Assembly: GCA_029932605.1 (NCBI GenBank)
Contig: JAOZPT010000007.1
Span: forward strand, 355 to 58,147
DNA length: 57,793 bases
Direction: 5' to 3'
Source of the DNA: Candidatus Zixiibacteriota bacterium
GTDB taxonomy: Bacteria; Zixibacteria; MSB-5A5; UBA10806; 4484-95
In this document: one piece after another, positions 1 through 57,793 of the stretch
Layout of the letters: each line of letters opens with the position of its first letter
How positions within the stretch are numbered: position 1 is the stretch's first letter
Notes under the pieces: generated by a model
Databases searched by the model: none
Told to the model about the DNA's origin: nothing
Seen by the model: only the letters and a program-made list of their open reading frames with translations
Program-made: the position numbers and the translations under genes

Positions 1-1
1 T

Positions 2-1210
2 CTTGGAGAGTTAGCAGACAAATATGGCACTCCATTATATGTTTACAGTTTAAAGACCCTTGTTCGCCATTTTAAAGTGGCTTCGAGAGCTTTTGGCAAA
101 ATAAGGCATTCTATATTTTATTCTGTCAAGGCTAATTCGAATTTGACGCTACTTGGGGTCATCGCCGAACTTGGCGGTGGATGTGATATTGTATCTTTAG
201 GTGAATATTTAACTGCTAGGAAAGCCGGCGTAAAAAGGATAATATTTTCTGGTGTGGGTAAAAAAAGGCAAGAGATAGAGATGGTTTTAAAGAATGGACT
301 GGATTTTTTCGGTGTTGAGTCTGAAAATGAGCTGAACGTTATTGAGGAAGTTGCCATTAGGTTAAATAAACCGGCCCCGATTTCTCTGCGTATAAACCCT
401 GATATAGACCCTGGGACTCATAAGTATATCGCCACTGGTTTGAAAAAGGAAAAGTTCGGGATTCCGATAGGGCAAGCTGTAGATATATACAAAGAGATAT
501 CGAATAGAAAATATTTGAAAGCGGTTGGCATTTCAATGCACCTTGGCTCACAGATTGAATCGGTCAGTCCTTTTGTCGAGGGGCTTTTGAAATTAAAACA
601 AATATTTTGTAAATTGTCGGAACAAAATATATTTTTAAAACATATTGACCTTGGAGGAGGGTGGGCAGTTCCTTTTGCTAAAGGCCAGCACCTTCCCGAA
701 CCTGCTGATTATGTCAGGGAGATGGTACCTTATCTCAAAGGTCTTGAGGCTGAGGTCATTGTTGAGCCAGGGCGGTCGCTTATTGGCAATGCAGGTGTTC
801 TGGTCACGAAGATTACATATTTAAAGAAAGGTTATCGTAAAATTTATGCAATTGTAGATGCCGGCATGAATGACTTTATTCGTTCGGCCTTGTATGGTAA
901 AGAACATAGGATTGAACCGACGATTTTGAAAAAAGGAAAGACTTTGAATGTCGATGTTGTGGGTCCAGTCTGCGAGAGTTCGGATACTTTCGCGAAAAAT
1001 GTCGAATTAACGCCCATAAAAGAGGGTGACCTGTTGTGTTTGTTTACAGCCGGAGCATACGGCTTTTCTATGTCATCAAATTATAACAGCCGGTTAAAAA
1101 CCGCTGAGGTTTTGGTTGCCGGTGATAATGATTTTTTAATAAGAGAAAGGGAAACATACAAAGACCTATGGCGAAAACAAAAACTCATAAAGACCAGAGA
1201 CATTCTATAG
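2..1210 (+). CDS. lysA: Diaminopimelate decarboxylase, 5' end runs off the window
   Basis: Frame open from base 2 (LGELADKYGTPLYVY). PLP-lysine motif YSVKAN, plus HLGSQI, EPGR and GPVCES, GAYG. Confidence 0.95.
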   Translation, partial: LGELADKYGTPLYVYSLKTLVRHFKVASRAFGKIRHSIFYSVKANSNLTLLGVIAELGGGCDIVSLGEYLTARKAGVKRIIFSGVGKKRQEIEMVLKNGLDFFGVESENELNVIEEVAIRLNKPAPISLRINPDIDPGTHKYIATGLKKEKFGIPIGQAVDIYKEISNRKYLKAVGISMHLGSQIESVSPFVEGLLKLKQIFCKLSEQNIFLKHIDLGGGWAVPFAKGQHLPEPADYVREMVPYLKGLEAEVIVEPGRSLIGNAGVLVTKITYLKKGYRKIYAIVDAGMNDFIRSALYGKEHRIEPTILKKGKTLNVDVVGPVCESSDTFAKNVELTPIKEGDLLCLFTAGAYGFSMSSNYNSRLKTAEVLVAGDNDFLIRERETYKDLWRKQKLIKTRDIL

Positions 1211-2334
1211 AGGATAGAATAAGCGATTTGCGACCAGCATTCCTTGAGGTCGATCTGGACGCTTTCAATGACAATTTCCGAAAGGTAAAAAGCCTTTTGG
1301 AGCATGATGTGGCTTTGATGGCAGTTGTCAAAGCTAATGCTTATGGACACGGGTTGATAAAAATGGGTTTACAGGCAGAAAAATGCGGTGCCGACATTTT
1401 GGGAGTTGCTTTTATAGAGGAAGGCGAGAAACTGGTTAAAGCCGGTGTTAAAATTCCAGTCGTAGTGCTTTATCCGGATATACCAAAACGAGCTCTAAGG
1501 TTGGTGAAAGCGGGTTTGGTGGCAACAGTGACCTCGGTTGATTACCTTGATGCCTTAAACCTTGCCGGTAAATCTTTAGATAAAACAGTCAAGGTATTTT
1601 TAGAGATCGAGACGGGAATGGGCCGGTATGGTATAATGACCTCTGAACTGGAAGCGATTACAAACTTAGCTGGCAACATGTCGAATATAGAAGTCGTCGG
1701 CGTCTCAAGCAACCTGGCGGATTCAAGTTGTGGAGAAGCTGTTTTCACCGAAAGGCAATTTGAGCGTTTTAAAAGAGCCATTAAGGTAATTGATTTTGAC
1801 CATAGGTGCCATTACCGTAGCATTGAGAACTCAGGTGGACTGCTTTTTCATCATTGCAAAGATTTTAATTTGGTTCGTGTTGGATTATTGCTTTATGGGC
1901 TCTTACCGAATGGCAACCAAGCAGTGGGGTTTAAACCGGTGTTAAGTCTTAAAAGCCGGATAATCCAGTTGAAACGATGGCCCGCCGGTAAACCGGTCGG
2001 TTATGGAAGTAGTTTCATACCAACTCGAGAAACGGTTCTGGCTACCATTGGTGCGGGGTATGCCGATGGTTACCCGTGGTCGCTTTCCAATAAAAGCTGG
2101 GTGCTGGTTCATGGAAAACGTGCATCGGTAGTGGGCAGAATATGTATGGACGCGTTAATGATCGATGTTACTGGTGTTCCTGGAGTGGAAATTGAAGACG
2201 AGGTTACATTGCTGGGAAAACAGGGGGATGAAGTTATAACTGTAGAACAGTTGGCTGAAATGGCCGGTTCATTTCCCTACGAGTTTTTATCTGCTCTGTC
2301 TGAAAGATTGCCCAGAATTTATTATGGGGGATGA
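1168..2334 (+). CDS. alr: Alanine racemase family protein
   Basis: AVVKANAYGHG, TGMGRYG, VGYG, GYADG and GRICMD motifs. Confidence 0.9.
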   Translation: MAKTKTHKDQRHSIEDRISDLRPAFLEVDLDAFNDNFRKVKSLLEHDVALMAVVKANAYGHGLIKMGLQAEKCGADILGVAFIEEGEKLVKAGVKIPVVVLYPDIPKRALRLVKAGLVATVTSVDYLDALNLAGKSLDKTVKVFLEIETGMGRYGIMTSELEAITNLAGNMSNIEVVGVSSNLADSSCGEAVFTERQFERFKRAIKVIDFDHRCHYRSIENSGGLLFHHCKDFNLVRVGLLLYGLLPNGNQAVGFKPVLSLKSRIIQLKRWPAGKPVGYGSSFIPTRETVLATIGAGYADGYPWSLSNKSWVLVHGKRASVVGRICMDALMIDVTGVPGVEIEDEVTLLGKQGDEVITVEQLAEMAGSFPYEFLSALSERLPRIYYGG

Positions 2335-3119
2335 TGCCATATCGAATAAATATTAACCTTGCGGATATTTGGGCAAAACCCGAATTCAATTCTGAAAGAG
2401 TCAACCAGGCTCTTTTTAATGAACCGTTGGAGTTGCTTGAAAAAGGTCAAAGATATTCGTTGGTAGAGCTTGCTGACGGCTACAAAGGGTATGTTGGAAA
2501 CGAGTTTTTCTCTGAGGAGAGGGAACAATCGGGCAAGGATTATGTGGTTTCGGCAACGCTGGCCACCGCTTACACAGCACCAGATAAAAAAGCTCCTGTT
2601 TCAACCATTTTACCTTTTACTTCTGTTATTAAAGTTAATAAGAGACATGGGGGATTTATACACTCCCATACTTACCGTTATGGTGAGATATTTTTAGCCG
2701 ACGATGATGTAATTTGTTTTGAACAAACCCCTAAATTAACCCGCCGAACTATGCCGGATTTTTTGGAAAGTGTTAAACGGTTTATCGGTGTTCCCTATCT
2801 CTGGGGAGGAAAGAGTTTTTTCGGGATAGATTGTTCTGGATTGGTTCAGCTCAATTTTAAGTTCTTCGGCGTTAATTTACCTCGTGACACAAAGGACCAG
2901 ATTAAATCCGGCCACGAAGTTCGGAGAGATGAGCTTATGCCCGGCGACCTTATTTTTTTTGAAAGACATGTGGCCCTGGCGATTACTGATAAAGACTATA
3001 TTCATTCAAGCTTGTCACGGGGAGGCGTGTATATAAACAGTCTTGATCTGTCAAAGAGCAATTATCTGGAAGAACTCGATTATGGTCTGAAGACCGTAAG
3101 GAGAATAATTGAGGATTAA
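2331..3119 (+). CDS. SH3 + NlpC/P60 gamma-D-glutamyl-diamino acid endopeptidase (YkfC/DPP VI-like)
   Basis: PYLWGGKS..GIDCSG, LPRDT..Q, HVAL and YIHSS NlpC/P60 motifs; N-terminal SH3b-like region; no signal peptide. Confidence 0.9.
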   Translation: MMPYRININLADIWAKPEFNSERVNQALFNEPLELLEKGQRYSLVELADGYKGYVGNEFFSEEREQSGKDYVVSATLATAYTAPDKKAPVSTILPFTSVIKVNKRHGGFIHSHTYRYGEIFLADDDVICFEQTPKLTRRTMPDFLESVKRFIGVPYLWGGKSFFGIDCSGLVQLNFKFFGVNLPRDTKDQIKSGHEVRRDELMPGDLIFFERHVALAITDKDYIHSSLSRGGVYINSLDLSKSNYLEELDYGLKTVRRIIED

Positions 3120-4230
3120 GGTCTTACTTATAATCGTCGCTTTTTTACTATGTTTAATGTTGTTGGTTATGACCCGCCAGGCGACAAGTGGCGTTTTCAG
3201 TATTCATCATATTGATTTTTATGAAAAGGGTGGTGATTGGGATGGATTCAGATTCGATAAAATCGCCCTCAACCAGGACAGTACCGAATTGCTTTGCGTA
3301 AACGAAAAAGGAACAGCAAAATTTGAAAGCCCATCTGTTAAAACCGATTTTGAATTCAATGAGATTTTACTTAGCTGGAATTGCTTTTGTGATAGTTGTG
3401 GTGGTCTATATATTGCTGTTTCAGTGAGTCCCGATGGAAAGTACTGGAACAATTTTAGCTACCAGACATGGGGATTTCAGCCCGTTGACTTTGACAGTAT
3501 AAAAATGTTTTTGCCTTCTGATAATATTGAGGATGTCGGTTGGCTGGATGTTGATATTATCAGACTTTATGTGCCGATGAGATTTTATAAATTTACCTTT
3601 GTTTGCTTTAAAGATAAAAGCTGTCAATTCTTTATTGATAGGATTAGCGTTTGTTATTCCAATACCTCAGCTGATATCAGGCAATACAATAATCACTATA
3701 GCGTTGTTAATAGGATTAAAAAGGTTTCTCTTGCGGTTCCATTCAGAAGCCAACATTCGTTGCCGGATAACATTTCAGGTTTAACCTGCAGTCCCACCAG
3801 CCTGGCTATGGTGTTGAACTACCATGGTCGTGGTTACAGCCCTCTTGAAGTCTCGGAGCTTGTCTATGACCCCCATAATGAGATTTATGGCAACTGGCTG
3901 TATAATATACAGGCAGCTTATGCTATAGGGATGGAGAAAACGTGGGTTGGCAGACATAATTCGTTTAATGAACTTGTTCCGGAACTGTTGGATGGCAAAC
4001 CGGTTGTCATAAGTATTGCTTTTGACTATGGAAAACTTGCAGGTTCGCCGATATCAGAAACCGATGGTCATCTCATAGTGGTGCGAGGGTTTGATAGAAG
4101 TAATAGAGTGTTGGTTAATGACCCCGCGGGATACAATGTATCAGATGGAATTTGCGCCTATGATTTAAGCGAACTTACTCAGGCTTGGATAGGGCATGGA
4201 GGGATTGCGTACCATATATGGCCAGAATAG
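3109..4230 (+). CDS. Exported C39-like cysteine peptidase
   Basis: N-terminal hydrophobic segment; VPFRSQ...CSPTSLAMVL (Cys), GHLIVVRG (His), VNDP (Asp). Confidence 0.85.
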   Translation: MRIKVLLIIVAFLLCLMLLVMTRQATSGVFSIHHIDFYEKGGDWDGFRFDKIALNQDSTELLCVNEKGTAKFESPSVKTDFEFNEILLSWNCFCDSCGGLYIAVSVSPDGKYWNNFSYQTWGFQPVDFDSIKMFLPSDNIEDVGWLDVDIIRLYVPMRFYKFTFVCFKDKSCQFFIDRISVCYSNTSADIRQYNNHYSVVNRIKKVSLAVPFRSQHSLPDNISGLTCSPTSLAMVLNYHGRGYSPLEVSELVYDPHNEIYGNWLYNIQAAYAIGMEKTWVGRHNSFNELVPELLDGKPVVISIAFDYGKLAGSPISETDGHLIVVRGFDRSNRVLVNDPAGYNVSDGICAYDLSELTQAWIGHGGIAYHIWPE

Positions 4231-5159
4231 CAAAGCCTGAAGCACTAAAGAAAGGCGATACAATTGCAATTGTAGCACCGGGTAGCTCCCCCAAATTGAA
4301 ATATTTAAAATTGGGTGTTAAACGACTTAGGCAATCTGGTTTTAACGTCTATGTTCATCCCCAGTGCTTTTTAAAAAAAGGTTATCTTGCTGGCGATGAT
4401 AGAACCCGCGCTAATGCCTTAATCGAGATGTTTGTTGATGACAGTATCAAAGCAGTATTTTGCGCCAGGGGAGGTAATGGTAGTATTCGCCTTTTAAGGT
4501 TCCTCGACCTTGACCTTATAAAAACCAACCCCAAGATATTTGTTGGATATTCTGATATCACAGTTCTTCTTCATGCATTCAGCAATGGTGGTTTCGTGAC
4601 TTTTCATGGACCGATGCCCGCTGTCAATTTTTCATGTGGGAATTATAAGTTTTCTCTCGACAATCTATTAAATGTTATAATGACAACGGAGCCAATCGGA
4701 AAACTGAAAAACCCCGAACGTCTCGGACCCATTAAAAAATATCGTCCCGGTAAAGTCGAGGGTATCATCACAGGCGGGAACATCTCTTTACTGAATAATT
4801 TGGTTGGCACCGGATTTTTGACCTCGTTTAAGAACAAAATCGTGTTCCTGGAGGATATCCACGAAGAACCATACCGTTTGGATGGTTATCTTTCGCATCT
4901 TTTTCTGGCAACCGATATCTCGCAGGCGGCAGGATTCGTTATTGGCCAGCTGGTGGATTGCAATCCAACACGTCGCACTCGGCCAAGCTTGAGGTTAGAT
5001 GAGATTATCGATGAATATTTTGGTAGTCTGAGAGTGCCGGTAATAACCAATGTCGCCTGCGGACATGGAACTCAAAATCTTACCATACCGGTTGGTGTGA
5101 AGGGTTATATTGATGCCGGCAAGAAAATATTTGGAATTACTGAAAAAGCGGTGAGGTGA
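4218..5159 (+). CDS. ldcA: Muramoyltetrapeptide LD-carboxypeptidase (S66)
   Basis: CARGG, GYSDIT (Ser), HGPM, FLED (Glu), CGHG (His). Start moved to the ATG at 4218 (MARIAKP). Confidence 0.9.
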   Translation: MARIAKPEALKKGDTIAIVAPGSSPKLKYLKLGVKRLRQSGFNVYVHPQCFLKKGYLAGDDRTRANALIEMFVDDSIKAVFCARGGNGSIRLLRFLDLDLIKTNPKIFVGYSDITVLLHAFSNGGFVTFHGPMPAVNFSCGNYKFSLDNLLNVIMTTEPIGKLKNPERLGPIKKYRPGKVEGIITGGNISLLNNLVGTGFLTSFKNKIVFLEDIHEEPYRLDGYLSHLFLATDISQAAGFVIGQLVDCNPTRRTRPSLRLDEIIDEYFGSLRVPVITNVACGHGTQNLTIPVGVKGYIDAGKKIFGITEKAVR

Positions 5160-6163
5160 AAATGAAATTAAATTTTAAAACTTTGAAAGTGCATTTAAAA
5201 GAGACCTTCAGAACTTCTCATGGAGCCGCTGATGAGAAAAGCGTGGTCATGGTTGATATCGATGGTGGTCTGGGCGAGGCATCACCGGTTTCTTATTATG
5301 GAGAGTCTGTTGATACTGTTAACAGTTTTATAAGCAAGGCGATGGAAGTTATCGGGGATGACCCGTTCAGGCTTGAGGAGATATCGGGCAAGTTGGAGAA
5401 GATAGCCGCTTATAACGGCGCCGCCAAAGCCGCTATTGATATCGCCCTGCATGATTTAATCGGTAAAAAATTAAACGTGTCAGTTTATAAATTACTGGGT
5501 ATAACTCCTCGTGATGATATACCTACATCATATACCATCTCTATAGGAGATCCTGAGACGATGAAGCGCCAGACTGAGGACAACCCGGGATATCAGGTAT
5601 ATAAAGTCAAAGTTGGTGTTCCGGCAGATATCGATATGGTGGCTGCCGTTCGCGATGCAACTAAAGCCAGAATACGAGTTGACGCCAACGGCGGTTGGAC
5701 ATTGAAAGAGGCTATCCAGAAAATAAAATACCTTGAGAGGTTTGATATCGAGTTTGTAGAACAACCGCTTCATTGGGAAGATTATGAGGGCTTTAAGATA
5801 TTACGTGGAAAAATCGATTTACCCATCATTGTCGATGAGGGTGTGATGAAGGCTGAGGATATAACACGATATAGAGATATAGTTGACGGCATAAATATAA
5901 AGCTCCAGAAATCAGGCGGTATCCGTGAGGCATTCAAGATGATTGCTGTTGCCAGAGCTTTCAGAATGAAAATTATGATCGGCTGTATGGTGGAGACATC
6001 GATAGGTATCTCAGCCGCCGCCCAGCTTGCACCACTGGTCGATTATGTTGACCTCGATGGTAACATACTAATCAGTGATGACCCTTATGATGGTATAAAG
6101 GCGGTAAATGGATATCTGAAATACCCTGATAGGCCAGGGTTAGGGGTGATAGAAAGAAATTAA
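5156..6163 (+). CDS. L-Ala-D/L-Glu dipeptide epimerase (enolase superfamily, YcjG/YkfB-like)
   Basis: KVK, VDAN, EQP, DE, NIKLQK, GCMVE and the DLD motif typical of dipeptide epimerases. Confidence 0.9.
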   Translation: MKMKLNFKTLKVHLKETFRTSHGAADEKSVVMVDIDGGLGEASPVSYYGESVDTVNSFISKAMEVIGDDPFRLEEISGKLEKIAAYNGAAKAAIDIALHDLIGKKLNVSVYKLLGITPRDDIPTSYTISIGDPETMKRQTEDNPGYQVYKVKVGVPADIDMVAAVRDATKARIRVDANGGWTLKEAIQKIKYLERFDIEFVEQPLHWEDYEGFKILRGKIDLPIIVDEGVMKAEDITRYRDIVDGINIKLQKSGGIREAFKMIAVARAFRMKIMIGCMVETSIGISAAAQLAPLVDYVDLDGNILISDDPYDGIKAVNGYLKYPDRPGLGVIERN

Positions 6164-7950
6164 TGTTGCGCATAATCGGCTATATTTTATTGTCATCAAC
6201 GGTATGTCTGGCACAGAACCACCTTGAGGTAATATATCCCGAGGATGGTCAGCATATACCTGCTGTAGATTCGACCTTTATATTTGGCAATACCGGTGCT
6301 GATGCCGACCTTTTTATAAATGGTCATGATATCGATGTTCATTCTGATGGCGGTTTTTTGGCCTTTCTACCTGTAAAGACCGGTTCCTTTCAGTTTAACC
6401 TGGTGTCCGATTTAAATGGCGATACAAGCCTTGCTACAGTAAATATCTTCGTGGGGCCTATTGCCGATAGTTCTGATGATTTTATTAAATTGTCATCTCT
6501 TGCACCCTCGGGGCGGACGGTGTTGTTACCTTCGGAGTCGTTTGAATTCTCTTTTAAAGCTAGGGGGTATGGTCGAGCCTTTTGTTGTTTCGAAAACGAT
6601 GCAAACTGGACTCAAATGTATCCTGATGTTAAACCCTGGCAATACGAGAGCGTATTTGGTGAGATACCGAAAGCATCTGATAGTTCTGTTTATATTACTT
6701 ACACTGCGATTATGAGAATAGATGGAATGGTTGACTCATCGAGGGTATACTATATGTATGAGAATGATATATGTGATTCAACGGGCATCTTACAATGGAC
6801 GGAGTTTGAAATCGACAGCACGGATTTTTACGTGGTTCGCCTCGATGAGTACCCAAAGCAAGTTGTAGTTTTGGTCGGCGGCAATCCGCATATAATAAGG
6901 GTGGCGCCAGCTAAAGGATATAAACTTGTTAATCAGCCGGCTGGTGTTAGGTTTCGATATTTAGGCGAGACCCCCGATTATTATCAGGTCATGTTAGCTG
7001 ATAATGTTTATGGATATGTAAAGAAAATCGATGCTACACTTGAGCCGGTTGGCACATCTTTGCCCGGTGGCGAGGTCTCATTTGTGATCGTGAATAATTT
7101 CAACAGGTATGTCCAGGTCTCAATGAATATTGGCGATAAACTACCGTTTGAGGTCAGACAGGATGGCAACCTGATGATGATCGATATTTATGGTCTCACC
7201 TCCGATACCGATTGGATTCGTTTAAACGATACCCAGAGGTATATTAAATCGATCTGGTGGAGCCAGCCGCAAAACGGTATATATAGGCTGAACATCCGCT
7301 GGTCTGATGAGCATTTCTGGGGCTATAAATGTTACTATGAAGATGATAATTTCATTGTTCAATTGAAGAAAAGGCCGCCTTCAAAAGGGCTTTTTCATTC
7401 TCGTGTAGCGGGTTTGCGAATAGCGCTTGACCCGGGCCATTCCCATGACCCTGGCGCGAAAGGGCCAACAGGTCTGCAAGAGAAAGATGCCAATTTGTGG
7501 ATCGCTTATGAACTGCGGAAGATTCTTCTCGATAAGGGCGCAAAGGTCTTAATGACTCGTATGGGACATGAGGATATCGGATTATACGAACGTGTGGATA
7601 TGGCGACGAAGTGGGATGCCGATATATTGATAAGCATCCACAATAACGCTTTGCCCGATGGTGTAAACCCGTTTACCCATAACGGCGCATCAGCTTATTA
7701 TTATTTCAATCAGTCTCGACCGTTAGCCGAAGCGATACATAAACACCTTCTGAAAAAGACAGGCCTGCCCGATCATGGCTTATACTATGGCAACCTGGCC
7801 TTGACCCGCGTTACCGATTGCCCGGCGGTGCTGGTTGAGTGCGCTTTTATGATGATTCCCGAGCAGGAGGCAATGTTAAAAACCGACAAATTCCAGCGTA
7901 AATGCGCAAAAGCTATATATGAGGGAATATGCGAGTATTTGGGGGATTGA
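6163..7950 (+). CDS. Secreted N-acetylmuramoyl-L-alanine amidase (Amidase_3)
   Basis: Signal peptide; C-terminal LDPGH, EKDANL, SIHNN and LVECAF zinc-amidase motifs. Confidence 0.9.
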   Translation: MLRIIGYILLSSTVCLAQNHLEVIYPEDGQHIPAVDSTFIFGNTGADADLFINGHDIDVHSDGGFLAFLPVKTGSFQFNLVSDLNGDTSLATVNIFVGPIADSSDDFIKLSSLAPSGRTVLLPSESFEFSFKARGYGRAFCCFENDANWTQMYPDVKPWQYESVFGEIPKASDSSVYITYTAIMRIDGMVDSSRVYYMYENDICDSTGILQWTEFEIDSTDFYVVRLDEYPKQVVVLVGGNPHIIRVAPAKGYKLVNQPAGVRFRYLGETPDYYQVMLADNVYGYVKKIDATLEPVGTSLPGGEVSFVIVNNFNRYVQVSMNIGDKLPFEVRQDGNLMMIDIYGLTSDTDWIRLNDTQRYIKSIWWSQPQNGIYRLNIRWSDEHFWGYKCYYEDDNFIVQLKKRPPSKGLFHSRVAGLRIALDPGHSHDPGAKGPTGLQEKDANLWIAYELRKILLDKGAKVLMTRMGHEDIGLYERVDMATKWDADILISIHNNALPDGVNPFTHNGASAYYYFNQSRPLAEAIHKHLLKKTGLPDHGLYYGNLALTRVTDCPAVLVECAFMMIPEQEAMLKTDKFQRKCAKAIYEGICEYLGD

Positions 7951-8071
7951 AAGCAACTTGGTTCGACCAGATTGTGTAGATTGAAGACCTTGACCTGACC
8001 GTCATCGAATCCATCAGTTCACGCTTCGCTATGAATTGACGGAACGGCAATATAAATTTTTTTATTGTTGC

Positions 8072-8099
8072 GTAAGGGCGTATCGCAATACGCCCCTAC
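8072..8099. repeat. REP-like palindrome (GTAGGGGCG...CGCCCCTAC class)
   Basis: gtaagggcgtat-cgca-atacgcccctac forms a 12-bp stem with one mismatch; reads GTAG at its start on the minus strand. Confidence 0.65.
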
Positions 8100-8156
8100 A
8101 TATATCTATTAACATTTATTTTATTGTGAATTATAAAATTAGTTATTGAAGCAAAA

Positions 8157-8570
8157 TTGAGAGCTCTTATACCAGGAATAATGAAAGTAAACGGATTTGA
8201 TAACTTAATAATTAATAAAAAAATACCTGACTTTTCTACATTAATATTAAAGGACCGATTAAATGTTAATAAGATTATTGAAATTATTAACTTACCAAAT
8301 ACAAGGTTATTAAGAAAATGGATTCATGCTCTTGATATAGATGAAGAAAGTGATATATTGGATAAATATATTTCAGATTTAAAAAAGCATTATCCGGGCG
8401 GTAGTAAAATTGGATTCCAATTTGTATGTTTTTTAGCTACTAAAACTATTACTCTAGCTTTTCCTCTTGCTGGCCCCATTTTTAATGTTGCCACGTTAAT
8501 ATTACCTTCAATATTTAGAAGTTGGCATCCTGTGTTATTTATAGATGAATTAAGAAAAAAGGTCGAATAA
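8157..8570 (+). CDS. AT-rich hypothetical protein, possibly a gene fragment
   Basis: 137-codon ORF with TTG start, visibly AT-richer than its neighbours; no recognised motif. Confidence 0.45.
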   Translation: MRALIPGIMKVNGFDNLIINKKIPDFSTLILKDRLNVNKIIEIINLPNTRLLRKWIHALDIDEESDILDKYISDLKKHYPGGSKIGFQFVCFLATKTITLAFPLAGPIFNVATLILPSIFRSWHPVLFIDELRKKVE

Positions 8571-8600
8571 AGTTTTCAATTGATATAACATCTGTAATCA

Positions 8601-9419
8601 TTACCCTCTCAACGCTCCTGCCGTTATCCCTTCTGTAATCTGCCTCTGGAAAAACAAAAATACTATAATAACCGGCAAAGCGGCAATCGTTGAGCCAGCC
8701 ATCAACTGGCCGATGTCCATCTGCTGTAGTCCCTGCATCATGGACAGGCCAACCGGCAAAGTGTAAAGCTTTGGTGAGGAGGTCAATATAAACGGATATA
8801 AAAACGAATTCCAATTGGTTAAAAATACCTGAACCGCCAGCACCGCCAATGCGGGTTTACACATTGGCATCACTATCTTAAACAGTATGGTGAACTCGCC
8901 AGCGCCATCGATTCTGGCTGATTGTTCACAGTCGTCGGGGAGATTTGATATATACTGGCGCATCAAAAAAACGCCCAGGGGATTTACAAGCCAGGGAAGT
9001 ATCAACGCCCAGTAGGTATTGTGCATACCGAGTTTGCTTATGAGTATGTAAACCGGTATGATGACCACATGCTGGGGTATCATCAATACGGCAGTTGCCG
9101 AGATAAACAAAAACCTGTTGCCGAAAAATTTCTTACGGGCCAGGGCATAGCCGGTCATCGAGCAGAAAATGATATTGCCCATAGTTACCACTATTGCCAC
9201 CAGGACGCTGTTGAAAACAAACCTTGTTATAACGCCCCTTGAAAATATCTGGATATAGTTTTTCAGTGAAAAGCTGGCGCTGAGCATGGCAGTTATGTCA
9301 CCAAAGATATTTGAGGTTTTCAAAGAGACTACAAACATATAGATAAGCGGGAACAACATTCCAACCAGAACCAGTGACATTATCACTGTAAGTGTTATTC
9401 TCCCGATTCCTTTACTCAC
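8601..9419 (-). CDS. Carbohydrate ABC transporter permease (MalG-like)
   Basis: EAA-loop variant EQSARIDGAGEF; WNSFLYP; multiple TM segments. Confidence 0.9.
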   Translation of the reverse strand: MSKGIGRITLTVIMSLVLVGMLFPLIYMFVVSLKTSNIFGDITAMLSASFSLKNYIQIFSRGVITRFVFNSVLVAIVVTMGNIIFCSMTGYALARKKFFGNRFLFISATAVLMIPQHVVIIPVYILISKLGMHNTYWALILPWLVNPLGVFLMRQYISNLPDDCEQSARIDGAGEFTILFKIVMPMCKPALAVLAVQVFLTNWNSFLYPFILTSSPKLYTLPVGLSMMQGLQQMDIGQLMAGSTIAALPVIIVFLFFQRQITEGITAGALRG

Positions 9420-10279
9420 AGGGCTCCGCCTTTGCGGGAGATTAATTTCATCTGTAATAGCGAGAAAACCAGAATGATTACAAACAGTAAATAAGCGGCG
9501 GCCGAGGCGTAACCCATGTTAAATTTCTGCAAACCTTCGTCGAATACGAAATAAACCACGGTCGAAGTGGAACCGAGAGGGCCTCCCTTGGTCATGACAT
9601 AAATCTCGATAAATATCTGGAACGATCTGATAGTGTTTATCACCAGAACAAATAAAGTAATGGGTGTTAGCTGGGGAAGGGTTACCGATGAAAGCTTTCG
9701 CCAGAAACCGGCTCCATCGAGTTTGGCTGCTTCATTTATCTCGAGCGGGATGCTTTTTATTCCGGCTAAAAACAAAAGGACGTAATAGCCTATGGCCACC
9801 CAGATATCCATCACCATTATCGCTGGCAGGGCGGTTTTGGTTGAGAATAAATAGCCGTTTTCGGGTACGGGCAGTCCGGCCATTTTCCCTAAAAGATGCA
9901 AATATCCCCCTTTGGCATAAAGGCTGGAGAATATCAAGGCAATCACCACCATGGAGGTTATTGAGGGGATGAAGTAGCCGGCCTGGAATATCTTATGCCC
10001 GGGTATCTTTTCGGCTATCAGGACGGCTAAGATTAGAGCAATGGTGGTGGTAAAGGGTATGGTGCCAACCACGAAAAATAAGGTGTTTTTTAATGCCTGT
10101 AAAAATGAGGGGTCGGAGAAAAGTTTAACGTAATTGGATAATCCTGTAAATGAGATGCGACCGAATATTGAGTAGTCGGTGAAGGAAAGCCCAAATGAAT
10201 AGACGATTGGAAACGCCCAGAAGGTAAGAAGTATCAGAAGCCAGGGGGAGATTAAGATAAATGTGTTAAAATGTCTCAA
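9416..10279 (-). CDS. Carbohydrate ABC transporter permease (MalF/UgpA-like)
   Basis: EAAKLDGAG, MTKGGP and GYASAAA motifs. Confidence 0.9.
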   Translation of the reverse strand: MRHFNTFILISPWLLILLTFWAFPIVYSFGLSFTDYSIFGRISFTGLSNYVKLFSDPSFLQALKNTLFFVVGTIPFTTTIALILAVLIAEKIPGHKIFQAGYFIPSITSMVVIALIFSSLYAKGGYLHLLGKMAGLPVPENGYLFSTKTALPAIMVMDIWVAIGYYVLLFLAGIKSIPLEINEAAKLDGAGFWRKLSSVTLPQLTPITLFVLVINTIRSFQIFIEIYVMTKGGPLGSTSTVVYFVFDEGLQKFNMGYASAAAYLLFVIILVFSLLQMKLISRKGGAL

Positions 10280-11454
10280 TCTTTTAAAGTCTCATCGATT
10301 TTTGACTGTGCTTTTTTTATTGCCTCAGCTGGAGCCATCTGGCCAAGGGTGACCTGTTCAACCATGTTTTCGATAACTTTTTCTATGTAAATCCATCGCG
10401 GATGCACAGGTGTTGAGCGGGAATGATATAACTGATTATACGGGACATTATGTTCAGTTTGTTTATCCGGTAGTTGTTTTAGTCTATAAGGTGGTAAACC
10501 AAAGCCGACAGTTTTAATTAATGCTGTGATGTTCTCCCTTTTACTGATATAATCCATTAACATTCTGGCCGCTTTTTTATTTTTCGATTTTCTGGGAATG
10601 ACGAGATACTCTCCTCCGGAAAAGGATATACCAGACACAGAGTCGTTCTCGGGTATCATGGGGATCAACAAATACTTAAAAGATGGCGGGTTTTTCTCAA
10701 GCCGTTTTAAAAACCATCCACCGGTAAAGATGATTCCGATTTTGCCTTTACAGAAAGAATCCTCGAGATGTCGCTGGGTTTCGACCTGACCACACCGTGC
10801 AAGTTCTCCATAGAATTTTAACGCTCTTAATACTTCAGGGGTATCAAGTGAGATTTTACCGTCTTTTACTATGTCACCACCACAACTCCATACGAACGGT
10901 AGAAATTTTTTGTAAAGGCGGTGAGGTTCTGCAGAATTTGCACCAAATCCAGCTATGTCATCACCCAAACTGTCAATTTTTCTGCAAACCTCAAGCAGTT
11001 CCGGCCAGGTGTGTGGTACCCTTTCGTTAGCTTTATCCAATAAAGTTTTGTTTAAATAAAACCAGCGTGAGGCTAAAAACCAGGGGCGTGCATAGATCTT
11101 TCCCTTAAAAATGGCAGGTTCAACAAGCAACATGTTAGTGGTATCGATTTCGATAACTGATAGGGCGCCGGCAGCGGCAAACTCTGCTATCCAATCGGAG
11201 CCAAGCTCCAATAGGTCGGGAGGATTGTCCGCACCAAAAGCAACCATGATTTTCTGATGGCCGTCTGCCCAGGTCAAATCTGTGATATTGACTTTCCAGC
11301 CAGAATTTTCCCTTTCGAATTGACCGGTTATAGATTCTATGACAGGTTTAACTTCAGGATCGGTCCAGAACTGCCAGAATTCAATGGTTTTTTCCCGCCG
11401 CTGGTTCGAGCAGGTTATAAGTATCAAAGGTATAATGATAAACCATTTTCTCAT
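10276..11454 (-). CDS. Sugar ABC transporter substrate-binding lipoprotein
   Basis: Lipobox LITC; SBP_bac_1-like motifs PPDLLE, PHTWPEL, FSGGEYL. Confidence 0.85.
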   Translation of the reverse strand: MRKWFIIIPLILITCSNQRREKTIEFWQFWTDPEVKPVIESITGQFERENSGWKVNITDLTWADGHQKIMVAFGADNPPDLLELGSDWIAEFAAAGALSVIEIDTTNMLLVEPAIFKGKIYARPWFLASRWFYLNKTLLDKANERVPHTWPELLEVCRKIDSLGDDIAGFGANSAEPHRLYKKFLPFVWSCGGDIVKDGKISLDTPEVLRALKFYGELARCGQVETQRHLEDSFCKGKIGIIFTGGWFLKRLEKNPPSFKYLLIPMIPENDSVSGISFSGGEYLVIPRKSKNKKAARMLMDYISKRENITALIKTVGFGLPPYRLKQLPDKQTEHNVPYNQLYHSRSTPVHPRWIYIEKVIENMVEQVTLGQMAPAEAIKKAQSKIDETLKD

Positions 11455-11460
11455 GCTGGG

Positions 11461-11490
11461 ATTTTAGTTTAGAGATAAACGGTATGTCAA
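11461..11490 (-). promoter_or_regulatory. Sigma70-type promoter giving a probable leaderless transcript of the ABC operon
   Basis: Minus strand TTGACA-18 nt-TAAAAT, then 6 nt to the ATG at 11454; no Shine-Dalgarno. Confidence 0.55.
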
Positions 11491-11653
11491 GATGAATCAA
11501 GCGAACAGTTCTATGAGTATGATGATTTATTCTGTTGACAAAATTAAAATTAGTGCGCTTCATTATACGTGATATGGATAGATCGATTTGACCGTTTGGG
11601 ACTTGAATGTAGTAGTCGGACGTAAGGAATTTTATTAATTAGAGAGAGGCCAG

Positions 11654-12763
11654 TTGGAAAGGATTAAACTTTTATTCAGAATAGGTTACGTTTATCATAA
11701 GGCGGCTTTTGACCCCGTGATTGAACTGTTGTTGAAGAATGAAAAATATGATGTTTGGTTTTCTTTGGATTTGGAGAAGAAACGTAGATTTTTTATAGAT
11801 TTTCCGTATCGCGCCCCGATTATAGATGAATGGGAAAAGCTTGGATATCGTTTCAGGACCGATACGATGGGTTTTGACATTGTAATTACAGGGGATACTA
11901 TCCGAAATGCTAAAGATTACGGTAAAACACTTTTATGTTTTTTGAATCATGGAACAGGCATTAAAAATATTCTTTATAGAAATCTATTGAAAGTGCCAAA
12001 CGATAGATATCAGATTTTTGTAGAGGGTCAGCACCGTGTAGAATCCCTGATGAACTCTCCTTCGTTGGGTAAAAACGAGGTTCATCTGATAGGATTACCA
12101 AAACTGGACTTTTATTTTCAGGGCAGATTTAACGATAAGGAGAAGATTTTTAGAAAATGGGGTTTAGATCCTCGAAAGCCAACGGTTTTATTTGCGCCTA
12201 CTTACAAGCCAACATGTCTATACTCGATAAAAGATGATATATTTGAACAAACCAAGGATTATAATTTAATCATCAAACTGCATCCCTACAGCTGGATGGG
12301 GAAATATGCACCACACAGACAGCATCGAATATACGAAAAACGTGTAAAAAAGTATCCGCACAGCGTCCTTCTTCCTTTTGATGAGTATAATATCGTTCCT
12401 TATTATGCCATCTCTGATACATGCATCAGTGAAGCATCCAGTACAGTTTTCGATTTTCTTGCTTTAGGGAAAGTTGGTATTATATATGATTTACCATGCG
12501 ATAAATTGAAACACTCGGATGGCCAACCATTACTTGAAATAGACAATCGTGAATTTTTAAAAGGAGCATTTGTTCATATTGATTCGGGCAAAGATATAGG
12601 TAAGGCCATTGGCCTGGCTTTAGATCCCACCGATGATATGATAAGAATGGCTGATAGCTATCGTGATAAATATTTTTATATGTTGGACGGAAAAGCCTCT
12701 GAACGCCTTGTTGCAAAAATTGAAGAACTATATTATGAGGGTGGCCATGAAAACCTGCCTTAA
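11654..12763 (+). CDS. CDP-glycerol glycerophosphotransferase (TagB/TagF-like) family protein
   Basis: LNHG, GLPKLD, LFAPTY, KLHP and ISEASSTVFDF motifs. Confidence 0.8.
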   Translation: MERIKLLFRIGYVYHKAAFDPVIELLLKNEKYDVWFSLDLEKKRRFFIDFPYRAPIIDEWEKLGYRFRTDTMGFDIVITGDTIRNAKDYGKTLLCFLNHGTGIKNILYRNLLKVPNDRYQIFVEGQHRVESLMNSPSLGKNEVHLIGLPKLDFYFQGRFNDKEKIFRKWGLDPRKPTVLFAPTYKPTCLYSIKDDIFEQTKDYNLIIKLHPYSWMGKYAPHRQHRIYEKRVKKYPHSVLLPFDEYNIVPYYAISDTCISEASSTVFDFLALGKVGIIYDLPCDKLKHSDGQPLLEIDNREFLKGAFVHIDSGKDIGKAIGLALDPTDDMIRMADSYRDKYFYMLDGKASERLVAKIEELYYEGGHENLP

Positions 12764-12781
12764 GATAAAAAGAGATGAAAT

Positions 12782-13489
12782 ATGAAAGCTGTTGTTATAG
12801 CGGCTGGAATTGGTAGTCGGATATTAAAGGAAACGGATAATATTCCAAAAACCTTATTGCCATATGGCAACGGCACTATTCTATCCACGATATTGAAAAA
12901 CATTTATCAGGTCGGTATTCGTAATTTTATTATCGTAGTTGGATACCAGTCTAGATATATTAAGGATTACCTGAAGAAAAATAATTATTTTGGATACGAT
13001 ATAACATTTATTGAAAACCCACGGTGGAGAGAAGGCAATGGTATCTCCGTTTTAATTACCGAGCCAGAAGTTTCTAAGGAGGATTTTCTTCTCTCAATGT
13101 CGGATCATATTGTTTCTTTTGGTGCCTTGAAAAGAGTGGCCGATTATAAAAGCGCTAAGAACCTTTTGCTGGTTGACCCTCAAACAGAAGGGATTTTCGA
13201 TATCGATGATGCTACTAAAGTTTTATTCGATAACAGTCGCATAGTTGATATTGGTAAAAATATCTCTCAATTTAATGGTATAGATTGTGGAATTTTTAGA
13301 TTAACCAATCGTTTTTTTGAGGCCATGAGGGAGGTATTGAAGGCGGATTGCGATTCGATTAGTGCAGCTGTCAATATTTTAATAAAAAACAAGGATATGG
13401 AGGCAGTTTTTATTGAGCAAAACGAAAGCTGGATCGATATTGACACTTACCAGGCATATCAATATTGTTTAAATAACATTAAGTTTTAG
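12782..13489 (+). CDS. NTP transferase / cytidylyltransferase (IPCT/LicC-like)
   Basis: AAGIGSRI...PKTL, MSDH, GIDCGIF, WIDIDT. Confidence 0.8.
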   Translation: MKAVVIAAGIGSRILKETDNIPKTLLPYGNGTILSTILKNIYQVGIRNFIIVVGYQSRYIKDYLKKNNYFGYDITFIENPRWREGNGISVLITEPEVSKEDFLLSMSDHIVSFGALKRVADYKSAKNLLLVDPQTEGIFDIDDATKVLFDNSRIVDIGKNISQFNGIDCGIFRLTNRFFEAMREVLKADCDSISAAVNILIKNKDMEAVFIEQNESWIDIDTYQAYQYCLNNIKF

Positions 13490-13681
13490 AAATAATAATT
13501 ATATCGTTTATATGAGGGTTAGTGATGGCTACCAAATAGTATGCTCCTGCCTATAAAACGGCATTTTGTAATCAAAAGGGGCATTGGTAACACAAGGACG
13601 GAATTATTTTGAAGTTGCTTATTTATAGTCTATTCATTATGCGATATGAACGTTTGTTTTAGAAAATCCGGCTTTTTTCTA

Positions 13682-13710
13682 TTGACCTTGAATTTGCAGA
13701 AAATTATAAT
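13682..13710 (+). promoter_or_regulatory. Sigma70 promoter of the mevalonate operon
   Basis: TTGACC-17 nt-TATAAT upstream of fni. Confidence 0.65.
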
Positions 13711-13802
13711 AATTTAATTGAGTGAAGGAGATTGAAAGCGAAGTATCTTGTTAAAAGAGTTATATTGTATTTATTGAGGTTAGTTTAAGCAAAATTTGAA
13801 GA

Positions 13803-14924
13803 ATGGATGATAAAAAGCGTAATTTGTCTGAGAAACGTTGGCGCCCTGATACGTTGATATCGCAACGAAAAAGCGAACATTTGCAAATAGTGGCTGACCA
13901 TGATGTCGCTCATTGCGGAAACACTCTTCTTGATAATATCCATCTTTTACACCAGGCTCTACCTGAGTTAGATTCTGATGAAATCGATCTTTCACTCGAG
14001 TTTTTCTCTAAAAAAATTAATGCTCCATTTATAATAACCAGTATGACTGGCGGAGCCGAGTTTGCCAGGGAAATGAATTGTTCCTTTGCTAATTCAGCTC
14101 AGAAGGAGGGAGTAGCTTTTGCCGTTGGTAGTCAGCGGGTAATGCTTCATCATCCTGAAGTCGCCTCTGATTTTACAGTCCGCCAGCATATCCCCGATGG
14201 CGTTCTTCTGGGTAATATCGGTGCGGTTCAGCTAAGTGAGTATCCACCTGAGGTGATTGCCAGATTGGTCGAGTCTATTGAGGCTGATGGTATTTGTGTT
14301 CACCTCAATGTCGCCCAGGAACTGATGCAAAAAGAGGGACATCGTCATTTTCGGGGTTTACTTGATAAAATAGCCTATCTTGTTGATTATTTGGAGGGAC
14401 GTGTTCTGGTTAAGGAAACCGGTGCTGGAATGTCACCTGAAATGCTTGGAAAGTTATCATCTATAGGCGTTTCTTATATTGATGTTTCCGGCTCGGGTGG
14501 AACATCCTTCACCAAAGTTGAGATGCATCGTGCCCCCGATATGGATTTGCGCCGGCTAGCGGAAACTTTTGCGGACTGGGGTGTACCGACAGCAGTTAGT
14601 GTGATTGGTGCCCGGCGTATTTTTAAAGATAGGGCATGTCTCGTAGCCTCGGGAGGCATCGCAACCGGTCTTGATGCCGCTCGTGCTATTGCCGCTGGAG
14701 CTGATATGGTTGGTTTTGCCCGGCCTGCTTTATATGCTTTTCTCAAAAAAGGAACTGATGGAGTGACAGCTCTTATAAAATGTTTTAAGCAAGAATTGAA
14801 GACAGCCATGCTTTTAACAGGTTCTAAAAATGTGACCGCATTGCAGCGGGCAGCTCGTGTTTATACAGGGGAACTACACCAATGGCTTTCAGCCTATGGT
14901 TGGCTTGATGAGGGAAAACAATGA
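13803..14924 (+). CDS. fni: Type 2 (FMN-dependent) isopentenyl-diphosphate isomerase
   Basis: RKSEH, SMTGG, GSQR, HLNVAQE, KETG and GGTS motifs. Confidence 0.92.
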   Translation: MDDKKRNLSEKRWRPDTLISQRKSEHLQIVADHDVAHCGNTLLDNIHLLHQALPELDSDEIDLSLEFFSKKINAPFIITSMTGGAEFAREMNCSFANSAQKEGVAFAVGSQRVMLHHPEVASDFTVRQHIPDGVLLGNIGAVQLSEYPPEVIARLVESIEADGICVHLNVAQELMQKEGHRHFRGLLDKIAYLVDYLEGRVLVKETGAGMSPEMLGKLSSIGVSYIDVSGSGGTSFTKVEMHRAPDMDLRRLAETFADWGVPTAVSVIGARRIFKDRACLVASGGIATGLDAARAIAAGADMVGFARPALYAFLKKGTDGVTALIKCFKQELKTAMLLTGSKNVTALQRAARVYTGELHQWLSAYGWLDEGKQ

Positions 14925-17221
14925 AAATAAAAAAAACTAAGTTTAAAGAATCTGGATATGTTTCTGATAATAACCTGAAAACTTCACGAATCCCTGGATT
15001 TTATCGTTTGTCGGTTGAGCAACGGCTGGCTTTTTTAGCACGAAGTTTTAATCTTTCCGATGAACAGATTACGGAATTACGAAACGGTAATACGCTTAGA
15101 ATTGAAAATGCGGTAAACTTAGTTGAGAACGCAATCGGGATTTTTAGTTTACCTCTTGGGCTGGGGTTGAATTTTTTCATTGATGGTCGTGAACATCTCG
15201 TGCCTATGGCTATAGAGGAACCATCTATTATTGCGGCGGCTTCAAAAGCGGCATTGATGATTCGCAAAGGCGGGGGATTCACGACCAAGATAGATAAACC
15301 GATAATGATAGGCCAGATTCAGATTCTTGACCTGAACAATCCTGATTCTGCTGAAAAAGCCTTACATTTAAATAAAGATAAGATTATCAACCAAGCAAAC
15401 CTTGTCCATCCACGGATGGTTGCCCGCGGTGGAGGTGTATTCGATATCGAAACGCGGATCCTCGATGGAGCTGAAGGCATTGGCCCAATGTTGATAGTTC
15501 ATCTTCTTTTTGATGTTAGAGAGGCGATGGGAGCCAATATTGTCAACTCGGCCTGTGAGGTTGTCGGGCCAGTTATAGAGAAAATTACTGGAGGACGTGT
15601 AAATCTGCGGATTCTTTCGAATCTGGCTAACAAAAGGCTGGCTCGGGCTGAGTTTACCCTATCTTTTGAGCATCTTGCCACAAAGGAACTGAGCGGAGAA
15701 CAGGTAGCTAAACGTATTATCGAGACAAACCGCTTAGCTTTAATAGATCCATACAGAGCATCTACAAACAATAAAGGTATTTTCAATGGTATTTGTGCAG
15801 TGGCGCTAGCTCTTGGCCAGGATTGGAGAGCAATCGAAGCTGGTGGCCATGCCTATGCTGCCCGGAACGGTCAGTATCAAAGCCTGACGACTTACACCAT
15901 TAAAAATAACTCTTTGCACGGTAAAATTGAGTTACCGCTTCAAGTTGGTTGGGTAGGGGGAGTTATCAACTCCCATCCGGGGGTAAAAACATTGCGTATA
16001 ATTAGTGGCATACAGAATTCTCAGCAATTAGCGAGTGTACTTGCAGCAGTCGGTCTTGGACAGAATTTTGCCGCCTGCCATGCACTAAGCACGGTTGGTA
16101 TCCAAAAAGGACATATGGCCCTGCATGCCAGAAGTGTAGCTATAAGTGTTGGTGTCCCCGCTGATGAGGTTGAGAGAGTAGCTGATGAGATGATACGCCG
16201 TGGCGAGGTTAAAATTGCTGCGGCCGAAGAGATTTATCATGGCATGCAAAGATTACCGAAGCAAAAGGTAAGAAGGTTACCGATAGAGGCTTATGCTCCT
16301 GGTAAGGTGGTGTTATTCGGTGAGCATGCTACTGTATATAACTACCCTGGTATAACATCCGCTATTGATATTGGACTTAAGGTTCACATCAGCTATGACC
16401 CTGACGGTCCTCGTTTTATAAAACCTAAATATAGGCAGGTTTTTCCAATTCCTGGGTCGGATAGAGATGTTCGAGTTTTTTCAAAGGCTGTGGAATTAGC
16501 GCTGGTGATGTATGGTCTCCAAAAGGAACCAATTGCTATTGAAGTAGATTCCGACCTTGTTCCCGGTATGGGCTTGGGTTCATCTGCTGCTTTTTCTGTT
16601 GCATTATGTTCTGCTTTGAAACGCTACAAGCGTATTAACCTTCCACAACATTTCAATAACGGCTTATTTGAGGATGTTCAACGGCTTGAATCAATATTCC
16701 ATGGTCACCCCAGTGGAATGGATGCGGCAACCGTTTTATCTAAAGGTGTTCTCTGGTTTCGCAAGGGCCCACCTCGTGAAATTTTGCCTATACGGATGCC
16801 ATGTACGTTGGCCGGTTTTGTTTGTTTGGTTGAACCTGGAGCTTCTACTATTGAGATTGTTCAACGAGTAAGAAAATCCCGACAGCGCGACCCGGGTCTC
16901 ATTGATAGTATCCTTGATGAAATTGGAAGCCTTACCGTTGATGCAGGTATTGCTCTTGGTACAGGCGATAGTGTGGAATTGGGCCGCTTGATGTTTAAAA
17001 ACCATGAACTTTTAGCCCGTCTTGGTGTTTCGACACCTGCATTGGATCGGGCGGTAGAAAATCTGCTTGACCATGGTGTCCTGGGTTCGAAATTGACGGG
17101 AAGTGGAGGTGGCGGTGCTGTGATTGCTCTTGTCAAACCGGAGACACAATATGAGCTCATGCAGGAGTTGGAAAGTGAATTCGCTGAGATATTACCTTTC
17201 ACTTTGGGATCATCTGTGTGA
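14921..17221 (+). CDS. Class II HMG-CoA reductase fused to mevalonate kinase
   Basis: N-half has PMAIEEPS, EAMGAN, NNKGIFNG, IQKGHMALH. C-half has GHMP motifs PGKVVLFGEHA, GMGLGSSAA, HGHPSGMD, KLTGSGGGG. Confidence 0.92.
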   Translation: MKIKKTKFKESGYVSDNNLKTSRIPGFYRLSVEQRLAFLARSFNLSDEQITELRNGNTLRIENAVNLVENAIGIFSLPLGLGLNFFIDGREHLVPMAIEEPSIIAAASKAALMIRKGGGFTTKIDKPIMIGQIQILDLNNPDSAEKALHLNKDKIINQANLVHPRMVARGGGVFDIETRILDGAEGIGPMLIVHLLFDVREAMGANIVNSACEVVGPVIEKITGGRVNLRILSNLANKRLARAEFTLSFEHLATKELSGEQVAKRIIETNRLALIDPYRASTNNKGIFNGICAVALALGQDWRAIEAGGHAYAARNGQYQSLTTYTIKNNSLHGKIELPLQVGWVGGVINSHPGVKTLRIISGIQNSQQLASVLAAVGLGQNFAACHALSTVGIQKGHMALHARSVAISVGVPADEVERVADEMIRRGEVKIAAAEEIYHGMQRLPKQKVRRLPIEAYAPGKVVLFGEHATVYNYPGITSAIDIGLKVHISYDPDGPRFIKPKYRQVFPIPGSDRDVRVFSKAVELALVMYGLQKEPIAIEVDSDLVPGMGLGSSAAFSVALCSALKRYKRINLPQHFNNGLFEDVQRLESIFHGHPSGMDAATVLSKGVLWFRKGPPREILPIRMPCTLAGFVCLVEPGASTIEIVQRVRKSRQRDPGLIDSILDEIGSLTVDAGIALGTGDSVELGRLMFKNHELLARLGVSTPALDRAVENLLDHGVLGSKLTGSGGGGAVIALVKPETQYELMQELESEFAEILPFTLGSSV

Positions 17222-18189
17222 TAGAAAAGGTAACAGCCCGTGCATTTGCTAACATAGCGTTAGTAAAATATTGGGGAAAACAACCTGGTTTTAATAACGT
17301 TCCAGCAACCCCGTCAATCTCTCTTGCCCTTGAGTCACTTAAAACTATAACAGAAGTCGAGCGTATTAGAAGCGGAAAAGACAGTTTTTTTTTAAACGGA
17401 AGTATTGTCAGTAAGGTGATATATCGTAGATTGGTTGAGTATCTTGACTTCTGGCGCAACAATAAACTCATAGATGGTAAATTTATTATACGGTCACATA
17501 ATAATTTTCCCACAGGAGCTGGGCTTGCCTCCAGTTCATCAGGTTTTGCAGCTTTGACTGTAGCTTTAAGCGCTTTTTCAAGACGAAAAATCAGTAAACA
17601 CCAGCTCTCAAGGTTTGCTCGAAGAGGCAGTGGTTCGGCGGCGCGCTCGATTGTAGGGGGTCTGTCTGCTTTACCGATTGGAGCTGACCCTGCTGCAAGA
17701 TTGCTCTTGTCTGGTGATGAAGTGCCGTGGGGTATGGTAGTGATTGAAGTCGAAGGAAGAACAAAAAAGATAGGTTCACGAGAGGGAATGGAACTTTGTC
17801 GACGGTATAGCCCCTATTATCGCCAATGGATTACACTGGCTAATAAAGATTATAGGAAGATGCTGTCAGCTTTGCGGCGGTTGGATTTCTCAAGGGTTGG
17901 CGAGGTAGCCGAGGCGAATGCTTTAGCCATGCATGCCTGTATGTTTGCCAGCAGACCGGCTCTTGTTTACTGGAGTCCCGCTACCATTGAAATTATTAAT
18001 TCTGTCTGGCAATGGCGTGTCGATGGACTGGAGACATATTTTACCATAGATGCCGGCTCCAATGTGGTTTTACTATGCAAGCAAGAGGATCTAAAAGAAG
18101 CCATCAGGCGCGCCAGCCGGTTGAAGAATGTAAGGTCCGCTATTAAAAGCCTCCCCGGTGGTCCAGCGGAGATTATCGAGTTATCATGA
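17218..18189 (+). CDS. mvaD: Diphosphomevalonate decarboxylase
   Basis: NIALVKYWGK, GLASSSSGFAAL, GSGSAARS, FTIDAG. Confidence 0.93.
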   Translation: MIEKVTARAFANIALVKYWGKQPGFNNVPATPSISLALESLKTITEVERIRSGKDSFFLNGSIVSKVIYRRLVEYLDFWRNNKLIDGKFIIRSHNNFPTGAGLASSSSGFAALTVALSAFSRRKISKHQLSRFARRGSGSAARSIVGGLSALPIGADPAARLLLSGDEVPWGMVVIEVEGRTKKIGSREGMELCRRYSPYYRQWITLANKDYRKMLSALRRLDFSRVGEVAEANALAMHACMFASRPALVYWSPATIEIINSVWQWRVDGLETYFTIDAGSNVVLLCKQEDLKEAIRRASRLKNVRSAIKSLPGGPAEIIELS

Positions 18190-19124
18190 AGAAAGTCCGT
18201 ATTCCCGGTAAAGTGATGCTGTCGGGTGAATATGCGGTTTTATATGGAGGGACAGCAGTCTTAGTGCCGGTGCCACGTTTCCTGGAGATAACTGAAATCT
18301 CCAATGCACCAGAAAAACCGTATCCCAGAGTGGTGAATGTTGGTTTGGAATACAAAATTACTGAGACAACCGACTATGAGTCGAAACATGGTCTTCCCAA
18401 CCTTAAAATAGATAATCGTGAATTTTATTCAGAGGATACTGATGGTAAATTAACCAAACTTGGGCTTGGTTTATCAGCGGCTGAGGCGGTAGGAGTTGTG
18501 GTTATAAGATATAAACGTGCAGGTATAACTGTAGCCGAACACAAAACCGATATTACCAGATACGGAATGGATATCCATCGTAAAGCACAATCAGGATTTG
18601 GCAGTGGAGCGGATGTGGCTTTATGCGTTTATGGGGAACCAATTAGATTTTGTAATATTGACAACGATTTTCACATTGAATTAATAAGTGATGACAATCA
18701 GATCAATATCATGCCAATTACGCTTGCCTGGACAGGTCAACCAGCTGATACGAGAGGACTTGTCCAGCGTTTTCAAATCTGGGTTAAAAAAGGAGGAAAC
18801 AAAACCAAGAAGATCGTCTCTCATCTTGTCGAGATAAGCAACCAATTAGGGAAAGCCTGGTTTTTTGCCTCAATTCAGGATTTATTCATCTTGCTTGATG
18901 AATTTAATTCTATTATGGAGCATATAGCCAACAAGGCTCAAATACCGTATAAACTTCCCATACATGGAAAAATCGAAAACTGGGCAAGGAAACATGGAGG
19001 ATACGCTAAACCAACCGGCGCTGGTGGTGGGGATATGATATTGATTATAGGTGACTTACCGTTTCACGAATTGAAACAGGTGCTCATTCCCCTGAAATTG
19101 GGAGGCTCATTTTCTGAGGTTTGA
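18186..19124 (+). CDS. Phosphomevalonate kinase (GHMP family)
   Basis: PGKVMLSGEYAVL, KLGLGLSAA, GSGADVA, KPTGAGGGD; operon context. Confidence 0.8.
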   Translation: MKKVRIPGKVMLSGEYAVLYGGTAVLVPVPRFLEITEISNAPEKPYPRVVNVGLEYKITETTDYESKHGLPNLKIDNREFYSEDTDGKLTKLGLGLSAAEAVGVVVIRYKRAGITVAEHKTDITRYGMDIHRKAQSGFGSGADVALCVYGEPIRFCNIDNDFHIELISDDNQINIMPITLAWTGQPADTRGLVQRFQIWVKKGGNKTKKIVSHLVEISNQLGKAWFFASIQDLFILLDEFNSIMEHIANKAQIPYKLPIHGKIENWARKHGGYAKPTGAGGGDMILIIGDLPFHELKQVLIPLKLGGSFSEV

Positions 19125-19221
19125 ATTTCTTATTGAATTAGTTCGATGAATAGATTTCGTGAAGTACAAAATATGGAAGTATTGTAATACTTTCCTGCTG
19201 AAAGTTATCGGACGTTATTTA

Positions 19222-20397
19222 TCATTCAGAAGTGTTAAGAGTTTTCTGGAAACGCTCCAATTGTTTGATGTAATACTCATCAGCGGGCGCTTCGGTGATA
19301 GCCAGCTTTATTAACCTTATAGCTTCTTGGGTATTTCCACGAGCGTTGCAGATTTCTGCTAAGGTGTCTAAAATCATCGCCTTTTGTTTTCCTGGCTCAG
19401 CCAGTTCTACACCCTGCCGCGCTAATCTTTCAGCTTCTTCAAGGTTGACTTTGTTTTCAAAACACCACCAGGCGAATGAGTTTAACTGTCCAGCATCTTT
19501 CTCCCAACCGTTCGGCATGGTTTCTCTTTTGTTTGCCACTGCCCGTGAGGTATCACCGGTAACATATAGGCTGTAATCGACCATTATGAGCTTGTGAGCT
19601 CTCTTGATATCCTCGTCCTGGCTATCAGCGGATGCGTCCAAGCCAGCCTTTAAATATTTCTCTATCTGGTCTGTTTGTTTCTTTTGTCTTCCAAGTCTGC
19701 TTAAGGTTCTTGCGACTGAAATAGTGCTCCATACGTCTTGGTTTTTAAAGTTCAACACTGCCTCGGCTGTCTGCAAAACTTCATCGAAGGTGAACATGTC
19801 TGTCCTAGCGCCATAGGCGGTGTTTTTGAAAATCTCGAAAGCGTAATCAACCAGATTTTCATCATTCAATTTTTGCGCCTGTTGGTAATATTCGATGGCC
19901 TTCTTGTAGTTACCTGTTGTGGAGTTGTAACGGCCTAAAGAAACAGCGTCTTTGACATTGGGATTTGATTGAAAGCGGATTATTTTTTCCTCGATAGTAG
20001 CCAGGTTTGACATCGCCTGATTCAGGGTTTTTATAAAATCCTCTTTTTCAAATCCTGCCCAGGCATCAATTGCTTTCCCCTCACTATTTGTTAAAATAAA
20101 AGTCGGATAAGCATGTACTTTATATTGTTTAGTAAGTTCGATACCCTCTCCTTTTTCACAGTTGATCCGGAAAAATGTGACCTGATTTAAAGCTTTTTTG
20201 ATGTCTTCATCTGATTTCACTACCCGAGCGAAATTCTTGCATGTGTTTCACCAGTCAACGAAGAAATCAATAAGCAGGGGTTTATCCTGCTGGCCTGATA
20301 TGGTTTTTGCTTGGTCAAATGTTCGGGGATTTTCCGCATTTGCCATTCCCACAAAGCCAGCCATTAATATAAAAATGAAAATAACCATTCTTTTCAT
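19222..20397 (-). CDS. Secreted thioredoxin-like selenoprotein (UxxC) with C-terminal TPR-like repeats, 391 aa
   Basis: ATG at 20397 after an AAGGA RBS gives MKRMVIFIFILMAGFVGMANA...KPLLIDFFVDW-TGA-NTCK, in frame with the 332-aa ORF. The TGA at 20248-20250 (codon 50) sits at the nucleophilic Cys of WCxxC; the cis-Pro motif YPT follows. Confidence 0.85.
20214..20234 (-). promoter_or_regulatory. Bacterial SECIS-like hairpin
   Basis: AUUUCGCU-CGGGU-AGUGAAAU: 8-bp stem with one G-U pair, starting 13 nt after the UGA, with G at loop position 2. Confidence 0.7.
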
Positions 20398-20467
20398 GGT
20401 TTGTATCCTTTCAGTTGTTAGGTTCATCGGTCATCATATTTAATTTCATGAAATTATAAATAATTCA

Positions 20468-21961
20468 TCATCTATTTTTACCTTTTTCTAAAACTTCCTT
20501 CATTTGTTGTAAATTATTTGTAATATACCACCAGCCGTTTTTGAAAGCGGCGTAGTCAGGTCCACCCATAGCGGAACCATAGCGCACTGAGTTGGCATAG
20601 AAAAGCCATTGTTTGATCCATTTTTGCTCAATAGTTTCATCGAAAGGATTTGATGGATCGGCCAGCTTCTCATCCCAGGCTTTCTGTAGAAGCTGTGTGG
20701 TAGTCAACGTCATTTGGTCTGTTTCATTGTTTGTCGAGTCGAGTTTGGCAAAATGACGCTCTGCCCAGTCCGTGCTGTGGCAGAGTTTACATACACTTGT
20801 CATAAGGTTTTTGCGTTTGGCCTGTTCATGTTTATCGATTAAGTATTCCTCGGCAAGCTCACCGTTAAATGTGGTGGGCAGATTTAAACCATCTTTGTTT
20901 TTGATTATAAATGTCATGCCGTTTTTTGGTTGGGGATGGGAATATATTGCTCCAAGCAACCTCACCCATAACCTTGCTCCGAAATCGTGTGTCCTTGGTA
21001 CCTTGATTTCGCCATCGGAATTAACCAACAGGCTGTTATGGCAGGTTGCACAGGTAGGGGCCTTGAAATCCTTTCCAACTGTCCAGGGGATATTATCCCA
21101 GTTCCATTCATACTGCTTTGATTGGAAAATATTTCCGTGTTTGCTTTCCCTGTAAACGTCCCAGGCGGGCACATCCGGCTGGAGGTGGCATTGCGAGCAG
21201 GTGAATGGTTTCCTGGCAATCTCGATCGAAAAGCTATGTCTTGGATGACAGGCTGTGCATGCCCCCAATGAGCCATCAGGATTAACACGTCCTACACCTT
21301 GGTTTGGCCAGTTGGCAAGCTCGGGAATTTCAATATCTCCAAGGTCGGTAGAGATTTGCTTTTTTCCGATTACTGTAACGTTGGTACCATGACAGGCGTA
21401 ACATGTTTCATTTTTGGAATTGTCGGAGGCGATATGTAAAAATTCATCGTTCTTAATTTCTTTAAGGTTAGTGATTGTCTCAACGAGACCGTGAAGGACA
21501 GGATTTTTTTGAAGGATACCCAGGGCATGAGCTTTTTTACTGGTGGAATATTGATCAACCTCAAGGTAGTGACAGGTTTTGCAATCGGCAGGTGAGACGA
21601 CTATATTGATATTGAAATCAAAATGTTCAAAATTATCTTTATGGGCAGATGGATTCAGGCTATGACATTCATAACAGCCCACAACAACCGATCGAAGGTT
21701 TTCCGGAATAGTCTGGCTTGAAACCCTCTTCTTAGTATTTATCTTTTCAAGTGCATCTTTGGGATTTATTTTTGCATGTCTGCTGGTTAGCCAATCTCCC
21801 ACTATTCCAGGGTTGATGGTTTCGTGGCAGGTTATGCATGATTGAGTTTCATCGCTTAAACGTACCTTTTCTTGAAGCGGCTCATCACCTGAAGCGGTTA
21901 CAGGTGTTATTAATGTGTTGATCGCGAATATAATAAGTAATATAAAACATAGATTTTTCAT
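20468..21961 (-). CDS. Octaheme cytochrome c, hydroxylamine oxidoreductase (HAO) family
   Basis: Signal peptide; eight CxxCH motifs (CITCH, CYECH, CKTCH, CYACH, CTACH, CSQCH, CATCH, CKLCH); HAO-like GVGRVNPDGS..C, ESKHG, APTCATCH. Confidence 0.88.
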   Translation of the reverse strand: MKNLCFILLIIFAINTLITPVTASGDEPLQEKVRLSDETQSCITCHETINPGIVGDWLTSRHAKINPKDALEKINTKKRVSSQTIPENLRSVVVGCYECHSLNPSAHKDNFEHFDFNINIVVSPADCKTCHYLEVDQYSTSKKAHALGILQKNPVLHGLVETITNLKEIKNDEFLHIASDNSKNETCYACHGTNVTVIGKKQISTDLGDIEIPELANWPNQGVGRVNPDGSLGACTACHPRHSFSIEIARKPFTCSQCHLQPDVPAWDVYRESKHGNIFQSKQYEWNWDNIPWTVGKDFKAPTCATCHNSLLVNSDGEIKVPRTHDFGARLWVRLLGAIYSHPQPKNGMTFIIKNKDGLNLPTTFNGELAEEYLIDKHEQAKRKNLMTSVCKLCHSTDWAERHFAKLDSTNNETDQMTLTTTQLLQKAWDEKLADPSNPFDETIEQKWIKQWLFYANSVRYGSAMGGPDYAAFKNGWWYITNNLQQMKEVLEKGKNR

Positions 21962-22355
21962 TTTTTCCCTTTTTTTGAGTTTAACACCTTTTCATGTTAG
22001 TCTATATTTACAAATGAAAAGATTTTATGGCAAGACATTTATTTTAAATCAAGTCCCTTTTCAGTTGCTTAAAAGGATTTGCCACAAAGAACTTATGGTT
22101 ATTACTCCTGGTTATTACGTATTTGGATGTTACTTTAATGATAAGAAAAAAGTTTGTCGATAATAAAGCTTTTTGGGTTTTGCCCATAAGTAAAAAACGT
22201 TTGTAACGACATGATTTCTTTAATGTTTTATCCTTCTTAACTAAGCAGGATATTAAAACTGGAAAGAGGATTTTTCTTCATTAAACCGAATAATATTTTC
22301 TGAATGGTTAAAAGTATTAATAATCCAAAAGCTGTGATTAAGACGAGCCTTGATA

Positions 22356-22886
22356 TCATGACCGCTTTTCTTTTTTTATTAAGGAATGATGCTTTAAAAA
22401 CTCACATCCCTTTGGTGTTATCTCATAATAGGTATGGTTTCTGTGTTTTATCCACTTGTTTTTGACGATATTTTTTCGATATCGAATAATGCGCGGTTGT
22501 ATACGTTTCAACAATTGCAATTCTTTAAGTTTCCTATGCCTTTCAAACACTGTTTTTTTTGGAAGTGTTAATATTCTAGCCACAACCAAGGAATAGTCCA
22601 CTCCCATAACCTGGTGATGCTTTAATATCATAAAATCGATGTCATCTAATTTGTTATATTCGAGTTCATCAAATTGGTTTTGATCTGTATCGATTTTTAT
22701 TATCTCATCCCAGGCAAGATTAAATAGTCTATCGGTGTTGACTTTTGCAAGATTTTTACAGCCGGCTTTATGCACCGATATTATCGACGAATCAATTTTA
22801 AGAAAACCAACTATCTTGTCACCTAAAGCGGGATTACAACAGCCGGCTAAACGGTAGTTTTCCTTAAGATTATGTTTATCTACCAT
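22356..22886 (-). CDS. Fusion of RelA/SpoT-type zinc-finger (RIS/ZFD) domain and DUF2250-like winged helix
   Basis: N-terminal LAGCCNP..GDKIVGF....SVHKAGCKNL; C-terminal ILKH...VDYS..AR...HRNHTYYEITPKG. Confidence 0.7.
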   Translation of the reverse strand: MVDKHNLKENYRLAGCCNPALGDKIVGFLKIDSSIISVHKAGCKNLAKVNTDRLFNLAWDEIIKIDTDQNQFDELEYNKLDDIDFMILKHHQVMGVDYSLVVARILTLPKKTVFERHRKLKELQLLKRIQPRIIRYRKNIVKNKWIKHRNHTYYEITPKGCEFLKHHSLIKKEKRS

Positions 22887-22963
22887 GGTTTAAATATACG
22901 AATTATTTTTTATGTAAATCAAATCTATTTACATAAATCGATAACTGTTGTAAAAAATAAAGT

Positions 22964-24520
22964 ATGTTATCTTTTAATACGGATAGCACTGAATCCAAAA
23001 AAGGTTTCGGCAAGGGAAAAGCAATTGGTTTTATTTTAGGCATTATCTTATTTGTAGTTTTCACATTTGATTTACTCAATTTAGGCATGTCACCATCTAC
23101 CTCGGCAACTGCCGGCATAGTGCTTCTGATGGCATGTTTCTGGGTATCTTTATGTCTGCCGATAGCGGTCACCTCGCTATTGCCGATAGCATTGTTTCCT
23201 CTATTGGGGGTTGCCAGCTCTGCGACCACAGTGAAATATTATGCCAACAACAATATCTATCTTTTTATGGGCGGTTTTATCATAGCCTTGGCTATACAGA
23301 AATGGGGATTACATAGGCGGATAGCCCTTGTCATAACCGCATTTTTGGGGACATCTCCCTCCAGGCTGGTGCTTGGTTTTATGTGCGCTACCGCTTTCCT
23401 ATCAATGTGGATTTCCAATACCGCTACCACCATGATGATGTTGCCCATTGGCCTGGCGGTGATATCTGAAAGCAGTAGGTTAACCGGGAAGGATGACAGG
23501 TTCGCATTAGCCTTGATGCTTGGTATCGCTTACAGTGCCTCGGTTGGAGGCATCGCTACACCGATTGGGACTCCACCCAATATCATATTTTTGGGAGAGT
23601 ATGAAAAAATCTTCCCTTTAGCTCCTAAGATAAGTTTCTTTAACTGGGTTAAGGTTTTTATTCCATTGGTATTAATACTTATTCCGCTTGTTTGGATAAT
23701 ACTGACCGGTATTGTATCTCCACTTTATCGAAAATCATCAAAAGGAAAAACGACAGCTATAGGTAGAAAAATTATAAAGGCTGAATTGAAAAAACTCGGA
23801 CGGATGGATTCGGCTGAGACCAGGGTGCTTATCATTTTCATCATTACCGGTCTCCTATGGATTTTCAGAATGGATATTGTTACTGGTTTTTTTACTATCC
23901 CAGGATGGTCAAAATTATTCCCTAATCCTGAATATTTCCATGATGCCACTGTTGCTATTTTTATGGCCTTATTACTCTTTATAATTCCGGCTGGAAAGAA
24001 ATATCCTCATAAGTTTCTGATGAACTGGGATACCGCTCTGAAGCTTCCCTGGGGTATCCTTCTTTTATTTGGAGGTGGTTTTGCCATTGCTGGTGGTTTC
24101 TCCATATCAGGCCTGGATAAACAAATTGGAATAGCCTTAAAACCATTTTTGATGTTTCAACCATTTGTAACTGTCTTTATAATATGCATTATGATGACAT
24201 TTCTAACAGAACTTACTTCAAATACTGCTACAACCGCTGCCCTTCTGCCCGTTATGAGCAGTATCGCTATAGCGGTTAACATGAACCCTCTTTTGTTGAT
24301 GGTGCCAGCCACTATTTCAGCTTCAATGGCATTTATGTTACCAGTAGCAACTCCCCCAAACGCAATCGTTTTCTCATCGGGAAAAATAGAAATGTCACAG
24401 ATGGCCAGGGTTGGTTTGATTCTGAACCTGATTATTGCTATTATAATCGCTTGTTTCGTTTATTACTTTGTTTTACCATCGTGGGGATATGATATTACAT
24501 TACCTGTTTGGGCAAAATAA
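22964..24520 (+). CDS. SLC13/DASS family sodium:dicarboxylate/sulfate symporter
   Basis: SMWISNTAT, TPIGTPPN, TELTSNTAT, LPVATPPNAI motifs. Confidence 0.93.
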   Translation: MLSFNTDSTESKKGFGKGKAIGFILGIILFVVFTFDLLNLGMSPSTSATAGIVLLMACFWVSLCLPIAVTSLLPIALFPLLGVASSATTVKYYANNNIYLFMGGFIIALAIQKWGLHRRIALVITAFLGTSPSRLVLGFMCATAFLSMWISNTATTMMMLPIGLAVISESSRLTGKDDRFALALMLGIAYSASVGGIATPIGTPPNIIFLGEYEKIFPLAPKISFFNWVKVFIPLVLILIPLVWIILTGIVSPLYRKSSKGKTTAIGRKIIKAELKKLGRMDSAETRVLIIFIITGLLWIFRMDIVTGFFTIPGWSKLFPNPEYFHDATVAIFMALLLFIIPAGKKYPHKFLMNWDTALKLPWGILLLFGGGFAIAGGFSISGLDKQIGIALKPFLMFQPFVTVFIICIMMTFLTELTSNTATTAALLPVMSSIAIAVNMNPLLLMVPATISASMAFMLPVATPPNAIVFSSGKIEMSQMARVGLILNLIIAIIIACFVYYFVLPSWGYDITLPVWAK

Positions 24521-24588
24521 AAATGGTCTCTCTTTAAACAGATTATATTTAGATGTCTTGAGAGCCCTATAATATTCAAAGGAGAACT

Positions 24589-25524
24589 TTGAAACAAAAA
24601 CCCAATAGCATCCCAGAGAGGTCAAATCCCAGGTCATCTCCTGAAAGTATCTCGAATCTATATGGCGGATTAAAAGTTACCGTTATCGGAGCAGTGGTTA
24701 ATTTAATCCTGGCTGTATTTAAATTTATGATTGGTACAACAGGTAATAGTAGGGCCTTGGTAGCTGATGCCGTGCATTCCGTCTCGGATCTTATAACAGA
24801 TATTGTTGTTCTACTTGGGATTCATTTTGGCAATTTACCGGCAGACCATGATCACCATTACGGGCATAAAAAGATTGAGACCGTTTCCGAGATAGTTTTA
24901 GGTTTATTTTTGATTATTGTGGCTGTCAAACTTGCTTACGATTCCGGTTCAGCTCTTTGGTTTAAAAAGATCGTTCGACCAACATCGATAACTCTTATCG
25001 CTGCTATCGTTTCTATAATCTCTAAAGAGCTTCTTTATCGTTGGACTAAGAAAGTGGGGCAAAGACTTAAAAGCGGGGTGATAATCGCTAACGCCTGGCA
25101 CCACCGGACTGACGCCTATTCATCAATAGCTGTCCTTGTGGGACTGGTCTTTACGCGTATCTCATCAGCACTTGTGTTTATGGACGCCGTTGTCAGTCTG
25201 GTTGTTTCGGTAATGATTTTAAAGATTGCCTGGGGAATAACCAGTGGAGGATTTAAAAGGATTATTGATACTGCTCCCCCCAGTAATTATATAGAGGAGA
25301 CTTTGGAGTTGATACGTAGTTACCCCGGCGTTAAAAACCCACACAATTTGAAGATGAGATATGTCGGCAATGCCATTTATATGGAGGTGCATATCGAGGT
25401 CGAACCCGATATCTCGGTCAAGCAGGGTCATAATATAGCTGGCGGTGTTAAACATATGATAAAAAATCACCATAAGAATGTTATAGATGTAATCGTTCAT
25501 GTGGAGCCTTTGAAAAATGGTTGA
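24589..25524 (+). CDS. Cation diffusion facilitator (FieF-like)
   Basis: ADAVHSVSD, HHYGH, WHHRTD, IVHVEP. Confidence 0.93.
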   Translation: MKQKPNSIPERSNPRSSPESISNLYGGLKVTVIGAVVNLILAVFKFMIGTTGNSRALVADAVHSVSDLITDIVVLLGIHFGNLPADHDHHYGHKKIETVSEIVLGLFLIIVAVKLAYDSGSALWFKKIVRPTSITLIAAIVSIISKELLYRWTKKVGQRLKSGVIIANAWHHRTDAYSSIAVLVGLVFTRISSALVFMDAVVSLVVSVMILKIAWGITSGGFKRIIDTAPPSNYIEETLELIRSYPGVKNPHNLKMRYVGNAIYMEVHIEVEPDISVKQGHNIAGGVKHMIKNHHKNVIDVIVHVEPLKNG

Positions 25525-25589
25525 TAGGACCATGCCATGCAACATATTCGCAAATTATAAGTAAGACAATGCCGTCTGCAACGAAACGT

Positions 25590-25618
25590 TTGACACACGA
25601 TATGGTGAAACTTAAATT
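25590..25618 (+). promoter_or_regulatory. Probable sigma70 promoter of pgsA-pgpA-cinA
   Basis: TTGACA-17 nt-TAAATT. Confidence 0.45.
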
Positions 25619-25647
25619 AGTATAATTTGCATTAAAGAGATTAGCTA

Positions 25648-26235
25648 ATGAATCTGCCAAACCTTTTAACGATTTCTAGAATAGTTCTCTCGCCGGTATA
25701 TATGGTGCTGTTTTTGATAGAGAACCCATACAGTCGTCTAGCGGCAACGCTGGTTTTTATAATAGCTGCTCTCACTGACATTTTCGACGGCTACTTTGCC
25801 AGGCGTATGGGAAGTATGACTGGTTTTGGTAAGTTTATGGACCCGTTGGCGGATAAGATACTTGTATCAACGGCGTTTATCTCATTTGTCAACCTCGGTT
25901 ATGCCAGGGGTTGGATGGTAACCGTTATTATTATCAGAGAGTTTATTATTACAGGTTTGCGGTCGGTGGCGGCTTACAAGGGCATGGTCATAACACCCTC
26001 TTTTGCCGCTCAGTGGAAAACCGCAACACAAATGATAGTCATATCGTGTATTCTTGTTTACATCAATATGAAAACCCTGCTTGTTCCGGTTGGTTATAAC
26101 TGGTCGATGTTTAATTCGTCGATGACAAATACGTTTTTTGATATTATGATATTTATAACATTGGTATTGACTGTGGCAACTGGAGTTGATTATCTGCTGA
26201 AGTCCGGTGGATTATTAAAGGGAGTATTAAAATGA
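25648..26235 (+). CDS. pgsA: CDP-diacylglycerol--glycerol-3-phosphate 3-phosphatidyltransferase
   Basis: NLPNLLT; DxxDGxxAR...GxxxDxxxDK motif. Confidence 0.93.
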   Translation: MNLPNLLTISRIVLSPVYMVLFLIENPYSRLAATLVFIIAALTDIFDGYFARRMGSMTGFGKFMDPLADKILVSTAFISFVNLGYARGWMVTVIIIREFIITGLRSVAAYKGMVITPSFAAQWKTATQMIVISCILVYINMKTLLVPVGYNWSMFNSSMTNTFFDIMIFITLVLTVATGVDYLLKSGGLLKGVLK

Positions 26236-26726
26236 CCAATAGATCGCTACCGAAATCTCTGGAATTGACTCAGAAGTTTTTCATCACCGGTATCTTTGCC
26301 GGTTATTTACCAATAGCTCCGGGAAGCTGGGGTTCGCTGGTAGCCTGCATAATATTGTGGTTTGTCTGGCCATCGCAATGGTATTTTCAGTTTTTGATTA
26401 TTTTCCTTTTCTACCCGGTAGCAGTATATTTTGCCGGTCTGGGGATAAGATACTATGGTCCCGATGGCCGGCAGATTACGATTGACGAGATAATCGGTCA
26501 GGCGGTGACTTTGTTTATGGTACCACATAACATTATCTCATATGTTCTGGGGTTTTTAATTTTCAGGTTATTTGATATAATAAAAATATGGCCAGCAAAA
26601 AGCTGGGAAAAACTTCACGGAGGAGTTGGTGTTGTGGCTGACGATATGGCGGCTGGCGTGTATGCCGCAATAACCTTACAACTTGTAATAACTTTACTTA
26701 GAAGATGGGGAATTCAGTGGATTTAA
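26232..26726 (+). CDS. pgpA: Phosphatidylglycerophosphatase A
   Basis: APGSWGS, IDEIIG, FRLFDIIK, GVVADD. Confidence 0.92.
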   Translation: MTNRSLPKSLELTQKFFITGIFAGYLPIAPGSWGSLVACIILWFVWPSQWYFQFLIIFLFYPVAVYFAGLGIRYYGPDGRQITIDEIIGQAVTLFMVPHNIISYVLGFLIFRLFDIIKIWPAKSWEKLHGGVGVVADDMAAGVYAAITLQLVITLLRRWGIQWI

Positions 26727-27967
26727 TGAGTGCTGAATTGATAACTGTTGGTGATGAGCTGTTGTATGGTCAAACAATCGATACCAATGCCGCTTTTATC
26801 GGTGAGAAACTGTCAGAGGCTGGAATTGAGCTTGATTTTCATACTACAGTCGGTGACCAACCTGACAAGCTTCTTAATGCCATCGGTCAGGCGTTTAATC
26901 GCGTTGATATCGTTCTGACCACCGGCGGACTTGGACCGACACATGATGACATTACCAAGAAAGTGATATGCAAATTTTTCAAAAGACAGCTTGTCTTCCA
27001 TGAGGATATTCTTAAAAAACTGGAAAAGAAATACGCTTCTCAGGGAATGACAATGCCCTATATAAACCAAAACCAGGCTTTATTGCCTCAAGGGGCAAAA
27101 TTTATCGATAACAAAATAGGTTCCGCTCTGGGGATAATTATTGAAGATGCAGGGAAAATATTTGTAGCAATACCGGGTGTACCAAATGAAATGAAAATAA
27201 TGATGACTGAGCACGTCATCCCCATACTTGAACGAAGGGGCTCTCGTCGGGTTATTGTTCACCGTAGAATTCGCACCATCGGTATAACCGAGTCTGCGAT
27301 ATATGAGAAAGTTAAAAGCACCATCGATGAAAAATCTGCAGTCAGGATTGCTTTTTTACCGGGTCTCGAGGGTGTCGATGTTCGCTTGACCGTTAAATCT
27401 GATGATAAAGAAAAAGCTAAAGAAGCTATTGAAGATACACAGAACCAGTTCATTAAAAAGATAGGTGATTATATTTTTGGTTATGATGATGATGAATTAC
27501 CTGTGGTTACTGGTAAGCTTCTTTTAGATAAAAGAATGACCCTTGCTGTGGCTGAATCGTGCACCGGTGGTTGGCTTGGTAAACTTCTTACAGATATCCC
27601 GGGTTCTTCGGCTTATTTTTGGGGTGGTGTGATTGCCTATACTGATGAAATCAAGATAAAAATCCTCAGTGTTCCTGCTATTGTCATTGAACGACATGGA
27701 GCAGTCTCAATTGAAACGGCAAAATATATGGCGGAAGGTGTGAAAAATCTGAGTGGCGCTTCTATTGGCATGTCTATAACAGGTATTGCCGGCCCCTCTG
27801 GAGGGTCTCCGTCAAAACCGGTTGGTCTGACATATATCGGTATCTCCACCCCCGAGGGAACATCCGCTAAAGAGTACCACTACGGTAGAGATCGTAATCG
27901 TAACCGCATGCGAGCATCATGTTCGGCCTTGGATATGTTGCGAAGGCATCTCCTGGGAATGGAATGA
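26726..27967 (+). CDS. cinA: Competence/damage-inducible protein CinA (MoCF domain + NMN deamidase)
   Basis: GDELLYG..DTN, GGLGPTHDD, AESCTGG, TGIAGP. Start at MSAELI, overlapping the pgpA stop (TAATG). Confidence 0.93.
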   Translation: MSAELITVGDELLYGQTIDTNAAFIGEKLSEAGIELDFHTTVGDQPDKLLNAIGQAFNRVDIVLTTGGLGPTHDDITKKVICKFFKRQLVFHEDILKKLEKKYASQGMTMPYINQNQALLPQGAKFIDNKIGSALGIIIEDAGKIFVAIPGVPNEMKIMMTEHVIPILERRGSRRVIVHRRIRTIGITESAIYEKVKSTIDEKSAVRIAFLPGLEGVDVRLTVKSDDKEKAKEAIEDTQNQFIKKIGDYIFGYDDDELPVVTGKLLLDKRMTLAVAESCTGGWLGKLLTDIPGSSAYFWGGVIAYTDEIKIKILSVPAIVIERHGAVSIETAKYMAEGVKNLSGASIGMSITGIAGPSGGSPSKPVGLTYIGISTPEGTSAKEYHYGRDRNRNRMRASCSALDMLRRHLLGME

Positions 27968-27997
27968 AAAAAGGGCGCTTGAATTCGACAAGCGCCC
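27967..27997 (-). terminator. Intrinsic terminator between convergent cinA and lipoprotein genes
   Basis: gggcgcttg-aattcga-caagcgccc perfect 9-bp stem preceded by an A run (U tail on minus strand). Confidence 0.75.
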
Positions 27998-28029
27998 GTA
28001 TCCAAAACGATCTTTAAAAATGTTTTTAT

Positions 28030-29211
28030 TTAATAGCCGCCAAATCCCGTTGTATCAAAAGGCGTATATAGTTCGAAATCTATATTAGCTGTTCCAAATT
28101 CGTTACAGATTACCCATTCTAAAGTCATCATCTCTGGGTCGAACCCGTAACCTCCCATGTAATCGCCCTGAGTTGGACCTTCCTCGGTACCGGAATTATC
28201 AGCATCCCAGAAACCAACAACAATCGCCGAATCCCCCGCAAACATTGGAAGAGAATACGCTCCCGGTTCTTCCAGAATATCCATGGCAAGCGGCTCGACA
28301 CCAGTAAGAGAGTCTTGCTCGAGTGGGTTCAAAGGAAAAGCCATAACATAAGTATCTCCGCCGGTATCGTTCCAGGTTGAACAGCTAACTGTTCCGGTAA
28401 TTCCTACTATGTTGCTAAAGGTGCCTGTGACAAGTTTCCAGTAATCTTCAAAATCAGCGCTATCAAAATCGTAATCGAATGAATAATACAGGTCATCGAT
28501 TGTAATTGGTGAAGTTTCAGATGAGTCTTCCCATTCCTCAATGGTGCCGTCATGGTCAACCAGTATCCAGACATCGTAGTTTCCGCTTTCAAGTTGCCAC
28601 TCGTACCACAATGAATCATCCCAGTAATCGGTTGGCTCCATGGCTATCAGGGCCGCATTGTTGTAAACAAATCCTAAGCCTCCCATTAATGGCTCGGTGT
28701 TGAATTCCAATATATTGGCGCCATCCTCAAAAATTCCGGTCCCTATCAATTCACCGTTATGTCCGGATGGAATACCCTGTATGCCGAAAACTATCGAATG
28801 ATAATACTGCCAGTAATTCTCAGGAACGCTTATCGTTTTGTCTTCGTTTATTTCCACATTGAGCGCACCCCAGAATACATCGCCCTGCTCAACAGGACCT
28901 TCCTCACTAAAGCCATCACCCTGGCTATCGATGACTACCATCAGATGATATGTTCCACTTGCCACATCAGTTATAATAATTGTGGTACTAATACCTGATA
29001 TAGTAGTATCTTCAATAACGTACGGAGTTTCATCACCCCAGTCTGTCCACAAACTGGCGCTTATTTCATGGCCATCCAACTCTTCATCTGGGCAGGTAAG
29101 GTTAAAGGTAACTGTGCAGATTTCAGGCTCAGTAGTGGTCTCTTCGCATCCGCCTACTAAAAACACCAGAACTGAAATCATAATTACGTAAGCTAAACCT
29201 CTTCTGAACAT
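28030..29211 (-). CDS. Acidic lipoprotein with three repeated beta-rich, probable Ca-binding modules
   Basis: Lipobox LVGGC; repeated segments GTYHLMVVIDSQGDG, GNYDVWILVDHDG, IVVGFWDADNSG. Confidence 0.7.
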   Translation of the reverse strand: MFRRGLAYVIMISVLVFLVGGCEETTTEPEICTVTFNLTCPDEELDGHEISASLWTDWGDETPYVIEDTTISGISTTIIITDVASGTYHLMVVIDSQGDGFSEEGPVEQGDVFWGALNVEINEDKTISVPENYWQYYHSIVFGIQGIPSGHNGELIGTGIFEDGANILEFNTEPLMGGLGFVYNNAALIAMEPTDYWDDSLWYEWQLESGNYDVWILVDHDGTIEEWEDSSETSPITIDDLYYSFDYDFDSADFEDYWKLVTGTFSNIVGITGTVSCSTWNDTGGDTYVMAFPLNPLEQDSLTGVEPLAMDILEEPGAYSLPMFAGDSAIVVGFWDADNSGTEEGPTQGDYMGGYGFDPEMMTLEWVICNEFGTANIDFELYTPFDTTGFGGY

Positions 29212-29357
29212 AATTCATCCTCCTATTTAATACTTTTTTATCAAATATCGGAGAAAAGGGGAAAAACTTGAATTTTAAGTTTTTAGAATGGCCGAAACGA
29301 AACATGTAGTATACAGTAAATTCCATTAAAAAAAAACGAGAGCCCTTCAGGCAACTA

Positions 29358-29732
29358 TTAAAAACTGTACCTGATGCCGATCTGGTTAACGGGCTTATCG
29401 ATAAACGTTCCGTGTATCCGCTGATAGTTAAGAGAGATTTTATCTAATACCGGTTTAACTATACCGATCTCTAAGTAATAGTCGGTGTCGTGTCCTGGTG
29501 TCATTTTGCGGTTGAAATCGGCAGTGAATTCAATACTGAAGTCGGTTAATATTTTTATATAATTTATTGAGACTATCTGCAATGTCTGGCCTGCGTTATC
29601 GCCATCGTCTAAAAAATTTTGAAAAAGTGACACCTCGTTGACCACTGGCTCAAATGAAAAGGGTTGCGTTTGGGCGGAAACCAAAGAAAATCCCATGAGC
29701 ACCAAAGCACATATCAAAACTATCCTGAACAA
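29358..29732 (-). CDS. Small secreted beta-strand protein with C-terminal Phe
   Basis: Strong RBS AAGGAGG before TTG; signal peptide ending VSA; ends GIRYSF. Confidence 0.65.
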   Translation of the reverse strand: MFRIVLICALVLMGFSLVSAQTQPFSFEPVVNEVSLFQNFLDDGDNAGQTLQIVSINYIKILTDFSIEFTADFNRKMTPGHDTDYYLEIGIVKPVLDKISLNYQRIHGTFIDKPVNQIGIRYSF

Positions 29733-29771
29733 AATTTCCTCCTTGTTAAGGCTGTAAAATCCAAGTAAAAT

Positions 29772-30431
29772 TTAAATAGCAAAGGATGAAACGATTTCAT
29801 CGGTTTTGGTGATGTAGGCGAACCCGAACGCCATCCCACGTAAAGCGCCAAGTTGTAACTGTTCGTTTACAGAGCCTACTGCGTCAGCTGGCACGAGACA
29901 TCGAATATCGCGGAAATAAGCGTCCCGTACCGTGGACTCCACACATATATTTGACATAACACCGCAAAAAACAATATCGGTGATGCTCAGACAGCGAAGA
30001 GTGATATCAAGATCGGTGTTATAGAAAGAAGAGTAGCGGTGCTTTTTAATAACTTTTTCACCGGGAAGAGGGGCTAAGTGCTCAATGATTTCAGATTCCG
30101 GGGTGCCATCAATACACATATCCTGCCACCACCAGGCCAGAATGCCTCCGTCCAGCTCGACTGATTTATGAACGTGCTTTGTATAAATTACCGGTCTCTT
30201 ATACGACCGAAATGCTTTGATCAATTTCTGACAATTAGGAACGATGGCCGGACCACTTTCTGTGAATGAGGAAGAATTACTATCTAAAAAGAACTTTTGC
30301 ATGTCTATTACAAGTAGGGCCGCTTTCGGTATATCAAGATTCATTTTATGCTGATTATAAGGTTTTATTTCTTTAAGCCATTGCTCTGTTTTACTCCTTA
30401 TGTTTTCAACCGTTACATAAGGTTTTTGCAT
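29772..30431 (-). CDS. Isochorismatase-family cysteine hydrolase
   Basis: LLVIDMQ, KHRYSSF, NICVESTVRDA (Asp-Lys-Cys triad). Confidence 0.9.
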   Translation of the reverse strand: MQKPYVTVENIRSKTEQWLKEIKPYNQHKMNLDIPKAALLVIDMQKFFLDSNSSSFTESGPAIVPNCQKLIKAFRSYKRPVIYTKHVHKSVELDGGILAWWWQDMCIDGTPESEIIEHLAPLPGEKVIKKHRYSSFYNTDLDITLRCLSITDIVFCGVMSNICVESTVRDAYFRDIRCLVPADAVGSVNEQLQLGALRGMAFGFAYITKTDEIVSSFAI

Positions 30432-30487
30432 AATATCTTCCTTTCAACCGTATTTGACGTATGGATTATTTTTAACTGATTAGGCTA

Positions 30488-30901
30488 TTATTCTCCAATT
30501 ATCTTTATAACCATCCGCTTCCGTCTCCGGCCGTCGAATTCGGCGTAATAAATCTGTTGCCAGGGGCCAAGGTCAAGATGGCCATCCGTAACAGGCACAA
30601 CCACCTGATGGCCAATTAACAGGTTTTTCAGGTGGGCATCGCCATTTGTTTCGCCGGTTCTGTGGTGGCGGTAGTCCGGGCCCTCTGGAGCAAGTTTCTG
30701 AAGCCATTCCTCAATGTCAGCTATAAGACCCGCTTCAGCATCGTTGATATAAACACCGGCGGTGATATGCATGGCGCTGACTAAACAAAGTCCTTCCTTT
30801 ATGCCGGATTGATTTACCTGCTTTTCCACCATATCGGTGATTAAGATATATTCTCGTTTCTTTTTGGTATTGAAATAATGATAGTGGGTGTGAGATTTCA
30901 T
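30488..30901 (-). CDS. yjbQ: YjbQ / UPF0047 family protein
   Basis: [28 protein letters not shown]. Confidence 0.9.
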
Positions 30902-31010
30902 AATCTCCTCCTCGGTTTGGGCTTATATATAAGAGTATTGTTGTAAATATTCACATGATTTTTTTATTTGGCAAAGGCAGGATACCGAATTTTGTAGGGA
31001 CATAATATTA

Positions 31011-31170
31011 GAATCTTTCTCAAAAGCACAATTTACCAGTAACCAGTTATCGCGAGGAGCAAAGCGACTAAGCGATCTATGTAACATATAGAATTGTTCC
31101 GCCTTGCTCGCAAAGACTATTTTTGTAATCCCGGTATAAAATCAATATTTTGACTTTTGAGACACTTTCC
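31011..31170. mobile_element. Degenerate miniature inverted-repeat element with an internal palindrome
   Basis: Inverted repeats TCTCAAAAG (31018-26) and CTTTTGAGA (31154-62) flank gttatcgcgaggagcaaagcgactaagcgatct...aattgttccgccttgctcgcaaagac. Confidence 0.45.
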
Positions 31171-31309
31171 TTATTTCTGGCCTTTTCTTGTTACCGACCG
31201 TTACTTGATAAAATACAAGTTGGTAATAAAACAAATATCGAGATTTGTCGATCGTACTGTTATATAAATATGGAGTGCAACTACTCAACTAACTTATCAT
31301 GAAAAGATA

Positions 31310-32026
31310 TTATTTTTTGTTTCTTTTGTCTCCTTTCTTCCTCTGTCGTTTTGTCTTGGAAAGGCCTAAAACCTCATTACGATGAATAGCTATCGAGGCC
31401 TTACTTCTATTCAGAGCCACCGCCATCTGACCATCGGTCATACTATTATAATTTTTCAATATAAAATGGTCCTCCTCGTTGGAATAACCCTTAACAAACC
31501 GTTTGGGCTTTCTCAATATTCTATTGCGATGATGGGTAATAGAAATCAGTGACCGTTTTAACTTCTTGGCAATAGCGATATCAGTCATTTTTTGGTAGTT
31601 TCCAAGTATAAAATTGTCTTCCTCAGGGCTAAAATTTCGCCGGTTGATTTTCTTTTTACCCAGCACAATCAGGCGGCGATAGATTATAGATTTTAGCGGT
31701 TTACCTAGTTTTTCAGAGAGCATCCCATCGGTCATATTACGGTAATTTTCAATAATAAATCTGTCATCATTCTCAGAAAATTTATATTTACTTTTTCTTC
31801 GGTGAAGTCTATTTTTTAGAGCCTGCTTGCGAGAGCGACGTTTAATGCCAAGATGTTTGAAAATCAACTGTACATATTGCCGACTGCATCCGTAATGATC
31901 ACCAATATCAGTCAACGAAAACTTGTCCTCATGATACATCCGATAAAGTTCATCCTTTTCGTCGACCATCCTTTGTTTTAAAGAACGGACCGGAACCATC
32001 TTCTCTCCCTTTTTTAATTTATTCAA
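31310..32026 (-). CDS. Basic multi-HTH protein: N-terminal HTH plus three 49-aa Myb/SANT-like repeats
   Basis: SLTDIGDHYGCSRQYV HTH; three repeats of (F/Y)Sxx(D/E)DxFIxxNYxxMTDxxxxxxLx(R/K)xxxSI. Alternative start at ATG 31999. Confidence 0.75.
   Translation of the reverse strand: MNKLKKGEKMVPVRSLKQRMVDEKDELYRMYHEDKFSLTDIGDHYGCSRQYVQLIFKHLGIKRRSRKQALKNRLHRRKSKYKFSENDDRFIIENYRNMTDGMLSEKLGKPLKSIIYRRLIVLGKKKINRRNFSPEEDNFILGNYQKMTDIAIAKKLKRSLISITHHRNRILRKPKRFVKGYSNEEDHFILKNYNSMTDGQMAVALNRSKASIAIHRNEVLGLSKTKRQRKKGDKRNKK
31343..31783 (-). repeat. Three tandem 147-bp coding repeats
   Basis: Residues 82-130, 131-179 and 180-228 align without gaps. Confidence 0.8.
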
Positions 32027-33845
32027 CAGTTACACTTTTTGCGAGATTCCTGGGCTGGTCTACGTCGCACCCCCTCAAAACGGCCATGTGATATGCCAAA
32101 AGTTGAAGTGGTATTATCGATATCAAGGGAAGCACAAAATCATTTGCCTCAGGTATATAAAATACATCATCAACTAATGAAACAATGTCATCATCCCCTT
32201 CGGTCGCAACAGCAATAACATTGCCCTTACGAGCTTTAATCTCCTGAATATTAGAGATGATTTTATCATATGCCGAATCTTTAGGTGCTAAAACGACTAC
32301 CGGCATATTTTCATCGATTAAGGCTATGGGACCATGTTTCATCTCTGCTGCCGGATAACCCTCAGCATGTATGTATGATATCTCTTTAAGTTTTAATGCT
32401 CCCTCAAGAGCAACCGGGAAATTAACTCCCCTCCCCAGATACAAAAAGTTGTTCTTCTTATAATATCTTTTAGCAAGATGTCTTACATCATCATCCTTTT
32501 TCAAAACCTCAGCTACCTGCTCTGGAACTTTATCAAGCGCCTTGATAAGCTCCTCTCCTTTTTCAAATGACATGTTGCGCATCCTCGCCAGAAGAATTGT
32601 AATTAACGAAAGCACCATGATCTGCGAGGTGAAAGCCTTGGTGGAAGCTACCCCTATTTCAGGACCGGCATGAATATAAACTCCACCGTCAGTCTCTCTG
32701 GCTATGGTTGAGCCTACAACATTACATATACCAAGACCGGTTGCGCCTTTACGTTTGGCTTCATGCAACGCCGCTAATGTATCGGCCGTTTCACCGGACT
32801 GGGATATCACAAATACTACAGAGCCAGGATTGATAATTGGACTGCGATAGCGGAATTCCGATGCATATTCAACCTCCACCGGAATACGGGCATACTCCTC
32901 GATCAGGTACTCACCGATAAGAGCCGCGTGCCATGATGTGCCACAGGCAGATATTATCACTCTGTTTATCTCGTGCAGTTGCTCATACTGAAGGTTTAAA
33001 CCCTGAAGCCTGGATGTTCCCTCCTCAAAATTAAGTCTTCCTCTCATAGCGTTTCGTAACGTTGCTGGCTGTTCCATTATCTCTTTAAGCATGAAATGCG
33101 GATAGCCACTTTTTTCAATCATATCTAACGACCACGAGATGTCCTGAATTTTTGGGCTTACATGAGCCTTATCGATTGTGGAAATGATGAAATTATCCTT
33201 GGTTATCTCTGCCAATTCGTTGTCCTCAAGATAAACCACCTGGTTGGTATGACGTAAAATTGCCGCTACATCGGAGGCTAAAAAGTTTTCCCCCTTACCG
33301 CGACCAACTACAAGCGGAGAGCCAAGCCTGGCCGCTACTATTTTATCAGGTGTGTCAAGGCAGATAACACCGACTCCATAAGTTCCCTCAACCTGTGTTA
33401 AAGCTATACGAACAGCCTCCAGAAGATCACCCTCAAAATGTTCTTCTATCAAATGCGCCAGTATCTCAGTATCTGTATCTGTTATGAATCTATGGCCTTT
33501 TTCTTTAAGGAATTTTTTCAAACTGGAATAATTCTCTATAATACCATTGTGGACAACAGCGATCTTACCGGTGCAATCTAAATGGGGGTGAGCGTTGATG
33601 TCAGTTGGCTCACCGTGGGTGGCCCACCTAGTATGGCCAATTCCCAATTTAGAACTATATTTTTTCCCCACCAGTAATTTTTCCAGAGCAGTTATCTTAC
33701 CAGCAGTCTTTTGAAAAATCATGTCTGAGTTTTCGATAAAGGCAACACCGGCCGAATCATATCCACGATATTCAAGCCTTTTTAACCCTTCTATTAAGAT
33801 TGGTAGAGAACTTCTTTCACCTATATATCCAACAATTCCACACAT
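32019..33845 (-). CDS. glmS: Glutamine--fructose-6-phosphate aminotransferase
   Basis: MCGIVG, HTRWATHG, SQSGETADT, PRNLAKSVTVE. Confidence 0.98.
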   Translation of the reverse strand: MCGIVGYIGERSSLPILIEGLKRLEYRGYDSAGVAFIENSDMIFQKTAGKITALEKLLVGKKYSSKLGIGHTRWATHGEPTDINAHPHLDCTGKIAVVHNGIIENYSSLKKFLKEKGHRFITDTDTEILAHLIEEHFEGDLLEAVRIALTQVEGTYGVGVICLDTPDKIVAARLGSPLVVGRGKGENFLASDVAAILRHTNQVVYLEDNELAEITKDNFIISTIDKAHVSPKIQDISWSLDMIEKSGYPHFMLKEIMEQPATLRNAMRGRLNFEEGTSRLQGLNLQYEQLHEINRVIISACGTSWHAALIGEYLIEEYARIPVEVEYASEFRYRSPIINPGSVVFVISQSGETADTLAALHEAKRKGATGLGICNVVGSTIARETDGGVYIHAGPEIGVASTKAFTSQIMVLSLITILLARMRNMSFEKGEELIKALDKVPEQVAEVLKKDDDVRHLAKRYYKKNNFLYLGRGVNFPVALEGALKLKEISYIHAEGYPAAEMKHGPIALIDENMPVVVLAPKDSAYDKIISNIQEIKARKGNVIAVATEGDDDIVSLVDDVFYIPEANDFVLPLISIIPLQLLAYHMAVLRGCDVDQPRNLAKSVTVE

Positions 33846-33861
33846 ATATTCTCCAAATAGC

Positions 33862-35211
33862 TCAATAGATCATTTTCTCGACGGTATCGGCTAGTTCTTT
33901 GGCTTTGCCATAATCAAAAGCCTCACTGATAATTCTGACAACAGGTTCGGTATTGGAAAGCCTTAACTGTAACCAGCTATCATCGAAAATAATCTTTAAA
34001 CCATCTCTTCTATCGATTTTTCCGCCACCAAAAACTTTCTCAATCCTGTTAAAATTGACCCTCTTACCTGTAAGGCTCACCTTTCTCTTTAGCATATGTG
34101 TTCGGGGAATTTCCTCTGCAAGCTCTAACACCGTCTTGCCACTGGAGGCCATATACTGTAATATTACAGCTACAGCCATTAATCCATCCCGGCCATAATG
34201 CATATCAGGATATATCAATCCGCCATTTCCCTCACCTCCAACAACACCACCAATCCTCCTCAATTTCTCGGTGACATTTATCTCGCCAACTCTGGTGCGA
34301 TATATCCTAACGCCTGCCTCCCGGGCAACATAATCGTTTATCATCGATGAAGAAATATTAATCGCTACCGGTCCCTTTTTTTTGGTAAGGATATATCTCA
34401 TCCCTAAAGCCAGCGTATATTCCTCTCCCAATGGCTTTCCTTTGTTGTCGACAATAGCCACACGATCACCATCCGGATCGAAAGCGAAACCGACATCGGC
34501 TTCAAATAACCTTACCTGTCGGCAAAGCTTTTTCAAGTTTTCAGACACCGGTTCAGGCGGTCTTGGGAATCTGCCATCGGGAATGGCATTGATAAGTTTG
34601 ATAACACAGCCAAGAGCATTGAACAACTCAGCGGAGATATAAGAGGTAGCACCGTTGACACAATCAACCACAACACGAAATTTTTTTCTTTTTATTAAAA
34701 ATGGATTGATTATATCAAGATCAAGTATTGCCTTAACATGTTTTAAGTCCCAACCCTCCTGAATGCAATAAGAACCAACTTTTTTGGACGATCCAACATT
34801 TTTCCCTTTGAAGCCATCAGCTTGATTGTATAATCGAATTAATCTCTTGATTTGAGATTCCGTTAAAAATGTTCCTTTCGACCCAATAAGTTTTAAGGCA
34901 TTATATTCTATTGGATTGTGGCTGGCTGTAATAGCCATACCACCAGCAGAACCAGATTTATTAACTGCAAATTCCACAGTTGGTGTAGTAACCACCCCTA
35001 TATCGATAACATTACAACCCGATGCCATCAAACCGGCTGAAACAGCTGAAAAAATCATAGGTCCATGGTAACGGGTATCCCTGCCGAGGACTACGTCACC
35101 TTCTTTGAGATACTTACCAAATACTCGGCCATATTTCAACGCTACCTCGGGCGTCAATGAATCGCCTACAACTCCCCTTATTCCAGAAACTGAAACTAGT
35201 AAATCTCCCAC
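33862..35211 (-). CDS. glmM: Phosphoglucosamine mutase / phosphohexomutase
   Basis: SGIRG, TASHNP, DPDGDR, GEGNGG, SNTEP; adjacent to glmS. Confidence 0.88.
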   Translation of the reverse strand: MGDLLVSVSGIRGVVGDSLTPEVALKYGRVFGKYLKEGDVVLGRDTRYHGPMIFSAVSAGLMASGCNVIDIGVVTTPTVEFAVNKSGSAGGMAITASHNPIEYNALKLIGSKGTFLTESQIKRLIRLYNQADGFKGKNVGSSKKVGSYCIQEGWDLKHVKAILDLDIINPFLIKRKKFRVVVDCVNGATSYISAELFNALGCVIKLINAIPDGRFPRPPEPVSENLKKLCRQVRLFEADVGFAFDPDGDRVAIVDNKGKPLGEEYTLALGMRYILTKKKGPVAINISSSMINDYVAREAGVRIYRTRVGEINVTEKLRRIGGVVGGEGNGGLIYPDMHYGRDGLMAVAVILQYMASSGKTVLELAEEIPRTHMLKRKVSLTGKRVNFNRIEKVFGGGKIDRRDGLKIIFDDSWLQLRLSNTEPVVRIISEAFDYGKAKELADTVEKMIY

Positions 35212-35334
35212 TTTAAAAATCTCTCATAAGAAACATATACTAGTGCTTTTTAAATAAATAAAGTATACTATACAATGTCAACTTAAAAATAATATTACCC
35301 CTTTTTGAAAATTTGCAATAATCAAAAATTTAAC

Positions 35335-35363
35335 TTGACACTCATCTTAATATATAATAGTAT
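35335..35363 (+). promoter_or_regulatory. Probable sigma70 promoter of the hybrid kinase
   Basis: TTGACA-17 nt-TAGTAT. Confidence 0.45.
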
Positions 35364-35519
35364 AAAATTCCATATTTAAAGGGTAACACTAAGTTGCCCG
35401 TCTGCAGATGGTTAAGTTGGATTGTCAACTACCTAGCTAAGATGTAAATGTATAAAAACAAACACCTGGCAAGGTAGCAAATATTGTTTGGTAAACCTTA
35501 AAAATAACGATGGTGATAT

Positions 35520-37784
35520 ATGTTAGAAATAAAATTTAAAGAGTTTGGGAACAAAAGCAAAATTATAATAATAACCACTTTTTCTGCTTGTGCTATCGGT
35601 ATCATGCATTATTTCCATACGACAGTTGAAACCGGCACTGTTTTTACACACTTCTTTTATATACCCATTATTTTGGCATCTTTATGGTGGAAAGAAAAAG
35701 GTTTGGTGGTACCCTTATTTTTGGCAACAGTGTTGATACTAAGCCACAATTTCCTAAGAATAGACATTACAACTATCAATGATTATTTCAGAGCTATGAT
35801 GTTCATGATTGTCGCTCTTATAGTGATTGCATTAAGTAATCATATCGACAAGATGGAAGAGTATCTTAAAAAAACACTGAAGGATAACAAGAAGTTGTTT
35901 TCAACAACTCTCAATAGCATAGGTGATGGAGTAATCGCCACTGATACAGAGGGTTATGTAATACATATTAACCCTGTCGCCGAGTCCTTGACAGGATGGA
36001 AACAGAAGGAAACTGTTGGGAAATGTCTAAAAGATATCTTCAATGTTGTAAATGAACATACCGGTAAAAAGATCGAGTACCCTATTAATAGGGTGATTAA
36101 AAATGGTTTAACAGTAGGTTTAGAAAATCATACCATATTAATAGCTAAGGATGGAACAAAACGGCATATTGACAATAGCTGTGCTCCAATTAAAGACGAC
36201 AAAGGAAATATCGTTGGAACCGTTCTGGTTTTCCGTGACATAACCGAGCGCAAGCAACAGGAGAAGTCCCTGGCGGATGAGAAAGAACAGTTGGCCGTAA
36301 CATTGCGCTCGATAGGCGATGGCGTCATCACAACAGATACAAGAGGAAATGTAGTTTTATTTAACAAGGTTGCTGAAGAAATAACCGGTTGGCATGAGGA
36401 GGAAGCAAAAGGAAAACACATTAATACTGTTTTTAAGATAATAAATGAAACTACACGTAAGAATGTTGAAAATCCAATAGAAAAAGTCATGAGAAAAGGC
36501 ATGGTAATAGGGCTTGGCAATCATACAGTTTTGATATCCAGAGATGGTACGGAAAAGCTTATTGCCGACAGCGGTGCTCCCGTCCGCGATAAAAAGGGCA
36601 ATATTATCGGCGTGATTTTAGTGTTCAGAGATGTCACTAAGACCAGGCGCATGCAGGACTTCGCAGCCCGTGCCCAAAGGCTCGAAACAGCCGGCAGGAT
36701 TGCCGGCCAGATAGCCCATGATTTCAATAACCTCCTGGGTCCGCTCATAGCATACCCAGATTTCATAAAGGAAACGCTGCCAAAAGACCACCCAGCACTG
36801 GAATATATTGATGATATGGAGAAGTCCGCTGAACGGATATCTGAAATAAACCAACAGCTCCTTACCCTTGGCAGAAGAGGCCACTACAACCAGGAACCGA
36901 TGAATTTAAATGAAATAATAAACAAAGCGGTAAACCAGATGGAGCCAATCCCCAATACGCTGATAGTCAACCTAGATCTTAAAAAAGATCTGATGAATAT
37001 AATGGGTGGCCCTTCCCAAATCTTTAGAGTAATCTCAAATCTTCTGACCAACGCCCGGGAAGCAATGCAAGACATCGGCCAACTAACAATAAAAACCGAA
37101 AATTATTATGTGGATAAAATGTTTGGTAAATTCGGGCGTGTCCCCAAAGGTGAATATGTCAAACTCACCATCGCTGACACAGGTTGTGGTATCCCCGATA
37201 ACATCATACCAAAAATATTCGACCCATTTTTCACAACTAAAACCACAGACAAAGTGAGAGGCTCCGGGTTGGGTTTAAGTGTTATCCATGGTGTAGTCAA
37301 AGACCACAACGGTTATATCGATGTAGATACCACTATCGGCAAGGAAACATCCTTTTATCTATATTTTCCGATTACACGCGAAACCGTGGAAAAAATCGAA
37401 GATGACCGGATTGTTGGAGGCTCTGAAAAGATTCTCATTGTCGATGATGATCATGTCCAGAGAGAGGTCAGCCTTAAATTATTGGGAAAACTCGGCTATG
37501 AAGCTTTAGCAATTAACAGCGGAGAAAAGGCTCTAAGTATCATTAAAGATGACCCGCATGACTTAATAATTCTGGATATGATCATGCCCGGAGGAATTGA
37601 CGGGGCAGAGACTTACCGTAGGGTTCTGGAAATAAATCCCAACCAAAGAGCGATTATCGTATCCGGTTATACCGAAAGCGACCGGGTTAAAGAAGCGATC
37701 GATTTGGGGGCAGGCACTTTCATCCGAAAGCCGTTGACCCTTAAAACAATCGCTCATGCAGTAAGAAAAGAGCTTGATAGATAA
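35520..37784 (+). CDS. Membrane-bound hybrid histidine kinase (TM - PAS - PAS - HisKA - HATPase - REC)
   Basis: Two SIGDGVI PAS/PAC repeats; AHDFNNLL; NAREA, DTGCGI, FDPFFTTK, GLGLS; receiver VDDD..LDMIMP. Confidence 0.93.
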   Translation: MLEIKFKEFGNKSKIIIITTFSACAIGIMHYFHTTVETGTVFTHFFYIPIILASLWWKEKGLVVPLFLATVLILSHNFLRIDITTINDYFRAMMFMIVALIVIALSNHIDKMEEYLKKTLKDNKKLFSTTLNSIGDGVIATDTEGYVIHINPVAESLTGWKQKETVGKCLKDIFNVVNEHTGKKIEYPINRVIKNGLTVGLENHTILIAKDGTKRHIDNSCAPIKDDKGNIVGTVLVFRDITERKQQEKSLADEKEQLAVTLRSIGDGVITTDTRGNVVLFNKVAEEITGWHEEEAKGKHINTVFKIINETTRKNVENPIEKVMRKGMVIGLGNHTVLISRDGTEKLIADSGAPVRDKKGNIIGVILVFRDVTKTRRMQDFAARAQRLETAGRIAGQIAHDFNNLLGPLIAYPDFIKETLPKDHPALEYIDDMEKSAERISEINQQLLTLGRRGHYNQEPMNLNEIINKAVNQMEPIPNTLIVNLDLKKDLMNIMGGPSQIFRVISNLLTNAREAMQDIGQLTIKTENYYVDKMFGKFGRVPKGEYVKLTIADTGCGIPDNIIPKIFDPFFTTKTTDKVRGSGLGLSVIHGVVKDHNGYIDVDTTIGKETSFYLYFPITRETVEKIEDDRIVGGSEKILIVDDDHVQREVSLKLLGKLGYEALAINSGEKALSIIKDDPHDLIILDMIMPGGIDGAETYRRVLEINPNQRAIIVSGYTESDRVKEAIDLGAGTFIRKPLTLKTIAHAVRKELDR

Positions 37785-38090
37785 CAATGGGTAAAAGTCG
37801 CTATCAACGCTGGTTTTTCTTAAGTAGTTGCCGCCGGAGAAGTCTAATTTTGAGTTCTTGTTGATGACTCTTTAAATAATTGCGCCGGATAGCTCGATCA
37901 AGAATAACTCTATTTAACAGGTCAATCCCTTATCACCTATTCTCTAGCAAACAAAAACGAGTTAAGCTCGATTGGTTTTAATCGATTCTTTTTTGAAGAA
38001 ATCCCGAGACAGCCTTTTTCAAGCACTTATAAAGCTATCTGAGACTAAGACCAGACTTGCTTTTAAGGAATAACGGCCGGTTTCTTCTTC

Positions 38091-41000
38091 TCAATCAACT
38101 CTACCGGCGGATACAACCCTGCTTTTTCGAACAACAGCAGCAGTTCCAGCAGCAAGCAATAACAGCGCCAGTATAATCAAACCCCATTCGGAGAGAGTGG
38201 GAATGTCAACCGGTAGCTCTTCCATGACAACATCTACGGTCGTGGTTTCGCCCTCGGTTACAACAACATCGGTGATTGTAGTATCTCTATAATTAGCATG
38301 TGAAAAGGATACTTCATAGGTGCTTGCCGGAAGGTTAATTGAGTAAGTGCCATTGCCCAGAGTAACATCCGAACCTGTATTCCCTGAACCATCATCGGCA
38401 AAAACCTGAACGCCGGCAATAGGTTGACTTCCATCGGTCACGGTGCCAGCAACTATGCCACCGGATGCTGGATTACATTCAAATACTTCAATAGATACAG
38501 CATCAATACCCGCCTCGACTATAGATCCGCCACCAAGATCCGAAGCCTCGAAGCGAACCCTGATTTGGTCAGTCAGCGCGACATAATCAGTGACACTAAA
38601 CGAATGTTCTACCCATCCGCTACTTGTCGCAGGACCGATTGTCTCCGCCAGAACCCAGCTTGCGCCATTGTTATTCGAGACGTAAGTCTTGAACAAATCG
38701 TTATGAGGGTTGTCACCAGCGTTATTGGTATACCATAAAGCATAATTAACTTGAGCATCTTCAACCTGACTTAAATCGATAGTCGGTGATGTTAGGTATG
38801 TATAACCGTCATCGACATCGGAATTGTCATCTTCATTATCGGTGACATAGCACATTCCTGAACCGTCATAGTCAGTTGGTGGATCACCACGGTCACCACC
38901 GCCCGCAGGTATTGCTCGCTCCCACTGCCCATCGGAGGCATCACCACTTACAGTCCAGCCTTGGTTGGTTTCAAAATTGTCATCAAATACGACAACAATA
39001 TCTGTCACCGGAAATGCACCATATGTCTCATCGGGTGCACCCCTGGGGTCGCTGAATGTTTCGCCGGAATCTTCCTCGGCGGTAAAATAAAATTGAATAT
39101 TCGAACCGCAATCTAATGCTGGCAATATAGCCTCGTAATGATTTGGTAGGCCTTCACTCATGCTTTCATCAACGAAAGGTGCACCATCAATTGAATAGTG
39201 GATCTGCCCGCTACCGGATACCGGTATCCCCTCGCCGACACCGCTTACAACAACCTCAAACGAGGTTGCTTGGCCGGGAGTTAAAATTTCTGGAATACCA
39301 CCTGGATAATCAAAGGTTACAGCTCTTACACCCTTAATAGCAATAGTCGGATCGCCAAACAGATTCAACTCATAGTAACACCATCTCATGCAATCTTCGT
39401 TGATACGGTAAAGATTATCCTCTTTAGAATCCTGGTTAGCCCGTCCGATCTCTGGCATACCCTCTGTGGCATTGTACACAGCATCCCAGAATTCACGGTT
39501 GAACCGTTGGGAGGGCCCATCGGTGCTATTGAATTCTCCCCAGCCATAGCGTGCATTCATTATACCAGCGAAACCACCATAATCAGTCTTTATATTCATA
39601 TATTCTGCCCAGCAATCAGTACCATCGAAATGACCAGCCAGGCAGGTCTGCGAATAGAAGAAACAGAGGTCGTCATTTGTCAGGGAGTTCATAATATCGC
39701 TATCGTACAGTTTCATGGCATAATCCGGGCTACCATGGCCAAGATGGTTGAGGATATGCCGCCCCTCATTGATACGTGAGATCAATTCAGATTTTGGCCA
39801 ATCGTTACCTGGCCAGTCACGATCATATAATCTGTCTACAATATACTGGTCTGATGGAATACCGATCGTTGAATAGCCATGAGTACTCGCACTATCGATT
39901 AACTCATCCAGAGTCTCGGCAGCATATTCCGAAGGTCCTCCAAATCCAAGATATTCACCTGCCATCTGGACATCCTCCAAGCGAGAATGCTGGTTGTTAA
40001 GATACCAGATGGTCTTGTTCACAAACCTTGTGGCTTCAGTGTTATTTCCAACCGATGCCCTTCCGACAAAAACTTCGGCAATCAGGTCAACATCGCCACC
40101 ACCTTCGCCGTCATTGGGTTCACCCCAATAGGAATCACCGTCATAATTATAAGTGCCATCAAGACAAGCAAAATAAATGTCGGCTGGCATGTCATATACG
40201 ACCTCGGGCCAGGGGCCATTATCGGAAACCACATAGAGGTCCTTAGCCGGTATTATATCATCGTCTGCGCCAATTATCACATACCGTATGCCATCATTTA
40301 GGTATCTATCCCTGATATAGTCACGCACGTCATCAGGATCATTACTGCCAACATCGGTAGTGGTATGAATCTCCGTTGGAATGCCCTCAGCGTCATGGTA
40401 ATCCTTTAGCGGCTGGAAAGCGCCAGCTAATGATGTAGTGGTGAGAATCAACATATCGTAATTCTTGGCGCCAAGTATTCCCGTGGCGGTATAGCTATCA
40501 ACATCCTTTGGGTTGTCGATCCTTTTAAGAACCTCCATCTCGTCCTCCGGTAATCCCCGGAAAAGAGTATTTGATTTATCACTGTCAACCGTGTTAACGA
40601 TAACGGTAAGATAAGGATAATAGAAAAGCTCTCCAGAAGTTGGGATATACTGAACCGGCTGAAGTTTCAAGTTTAGGATTTGATAGCCGCGGAAACCCTG
40701 TGTTCCAATATTAAGAAACCGGGTCTCAGGAAAAGGACGATCTGAATCATAGATGGCGCTGTTTGGGGTGGGCGGACTGGCTGTACCAGGATCAGCTGAT
40801 AGTCTTATTGGTTTTGAAACCGGCTCGATGAAATAACCGCTACCAAGTGAAATCTTCTCCGCCGGTATAATCTCAATACTCGAAACCTCTGTGCCAAATG
40901 GTAACAATATTTTTGCCCCTTTTGCCGGCAAGGCTGGTTGGCCAGCATTCCCACAATTTGGAACACCCGGCATAATTACCCTATCATACCGCTCGCCCCC

Positions 41001-41141
41001 TATCATAACCCCCACAATTTCCGGACGATCAAACGTGTAATCTACACTCACCTGCTTTGCCGAAGCTAAAACAGAAGGTTCCAACATTAATAAAAAACCA
41101 AACGCAAGAACCATTCCCAGGAGCAAGATTGAACGTTTCAT
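38091..41141 (-). CDS. Gingipain-like C25 cysteine peptidase with propeptide, C-terminal beta modules and IPTL-CTERM
   Basis: Signal peptide from MKRSILL (RBS AAGGAG); GQPALP propeptide; VFVGR, GHGS (His), QTCLAG (Cys), NLFGDP; ends IPTLSEWG + TM + basic tail. Confidence 0.88.
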   Translation of the reverse strand: MKRSILLLGMVLAFGFLLMLEPSVLASAKQVSVDYTFDRPEIVGVMIGGERYDRVIMPGVPNCGNAGQPALPAKGAKILLPFGTEVSSIEIIPAEKISLGSGYFIEPVSKPIRLSADPGTASPPTPNSAIYDSDRPFPETRFLNIGTQGFRGYQILNLKLQPVQYIPTSGELFYYPYLTVIVNTVDSDKSNTLFRGLPEDEMEVLKRIDNPKDVDSYTATGILGAKNYDMLILTTTSLAGAFQPLKDYHDAEGIPTEIHTTTDVGSNDPDDVRDYIRDRYLNDGIRYVIIGADDDIIPAKDLYVVSDNGPWPEVVYDMPADIYFACLDGTYNYDGDSYWGEPNDGEGGGDVDLIAEVFVGRASVGNNTEATRFVNKTIWYLNNQHSRLEDVQMAGEYLGFGGPSEYAAETLDELIDSASTHGYSTIGIPSDQYIVDRLYDRDWPGNDWPKSELISRINEGRHILNHLGHGSPDYAMKLYDSDIMNSLTNDDLCFFYSQTCLAGHFDGTDCWAEYMNIKTDYGGFAGIMNARYGWGEFNSTDGPSQRFNREFWDAVYNATEGMPEIGRANQDSKEDNLYRINEDCMRWCYYELNLFGDPTIAIKGVRAVTFDYPGGIPEILTPGQATSFEVVVSGVGEGIPVSGSGQIHYSIDGAPFVDESMSEGLPNHYEAILPALDCGSNIQFYFTAEEDSGETFSDPRGAPDETYGAFPVTDIVVVFDDNFETNQGWTVSGDASDGQWERAIPAGGGDRGDPPTDYDGSGMCYVTDNEDDNSDVDDGYTYLTSPTIDLSQVEDAQVNYALWYTNNAGDNPHNDLFKTYVSNNNGASWVLAETIGPATSSGWVEHSFSVTDYVALTDQIRVRFEASDLGGGSIVEAGIDAVSIEVFECNPASGGIVAGTVTDGSQPIAGVQVFADDGSGNTGSDVTLGNGTYSINLPASTYEVSFSHANYRDTTITDVVVTEGETTTVDVVMEELPVDIPTLSEWGLIILALLLLAAGTAAVVRKSRVVSAGRVD

Positions 41142-41527
41142 AGATGCACTCCTTGATGAAAAATTAAAATCCAGGGATTCCAATCATCCCATTTATTTGT
41201 AAAATCTTTCACTGTCATTATTTTTGGCAAAACCACAGCAGTTGTTTTAAGCCGAAGATATCTTACATTATAATTAATTTAATATATATATATATTTCGT
41301 CAAGTCCTATTTTAAGTTAGTTATCCATTAGTTAGTCCTTTCGAATACCATCATTAAAACATTATATACTCTTAAAAATTCTATATTATAAAGCTGTAAC
41401 TTATAAAGAAAACCCAATCAATGTCCCAGAATCACGAGGACAAATCAGTTTCTCTCACCAACCAGGAGAGTATTATAAGAAAGCAAGGCGTCTTCAGTTA
41501 CAGAAATATCATGACCGGGAAATCATT

Positions 41528-43615
41528 TTATTTGGATTCACCGATTTCAACAATCCCGCCTCTGCGTATAATAGCAATCGTTCCTATTGTCAACAACAGC
41601 AACGCCATTATGATCATTCCCCATTCGTTGAGGGTAGGGATATCAACCGGTAGCTCTTCCATAACAACATCCACAATCGTGGTTTCGCCCTCGGTTACAA
41701 CAACGTTGGTTATCGTAGTATCCCTGTAATTATCATGCGAAAAGGAGACATCATAGGTGCTCGGTGGAACATCAATTGAATAAGTGCCGTTTTCCACCGT
41801 AATATCCAAACCGGTATTTCCCGAACCATCGTCGGCAAAGACCACAACGCCTGTAATCGGACCGTTTATATCGGTAACGGTGCCGGCAATCGTACCATTA
41901 GAAGTGGGTTCGCATTCATAAGTTATGACAGATACGGCATCGATACCCGCCTCAACTATGGAACCATCATTAAGATCTGAAACTTCGAAACGAACCTTAA
42001 CCTGGTCTGTAGGGACAACATAATTACTTACAACGAAATGATGCTGTGTCCAGCCGGGGAATGTCTCCGGCCCGAATGTATCAACATTAATCCAGGTTCC
42101 ACCATTATCATTAGACACATAAACCTTGAATAAATCGTTATTGGGATCGTTCCCTGCATAGTTGGTATACCATAGAGCATAGCGAACCATGGCATCGTTA
42201 TCTCTTAAATCGATTGCGGGTGATATAAGGTAGGTATATCCACCATCGACATCAGAGTTGCCATCTGCGTTATCGGTTACGTAACAATAGCCGGAACCAT
42301 CGTAATCGCTTGGTGGGTCACCGCGATCACCTCCACCTGCGGGGATACCTCTCTCCCAGGCTCCGTCAGTCAGACCGGGTGAGTTCTCAACAGTCCAGCC
42401 TAAATTTGTGTTAAAATTATCCTCGAAGACCGTAGTAAGCGGGTTAGCACTGAAAGCGGAAAAACTTGATAAAGGAGCATCTATGGGGTCTGTATCGATA
42501 ACACCTTGATTGGTCTCAGCACTGAAATAATAAATAACATCAATGCCACAATCAAGATTGGGGAATAAGGCATCGTAGATATTAGGTGAGACCACCTGCA
42601 TGGAAATATCCTGCCAGCCGGACCCGGAATTATAATGAAACATCCCCGTCCCAGGTTCAGGTACTCCAGCCAAACCACTAACCTCTACTCTGACTGAGGT
42701 TCCACCATTGGGATTAACAAAATCAGGCAATCCATTGGGATAACTGAAAGTCAGATAATTCACTTGGTCGAAAACAGGGCGCTGAGTATATCGACCGATT
42801 CCGCACGAACCATAGGGCATATAAAAATAACCTTCATCACCCCAATTAGTACCCCAACTGTTCTTGACAATCCAGGCACCCAGACCACCACACATATTAT
42901 CATCCCAGCCAACGATTACTACCGCATGATTTATATCACCTGTATCCTCATGCCAATAACAATTCCAATAGAAATCATTATAAACCATAAAAGTTGTCGA
43001 TACGGGTCCTACCAAAAGGGCATTCTTAATGGAATTAATGTTATTTGGAACATCCACATATCCCGTCATCCAGGCCACCGGATCGCATTCCTCCTGTGTA
43101 CAGGGTACATCATCATCCGCCTCATATGGCATGCACGATTCATAGACCGCACCATTATTCATAAAAATATCATAGGCATCTTCCATCCACCCACCATTAC
43201 AGCTTGACCCACCTGTATTGCATGAAAGAACCTGTTGTTCGGACAAATCCATCTCAATATCGGTATTTATCAAGACTGCAGATTCAAATGCTCCTGTTGC
43301 AGCAAAATCCCAACAAGAACCACATTGCCCCTGGTCCTTAACCGGTGTAACACCGCCCATTTCACGCCAATCGAAAACATCCTCAGTATTGAGCAACATT
43401 GGCGGAGGCTGTTTGTCCAGTTCCTCAAAACGTTTCTTGACATCTTCAGGAATGATTAAACCAAGATATTTTATTCTTTCCTTGAGAGAAGGGTCAACCA
43501 GCTGTTGGTCAGTCATTTTGCTTGAATCCTGCTTTTCCGCATTTAAGGGTTGAGCAGAAACTAAAAATAACCCCATAAAAAGGACAATACCAAAAATTAA
43601 AACAAACCGTCTCAT
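41528..43615 (-). CDS. Papain-family C1A cysteine peptidase with shared C-terminal module and IPTL-CTERM
   Basis: FDWR, QGQCGSCW, NHAV, KNSWG; ends IPTLNEWG + TM + RR. Confidence 0.9.
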   Translation of the reverse strand: MRRFVLIFGIVLFMGLFLVSAQPLNAEKQDSSKMTDQQLVDPSLKERIKYLGLIIPEDVKKRFEELDKQPPPMLLNTEDVFDWREMGGVTPVKDQGQCGSCWDFAATGAFESAVLINTDIEMDLSEQQVLSCNTGGSSCNGGWMEDAYDIFMNNGAVYESCMPYEADDDVPCTQEECDPVAWMTGYVDVPNNINSIKNALLVGPVSTTFMVYNDFYWNCYWHEDTGDINHAVVIVGWDDNMCGGLGAWIVKNSWGTNWGDEGYFYMPYGSCGIGRYTQRPVFDQVNYLTFSYPNGLPDFVNPNGGTSVRVEVSGLAGVPEPGTGMFHYNSGSGWQDISMQVVSPNIYDALFPNLDCGIDVIYYFSAETNQGVIDTDPIDAPLSSFSAFSANPLTTVFEDNFNTNLGWTVENSPGLTDGAWERGIPAGGGDRGDPPSDYDGSGYCYVTDNADGNSDVDGGYTYLISPAIDLRDNDAMVRYALWYTNYAGNDPNNDLFKVYVSNDNGGTWINVDTFGPETFPGWTQHHFVVSNYVVPTDQVKVRFEVSDLNDGSIVEAGIDAVSVITYECEPTSNGTIAGTVTDINGPITGVVVFADDGSGNTGLDITVENGTYSIDVPPSTYDVSFSHDNYRDTTITNVVVTEGETTIVDVVMEELPVDIPTLNEWGMIIMALLLLTIGTIAIIRRGGIVEIGESK

Positions 43616-43774
43616 ACAATTTCTCCTTGATACTAAATGCCTATGAGGGAACTAAAAACTCCCACATGTCATCATTTCCTTTTTATTATTGTCGGTAGAA
43701 ATTAATCATTTCACCAAAGCCGAAGTTTCCTTAATTCTTTATTAATATAACTTAAAGTATGAATAAAACAAATG

Positions 43775-45862
43775 CTATTTTAACAATAACATCTTATTTA
43801 CTTTGTTAAACTCACCGGCAAAGATCCTGTAAAAATATATACCGGTAGGTATATCCCCAGCTTCCCATGTAACCTGATGGTAACCCGCCGATTGGTGTTC
43901 TTTGACAATAGTCTCAACCTTGGAACCTAATATATCATAGATATTAATGGTTACATCAGAAGCTATAGGCAGATTGTATTTTATGGTTGTTGTGATGTTA
44001 AAAGGGTTAGGATAATTGCCCAACAGTTTGAAAGTTTGGGGATTAAGCTCGTCTCTACCTTCGACAAATCCAGTTGGTTGCGAATATAGATATGCTATCA
44101 CCTCTAATTCCTGAGACAACACTGTTGATTTTTCATTGGAGAAAACCATATACCAGATGTCATCAGTGGGGAAAACAAACTCGATCTCACCATCTGACAC
44201 CCTCCGATGAATCTCGAAAGCTCTGAATTCATTACCAGCTATATAATCATTAAAATCAACCTGGTCGCAAATGAAGAAATCTATCTGGCCCGGGGAGACG
44301 AACTCTGAGAAACGGTCGTTATCATCGATATTGTCGCCGTAAAGGATTTCTGAAGGGAGTTCAAACTCCAGCTCGATTTTATATTCCTCTCTGGGATTAT
44401 CTGGAAGAGTATCAGGAAGGATTTCAAGGCGAGGCATATCCCCAGGAAGTGTGACTTCCCAGGTATAAGTGAACCCGGGTCGGCTGTTCGTTATTATCTG
44501 TTCCATTCCGCTTGGAGGGTAACCCCCGATTTCGCTGTCCACTCGACCGGTGAAATTGCGATTGTCTCCTAAAAGGAATTGTTTTTCGCCGTTCTCGGTT
44601 GTCCACCCGCAGGTAGCACCCCAGCCAACAAATCCATCACTGGAAAGCTTTATTCGGGCACCATCAACGGGATTACCACATGAATCGGTGATAGTAACAT
44701 TCAAAGTACAGACCTCGGTATATCTTTCGGTGACATCCCAGACGAAACCGTCTCCTCTCCAATTGAATACTGCTGCAATATCCCAGTTCCAACCAGGATC
44801 ATAACAGCGAGGATTATCGATGTGCACTCCCACCGGTTCCCAGCTTATCCAGCGTCGCTCCCAAAATTCATTTACCTTATGGTTATCACGATACATTACT
44901 GTGACAGTAGCAGGAATCAAAGCTGCCCGAGCAACCGCTGCTGTCAGGTATGAATGGACACTACAGGTCCCTATATGAAGATGGTATATCCTTACCGGCT
45001 GGTCATGATGATCGTGACTCTGAAATGTCATTACTGAATCTATCCAGGCCGTTATAACTCCAACAGCGCCGTTTTCAATAGTATCCGGCACATTGTTCCA
45101 GAGAGTCTCAACTCCCTCTAACATATCTCTCAGCAAAGGATATCCCTCGTCAGCATGATTCATTAAATAATCCCTCCAGAAATAGCCATAAGGAGGATTA
45201 ATGGGTCCTCCGGTATTGGGGTCAATATATGCCGGGACCTCTTTGTGGAGTTTAGGGTGAACCAGATACCAGTAATATATTTCTTTGGGGAGCTCGAATT
45301 CGAGAGTATCGCCGTTTTCTTCTACACGGTAGCTAACGGTTGAGTAGTAATCGCCACCCTCAAAGGAATCTCCATAATCAATAATATCAGCATAACTTAA
45401 AGAGCTGTCTATACTGTAAAGGGATGTTACATTTTCCAACAAGACTTCTAAAACCTCATATGACTCCATATACAACAAGGTCAGTGGAGCTATGTGGGCA
45501 ACCTCAAAACAGAGTTCATCCACAAAAGGATCTGTAGAGTCAAGTATCATCCCTGCTAATACATCCTGCAACCAGCTCTCCATCCTAGCAAAGTTATCCT
45601 CCAAAGCTTGTTTTAACCAGTCGGGAGCTCTATCCAAAGCTGAAATCGCCATTTCCGTGAGCCCTCTTTCGGGAAGAGCCAACTCCAAAGAGTTCTCGTA
45701 AGGATTAAAAGTTATAAAACAGTTTGCCTGTGCGGGTAATCTCACCTGGAAATCTGAAGAATCTATCAGCTCCCACTGTGCAAAAAGATTGACCGGATAC
45801 AAAAAATAACAAATCGAAAGCATAATCCCTGATAATAAAAATAATCTGCGTCTTGATTTCAT
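43775..45862 (-). CDS. Secreted transglutaminase-like protein with T9SS-type (NYPNPFN) C-terminal domain
   Basis: Signal peptide; GTCSVHS..AR..LIPA...NHKVNEFW..RWISWEP core; C-terminal NYPNPFN...GIYFY...KMLLLK. Confidence 0.75.
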   Translation of the reverse strand: MKSRRRLFLLSGIMLSICYFLYPVNLFAQWELIDSSDFQVRLPAQANCFITFNPYENSLELALPERGLTEMAISALDRAPDWLKQALEDNFARMESWLQDVLAGMILDSTDPFVDELCFEVAHIAPLTLLYMESYEVLEVLLENVTSLYSIDSSLSYADIIDYGDSFEGGDYYSTVSYRVEENGDTLEFELPKEIYYWYLVHPKLHKEVPAYIDPNTGGPINPPYGYFWRDYLMNHADEGYPLLRDMLEGVETLWNNVPDTIENGAVGVITAWIDSVMTFQSHDHHDQPVRIYHLHIGTCSVHSYLTAAVARAALIPATVTVMYRDNHKVNEFWERRWISWEPVGVHIDNPRCYDPGWNWDIAAVFNWRGDGFVWDVTERYTEVCTLNVTITDSCGNPVDGARIKLSSDGFVGWGATCGWTTENGEKQFLLGDNRNFTGRVDSEIGGYPPSGMEQIITNSRPGFTYTWEVTLPGDMPRLEILPDTLPDNPREEYKIELEFELPSEILYGDNIDDNDRFSEFVSPGQIDFFICDQVDFNDYIAGNEFRAFEIHRRVSDGEIEFVFPTDDIWYMVFSNEKSTVLSQELEVIAYLYSQPTGFVEGRDELNPQTFKLLGNYPNPFNITTTIKYNLPIASDVTINIYDILGSKVETIVKEHQSAGYHQVTWEAGDIPTGIYFYRIFAGEFNKVNKMLLLK

Positions 45863-45947
45863 TACCTTATCCTTTAAACCTGTTTTTTACGTTTCTCTCT
45901 CGATTTTTCATATAAAGCAATTATCAATTATAAAACGAAGAGGACTA

Positions 45948-47645
45948 TTATTTCAACAACAACAGGCGTCGGCTCTTGCAAATATTACCGGAGGTCAGGC
46001 TATAAAAATATATTCCTGAAGCTACCTCGTCTCCATTCTGGTTGTGACCGTCCCAGCTAAGACTGTATGTTCCCGGAGATTGATGTCCCTCGAATAAAGT
46101 GCAGACCCGTTCGCCGCGAAGGTTATAAATTGTTAAATTAACCGTCGCTGGAGATAGGAGACAATATTCAATATGAGTTTGGGCATTAAAAGGATTGGGA
46201 TAGTTCTGATAAAGGATTATCTCAGTTGGCAGGGTTGATGGTGATGTTTCCTCTAAAAATGTTTGTATAGGGTCGCAGGTGAAGACAAATTCTCGTGTCT
46301 CTCCTGCCGCAAGGGGAGGTTCACCCTGATACCATATACACATTAGCAGGAAATTCTCGGTAACTACAGCAGTATGACAATCCGGATCATAACTTATAAT
46401 AGATGGATTTTCAACCCGGAATGGAAAAAGTATAATGGGATGGCGATTCCCCCATTTACTGGTGTAACCGGGACAGTCCTCCCTGTTCATTACAATTCGC
46501 ACCGTGACTGTATCTTCTACTTCACCAGATACAATCTCGATCTGCTCATCATACATCGAGCCGGGAATAACTCCGGATTCGGTGTCCAGGCGGGCATCTA
46601 AAGCCGGATCTCCGTAAAGTGCCGAGCCGTTTAAATCGGGAGGATTGGCGCCAGGAGTATTATTGATGATATCAAACTGAAGTGCCTGATTGGCTAAAAA
46701 GAATGCCTCGGGCCAGGTGTAAAGTCCCTGACGAGCAAAAAAAGCTTTAGTGCCACCATGCTGATGGCTATATGTACCTTCTGCTATCACGTAACCGGTC
46801 ATCAGAGACGCTCCACCGGTATGAATCCAGGCCGGAGCCATCGAACTCAGATTCTGGATCTTGCCGACGTAACAGTTGCCAAGAGCGAAGTATATTTTGG
46901 GATTGATGGAATTGGCATTGACATCTGGATCGAAACGAGGATCCCCGTAAAGCTGACCATTGTTAGACCTGAAATACCCTTCAAGACCGACATCAGGATA
47001 GTGTAGCTGCCAGCGATCGTGGTTACCATGCCCGCTGGTAATAAAAATATCAACGGTGTCGGCATTTATCATGTTCATCAGAAATTCCGTGCGGTCGGTA
47101 GGACAGAGGTTCTCATCGGTAGTATCAACGATGGTGCCATCCAGATACTTGTAGCGTATATGATTGTAAGTTGCCTCATTGGTACATATCCCCTGGGGGT
47201 AATAATTCAGGTCACAGCTCATTGTGCCACTAAGTAAGTTCTTCACCCTGAAACTCTCGCAGTTTGCCATACGAAGGGCATCCTCAGCATTATAACCGGT
47301 GATTATCCCCCATATAGCATCACCATAAGGATCGTCATCCAGAGAGCGGGTAAGAGGCCATACCATCGACTGAACGAAACTGGCGTTGGCGGTCAGAGGC
47401 TCGCAGACGAATGCGATATGTGTTGGCTGGTAAATAGATAGATCATCCTCAAGTTCCCACACCGAGCTACCCCAGGTGAAAATCTCACCTTCGTAACGTG
47501 ACATCAGAGTATCGGCGACAAGACCCCACTCGGGAATTTGATAGGTCGAACTTTTCACAACCACTGCATATTTAAATTCAGCTTGTGATAAAGAGGTTAA
47601 CAGAAGGAAAACAAAAAAAATTAAAAGAAAATTGTTTCTCTTCAT
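45948..47645 (-). CDS. Secreted clan CD (gingipain-like) protein with FlgD-Ig/T9SS-type C-terminal domain
   Basis: SGHG, GNCYVG and LYGDP motifs; C-terminal NYPNPFN...WDG.N..G..VASGIYFY...RLLLLK. Confidence 0.7.
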   Translation of the reverse strand: MKRNNFLLIFFVFLLLTSLSQAEFKYAVVVKSSTYQIPEWGLVADTLMSRYEGEIFTWGSSVWELEDDLSIYQPTHIAFVCEPLTANASFVQSMVWPLTRSLDDDPYGDAIWGIITGYNAEDALRMANCESFRVKNLLSGTMSCDLNYYPQGICTNEATYNHIRYKYLDGTIVDTTDENLCPTDRTEFLMNMINADTVDIFITSGHGNHDRWQLHYPDVGLEGYFRSNNGQLYGDPRFDPDVNANSINPKIYFALGNCYVGKIQNLSSMAPAWIHTGGASLMTGYVIAEGTYSHQHGGTKAFFARQGLYTWPEAFFLANQALQFDIINNTPGANPPDLNGSALYGDPALDARLDTESGVIPGSMYDEQIEIVSGEVEDTVTVRIVMNREDCPGYTSKWGNRHPIILFPFRVENPSIISYDPDCHTAVVTENFLLMCIWYQGEPPLAAGETREFVFTCDPIQTFLEETSPSTLPTEIILYQNYPNPFNAQTHIEYCLLSPATVNLTIYNLRGERVCTLFEGHQSPGTYSLSWDGHNQNGDEVASGIYFYSLTSGNICKSRRLLLLK

Positions 47646-47830
47646 GACTTCTTCTCCTTATTAAATAGATTAAACTTCCAGTAATATAACCAAAGCTCGA
47701 TAAGTTTAATTCCCGTCTCGTGCAACGAGCTGGCATTCTTAATAATATCTATCTTTAAATATAAAAAAAAACCGATTTTCCGCAAGAAATATCTTACCTT
47801 TGGACATGGTGGGTAATGTCAATATTTGGG

Positions 47831-47907
47831 CTTGTTGCCGAACTCTTGTTGACTCGGTTTTAGATTCATGGTATACGAGTCTTGACAGGAGGGTTCGGTA
47901 ATGCAAG
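47831..47907 (+). other. Long imperfect hairpin
   Basis: cttg-ttgccgaac-tcttgtt-gactcg pairs with cgagtc-(tt)-gacagga-(gg)-gttcggtaa-(tg)-caag, with several G-U pairs. Confidence 0.55.
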
Positions 47908-47949
47908 GGAAGAAAAAGTTTTCAGCCAAGCTATTTTATGATATTAACC

Positions 47950-48198
47950 TTGTGCTTAAAACCGGATTGGAAGCGGTCTGACCAGGCCGCACATTGTCGT
48001 ATTTTGTACAACTAAAGCAAGTTCTTCAAAAAGGTCAAGGTCTTCAAGTTTGGCATTGCCTTTTGTCACGTCATTGAGGATTTCGTACATACGCTGAGTG
48101 CCTGTTCTGCTGGTAAAGCACTTGCTGCATGATTCGCTTTTCAAGAAATTCATAAAATATTTGGTGACATCAACCGTGCAGGTGTTTTAGTCCAAAAC
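47950..48198 (-). pseudogene. Fragment of NuoF/HydB-like flavoprotein (4Fe-4S binding region)
   Basis: VLD*NTCTVDVTKYFMNFLKSESCSKCFTSRTGT..MYEIL...TMCGL, then a frameshift into QTASNPVLST; in-frame stop at 48187-48189. Confidence 0.8.
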
Positions 48199-48465
48199 TA
48201 ATCCCAGATAATCCTAATTTGTCCTGATTCAAGTGTATCTGAAGCGAACTGACCGAGTCCATTTCTTTAAAACATTTCAATCAGTTTGTGACATAATCTC
48301 CGGAGCGGCTTTTCATATTATCGTATTGTTGACGCAGGGGAAGAATGTTGTAATTTTTTAACTGATGTTTATATCATATCTGACGAAGTAAGTATTTTCA
48401 TAGAAATGTTACATTTTTACCCCGCCGATTGCAGGAATAAAATAAAACAGGACTTTTATGAAAAT

Positions 48466-48482
48466 TTAATACAACTCTAACA
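48466..48482 (+). promoter_or_regulatory. Pho box-like direct repeat upstream of phoB
   Basis: TTAATA (48466) and CTAACA (48477), 11-bp period. Confidence 0.55.
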
Positions 48483-48506
48483 AATAATATGATATTATAT
48501 AATATT

Positions 48507-49199
48507 ATGTTTGCCAACAAAGCAAGAATATTGATCGTTGAGGACGACAGAGACATTGTTGAATTGATTGAGTATAACCTTCGCAAAGAGGGTTATCAGG
48601 TTGTCACAGCAACATCGGGCGAAGAAGGGCTTGAAGCTGCAAAATCGGAAAAACCTGATATGGCGCTTCTTGATTTAATGCTGCCGGGCATTGATGGGTT
48701 AGAAGTATGCAAAATCCTTAAGACTAATCCTACAACAGCTAATATTCAAATAATAATAGTATCTGCAAAAGGCGAGGAGTCGGATGTCGTTACCGGTTTA
48801 GAACTTGGTGCTGATGATTATATTATCAAGCCTTTCAGTCCAAAAATCCTGATTGCTCGAATCAGGGCATGCCTTCGCCGAAAAAAACAACAGCTTGTTG
48901 ACCAAAAATCAGTGATAAAAATCGAAGACCTTGTTATTCATCCAGGCCGCCATGAGGTCTTAATTAATAACATAACCATCCCTTTAACACTTTCCGAATT
49001 CCGACTTCTGCATTTTCTAGCCAGCCGTCCAGGGTGGGTATTCACCCGTTACCAGATTGTTGAAGCTATCCGCGGTGATGACTATATTGTCACAGACCGC
49101 ACTGTGGATGTGCAGGTTGTCGGGCTCAGGAAAAAACTTGGCAAATATAGTAAATATATTGAAACTGTCCGAGGCATTGGTTACAGGTTCAAGGAATAA
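48507..49199 (+). CDS. phoB: OmpR-family response regulator PhoB/PhoP
   Basis: ILIVEDD, LDLMLP, GADDYIIKPFS, RTVDV, ETVRGIGY; upstream of phoR and pst. Confidence 0.9.
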   Translation: MFANKARILIVEDDRDIVELIEYNLRKEGYQVVTATSGEEGLEAAKSEKPDMALLDLMLPGIDGLEVCKILKTNPTTANIQIIIVSAKGEESDVVTGLELGADDYIIKPFSPKILIARIRACLRRKKQQLVDQKSVIKIEDLVIHPGRHEVLINNITIPLTLSEFRLLHFLASRPGWVFTRYQIVEAIRGDDYIVTDRTVDVQVVGLRKKLGKYSKYIETVRGIGYRFKE

Positions 49200-49201
49200 C
49201 T

Positions 49202-50974
49202 ATGAAAAAAAGGCCGCTAATATGGCAGCTTTTTCCAGCTCTTTGGCTTATAACAATCCTGTCGCTTCTGGCTATCACAATTTATTTCTCGCATACATTT
49301 AAAGAGTTCTATCTTGATAAAACAGCTAAAGACCTGCAGATAAGAGCTATTTTGATTAAAGATCAAATACCTGCTTTAATAGTTAATGGCAATTATAAAG
49401 ATATAGATTTGCTATGTAAACAGCTTGGTGAGGAGACCGATACAAGAATTACTATAATTTTGCCATCAGGTAAAGTCATTGGCGATTCGTATGAAGATCC
49501 GGAAGCAATGGATAATCATGCTCATCGAACTGAAATAGTTTCTGCCTTAGCCGGTGATATTGGCATCTCAACCCGATACAGCTATACGCTTCACAAAAAC
49601 CTTATGTATGTTGCAATACCTATTATTGAGAATAATGATATAACTGCTGTTGTTCGCGTATCTATTCCAATATCAGCCATTAATAAGGCTTTAGATAAGA
49701 TATATATCAAAGTAACGCTCGGTGGATTAGCGGTTGCAATTTTTATCATCGCCGCAAGTATTTATACTTCTCGTCGTGTCAGTATGCCTATAAAGCAAAT
49801 GGGGAAAATTGCCCAACAGTTTGCTAAAGGGAAACTATCGCAGCGTATCCCAGAACATAGCTCTATGGAAATAGATGAGCTTTCAGATGTTATGAACCAA
49901 ATGGCGAAACAGCTTGATTACAGAATTCAAACGGTAGTGAGACAACGAAACGAACAAGAGGCTATACTATCCAGCATGGTCGAGGGGGTTCTGGCGGTGG
50001 ATTTAGACGAAAGGATTATTAATATAAACAAGGCAGCGGAACATATGCTAGGTGTAAGCGGAGATATATCCAAGGGACGTTATGTACATGAAGTTGTCCG
50101 AAATACACACCTGCATGAATTCATTAAGAAAGCACTTTTAGAAACGCGTCCTTTAGAAGATGAATTAATCTTGCATAACGACAACCAGAAATTTATTCGA
50201 GCTCATGGCTCTGTTCTACACGATGCAGGGAAGAAACATATTGGAGCAGTAATCGTGTTAAACGATATTACGCGATTACGACAACTTGAAAACATGCGTC
50301 GCGATTTTGTCGCTAACGTGTCTCACGAGCTCAAAACCCCCATCACCTCGATCAAGGGTTTTGTTGAAACACTCATCGACGGAGCCATTAACGAGCCGAA
50401 AAAAGCAGATCGATTTCTGAAAATAATCGTTAAACATACTGACCGCTTGAATGCGATAATTGAAGACCTGCTAAAGTTATCGAGAATTGAACAGGAATAC
50501 GAAAAGGCCGAGATCGAGTTTAAAGATGAATATCTAAAAGAAACACTTAAGGCGAGCATTCTGTTTTGCGAGGCTGTTGCTCGGGCGAAAGATATCAATA
50601 TCGAACTTGTTTGCAGAAATGATCTTCAGGCAAAAATCAATCCCGATATATTCCAGCAGGCTGTTATAAATCTAATCGATAATGCGATCAAATACAGTCC
50701 GGCGGGCAATACCGTGACTGTGGAAGTAGTTGTTAAATATAATGAACTTGTAATCAATGTTATTGATAGAGGTTGTGGAATATCAAAAGAACATCTGCCG
50801 CGCCTTTTTGAACGATTCTACAGGGTTAATAAAGAGAGAAGCCGCAAGCTTGGCGGAACCGGTTTAGGTTTGGCTATTGTAAAACATATCGCTATTGCCC
50901 ATGGCGGCAGTGTCAGCGTTGAAAGCGCTCCCGGAAAGGGCAGTACGTTTGCAATCCATCTCCCGAAAACCTGA
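49202..50974 (+). CDS. phoR: Phosphate regulon sensor kinase PhoR
   Basis: Two TMs, MDNH..RTE sensor, HAMP, PAS, FVANVSHELKTP, FERFYRV, GGTGLGLAIVKH. Confidence 0.92.
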   Translation: MKKRPLIWQLFPALWLITILSLLAITIYFSHTFKEFYLDKTAKDLQIRAILIKDQIPALIVNGNYKDIDLLCKQLGEETDTRITIILPSGKVIGDSYEDPEAMDNHAHRTEIVSALAGDIGISTRYSYTLHKNLMYVAIPIIENNDITAVVRVSIPISAINKALDKIYIKVTLGGLAVAIFIIAASIYTSRRVSMPIKQMGKIAQQFAKGKLSQRIPEHSSMEIDELSDVMNQMAKQLDYRIQTVVRQRNEQEAILSSMVEGVLAVDLDERIININKAAEHMLGVSGDISKGRYVHEVVRNTHLHEFIKKALLETRPLEDELILHNDNQKFIRAHGSVLHDAGKKHIGAVIVLNDITRLRQLENMRRDFVANVSHELKTPITSIKGFVETLIDGAINEPKKADRFLKIIVKHTDRLNAIIEDLLKLSRIEQEYEKAEIEFKDEYLKETLKASILFCEAVARAKDINIELVCRNDLQAKINPDIFQQAVINLIDNAIKYSPAGNTVTVEVVVKYNELVINVIDRGCGISKEHLPRLFERFYRVNKERSRKLGGTGLGLAIVKHIAIAHGGSVSVESAPGKGSTFAIHLPKT

Positions 50975-50987
50975 TCGTTTTATAAAT

Positions 50988-51048
50988 TTCACAAAGTTCT
51001 AACAATTCTCTTATATGAACCTAGCACATTTTAAATTAGATACTAACA
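50988..51048 (+). promoter_or_regulatory. Extended Pho box array
   Basis: TTCACA, CTAACA, CTTATA, CTAGCA, TAAATT, CTAACA at 50988, 50999, 51010, 51021, 51032, 51043 (exact 11-bp phase). Confidence 0.6.
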
Positions 51049-51049
51049 A

Positions 51050-51274
51050 ATGGAATTGTCAGTTTTGACACTGGATTTGTATGCGAACCCGGCACTTCTG
51101 TTGCTGGCCGTTCTATGGCTCTACGGGGTGAAGGTTTTTTTAAAATGGCGTACAAAATCGCTATTACAAAAAGGAGGTAAGCCTGATGAAATCTTGAGCG
51201 ATTGTGCACTTTGGGTCTTTATCAAAGGCAGTATACTAATATTCTTGGTATTAATTTTTATAGTGTTTGTCTAA
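51050..51274 (+). CDS. Possible small two-TM membrane protein
   Basis: 74-aa ORF with two hydrophobic stretches between phoR and the porin; no recognised family. Confidence 0.35.
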   Translation: MELSVLTLDLYANPALLLLAVLWLYGVKVFLKWRTKSLLQKGGKPDEILSDCALWVFIKGSILIFLVLIFIVFV

Positions 51275-51287
51275 AAACGGAGAAAAA

Positions 51288-52379
51288 ATGAGAAGAATTT
51301 GCTTGTATTTAACTATTGGGCTATTCTTTGTAGCACCTGCTAACGCCCAACATTCATCCTGGACTGAAAATGTTAAGTTTAAAGGCGATTTCAGGTATCG
51401 TCACGAGATGATTGATAAAGAGGGTAAAGATACACGCAACAGACACAGGATTCGAGCGCGATTTGAAGTACTGGCAAATGTAAACCAGACAACAAAAGTC
51501 GGTTTGCAGCTGGCAACCGGCTCTGATAACCCTGTGTCCACTAATCAGACTTTAGACAACAGTTTTTCTACAAAAAATTTGATGCTGGATCTGGCTTACC
51601 TTGAAATGAAACTGCAGACAATTGAAGGTTTGTCAATTAAAGGAGGAAAATTCAAAAATCCATTTTTCAAGCCGGGCAAATCGGAGCTGATATGGGATTC
51701 TGATTATAACCCCGAAGGTGGTGTCGCCGCTTTTAGAAGGGATTTGCATAATATCTCTATTACTGTCATAACGGCGGGGTTTTGGATAGAAGAACGTTCG
51801 TCGGATGATGATTCATGGATGGTTGCTGGCCAGTGTTTACTTAAATATAATTTAAATGATATAAAATCCAGTATCACTGCTGGAGCCAGCTTCTTTAATT
51901 ATGTAAACACAATTGGCTTTGAACCCTTCTTTGACGCCCACGATCCAGCGGGCAACACTGTAGATACTGCGGGTTTATATGTTAATGACTATGAGCTTGT
52001 CGAATTATTTACCGAGGCCACCCATAAGCTGGGTAATATACCGGTTGTGCTGATGGGTGATTATGTCACAAATACTTCCGCTGATAATGATTGCAATGGC
52101 TGGCTAATTGGTATTAGTGTCGGCAAAGTGAAAAAACCTGGTTCATGGTCTTGCCGTTATATCTACCGGGAGCTTGGAAAGGATGCTGTGGTAGGTATGT
52201 TTACCGATTCCGATTTCCGCGGTGGCGGTACTGACGCCAAAGGGCATGAAATTGGCGGCGCTTTTCAAATCGCTAAAAATAACGCACTTAAATTGACATA
52301 TTTCATGAATAAAATTGGCTTGGATCAGAATGAATCCGATTTTAAACGACTGCAGGTCGATTTACAGTTGAAATTCTGA
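51288..52379 (+). CDS. Putative phosphate porin (outer-membrane beta-barrel)
   Basis: Signal peptide MRRICLYL..ANA; GDFRYRHE, RHRIRAR, STNQTL; C-terminal QVDLQLKF; location in pho locus. Confidence 0.8.
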   Translation: MRRICLYLTIGLFFVAPANAQHSSWTENVKFKGDFRYRHEMIDKEGKDTRNRHRIRARFEVLANVNQTTKVGLQLATGSDNPVSTNQTLDNSFSTKNLMLDLAYLEMKLQTIEGLSIKGGKFKNPFFKPGKSELIWDSDYNPEGGVAAFRRDLHNISITVITAGFWIEERSSDDDSWMVAGQCLLKYNLNDIKSSITAGASFFNYVNTIGFEPFFDAHDPAGNTVDTAGLYVNDYELVELFTEATHKLGNIPVVLMGDYVTNTSADNDCNGWLIGISVGKVKKPGSWSCRYIYRELGKDAVVGMFTDSDFRGGGTDAKGHEIGGAFQIAKNNALKLTYFMNKIGLDQNESDFKRLQVDLQLKF

Positions 52380-52404
52380 TATTTTAGATAAAAATAATGG
52401 ATTC

Positions 52405-52421
52405 TTAACAATTCCCTAACA
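52405..52421 (+). promoter_or_regulatory. Pho box upstream of pstS
   Basis: TTAACA-attcc-CTAACA, 11-bp period. Confidence 0.7.
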
Positions 52422-52463
52422 TTTAAATGGTAATCTAAAATAAAACTTTGAAAGGAGAGTCCA

Positions 52464-53315
52464 ATGAGAAGAATCTTAGTCATTACAACGGTGTTTTTTA
52501 TCATCGCTGGTCTGGTTGCCGGTGGAAGCAGCATAACTATCAAGGGTTCCGATACCCTCGTCCGCTTAGGTCAAAGGTGGGCTGAAGAATATATGAAAAA
52601 CAATAAAGGTGTTGTTATACAGGTCTCCGGCGGCGGGTCTGGAACCGGGATTGCTGCTCTGCTTAATGGAACAACTGATATTTGTCAGGCCTCACGTGAC
52701 ATGAAGGAAAAGGAATACAAGCTCGCCGCTCAAAAGGGTATCGATGTTTATAGAGTCTCGGTTGCCCTTGATGGAATCGCTGTCTTTTTGCATGAAGATA
52801 ACCCCGTGGATGAGTTGAGCTTTTCTCAGCTCAAGGGAATGTTCACCGGCGCCATTACAAACTGGAATGAGGTTGGAGGTCCCGACCACAGGATTATTCT
52901 TTACGGCCGTGAAAACAACTCCGGAACTTATGCATTCTTTAAAAAGAAAGTCCTGAATAAAGAAGATTACTCAGACTATACCCAAACGCTTCCCGGCACT
53001 GCCGCTGTTGTTAATGCAGTATCCAAGGATAAATATGGTATCGGCTATGGCGGTATAGCCTGGGCTAAAGGTGTGAAGTTTGCCGCGGTGAGAAAAGATA
53101 ACAATAGTCAGGCAGTCATGCCATCGCTTGAAACGGTTTCCAATGGAACATATCCCATCTCCCGCGAGCTTTACTGGTTTTTTAATGGCGCTCCAAAAGG
53201 CGAGATAAAAAAGCTGGTTAACTGGGCTCTTTCTGCTGAGGGACAAAAAATTGCTGAAGAGATTGATTATGTTCCTCTGCCGAAGGAATTAGCTTTGAAA
53301 AATGAAGTTAAATAA
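52464..53315 (+). CDS. pstS: Phosphate ABC transporter substrate-binding protein
   Basis: KGSDT, GGSGTG, ASR, GRENNSGT, YPISREL. Confidence 0.95.
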   Translation: MRRILVITTVFFIIAGLVAGGSSITIKGSDTLVRLGQRWAEEYMKNNKGVVIQVSGGGSGTGIAALLNGTTDICQASRDMKEKEYKLAAQKGIDVYRVSVALDGIAVFLHEDNPVDELSFSQLKGMFTGAITNWNEVGGPDHRIILYGRENNSGTYAFFKKKVLNKEDYSDYTQTLPGTAAVVNAVSKDKYGIGYGGIAWAKGVKFAAVRKDNNSQAVMPSLETVSNGTYPISRELYWFFNGAPKGEIKKLVNWALSAEGQKIAEEIDYVPLPKELALKNEVK

Positions 53316-53402
53316 GTCAGCTCGATAGCTGGCGGGTGTGAACACCGGTGGCATCAGACTAAGGCGGATTCGTTTGCCAACCGGTGCACGAGGACGTACA
53401 CC
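53316..53402 (+). other. Structured pstS-pstC intergenic RNA
   Basis: Stems gtcagct/agctggc, ggtgt/acacc and caccggtggca/tgccaaccggtg. Confidence 0.5.
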
Positions 53403-53430
53403 ATCCACAATATCGATAAACGTTAAATTG

Positions 53431-54387
53431 ATGGAAAAATACAGATTTAAACAGAAATCCAGGGCAGTTGAATTCTTAGGTGAAAAGTTTATCGCCCTGA
53501 ACGCCTTTATCGCAATAATCGCAGTTCTGCTAATTTTTATCTTCATCTTTAAAGAATCAATCCCGATTTTCACCAGTTCCGATGTACAAAAGGAAGCCAG
53601 CCTTAATAAGATGATGATTAAGCAGGTATATTATGAGGGTCGGGATGCAAAATGGTCATGGCAGCCTAATTCAGATGTGCCTAAGTATTCGTTATTACCG
53701 TTATTTATCGGTACTCTTAAGGCGGCAATTATAGCGATGCTGGTAGCTATACCGTTGGGTGTTGGTGCGGCGATATACTCCTCTGAGTTTTCGTCAAAGC
53801 ATATTCGAGAGATAATCAAACCTGCCATTGAGCTTTTTGCAGGAATCCCCTCTGTTGTACTTGGGTTTTTCGCGCTGATGATTTTAGCCACGCCCCTCCA
53901 GAAAATATTGGGATCCACATTCAGACTAAATGCAATCAATGCCGGTATTGCACTTGGTTTTGCGGTAATCCCTATCATATTCTCAATAGCTGAGGATGCT
54001 TTGACCTCCGTTCCTAGGTCATTGCGTGAGGCTGCATTGGCGCTTGGAGCTAGCCAATGGCAGGTCTCTCTTACCATGGTTTTACCTGCCGCCTTGCCCG
54101 GAATCGTCGCAGGCATCGTGCTTGGTTTTGGCCGGGCTATAGGCGAAACGATGATTGTATTGATGGCTTCAGGCAATGCCGCTATTATTTCAGGTAGTCT
54201 GACTGATTCTGTTAGAACATTTTCGGCAACTATAGCCGCTGAGCTGGCGGAGGTGGTATATGGAAGCACACACTACAACGTTTTATTTTTCATCGGAACG
54301 CTGTTGTTTATTTTTACGTTTGCAATAAACCTTTGTGGTGAATTTGTACTGGTAAAGTTAAAAACCAGGCTTCAGGGTGAATATTGA
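53431..54387 (+). CDS. pstC: Phosphate ABC permease PstC
   Basis: IPSVVLG, REAALALGA, RAIGETM; start taken as ATG 53431 (MEKYRF). Confidence 0.93.
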   Translation: MEKYRFKQKSRAVEFLGEKFIALNAFIAIIAVLLIFIFIFKESIPIFTSSDVQKEASLNKMMIKQVYYEGRDAKWSWQPNSDVPKYSLLPLFIGTLKAAIIAMLVAIPLGVGAAIYSSEFSSKHIREIIKPAIELFAGIPSVVLGFFALMILATPLQKILGSTFRLNAINAGIALGFAVIPIIFSIAEDALTSVPRSLREAALALGASQWQVSLTMVLPAALPGIVAGIVLGFGRAIGETMIVLMASGNAAIISGSLTDSVRTFSATIAAELAEVVYGSTHYNVLFFIGTLLFIFTFAINLCGEFVLVKLKTRLQGEY

Positions 54388-55349
54388 TGAAAACTACTGC
54401 AGAAAAAGAGATAACAGAGGTTACAACAGATTCTATATCATATAGGTTTAAAGTTAAATCGAGCGGCCTTGTTCCGCGAAGTTTAGCTCTTCTGGCTGTG
54501 ATAATTATAATAGCGATTTTAGCTGTTATTATGTTTAATATCTTTTTAGATGGTATCGGCATAATAAGCTGGGGATTTTTAACCCAGCCTCCCCAGCAGG
54601 GTATGGAAGCTGGTGGTATTTTCCCGGCAATATTCGGGACCGTTGCCCTGGTGATTCTAATGACTGTAGCCGTATTGCCGATCGGGGTGCTTTCGGCTAT
54701 TTACCTTCATGAATATACATCACCCAACTCAAAGATTACTCGTCTGATAAAAATAGCAATCAATAACCTGGCAGGAGTGCCTTCAATAGTTTTCGGACTG
54801 TTTGGTCTTGGTTTTTTTATTGGCTTCATAGGTACGGGGATTGATTCCGTCTTTTTAGAGGGCAATCGCCCTGTATGGGGTCAGCCGGCGATAATCTGGG
54901 CGGCATTGACACTTTCGCTTTTAACTCTGCCGGTAGTAATTATCTCTACCGAGGAGGCGCTGAGAACCATCCCCCCGGAATTGAAAGATGCAAGTTATGC
55001 GCTTGGCGCTACAAAACTCCAGACCATCAGAAGGATTATCATACCTCAGGCAATGCCGGGTATTTTAACTGGGGCAATTTTATCAATCAGCCGAGGCGCA
55101 GGTGAGGTTGCGCCTATAATGTTCACTGGAGCCGCATATTATCTACCCTATTTGCCTATTAAGCTTAACGACCAGTTTATGGAATTAGGATATCACATTT
55201 ATGTTATGGCTACCCAGTCGCCCGATGTTGAAAAAACAAAACCGATCCTATTTGGAACGGTGCTGGTTCTTCTGGTGTTGACGTTTTTGTTGAATTTTAC
55301 CGCTATTTTTATCAGGTCGAAAATGAGGAGAAGGCAGATAAGTGCCTGA
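54384..55349 (+). CDS. pstA: Phosphate ABC permease PstA
   Basis: [27 protein letters not shown]. Confidence 0.93.
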
Positions 55350-56169
55350 AAATAAAATCAACATAGAGACTGAGGATACCATAGCAGAAGCAAAGTCTTT
55401 GCTTGCAGATAAAGATAATTTGAAAATGAGTGCTCGAAATCTCAATTTCTATTATGGGGAAAACCAGGCTTTATATAATGTTTCTCTGGATATTGAAAAG
55501 AACAAGGTTACCGCATTAATTGGTCCCTCAGGCTGTGGCAAATCAACATTTTTACGCACTCTTAACAGGATGAATGAAACCATTCCCGGAACCAGTCTTG
55601 AGGGTACAGTCACTCTTGATGGTATTGATATCTACCGGGATATAAAAGATGTTGCGACCCTAAGAACAAAAGTCGGTATGGTGTTCCAAAAGTCGAATCC
55701 CTTTCCTAAATCGGTGTTTGAAAATGTTGCCTATGGTCTAAAGGTAAATGGAATTACTGATAAGAATCTTATCCTCGAGGCGGTAGAAGAAACTTTGAAG
55801 AAAGCCTATCTATGGGAGGAGGTTAAAGATATACTGAATAAAAACGCTTATACGTTATCTGGTGGTCAACAACAGCGATTATGCATCGCCAGGGCGCTGG
55901 CGGTCAGACCGGATGTTTTACTGATGGATGAACCGGCATCAGCTCTCGATCCAATCTCAACAAGCAAGATTGAGGATTTAATTGGAGAATTAAAGCAAAA
56001 TTATACCATTGTCATAGTGACCCACAATATGCAGCAGGCTGCCCGAATTTCTGATTATACTGCTTTTTTCTACCAGGGCGATTTGATAGAATTCGGTTCG
56101 ACTAAGAATGTTTTCACAAAGCCCTTAAAGAAAAAAACCGAGGATTATGTTACCGGTCGGTTTGGCTAA
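55342..56169 (+). CDS. pstB: Phosphate ABC ATPase PstB
   Basis: [37 protein letters not shown]. Confidence 0.96.
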
Positions 56170-56185
56170 ATGGAATGAGGAAGAA

Positions 56186-56851
56186 ATGACTAAACATTTA
56201 CATATGGAAATTGAAAAACTGAAAAAAAAGATTTTATCGTTAAGCGCAACTGTTGAGGAAAGCGTTAAAAAAGCTGTGGAATCGGTTGAGGATAGGAATA
56301 CTGAATTGGCGCAGAAAGTTATTGAAGGGGATTTGAAGATAGACAAGGCTGAGGTTGAATTGGAAGAAGATTGCCTGAAAATCCTGGCTCTTCATCAACC
56401 GGTCGCAATCGATTTGCGGTTTATAATCACCGTGTTGAAAATCAATAATGATTTGGAGCGGATTGGAGATGAGGCGGCAAATATCGCTGAACGCACTAAG
56501 ACTCTGTCAGCTCAGGGAATATATAAAATTCCCGTGGATCTTAATGGAATGGCTGAAAAGGTTGAACATATGCTGAAAATGAGTTTGGATTCGCTTGTAC
56601 AGCTTGATTCAAACATGGCCCGTAAGGTTCGTTTATCGGACGATGAAGTGGATAATCTTTATGCGGAAATTCACGATGTTGTCAAAGCCGAAATCAAGAG
56701 TCGCCCTGAAGAGATAGAATACTTTATACAAATACTTGGTACAGCACGGCATCTCGAACGAATTGCCGACCACGCGACCAATATTGCCGAAGATGTTATA
56801 TATATGATCGAGGGAATTATTATCCGTCACCAAACGGGGAATTTCAATTAA
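56186..56851 (+). CDS. phoU: Phosphate signalling regulator PhoU
   Basis: QPVAIDLR, DLERIGD, LERIADHATNIAE; start taken as ATG 56186. Confidence 0.95.
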   Translation: MTKHLHMEIEKLKKKILSLSATVEESVKKAVESVEDRNTELAQKVIEGDLKIDKAEVELEEDCLKILALHQPVAIDLRFIITVLKINNDLERIGDEAANIAERTKTLSAQGIYKIPVDLNGMAEKVEHMLKMSLDSLVQLDSNMARKVRLSDDEVDNLYAEIHDVVKAEIKSRPEEIEYFIQILGTARHLERIADHATNIAEDVIYMIEGIIIRHQTGNFN

Positions 56852-56996
56852 ATTTCTAAGATAACCATGGTGAAAATCTTTTGGTTTTTAAGATGATACT
56901 CAATGGTTATTAAGACTAATAATATCAATATTTCAGGATATTGTGCATTAGTTGGGGTTATTAACATTTACAAGGATTTGTTTTGCCCCCTTGGAA

Positions 56997-57122
56997 CTTA
57001 ATAAGATGACCGAAGGTTATCCTGAAACAAGACTGTCGAAGATTGACGAAATCTTTCTTTTAACAGTTCGCTATGAGTACCTGTTCTGGGAAATGGCGTA
57101 TTGTAAATTGGATTGGATATAA
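56997..57122 (+). pseudogene. tenA: C-terminal remnant of a TenA (thiaminase II) family gene
   Basis: Translation LNKMTEGYPETRLSKIDEIFLLTVRYEYLFWEMAYCKLDWI* matches the TenA C-terminal helix F....RYEY.FWDMAY; not in the ORF track. Confidence 0.65.
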
Positions 57123-57293
57123 TCGGTCTTTTGAGCTACTGGTAATATTTTTTCAAAGAACGAGATTTCAGGCTTTACTGTTTTGGCTTCCATTATTTCT
57201 CCTTTTACCGGATATTACTTCCAACGCTACTTTTTTAACATAGCCTCTTAAATGCCCGATTTAAAAGGAACCAGCAAGGATAACAAAAAACTG

Positions 57294-57332
57294 TTAACAT
57301 AATTTTTGTATAAAATCAATACAATTCTAACG
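57294..57332 (+). promoter_or_regulatory. Pho box-like repeats upstream of the second phoB copy
   Basis: TTAACA (57294), TCAATA (57316), CTAACG (57327) in 11-bp phase; homologous to the phoB upstream sequence. Confidence 0.5.
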
Positions 57333-57348
57333 AATATAATTTCTTTTA

Positions 57349-57793
57349 TTGTTTATGACCAAAGCTAAAATTCCAATTATTGAGGACGATGAAGATGTCC
57401 AGGAACTGCTCAAATTCAACCTCTTAAGGGAAGGGTATGAAACTTTAAGCGCCTTTACGGGCGAGGAATGTCTTAAACTTGCGAAAGCGGAGAAGCCTAA
57501 CTTAATACTTCTTGATCTTATGCCACTAGGAATTGACGGGTTGGAAATATGTAGGTTCATCAAGGGCGATTTTTTTTAAGTCATATACCGATGATAATGG
57601 TCACAGCAAAAAGCGAAGAATCCGATATTGTAGTTGGTCTTGAGCTCGGTGCTGATGATTATCTAACCAAGCCATTCAGCCCAAAAGTACTGCTTTCTAG
57701 AATCCGTGTCTGTTTACGTAGAATGATTCAAAAACCTGCGGATAAAAGCTTAATGATAACAATTGGTGAACTGGTAATTAACCCAGGTTATCA
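57349..57793 (+). pseudogene. Second phoB-like response regulator, frameshifted in a T8 run; continues off the window
   Basis: Adding one T at 57570-57577 restores [40 protein letters not shown], paralogous to 48507-49199. Confidence 0.8.

What the first reader, a model, noticed from the sequence alone, without database searches (positions are those of the whole stretch)
19222..20397. Hidden exported selenoprotein: thioredoxin UxxC-TPR with SECIS
Seen: the 332-aa ORF lacks its N-terminus. Reading through one TGA (20248-20250) adds 59 codons containing an RBS-preceded ATG, a signal peptide and KPLLIDFFVDW-U-NTC, so the TGA falls exactly on the catalytic Cys of thioredoxin WCxxC. An 8-bp hairpin with a CGGGU loop starts 13 nt downstream. 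Established: bacterial Sec insertion uses UGA plus an immediately downstream SECIS with a G early in the apical loop, and Sec typically replaces the attacking Cys. TGA is a normal stop in other genes of this window, so this is not a code reassignment. Inference: a periplasmic Sec-thioredoxin with a TPR client-binding arm that standard annotation would miss.
Basis: partly seen in the sequence, partly recalled or inferred. Interest (0 to 1): 0.9.

Follow-up and report, generated by a model that had tools for sequence, protein, structure and literature searches.

The report
Exported selenocysteine thioredoxin-TPR protein, mis-annotated
This gene encodes an exported thioredoxin-like redox protein that uses selenocysteine in place of its catalytic cysteine; it belongs to a widespread bacterial family that gene callers routinely cut short because the selenocysteine codon looks like a stop.

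Summary
On the minus strand, ATG 20397 to TGA 19222 gives a 391-residue protein if TGA 20248-20250 is read as Sec: a signal peptide, a thioredoxin fold with W-U-N-T-C, then a TPR superhelix.

The genome has selD (itself with an in-frame TGA), selA, selB and tRNA-Sec(UCA).

Comparison decides it. Among 103 distinct homologous stretches from Zixibacteria, Eisenbacteria, Krumholzibacteria, Gemmatimonadota, Acidobacteriota and Calditrichia, 75 carry TGA at exactly this codon, 25 Cys, 2 Ser and 1 Ala. The inner five pairs of the hairpin at +17..+37 are intact in 71 of 75 TGA forms and 1 of 25 Cys forms. Compensatory changes fall at synonymous third-codon positions.

An independent metagenome run has the same TGA. 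TGA ends 19 of 34 long frames in the window, so this is not a code change.

Of the 120 best database hits, 79 are N-terminally truncated gene calls. No NCBIfam model reaches its cut-off, and a 2026 catalogue of 119 prokaryotic selenoprotein families never mentions TPR.

This is a new family of a well-known kind (thioredoxin-fold UxxC selenoproteins). No conserved gene neighbour was found, so the client is unknown and the direction of redox action is inferred.

The parts
19222..20397 (-). Complete selenoprotein gene: 391 codons plus the TGA stop, with Sec at codon 50
   Evidence: Translation with TGA=U. Full-length homologues align from residue 1 to about 390.
20406..20410 (-). Shine-Dalgarno-like AAGGA, 8 nt upstream of the ATG
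   Evidence: Read from the sequence.
20335..20397 (-). Signal peptide, residues 1-21, ending in A-N-A
   Evidence: Read from the sequence. pLDDT is below 50 for residues 1-20. Homologues have either a similar leader or a lipobox-like L-x-x-C. No signal-peptide predictor was available.
20248..20250 (-). UGA read as selenocysteine (U50), the first residue of the U-x-x-C redox motif
   Evidence: Aligns with Cys of WCGPC in the Cys forms. TGA sits at the same codon in 75 of 103 distinct homologous stretches. Contigs of runs X3 and X4 bridge it with no differences.
20214..20234 (-). SECIS hairpin: 8-bp stem and 5-nt loop CGGGU, starting 13 nt after the UGA. The same bases encode F-A-R-V-V-K.
   Evidence: Fold. 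Covariation on 32 sequences: 84.8% of cells paired against 35-43% when slid, and 6 of 8 pairs with changes on both sides. The inner four pairs are paired in 75 of 75 Sec forms.
20008..20322 (-). Thioredoxin-fold domain, residues about 26-130. The cis-Pro P98 is invariant.
   Evidence: PF00085 at 51.4 bits against a cut-off of 23.5. Best solved-structure sequence hits are 2kuc and DsbD C-terminal domains. Foldseek match to 1vrs_D has TMt 0.69. P98 is present in 104 of 104 proteins.
19228..19995 (-). All-helical TPR superhelix, residues about 135-390, 14 helices. It holds the conserved motif N-x-F-A-W-W-C-F-E-N.
   Evidence: TPR_12, TPR_2 and TPR_14 are above their cut-offs. AF2 mean pLDDT is 92.6. 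Best Foldseek hits are consensus TPR superhelices and the OGT TPR domain.

Best explanation
This is a genuine bacterial selenoprotein gene.

Recoding. When the ribosome reaches UGA 20248-20250, SelB carrying Sec-tRNA(Sec) is recruited by the SECIS hairpin at +17..+37 and inserts selenocysteine. Translation then continues to the real stop at 19222. The hairpin lies inside the coding sequence, so it also fixes the peptide that follows the redox motif: F-A-R-(A/E)-(A/V) in Sec forms, against F-T-K-A-like sequences in Cys forms.

Product. The protein is exported through its N-terminal signal peptide. It consists of a thioredoxin-fold domain of the DsbD-gamma / Thioredoxin_7 type and a TPR superhelix of about 255 residues. 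The attacking residue of the W-U-N-T-C redox centre is Sec.

Inferred steps, not shown:
- It acts in the periplasm as a thiol-disulfide (selenylsulfide) oxidoreductase.
- Its TPR arm holds an unfolded or peptide client.
- It most likely works in the reducing direction, with electrons from the CcdA/DsbD-type membrane protein that the genome encodes.

Family. It spans several candidate and FCB-related phyla and is mostly in the Sec form. It has switched between Sec and Cys several times.

The confidence given is for the claim that this is a real Sec-encoding gene for an exported Trx-TPR protein. The inferred functional steps are much less certain.
For: Sec machinery in the genome
- selD: 204 and 203 bits on two contig ends, with one in-frame TGA at C-A-G-U-A-S-K.
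- selA: 458 bits. selB: 358 bits, adjacent to selA.
- tRNA-Sec: 70.7 bits, called tRNA-SeC with anticodon UCA by ARAGORN.

The TGA is conserved
- In 41 related genomes including the window's own, 32 of 44 examined loci carry TGA at the same codon.
- With 80 named loci added, 75 of 103 distinct stretches are TGA, 25 Cys, 2 Ser and 1 Ala. Two loci were dropped for missing the region.

The hairpin goes with the TGA
- The inner 5 bp are intact in 71 of 75 Sec forms, 1 of 25 Cys forms and 0 of 3 others.
- Mean energy of the hairpin is -8.71 kcal/mol in Sec forms and +1.06 in Cys forms.
- The inner four pairs are paired in 75 of 75 Sec forms, against 8-13 of 25 Cys forms.
- Pairs 21-33 (CG 72, UA 3) and 24-30 (CG 45, UA 26, UG 4) each link two third-codon positions. 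The Ala codon at 22-24 is GCC or GCU in 73 of 75 and ACC (Thr) in the other 2, never GCA or GCG.
- The count of structure pairs: 0 of 500 shuffles reach the observed pairing or covariation score.

Fit to the published bacterial SECIS model (PMC13188914, section 5 and Fig. 2 legend, read as passages)
- Loop 5 nt (allowed 3-9). Stem 8 bp (allowed 4-16).
- G at loop position 2, followed by G.
- 21 nt between the UGA and the loop (allowed 16-37).

The sequence is real
- Contigs of runs X3 (a different study) and X4 bridge the TGA with no differences.
- The identical truncated ORF is in the database from 4 contigs.

The protein
- Thioredoxin and TPR Pfam matches are above their cut-offs.
- AF2 model: mean pLDDT 92.6, pTM 0.85.
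- C53 is present in 103 of 104 proteins and cis-Pro P98 in 104 of 104.
- A CcdA/DsbD-type transmembrane homologue is in the genome, 59.2 bits.

Tree of 104 distinct proteins
- Both deep clades hold Sec forms with the hairpin at the same place.
- At least 12 Sec/non-Sec changes are needed, 7 of them forced by starred branches.
Against: - The window's own hairpin is the weakest kind. At -5.8 kcal/mol it misses the -7.5 kcal/mol limit of the published model.
- Its loop CGGGU is unique among the 75 Sec forms; 66 of them have xGUGx.
- Alone, the local fold is not better than shuffles.
- No Rfam family matched the region.
- No selenium incorporation, protein or RNA data exist for this gene.
- The five relatives in which I found only Cys forms all keep selA, so Cys forms are not explained by loss of the Sec trait.
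- Function: no neighbour is conserved across loci; the largest cluster covers 12 of 87 loci. The adjacent multihaem cytochrome gene is seen beside this gene only in this genome, among the 26 relatives' loci examined.
- The direction of electron flow and the client are therefore not supported by any direct evidence.
Confidence: 0.92

Rival explanations
1. Nonsense mutation or pseudogene. A Cys codon mutated to TGA, the gene is dead, and the hairpin is a coincidence.
For: The window's hairpin alone is not beyond chance. Cys-form homologues exist.
Against: TGA is at the same codon in 75 of 103 distinct stretches across several phyla, with both flanks conserved at protein level. A covarying hairpin is specific to the TGA forms. 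The Sec machinery is complete.
Confidence: 0.01
2. Sequencing or assembly error at the TGA in this assembly.
For: The genome is a fragmented assembly of 101 contigs.
Against: Contigs from run X3 (another study) and X4 (another sample) bridge 20248-20250 with no differences. The identical truncated ORF was seen on 4 contigs. Relatives have the same TGA.
Confidence: 0.01
3. The annotated 332-aa ORF (GTG 20220) is the real product, a cytoplasmic TPR protein without a redox centre. The upstream 49 codons are a separate leader peptide.
For: Gene callers predict this form, here and in 79 of the 120 best database hits.
Against: The GTG lies inside the 3' arm of the hairpin and cuts the thioredoxin fold after its first strand and helix, so the fold would be incomplete. 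No AGGAGG-like sequence precedes the GTG, by my reading. The Cys forms are uninterrupted proteins of 380-430 aa with the same N-terminus.
Confidence: 0.02
4. UGA is read through by something other than Sec, such as near-cognate Trp or Cys or a suppressor, and the hairpin acts as a general read-through stimulator.
For: No direct selenium data. One database entry (P0009) shows W at this position, probably through another translation table.
Against: The position is the attacking Cys of a CxxC centre, where Sec is the established substitute and Trp would kill the centre. The hairpin has the spacing and loop G of bacterial SECIS elements. tRNA-Sec, SelA, SelB and SelD are all present, and SelD itself needs Sec decoding.
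Confidence: 0.03

Closest known systems
Thioredoxin-fold UxxC selenoproteins of bacteria: Sec-thioredoxin (PF00085) and the predicted 'thiol:disulfide interchange protein' (PF13098), as listed in Table 1 of PMC13188914
   Same: Sec replaces the N-terminal attacking Cys of the CxxC motif in a thioredoxin fold. The SECIS hairpin lies in the coding sequence just downstream. Cys-containing homologues exist. The protein matches PF00085 and PF13098 above their cut-offs.
   Different: About 390 residues, with a signal peptide and a C-terminal TPR superhelix of about 255 residues. The words TPR and tetratricopeptide do not occur in that review or in PMC9312934. No NCBIfam selenoprotein model reaches its cut-off.
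C-terminal (gamma) domain of DsbD, and the Thioredoxin_7 family protein 2kuc (Bacteroides putative disulphide isomerase)
   Same: These are the best sequence matches among solved structures: 2kuc E = 4.1e-16 and DsbD gamma 2.1e-10. The NCBIfam DsbD model matches residues 21-127. Foldseek TMt to 1vrs_D is 0.69. Both are periplasmic thioredoxin folds.
   Different: The DsbD model scores 52 bits against a cut-off of 330, so this is not a DsbD. There is no membrane domain and no alpha domain. It is a soluble exported protein fused to TPR, with Sec instead of Cys.
CnoX / YbbN chaperedoxin of E. coli (thioredoxin domain + TPR domain). Its features are recalled from memory; no CnoX sequence was compared here.
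   Same: Domain order: thioredoxin fold followed by TPR. JGI names some Cys-form homologues 'thioredoxin-like negative regulator of GroEL'. A few family members have Ser or Ala at the first position of the motif, like the SxxC of CnoX.
   Different: CnoX is cytoplasmic and, as recalled, lacks a complete CxxC. This protein has a signal peptide and a full UxxC centre. No CnoX structure is among the Foldseek rows shown. Membership was not tested directly.
Cytochrome c maturation pair CcmG (periplasmic thioredoxin) and CcmI/CycH (TPR apocytochrome chaperone). Recalled from memory.
   Same: The same combination of a periplasmic thioredoxin-fold reductant and a TPR client-binding module. In this genome the gene follows a multihaem cytochrome gene with 8 CxxCH motifs.
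   Different: DsbE/CcmG models score far below their cut-offs: 18.2 against 123 and 15.8 against 359. The cytochrome neighbour is absent from the 26 relatives' loci examined and forms no conserved cluster among 87 loci.

Membership tests
Bacterial selenoprotein gene (SelB/SECIS-dependent UGA recoding) | In-frame UGA aligned with a conserved, functionally critical Cys of homologues | tested here: met
   U50 aligns with the first Cys of WCGPC in the Cys forms.
Bacterial selenoprotein gene (SelB/SECIS-dependent UGA recoding) | UGA-containing orthologues in other organisms, with conservation on both sides of the UGA | tested here: met
   75 of 103 distinct stretches carry TGA at the same codon. 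The matches are full-length.
Bacterial selenoprotein gene (SelB/SECIS-dependent UGA recoding) | SECIS stem-loop downstream: 3-9 nt loop, 4-16 bp stem, G in the first two loop positions, 16-37 nt from the UGA to the loop (criteria from PMC13188914) | tested here: met
   5-nt loop CGGGU, 8 bp stem, G at loop position 2, 21 nt spacing. The hairpin is conserved and covaries.
Bacterial selenoprotein gene (SelB/SECIS-dependent UGA recoding) | SECIS minimum free energy of -7.5 kcal/mol or lower (same model) | tested here: not met
   The window's hairpin is -5.8 kcal/mol. Across the 75 Sec forms the mean for the hairpin is -8.71, and 67 of 75 have a 40-nt MFE of -7.5 or lower. This is a search threshold of a prediction program, not a biochemical limit.
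Bacterial selenoprotein gene (SelB/SECIS-dependent UGA recoding) | selA, selB, selC and selD in the same genome | tested here: met
   All are above their curated cut-offs, and tRNA-SeC has anticodon UCA.
Bacterial selenoprotein gene (SelB/SECIS-dependent UGA recoding) | Selenium actually incorporated at the UGA | not testable with these tools
   Needs 75Se labelling or mass spectrometry.
Thioredoxin fold (PF00085 / clan) | HMM match above the gathering score; CxxC-type motif at the start of helix 1; cis-Pro loop | tested here: met
   51.4 bits against 23.5. The model places U-N-T-C (residues 50-53) at the start of helix 51-62. P98 is present in 104 of 104 proteins.
TPR repeat proteins | TPR HMM matches above cut-off and a helical-hairpin superhelix | tested here: met
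   TPR_12 scores 36.8 against 30.1, TPR_2 31 against 27, TPR_14 31.1 against 23.5. Foldseek to consensus TPR superhelices gives E = 1.2e-06.
Named NCBIfam selenoprotein families (TsoB NF045694, VPGUxxT type 2 NF041383, Trx7/PDZ NF041199, PDO_seleno_TRX TIGR02187) | Score at or above the curated cut-off | tested here: not met
   33.7 against 805, 18.1 against 275, 16.7 against 300, and 14.5 against 185.
DsbD (NF001419) | Score at or above the cut-off; three-domain membrane protein | tested here: not met
   52 bits against 330, and only the gamma-domain part of the model matches.
CnoX/YbbN chaperedoxin | Cytoplasmic; thioredoxin domain without a complete CxxC; TPR domain that docks on GroEL (recalled) | not tested
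   No CnoX sequence or structure was compared directly. The signal peptide and the full UxxC motif argue against orthology.

The most novel reading that the evidence does not exclude
The family is a periplasmic 'seleno-chaperedoxin', an exported and selenium-dependent counterpart of CnoX. Its TPR groove holds unfolded envelope proteins, such as the cysteine-rich multihaem cytochromes of these sediment and vent bacteria. Its Sec centre reduces or reshuffles their cysteines. The nearly invariant Cys312 in the W-W-C-F-E-N motif could serve as an internal redox partner. Sec would be ancestral to the whole family, making this one of the most widespread selenoprotein families still missing from catalogues and annotation pipelines.
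Probability: 0.2. Interest if true: 0.65.

Novelty: new member of a known kind. Interest (0 to 1): 0.5.

Why it matters
The gene is a clean, well-controlled example of a selenoprotein that automatic annotation truncates. The error recurs across at least six phylum-level lineages: 79 of the 120 best database hits are cut at the same place. A profile plus a SECIS rule for this family would correct many records and add a family with a distinct architecture (signal peptide, UxxC thioredoxin fold, TPR) to the prokaryotic selenoproteome.

The family is also good material for studying Sec/Cys exchange:
- The tree needs at least 12 changes.
- Cys forms occur in genomes that keep the Sec machinery.
- One Cys form still carries the now useless hairpin.
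- The hairpin visibly dictates the amino acids that follow the active site.

Biologically it points to selenium-dependent redox quality control in the cell envelope of uncultured bacteria. Metagenome runs labelled hydrothermal vent, marine sediment or sediment hold this gene. No function has been tested.

Tried and rejected
Operon or partner by neighbourhood. The upstream multihaem cytochrome (8 CxxCH) suggested a role in cytochrome maturation. It is absent beside the gene in the 26 relatives' loci examined. All-against-all clustering of 827 flanking ORFs from 87 loci gave no cluster covering more than 12 loci. I rejected it as evidence and keep it only as a speculative lead.

Rfam. No family reached significance in 19900-20500. 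The best hit had E = 0.52 and was an unrelated snoRNA model.

SelD's SECIS in the same genome. I looked for a shared loop type. Its likely hairpin has a different stem and loop, so this was uninformative.

Loss of the Sec trait as the cause of Cys forms. All 5 of 5 relatives in which I found only Cys forms keep selA above its cut-off. Rejected.

Expression. No RNA holder was listed among the 19 runs returned, so nothing can be said about transcription. In one search, run X5's contig ends at 20248 and run X6 has no cover beyond 20227. Neither tells anything about the TGA.

Other recoding candidates in the window. One further in-frame TGA has long open stretches on both sides (36521-36523, minus strand). 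It lies antisense to a 755-codon frame and is taken as chance.

Literature. Four full-text searches found no paper describing this architecture as a selenoprotein: selenoprotein + Zixibacteria; selenoprotein + thioredoxin + tetratricopeptide + SECIS + bacterial; prokaryotic selenoproteins, thioredoxin-like and new selenoprotein families; selenocysteine + thioredoxin + TPR + periplasmic + UGA (0 papers).
- PMC13188914: I read part 1 of 3 of section 7 and term passages.
- PMC9312934: term search only.
- Other listed papers: search listing only.
- Supplementary tables of selenoproteome surveys were not available. They may list members of this family under a generic 'thioredoxin' heading.
Full report
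**Observation**

The minus-strand ORF 19222..20220 (332 aa, GTG start) continues upstream in frame through a single TGA (20248-20250) to ATG 20397. That ATG is preceded by AAGGA 8 nt upstream. The read-through product has 391 residues:
- a leader, MKRMVIFIFILMAGFVGMANA|EN;
- ...KPLLIDFFVDW-U-NTC...;
- a thioredoxin-family match (PF00085, 51.4 bits against a cut-off of 23.5, residues 36-126);
- several TPR matches above their cut-offs.

Thirteen nucleotides after the UGA comes an 8-bp hairpin with loop CGGGU (20234-20214). TGA is the commonest stop of long frames in the window, 19 of 34, and the gene itself ends in TGA followed by TAA. A code change is therefore excluded.

By itself the hairpin is weak. 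It is -5.8 kcal/mol, and the local fold is no better than shuffles (z = 0.32).

**Sec machinery**

The window's genome (2.53 Mb, 101 contigs) encodes:
- selD, split over two contig ends and itself carrying an in-frame TGA at C-A-G-U-A-S-K;
- selA (458 bits);
- selB directly downstream of selA (358 bits);
- a tRNA-Sec (70.7 bits) that ARAGORN calls tRNA-SeC with anticodon UCA.

**Comparative evidence for the UGA**

A protein search returned 532 homologues with two length classes. Of the 120 best, 79 have 345 residues or fewer and begin just after the redox motif. The other 41 have 375 or more. By my reading, 40 of those 41 have W-C-x-x-C, and one reads W at the first position.

I then searched 41 related genomes, including the window's own, with stops read through. 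All 41 had a match, and most full-length matches held exactly one TGA. Translating the loci placed that TGA at the same codon in 32 of 44 loci: W-U-x-x-C, or D/G-U-x-x-C in a second paralogue group.

A scan of genome contigs added 80 named loci from Zixibacteria, Eisenbacteria, Krumholzibacteria, Gemmatimonadota, Acidobacteriota (including Polarisedimenticola) and Calditrichia. A few bins were labelled Ignavibacteria or Fibrobacteraceae.

Over all loci there are 103 distinct 48-nt stretches starting at this codon: 75 TGA, 25 Cys, 2 Ser and 1 Ala. L068 and L126 were dropped because the region is missing.

**Comparative evidence for the SECIS**

All Sec forms align without gaps from the UGA. On 32 sequences:
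- the 8-bp helix (columns 17-24 with 30-37) has 84.8% of cells paired, against 35-43% when the partner is slid by 1-3 columns;
- 6 of 8 pairs show changes on both sides;
- 0 of 500 shuffles reach the observed pairing or covariation score.

On all 75 Sec forms the inner four pairs are paired in 75 of 75, against 8-13 of 25 in Cys forms.

Two of these pairs join third codon positions: 21-33 (CG 72, UA 3) and 24-30 (CG 45, UA 26, UG 4). The Ala codon at 22-24 is GCC or GCU in 73 of 75 and ACC (Thr) in the other 2, never GCA or GCG. The constraint therefore acts on the RNA, not only on the peptide.

The inner five pairs are intact in 71 of 75 Sec forms, 1 of 25 Cys forms and 0 of 3 others. The four Sec exceptions keep the inner four pairs.

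The single Cys form with the hairpin (L025 = L071) is the close sister of a Sec form, L024. It looks like a recent TGA-to-TGC change.

Loops are CGUGA 36, CGUGC 25, GGUGC 5, CGGGA 4, CGGGC 4 and CGGGU 1, the last being the window.

Measured against the published bacterial SECIS model (PMC13188914, passages), the window's element meets the loop size, stem length, loop G and 21-nt spacing. It misses the -7.5 kcal/mol energy limit.

The hairpin encodes F-A-R-(A/E)-(A/V)-x in Sec forms. Cys forms have F-T-K-A and other sequences there.

**The sequence is real**

Contigs of run X3 (a different study) and run X4 (another sample) bridge 20248-20250 with no differences. X5 and X6 do not cover the codon.

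**The protein**

The AlphaFold model is confident (mean pLDDT 92.6, pTM 0.85). Only residues 1-20 fall below 50, as expected for a signal peptide. It shows a thioredoxin fold at residues about 26-130, with U-N-T-C at the start of helix 51-62. Fourteen helices follow.

Foldseek finds consensus TPR superhelices and the OGT TPR domain for the C-terminal part, and DsbD gamma (1vrs_D, TMt 0.69) for the N-terminal part. No solved structure shares the whole architecture. By sequence, the nearest solved proteins are 2kuc and DsbD gamma domains.

Across 104 distinct family proteins:
- P98 (cis-Pro) is invariant;
- C53 is present in 103;
- Cys312 in W-W-C-F-E-N is present in 102. However, 61 of these rows were fetched with a pattern that contains this motif, so that count is partly by construction. 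In alignment A1 the position is at least 90% conserved.

**Function**

No neighbour is conserved, so the role rests on architecture alone. I infer an exported selenylsulfide/thiol-disulfide oxidoreductase with a TPR client-binding arm.

The Cys forms mostly have the reductase-like motif CGPC, and the genome has a CcdA/DsbD-type membrane protein. This makes a reducing role somewhat more likely than an oxidising one, but nothing here tests it.

The adjacent multihaem cytochrome gene (20468-21961, 8 CxxCH) is a neighbour in this genome only.

**Evolution**

A quick maximum-likelihood tree of 104 distinct proteins (3 rows left out for short coverage: L047, L068, L126) has two deep clades of 84 and 20 rows. 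Both hold Sec forms with the hairpin in the same place.

The Sec/non-Sec label needs at least 12 changes, 7 of them forced by starred branches. The root is not inferred, so 'Sec ancestral' is an inference from the shared hairpin. The five relatives in which I found only Cys forms all retain selA.

**Comparison with what is known**

Thioredoxin-fold UxxC proteins are the largest class of bacterial selenoproteins (PMC13188914, section 7 part 1). The kind is therefore known.

This architecture is not catalogued:
- the words TPR and tetratricopeptide do not occur in that review or in PMC9312934;
- no NCBIfam model, including the named selenoprotein models, reaches its cut-off;
- four literature searches found nothing.

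Members may still be counted under generic 'thioredoxin' headings in survey supplements, which I could not see.

**Verdict**

Noticed in passing
window 20468-21961 (-): A 497-aa multihaem cytochrome c with 8 CxxCH motifs (PF13447, 59.7 bits) lies 70 nt upstream on the same strand. None of the 26 relatives' loci examined has a multihaem (2 or more CxxCH) ORF beside the gene.
   Followed up: partly
G000:C97:33142-33651 and G000:C89:1-3826 (L001, L002, L006, L007): selD is itself a selenoprotein gene (in-frame TGA at C-A-G-U-A-S-K) and is split across two contig ends. selD, selA and selB appear to form one cluster on C89.
   Followed up: partly
window 17218-19124 (+): Diphosphomevalonate decarboxylase (PF22700, PF18376) and an overlapping GHMP-kinase-like gene converge on the selenoprotein gene. 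They are mevalonate-pathway genes in a bacterium. A homologous GHMP-kinase-like ORF lies next to the orthologue in three same-family relatives (L024, L036, L042).
   Followed up: no
window 19462-19464 (-), residue C312 in the motif N-x-F-A-W-W-C-F-E-N: A nearly invariant Cys lies inside the TPR domain of an exported protein (102 of 104 family proteins, partly by construction of the search pattern). It could be structural or a second redox site.
   Followed up: partly
L025 = L071 (Cys form) against L024 = L070 (Sec form): Two close sister genomes differ by TGC against TGA at the active-site codon. The Cys form still carries the hairpin, which looks like a recent Sec-to-Cys conversion with a relic SECIS.
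   Followed up: partly
L064 (W-A-P-T-C), L112 (W-S-Y-S-C), L148 (W-S-E-G-A): Three family members have Ala or Ser in place of Sec/Cys, and L148 has also lost the second Cys. These are probably redox-inactive or single-Cys forms, reminiscent of the SxxC of CnoX (recalled).
   Followed up: no
P0009 (database protein, 389 aa): A public gene call reads W at the Sec codon (F-T-V-W-W-S-Y-C). The matching locus L024 has TGA there, so the record was probably translated with a table in which TGA is Trp.
   Followed up: partly
window 36521-36523 (-): This is the only other in-frame TGA in the window with 45 or more open codons on each side. It lies antisense to a 755-codon frame (35517-37784, +) and is most likely chance.
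   Followed up: partly
window 22356-22886 (-): A 176-aa ORF matches DUF2250, a family described as conserved in archaea (47.1 bits), in what is a bacterial genome.
   Followed up: no
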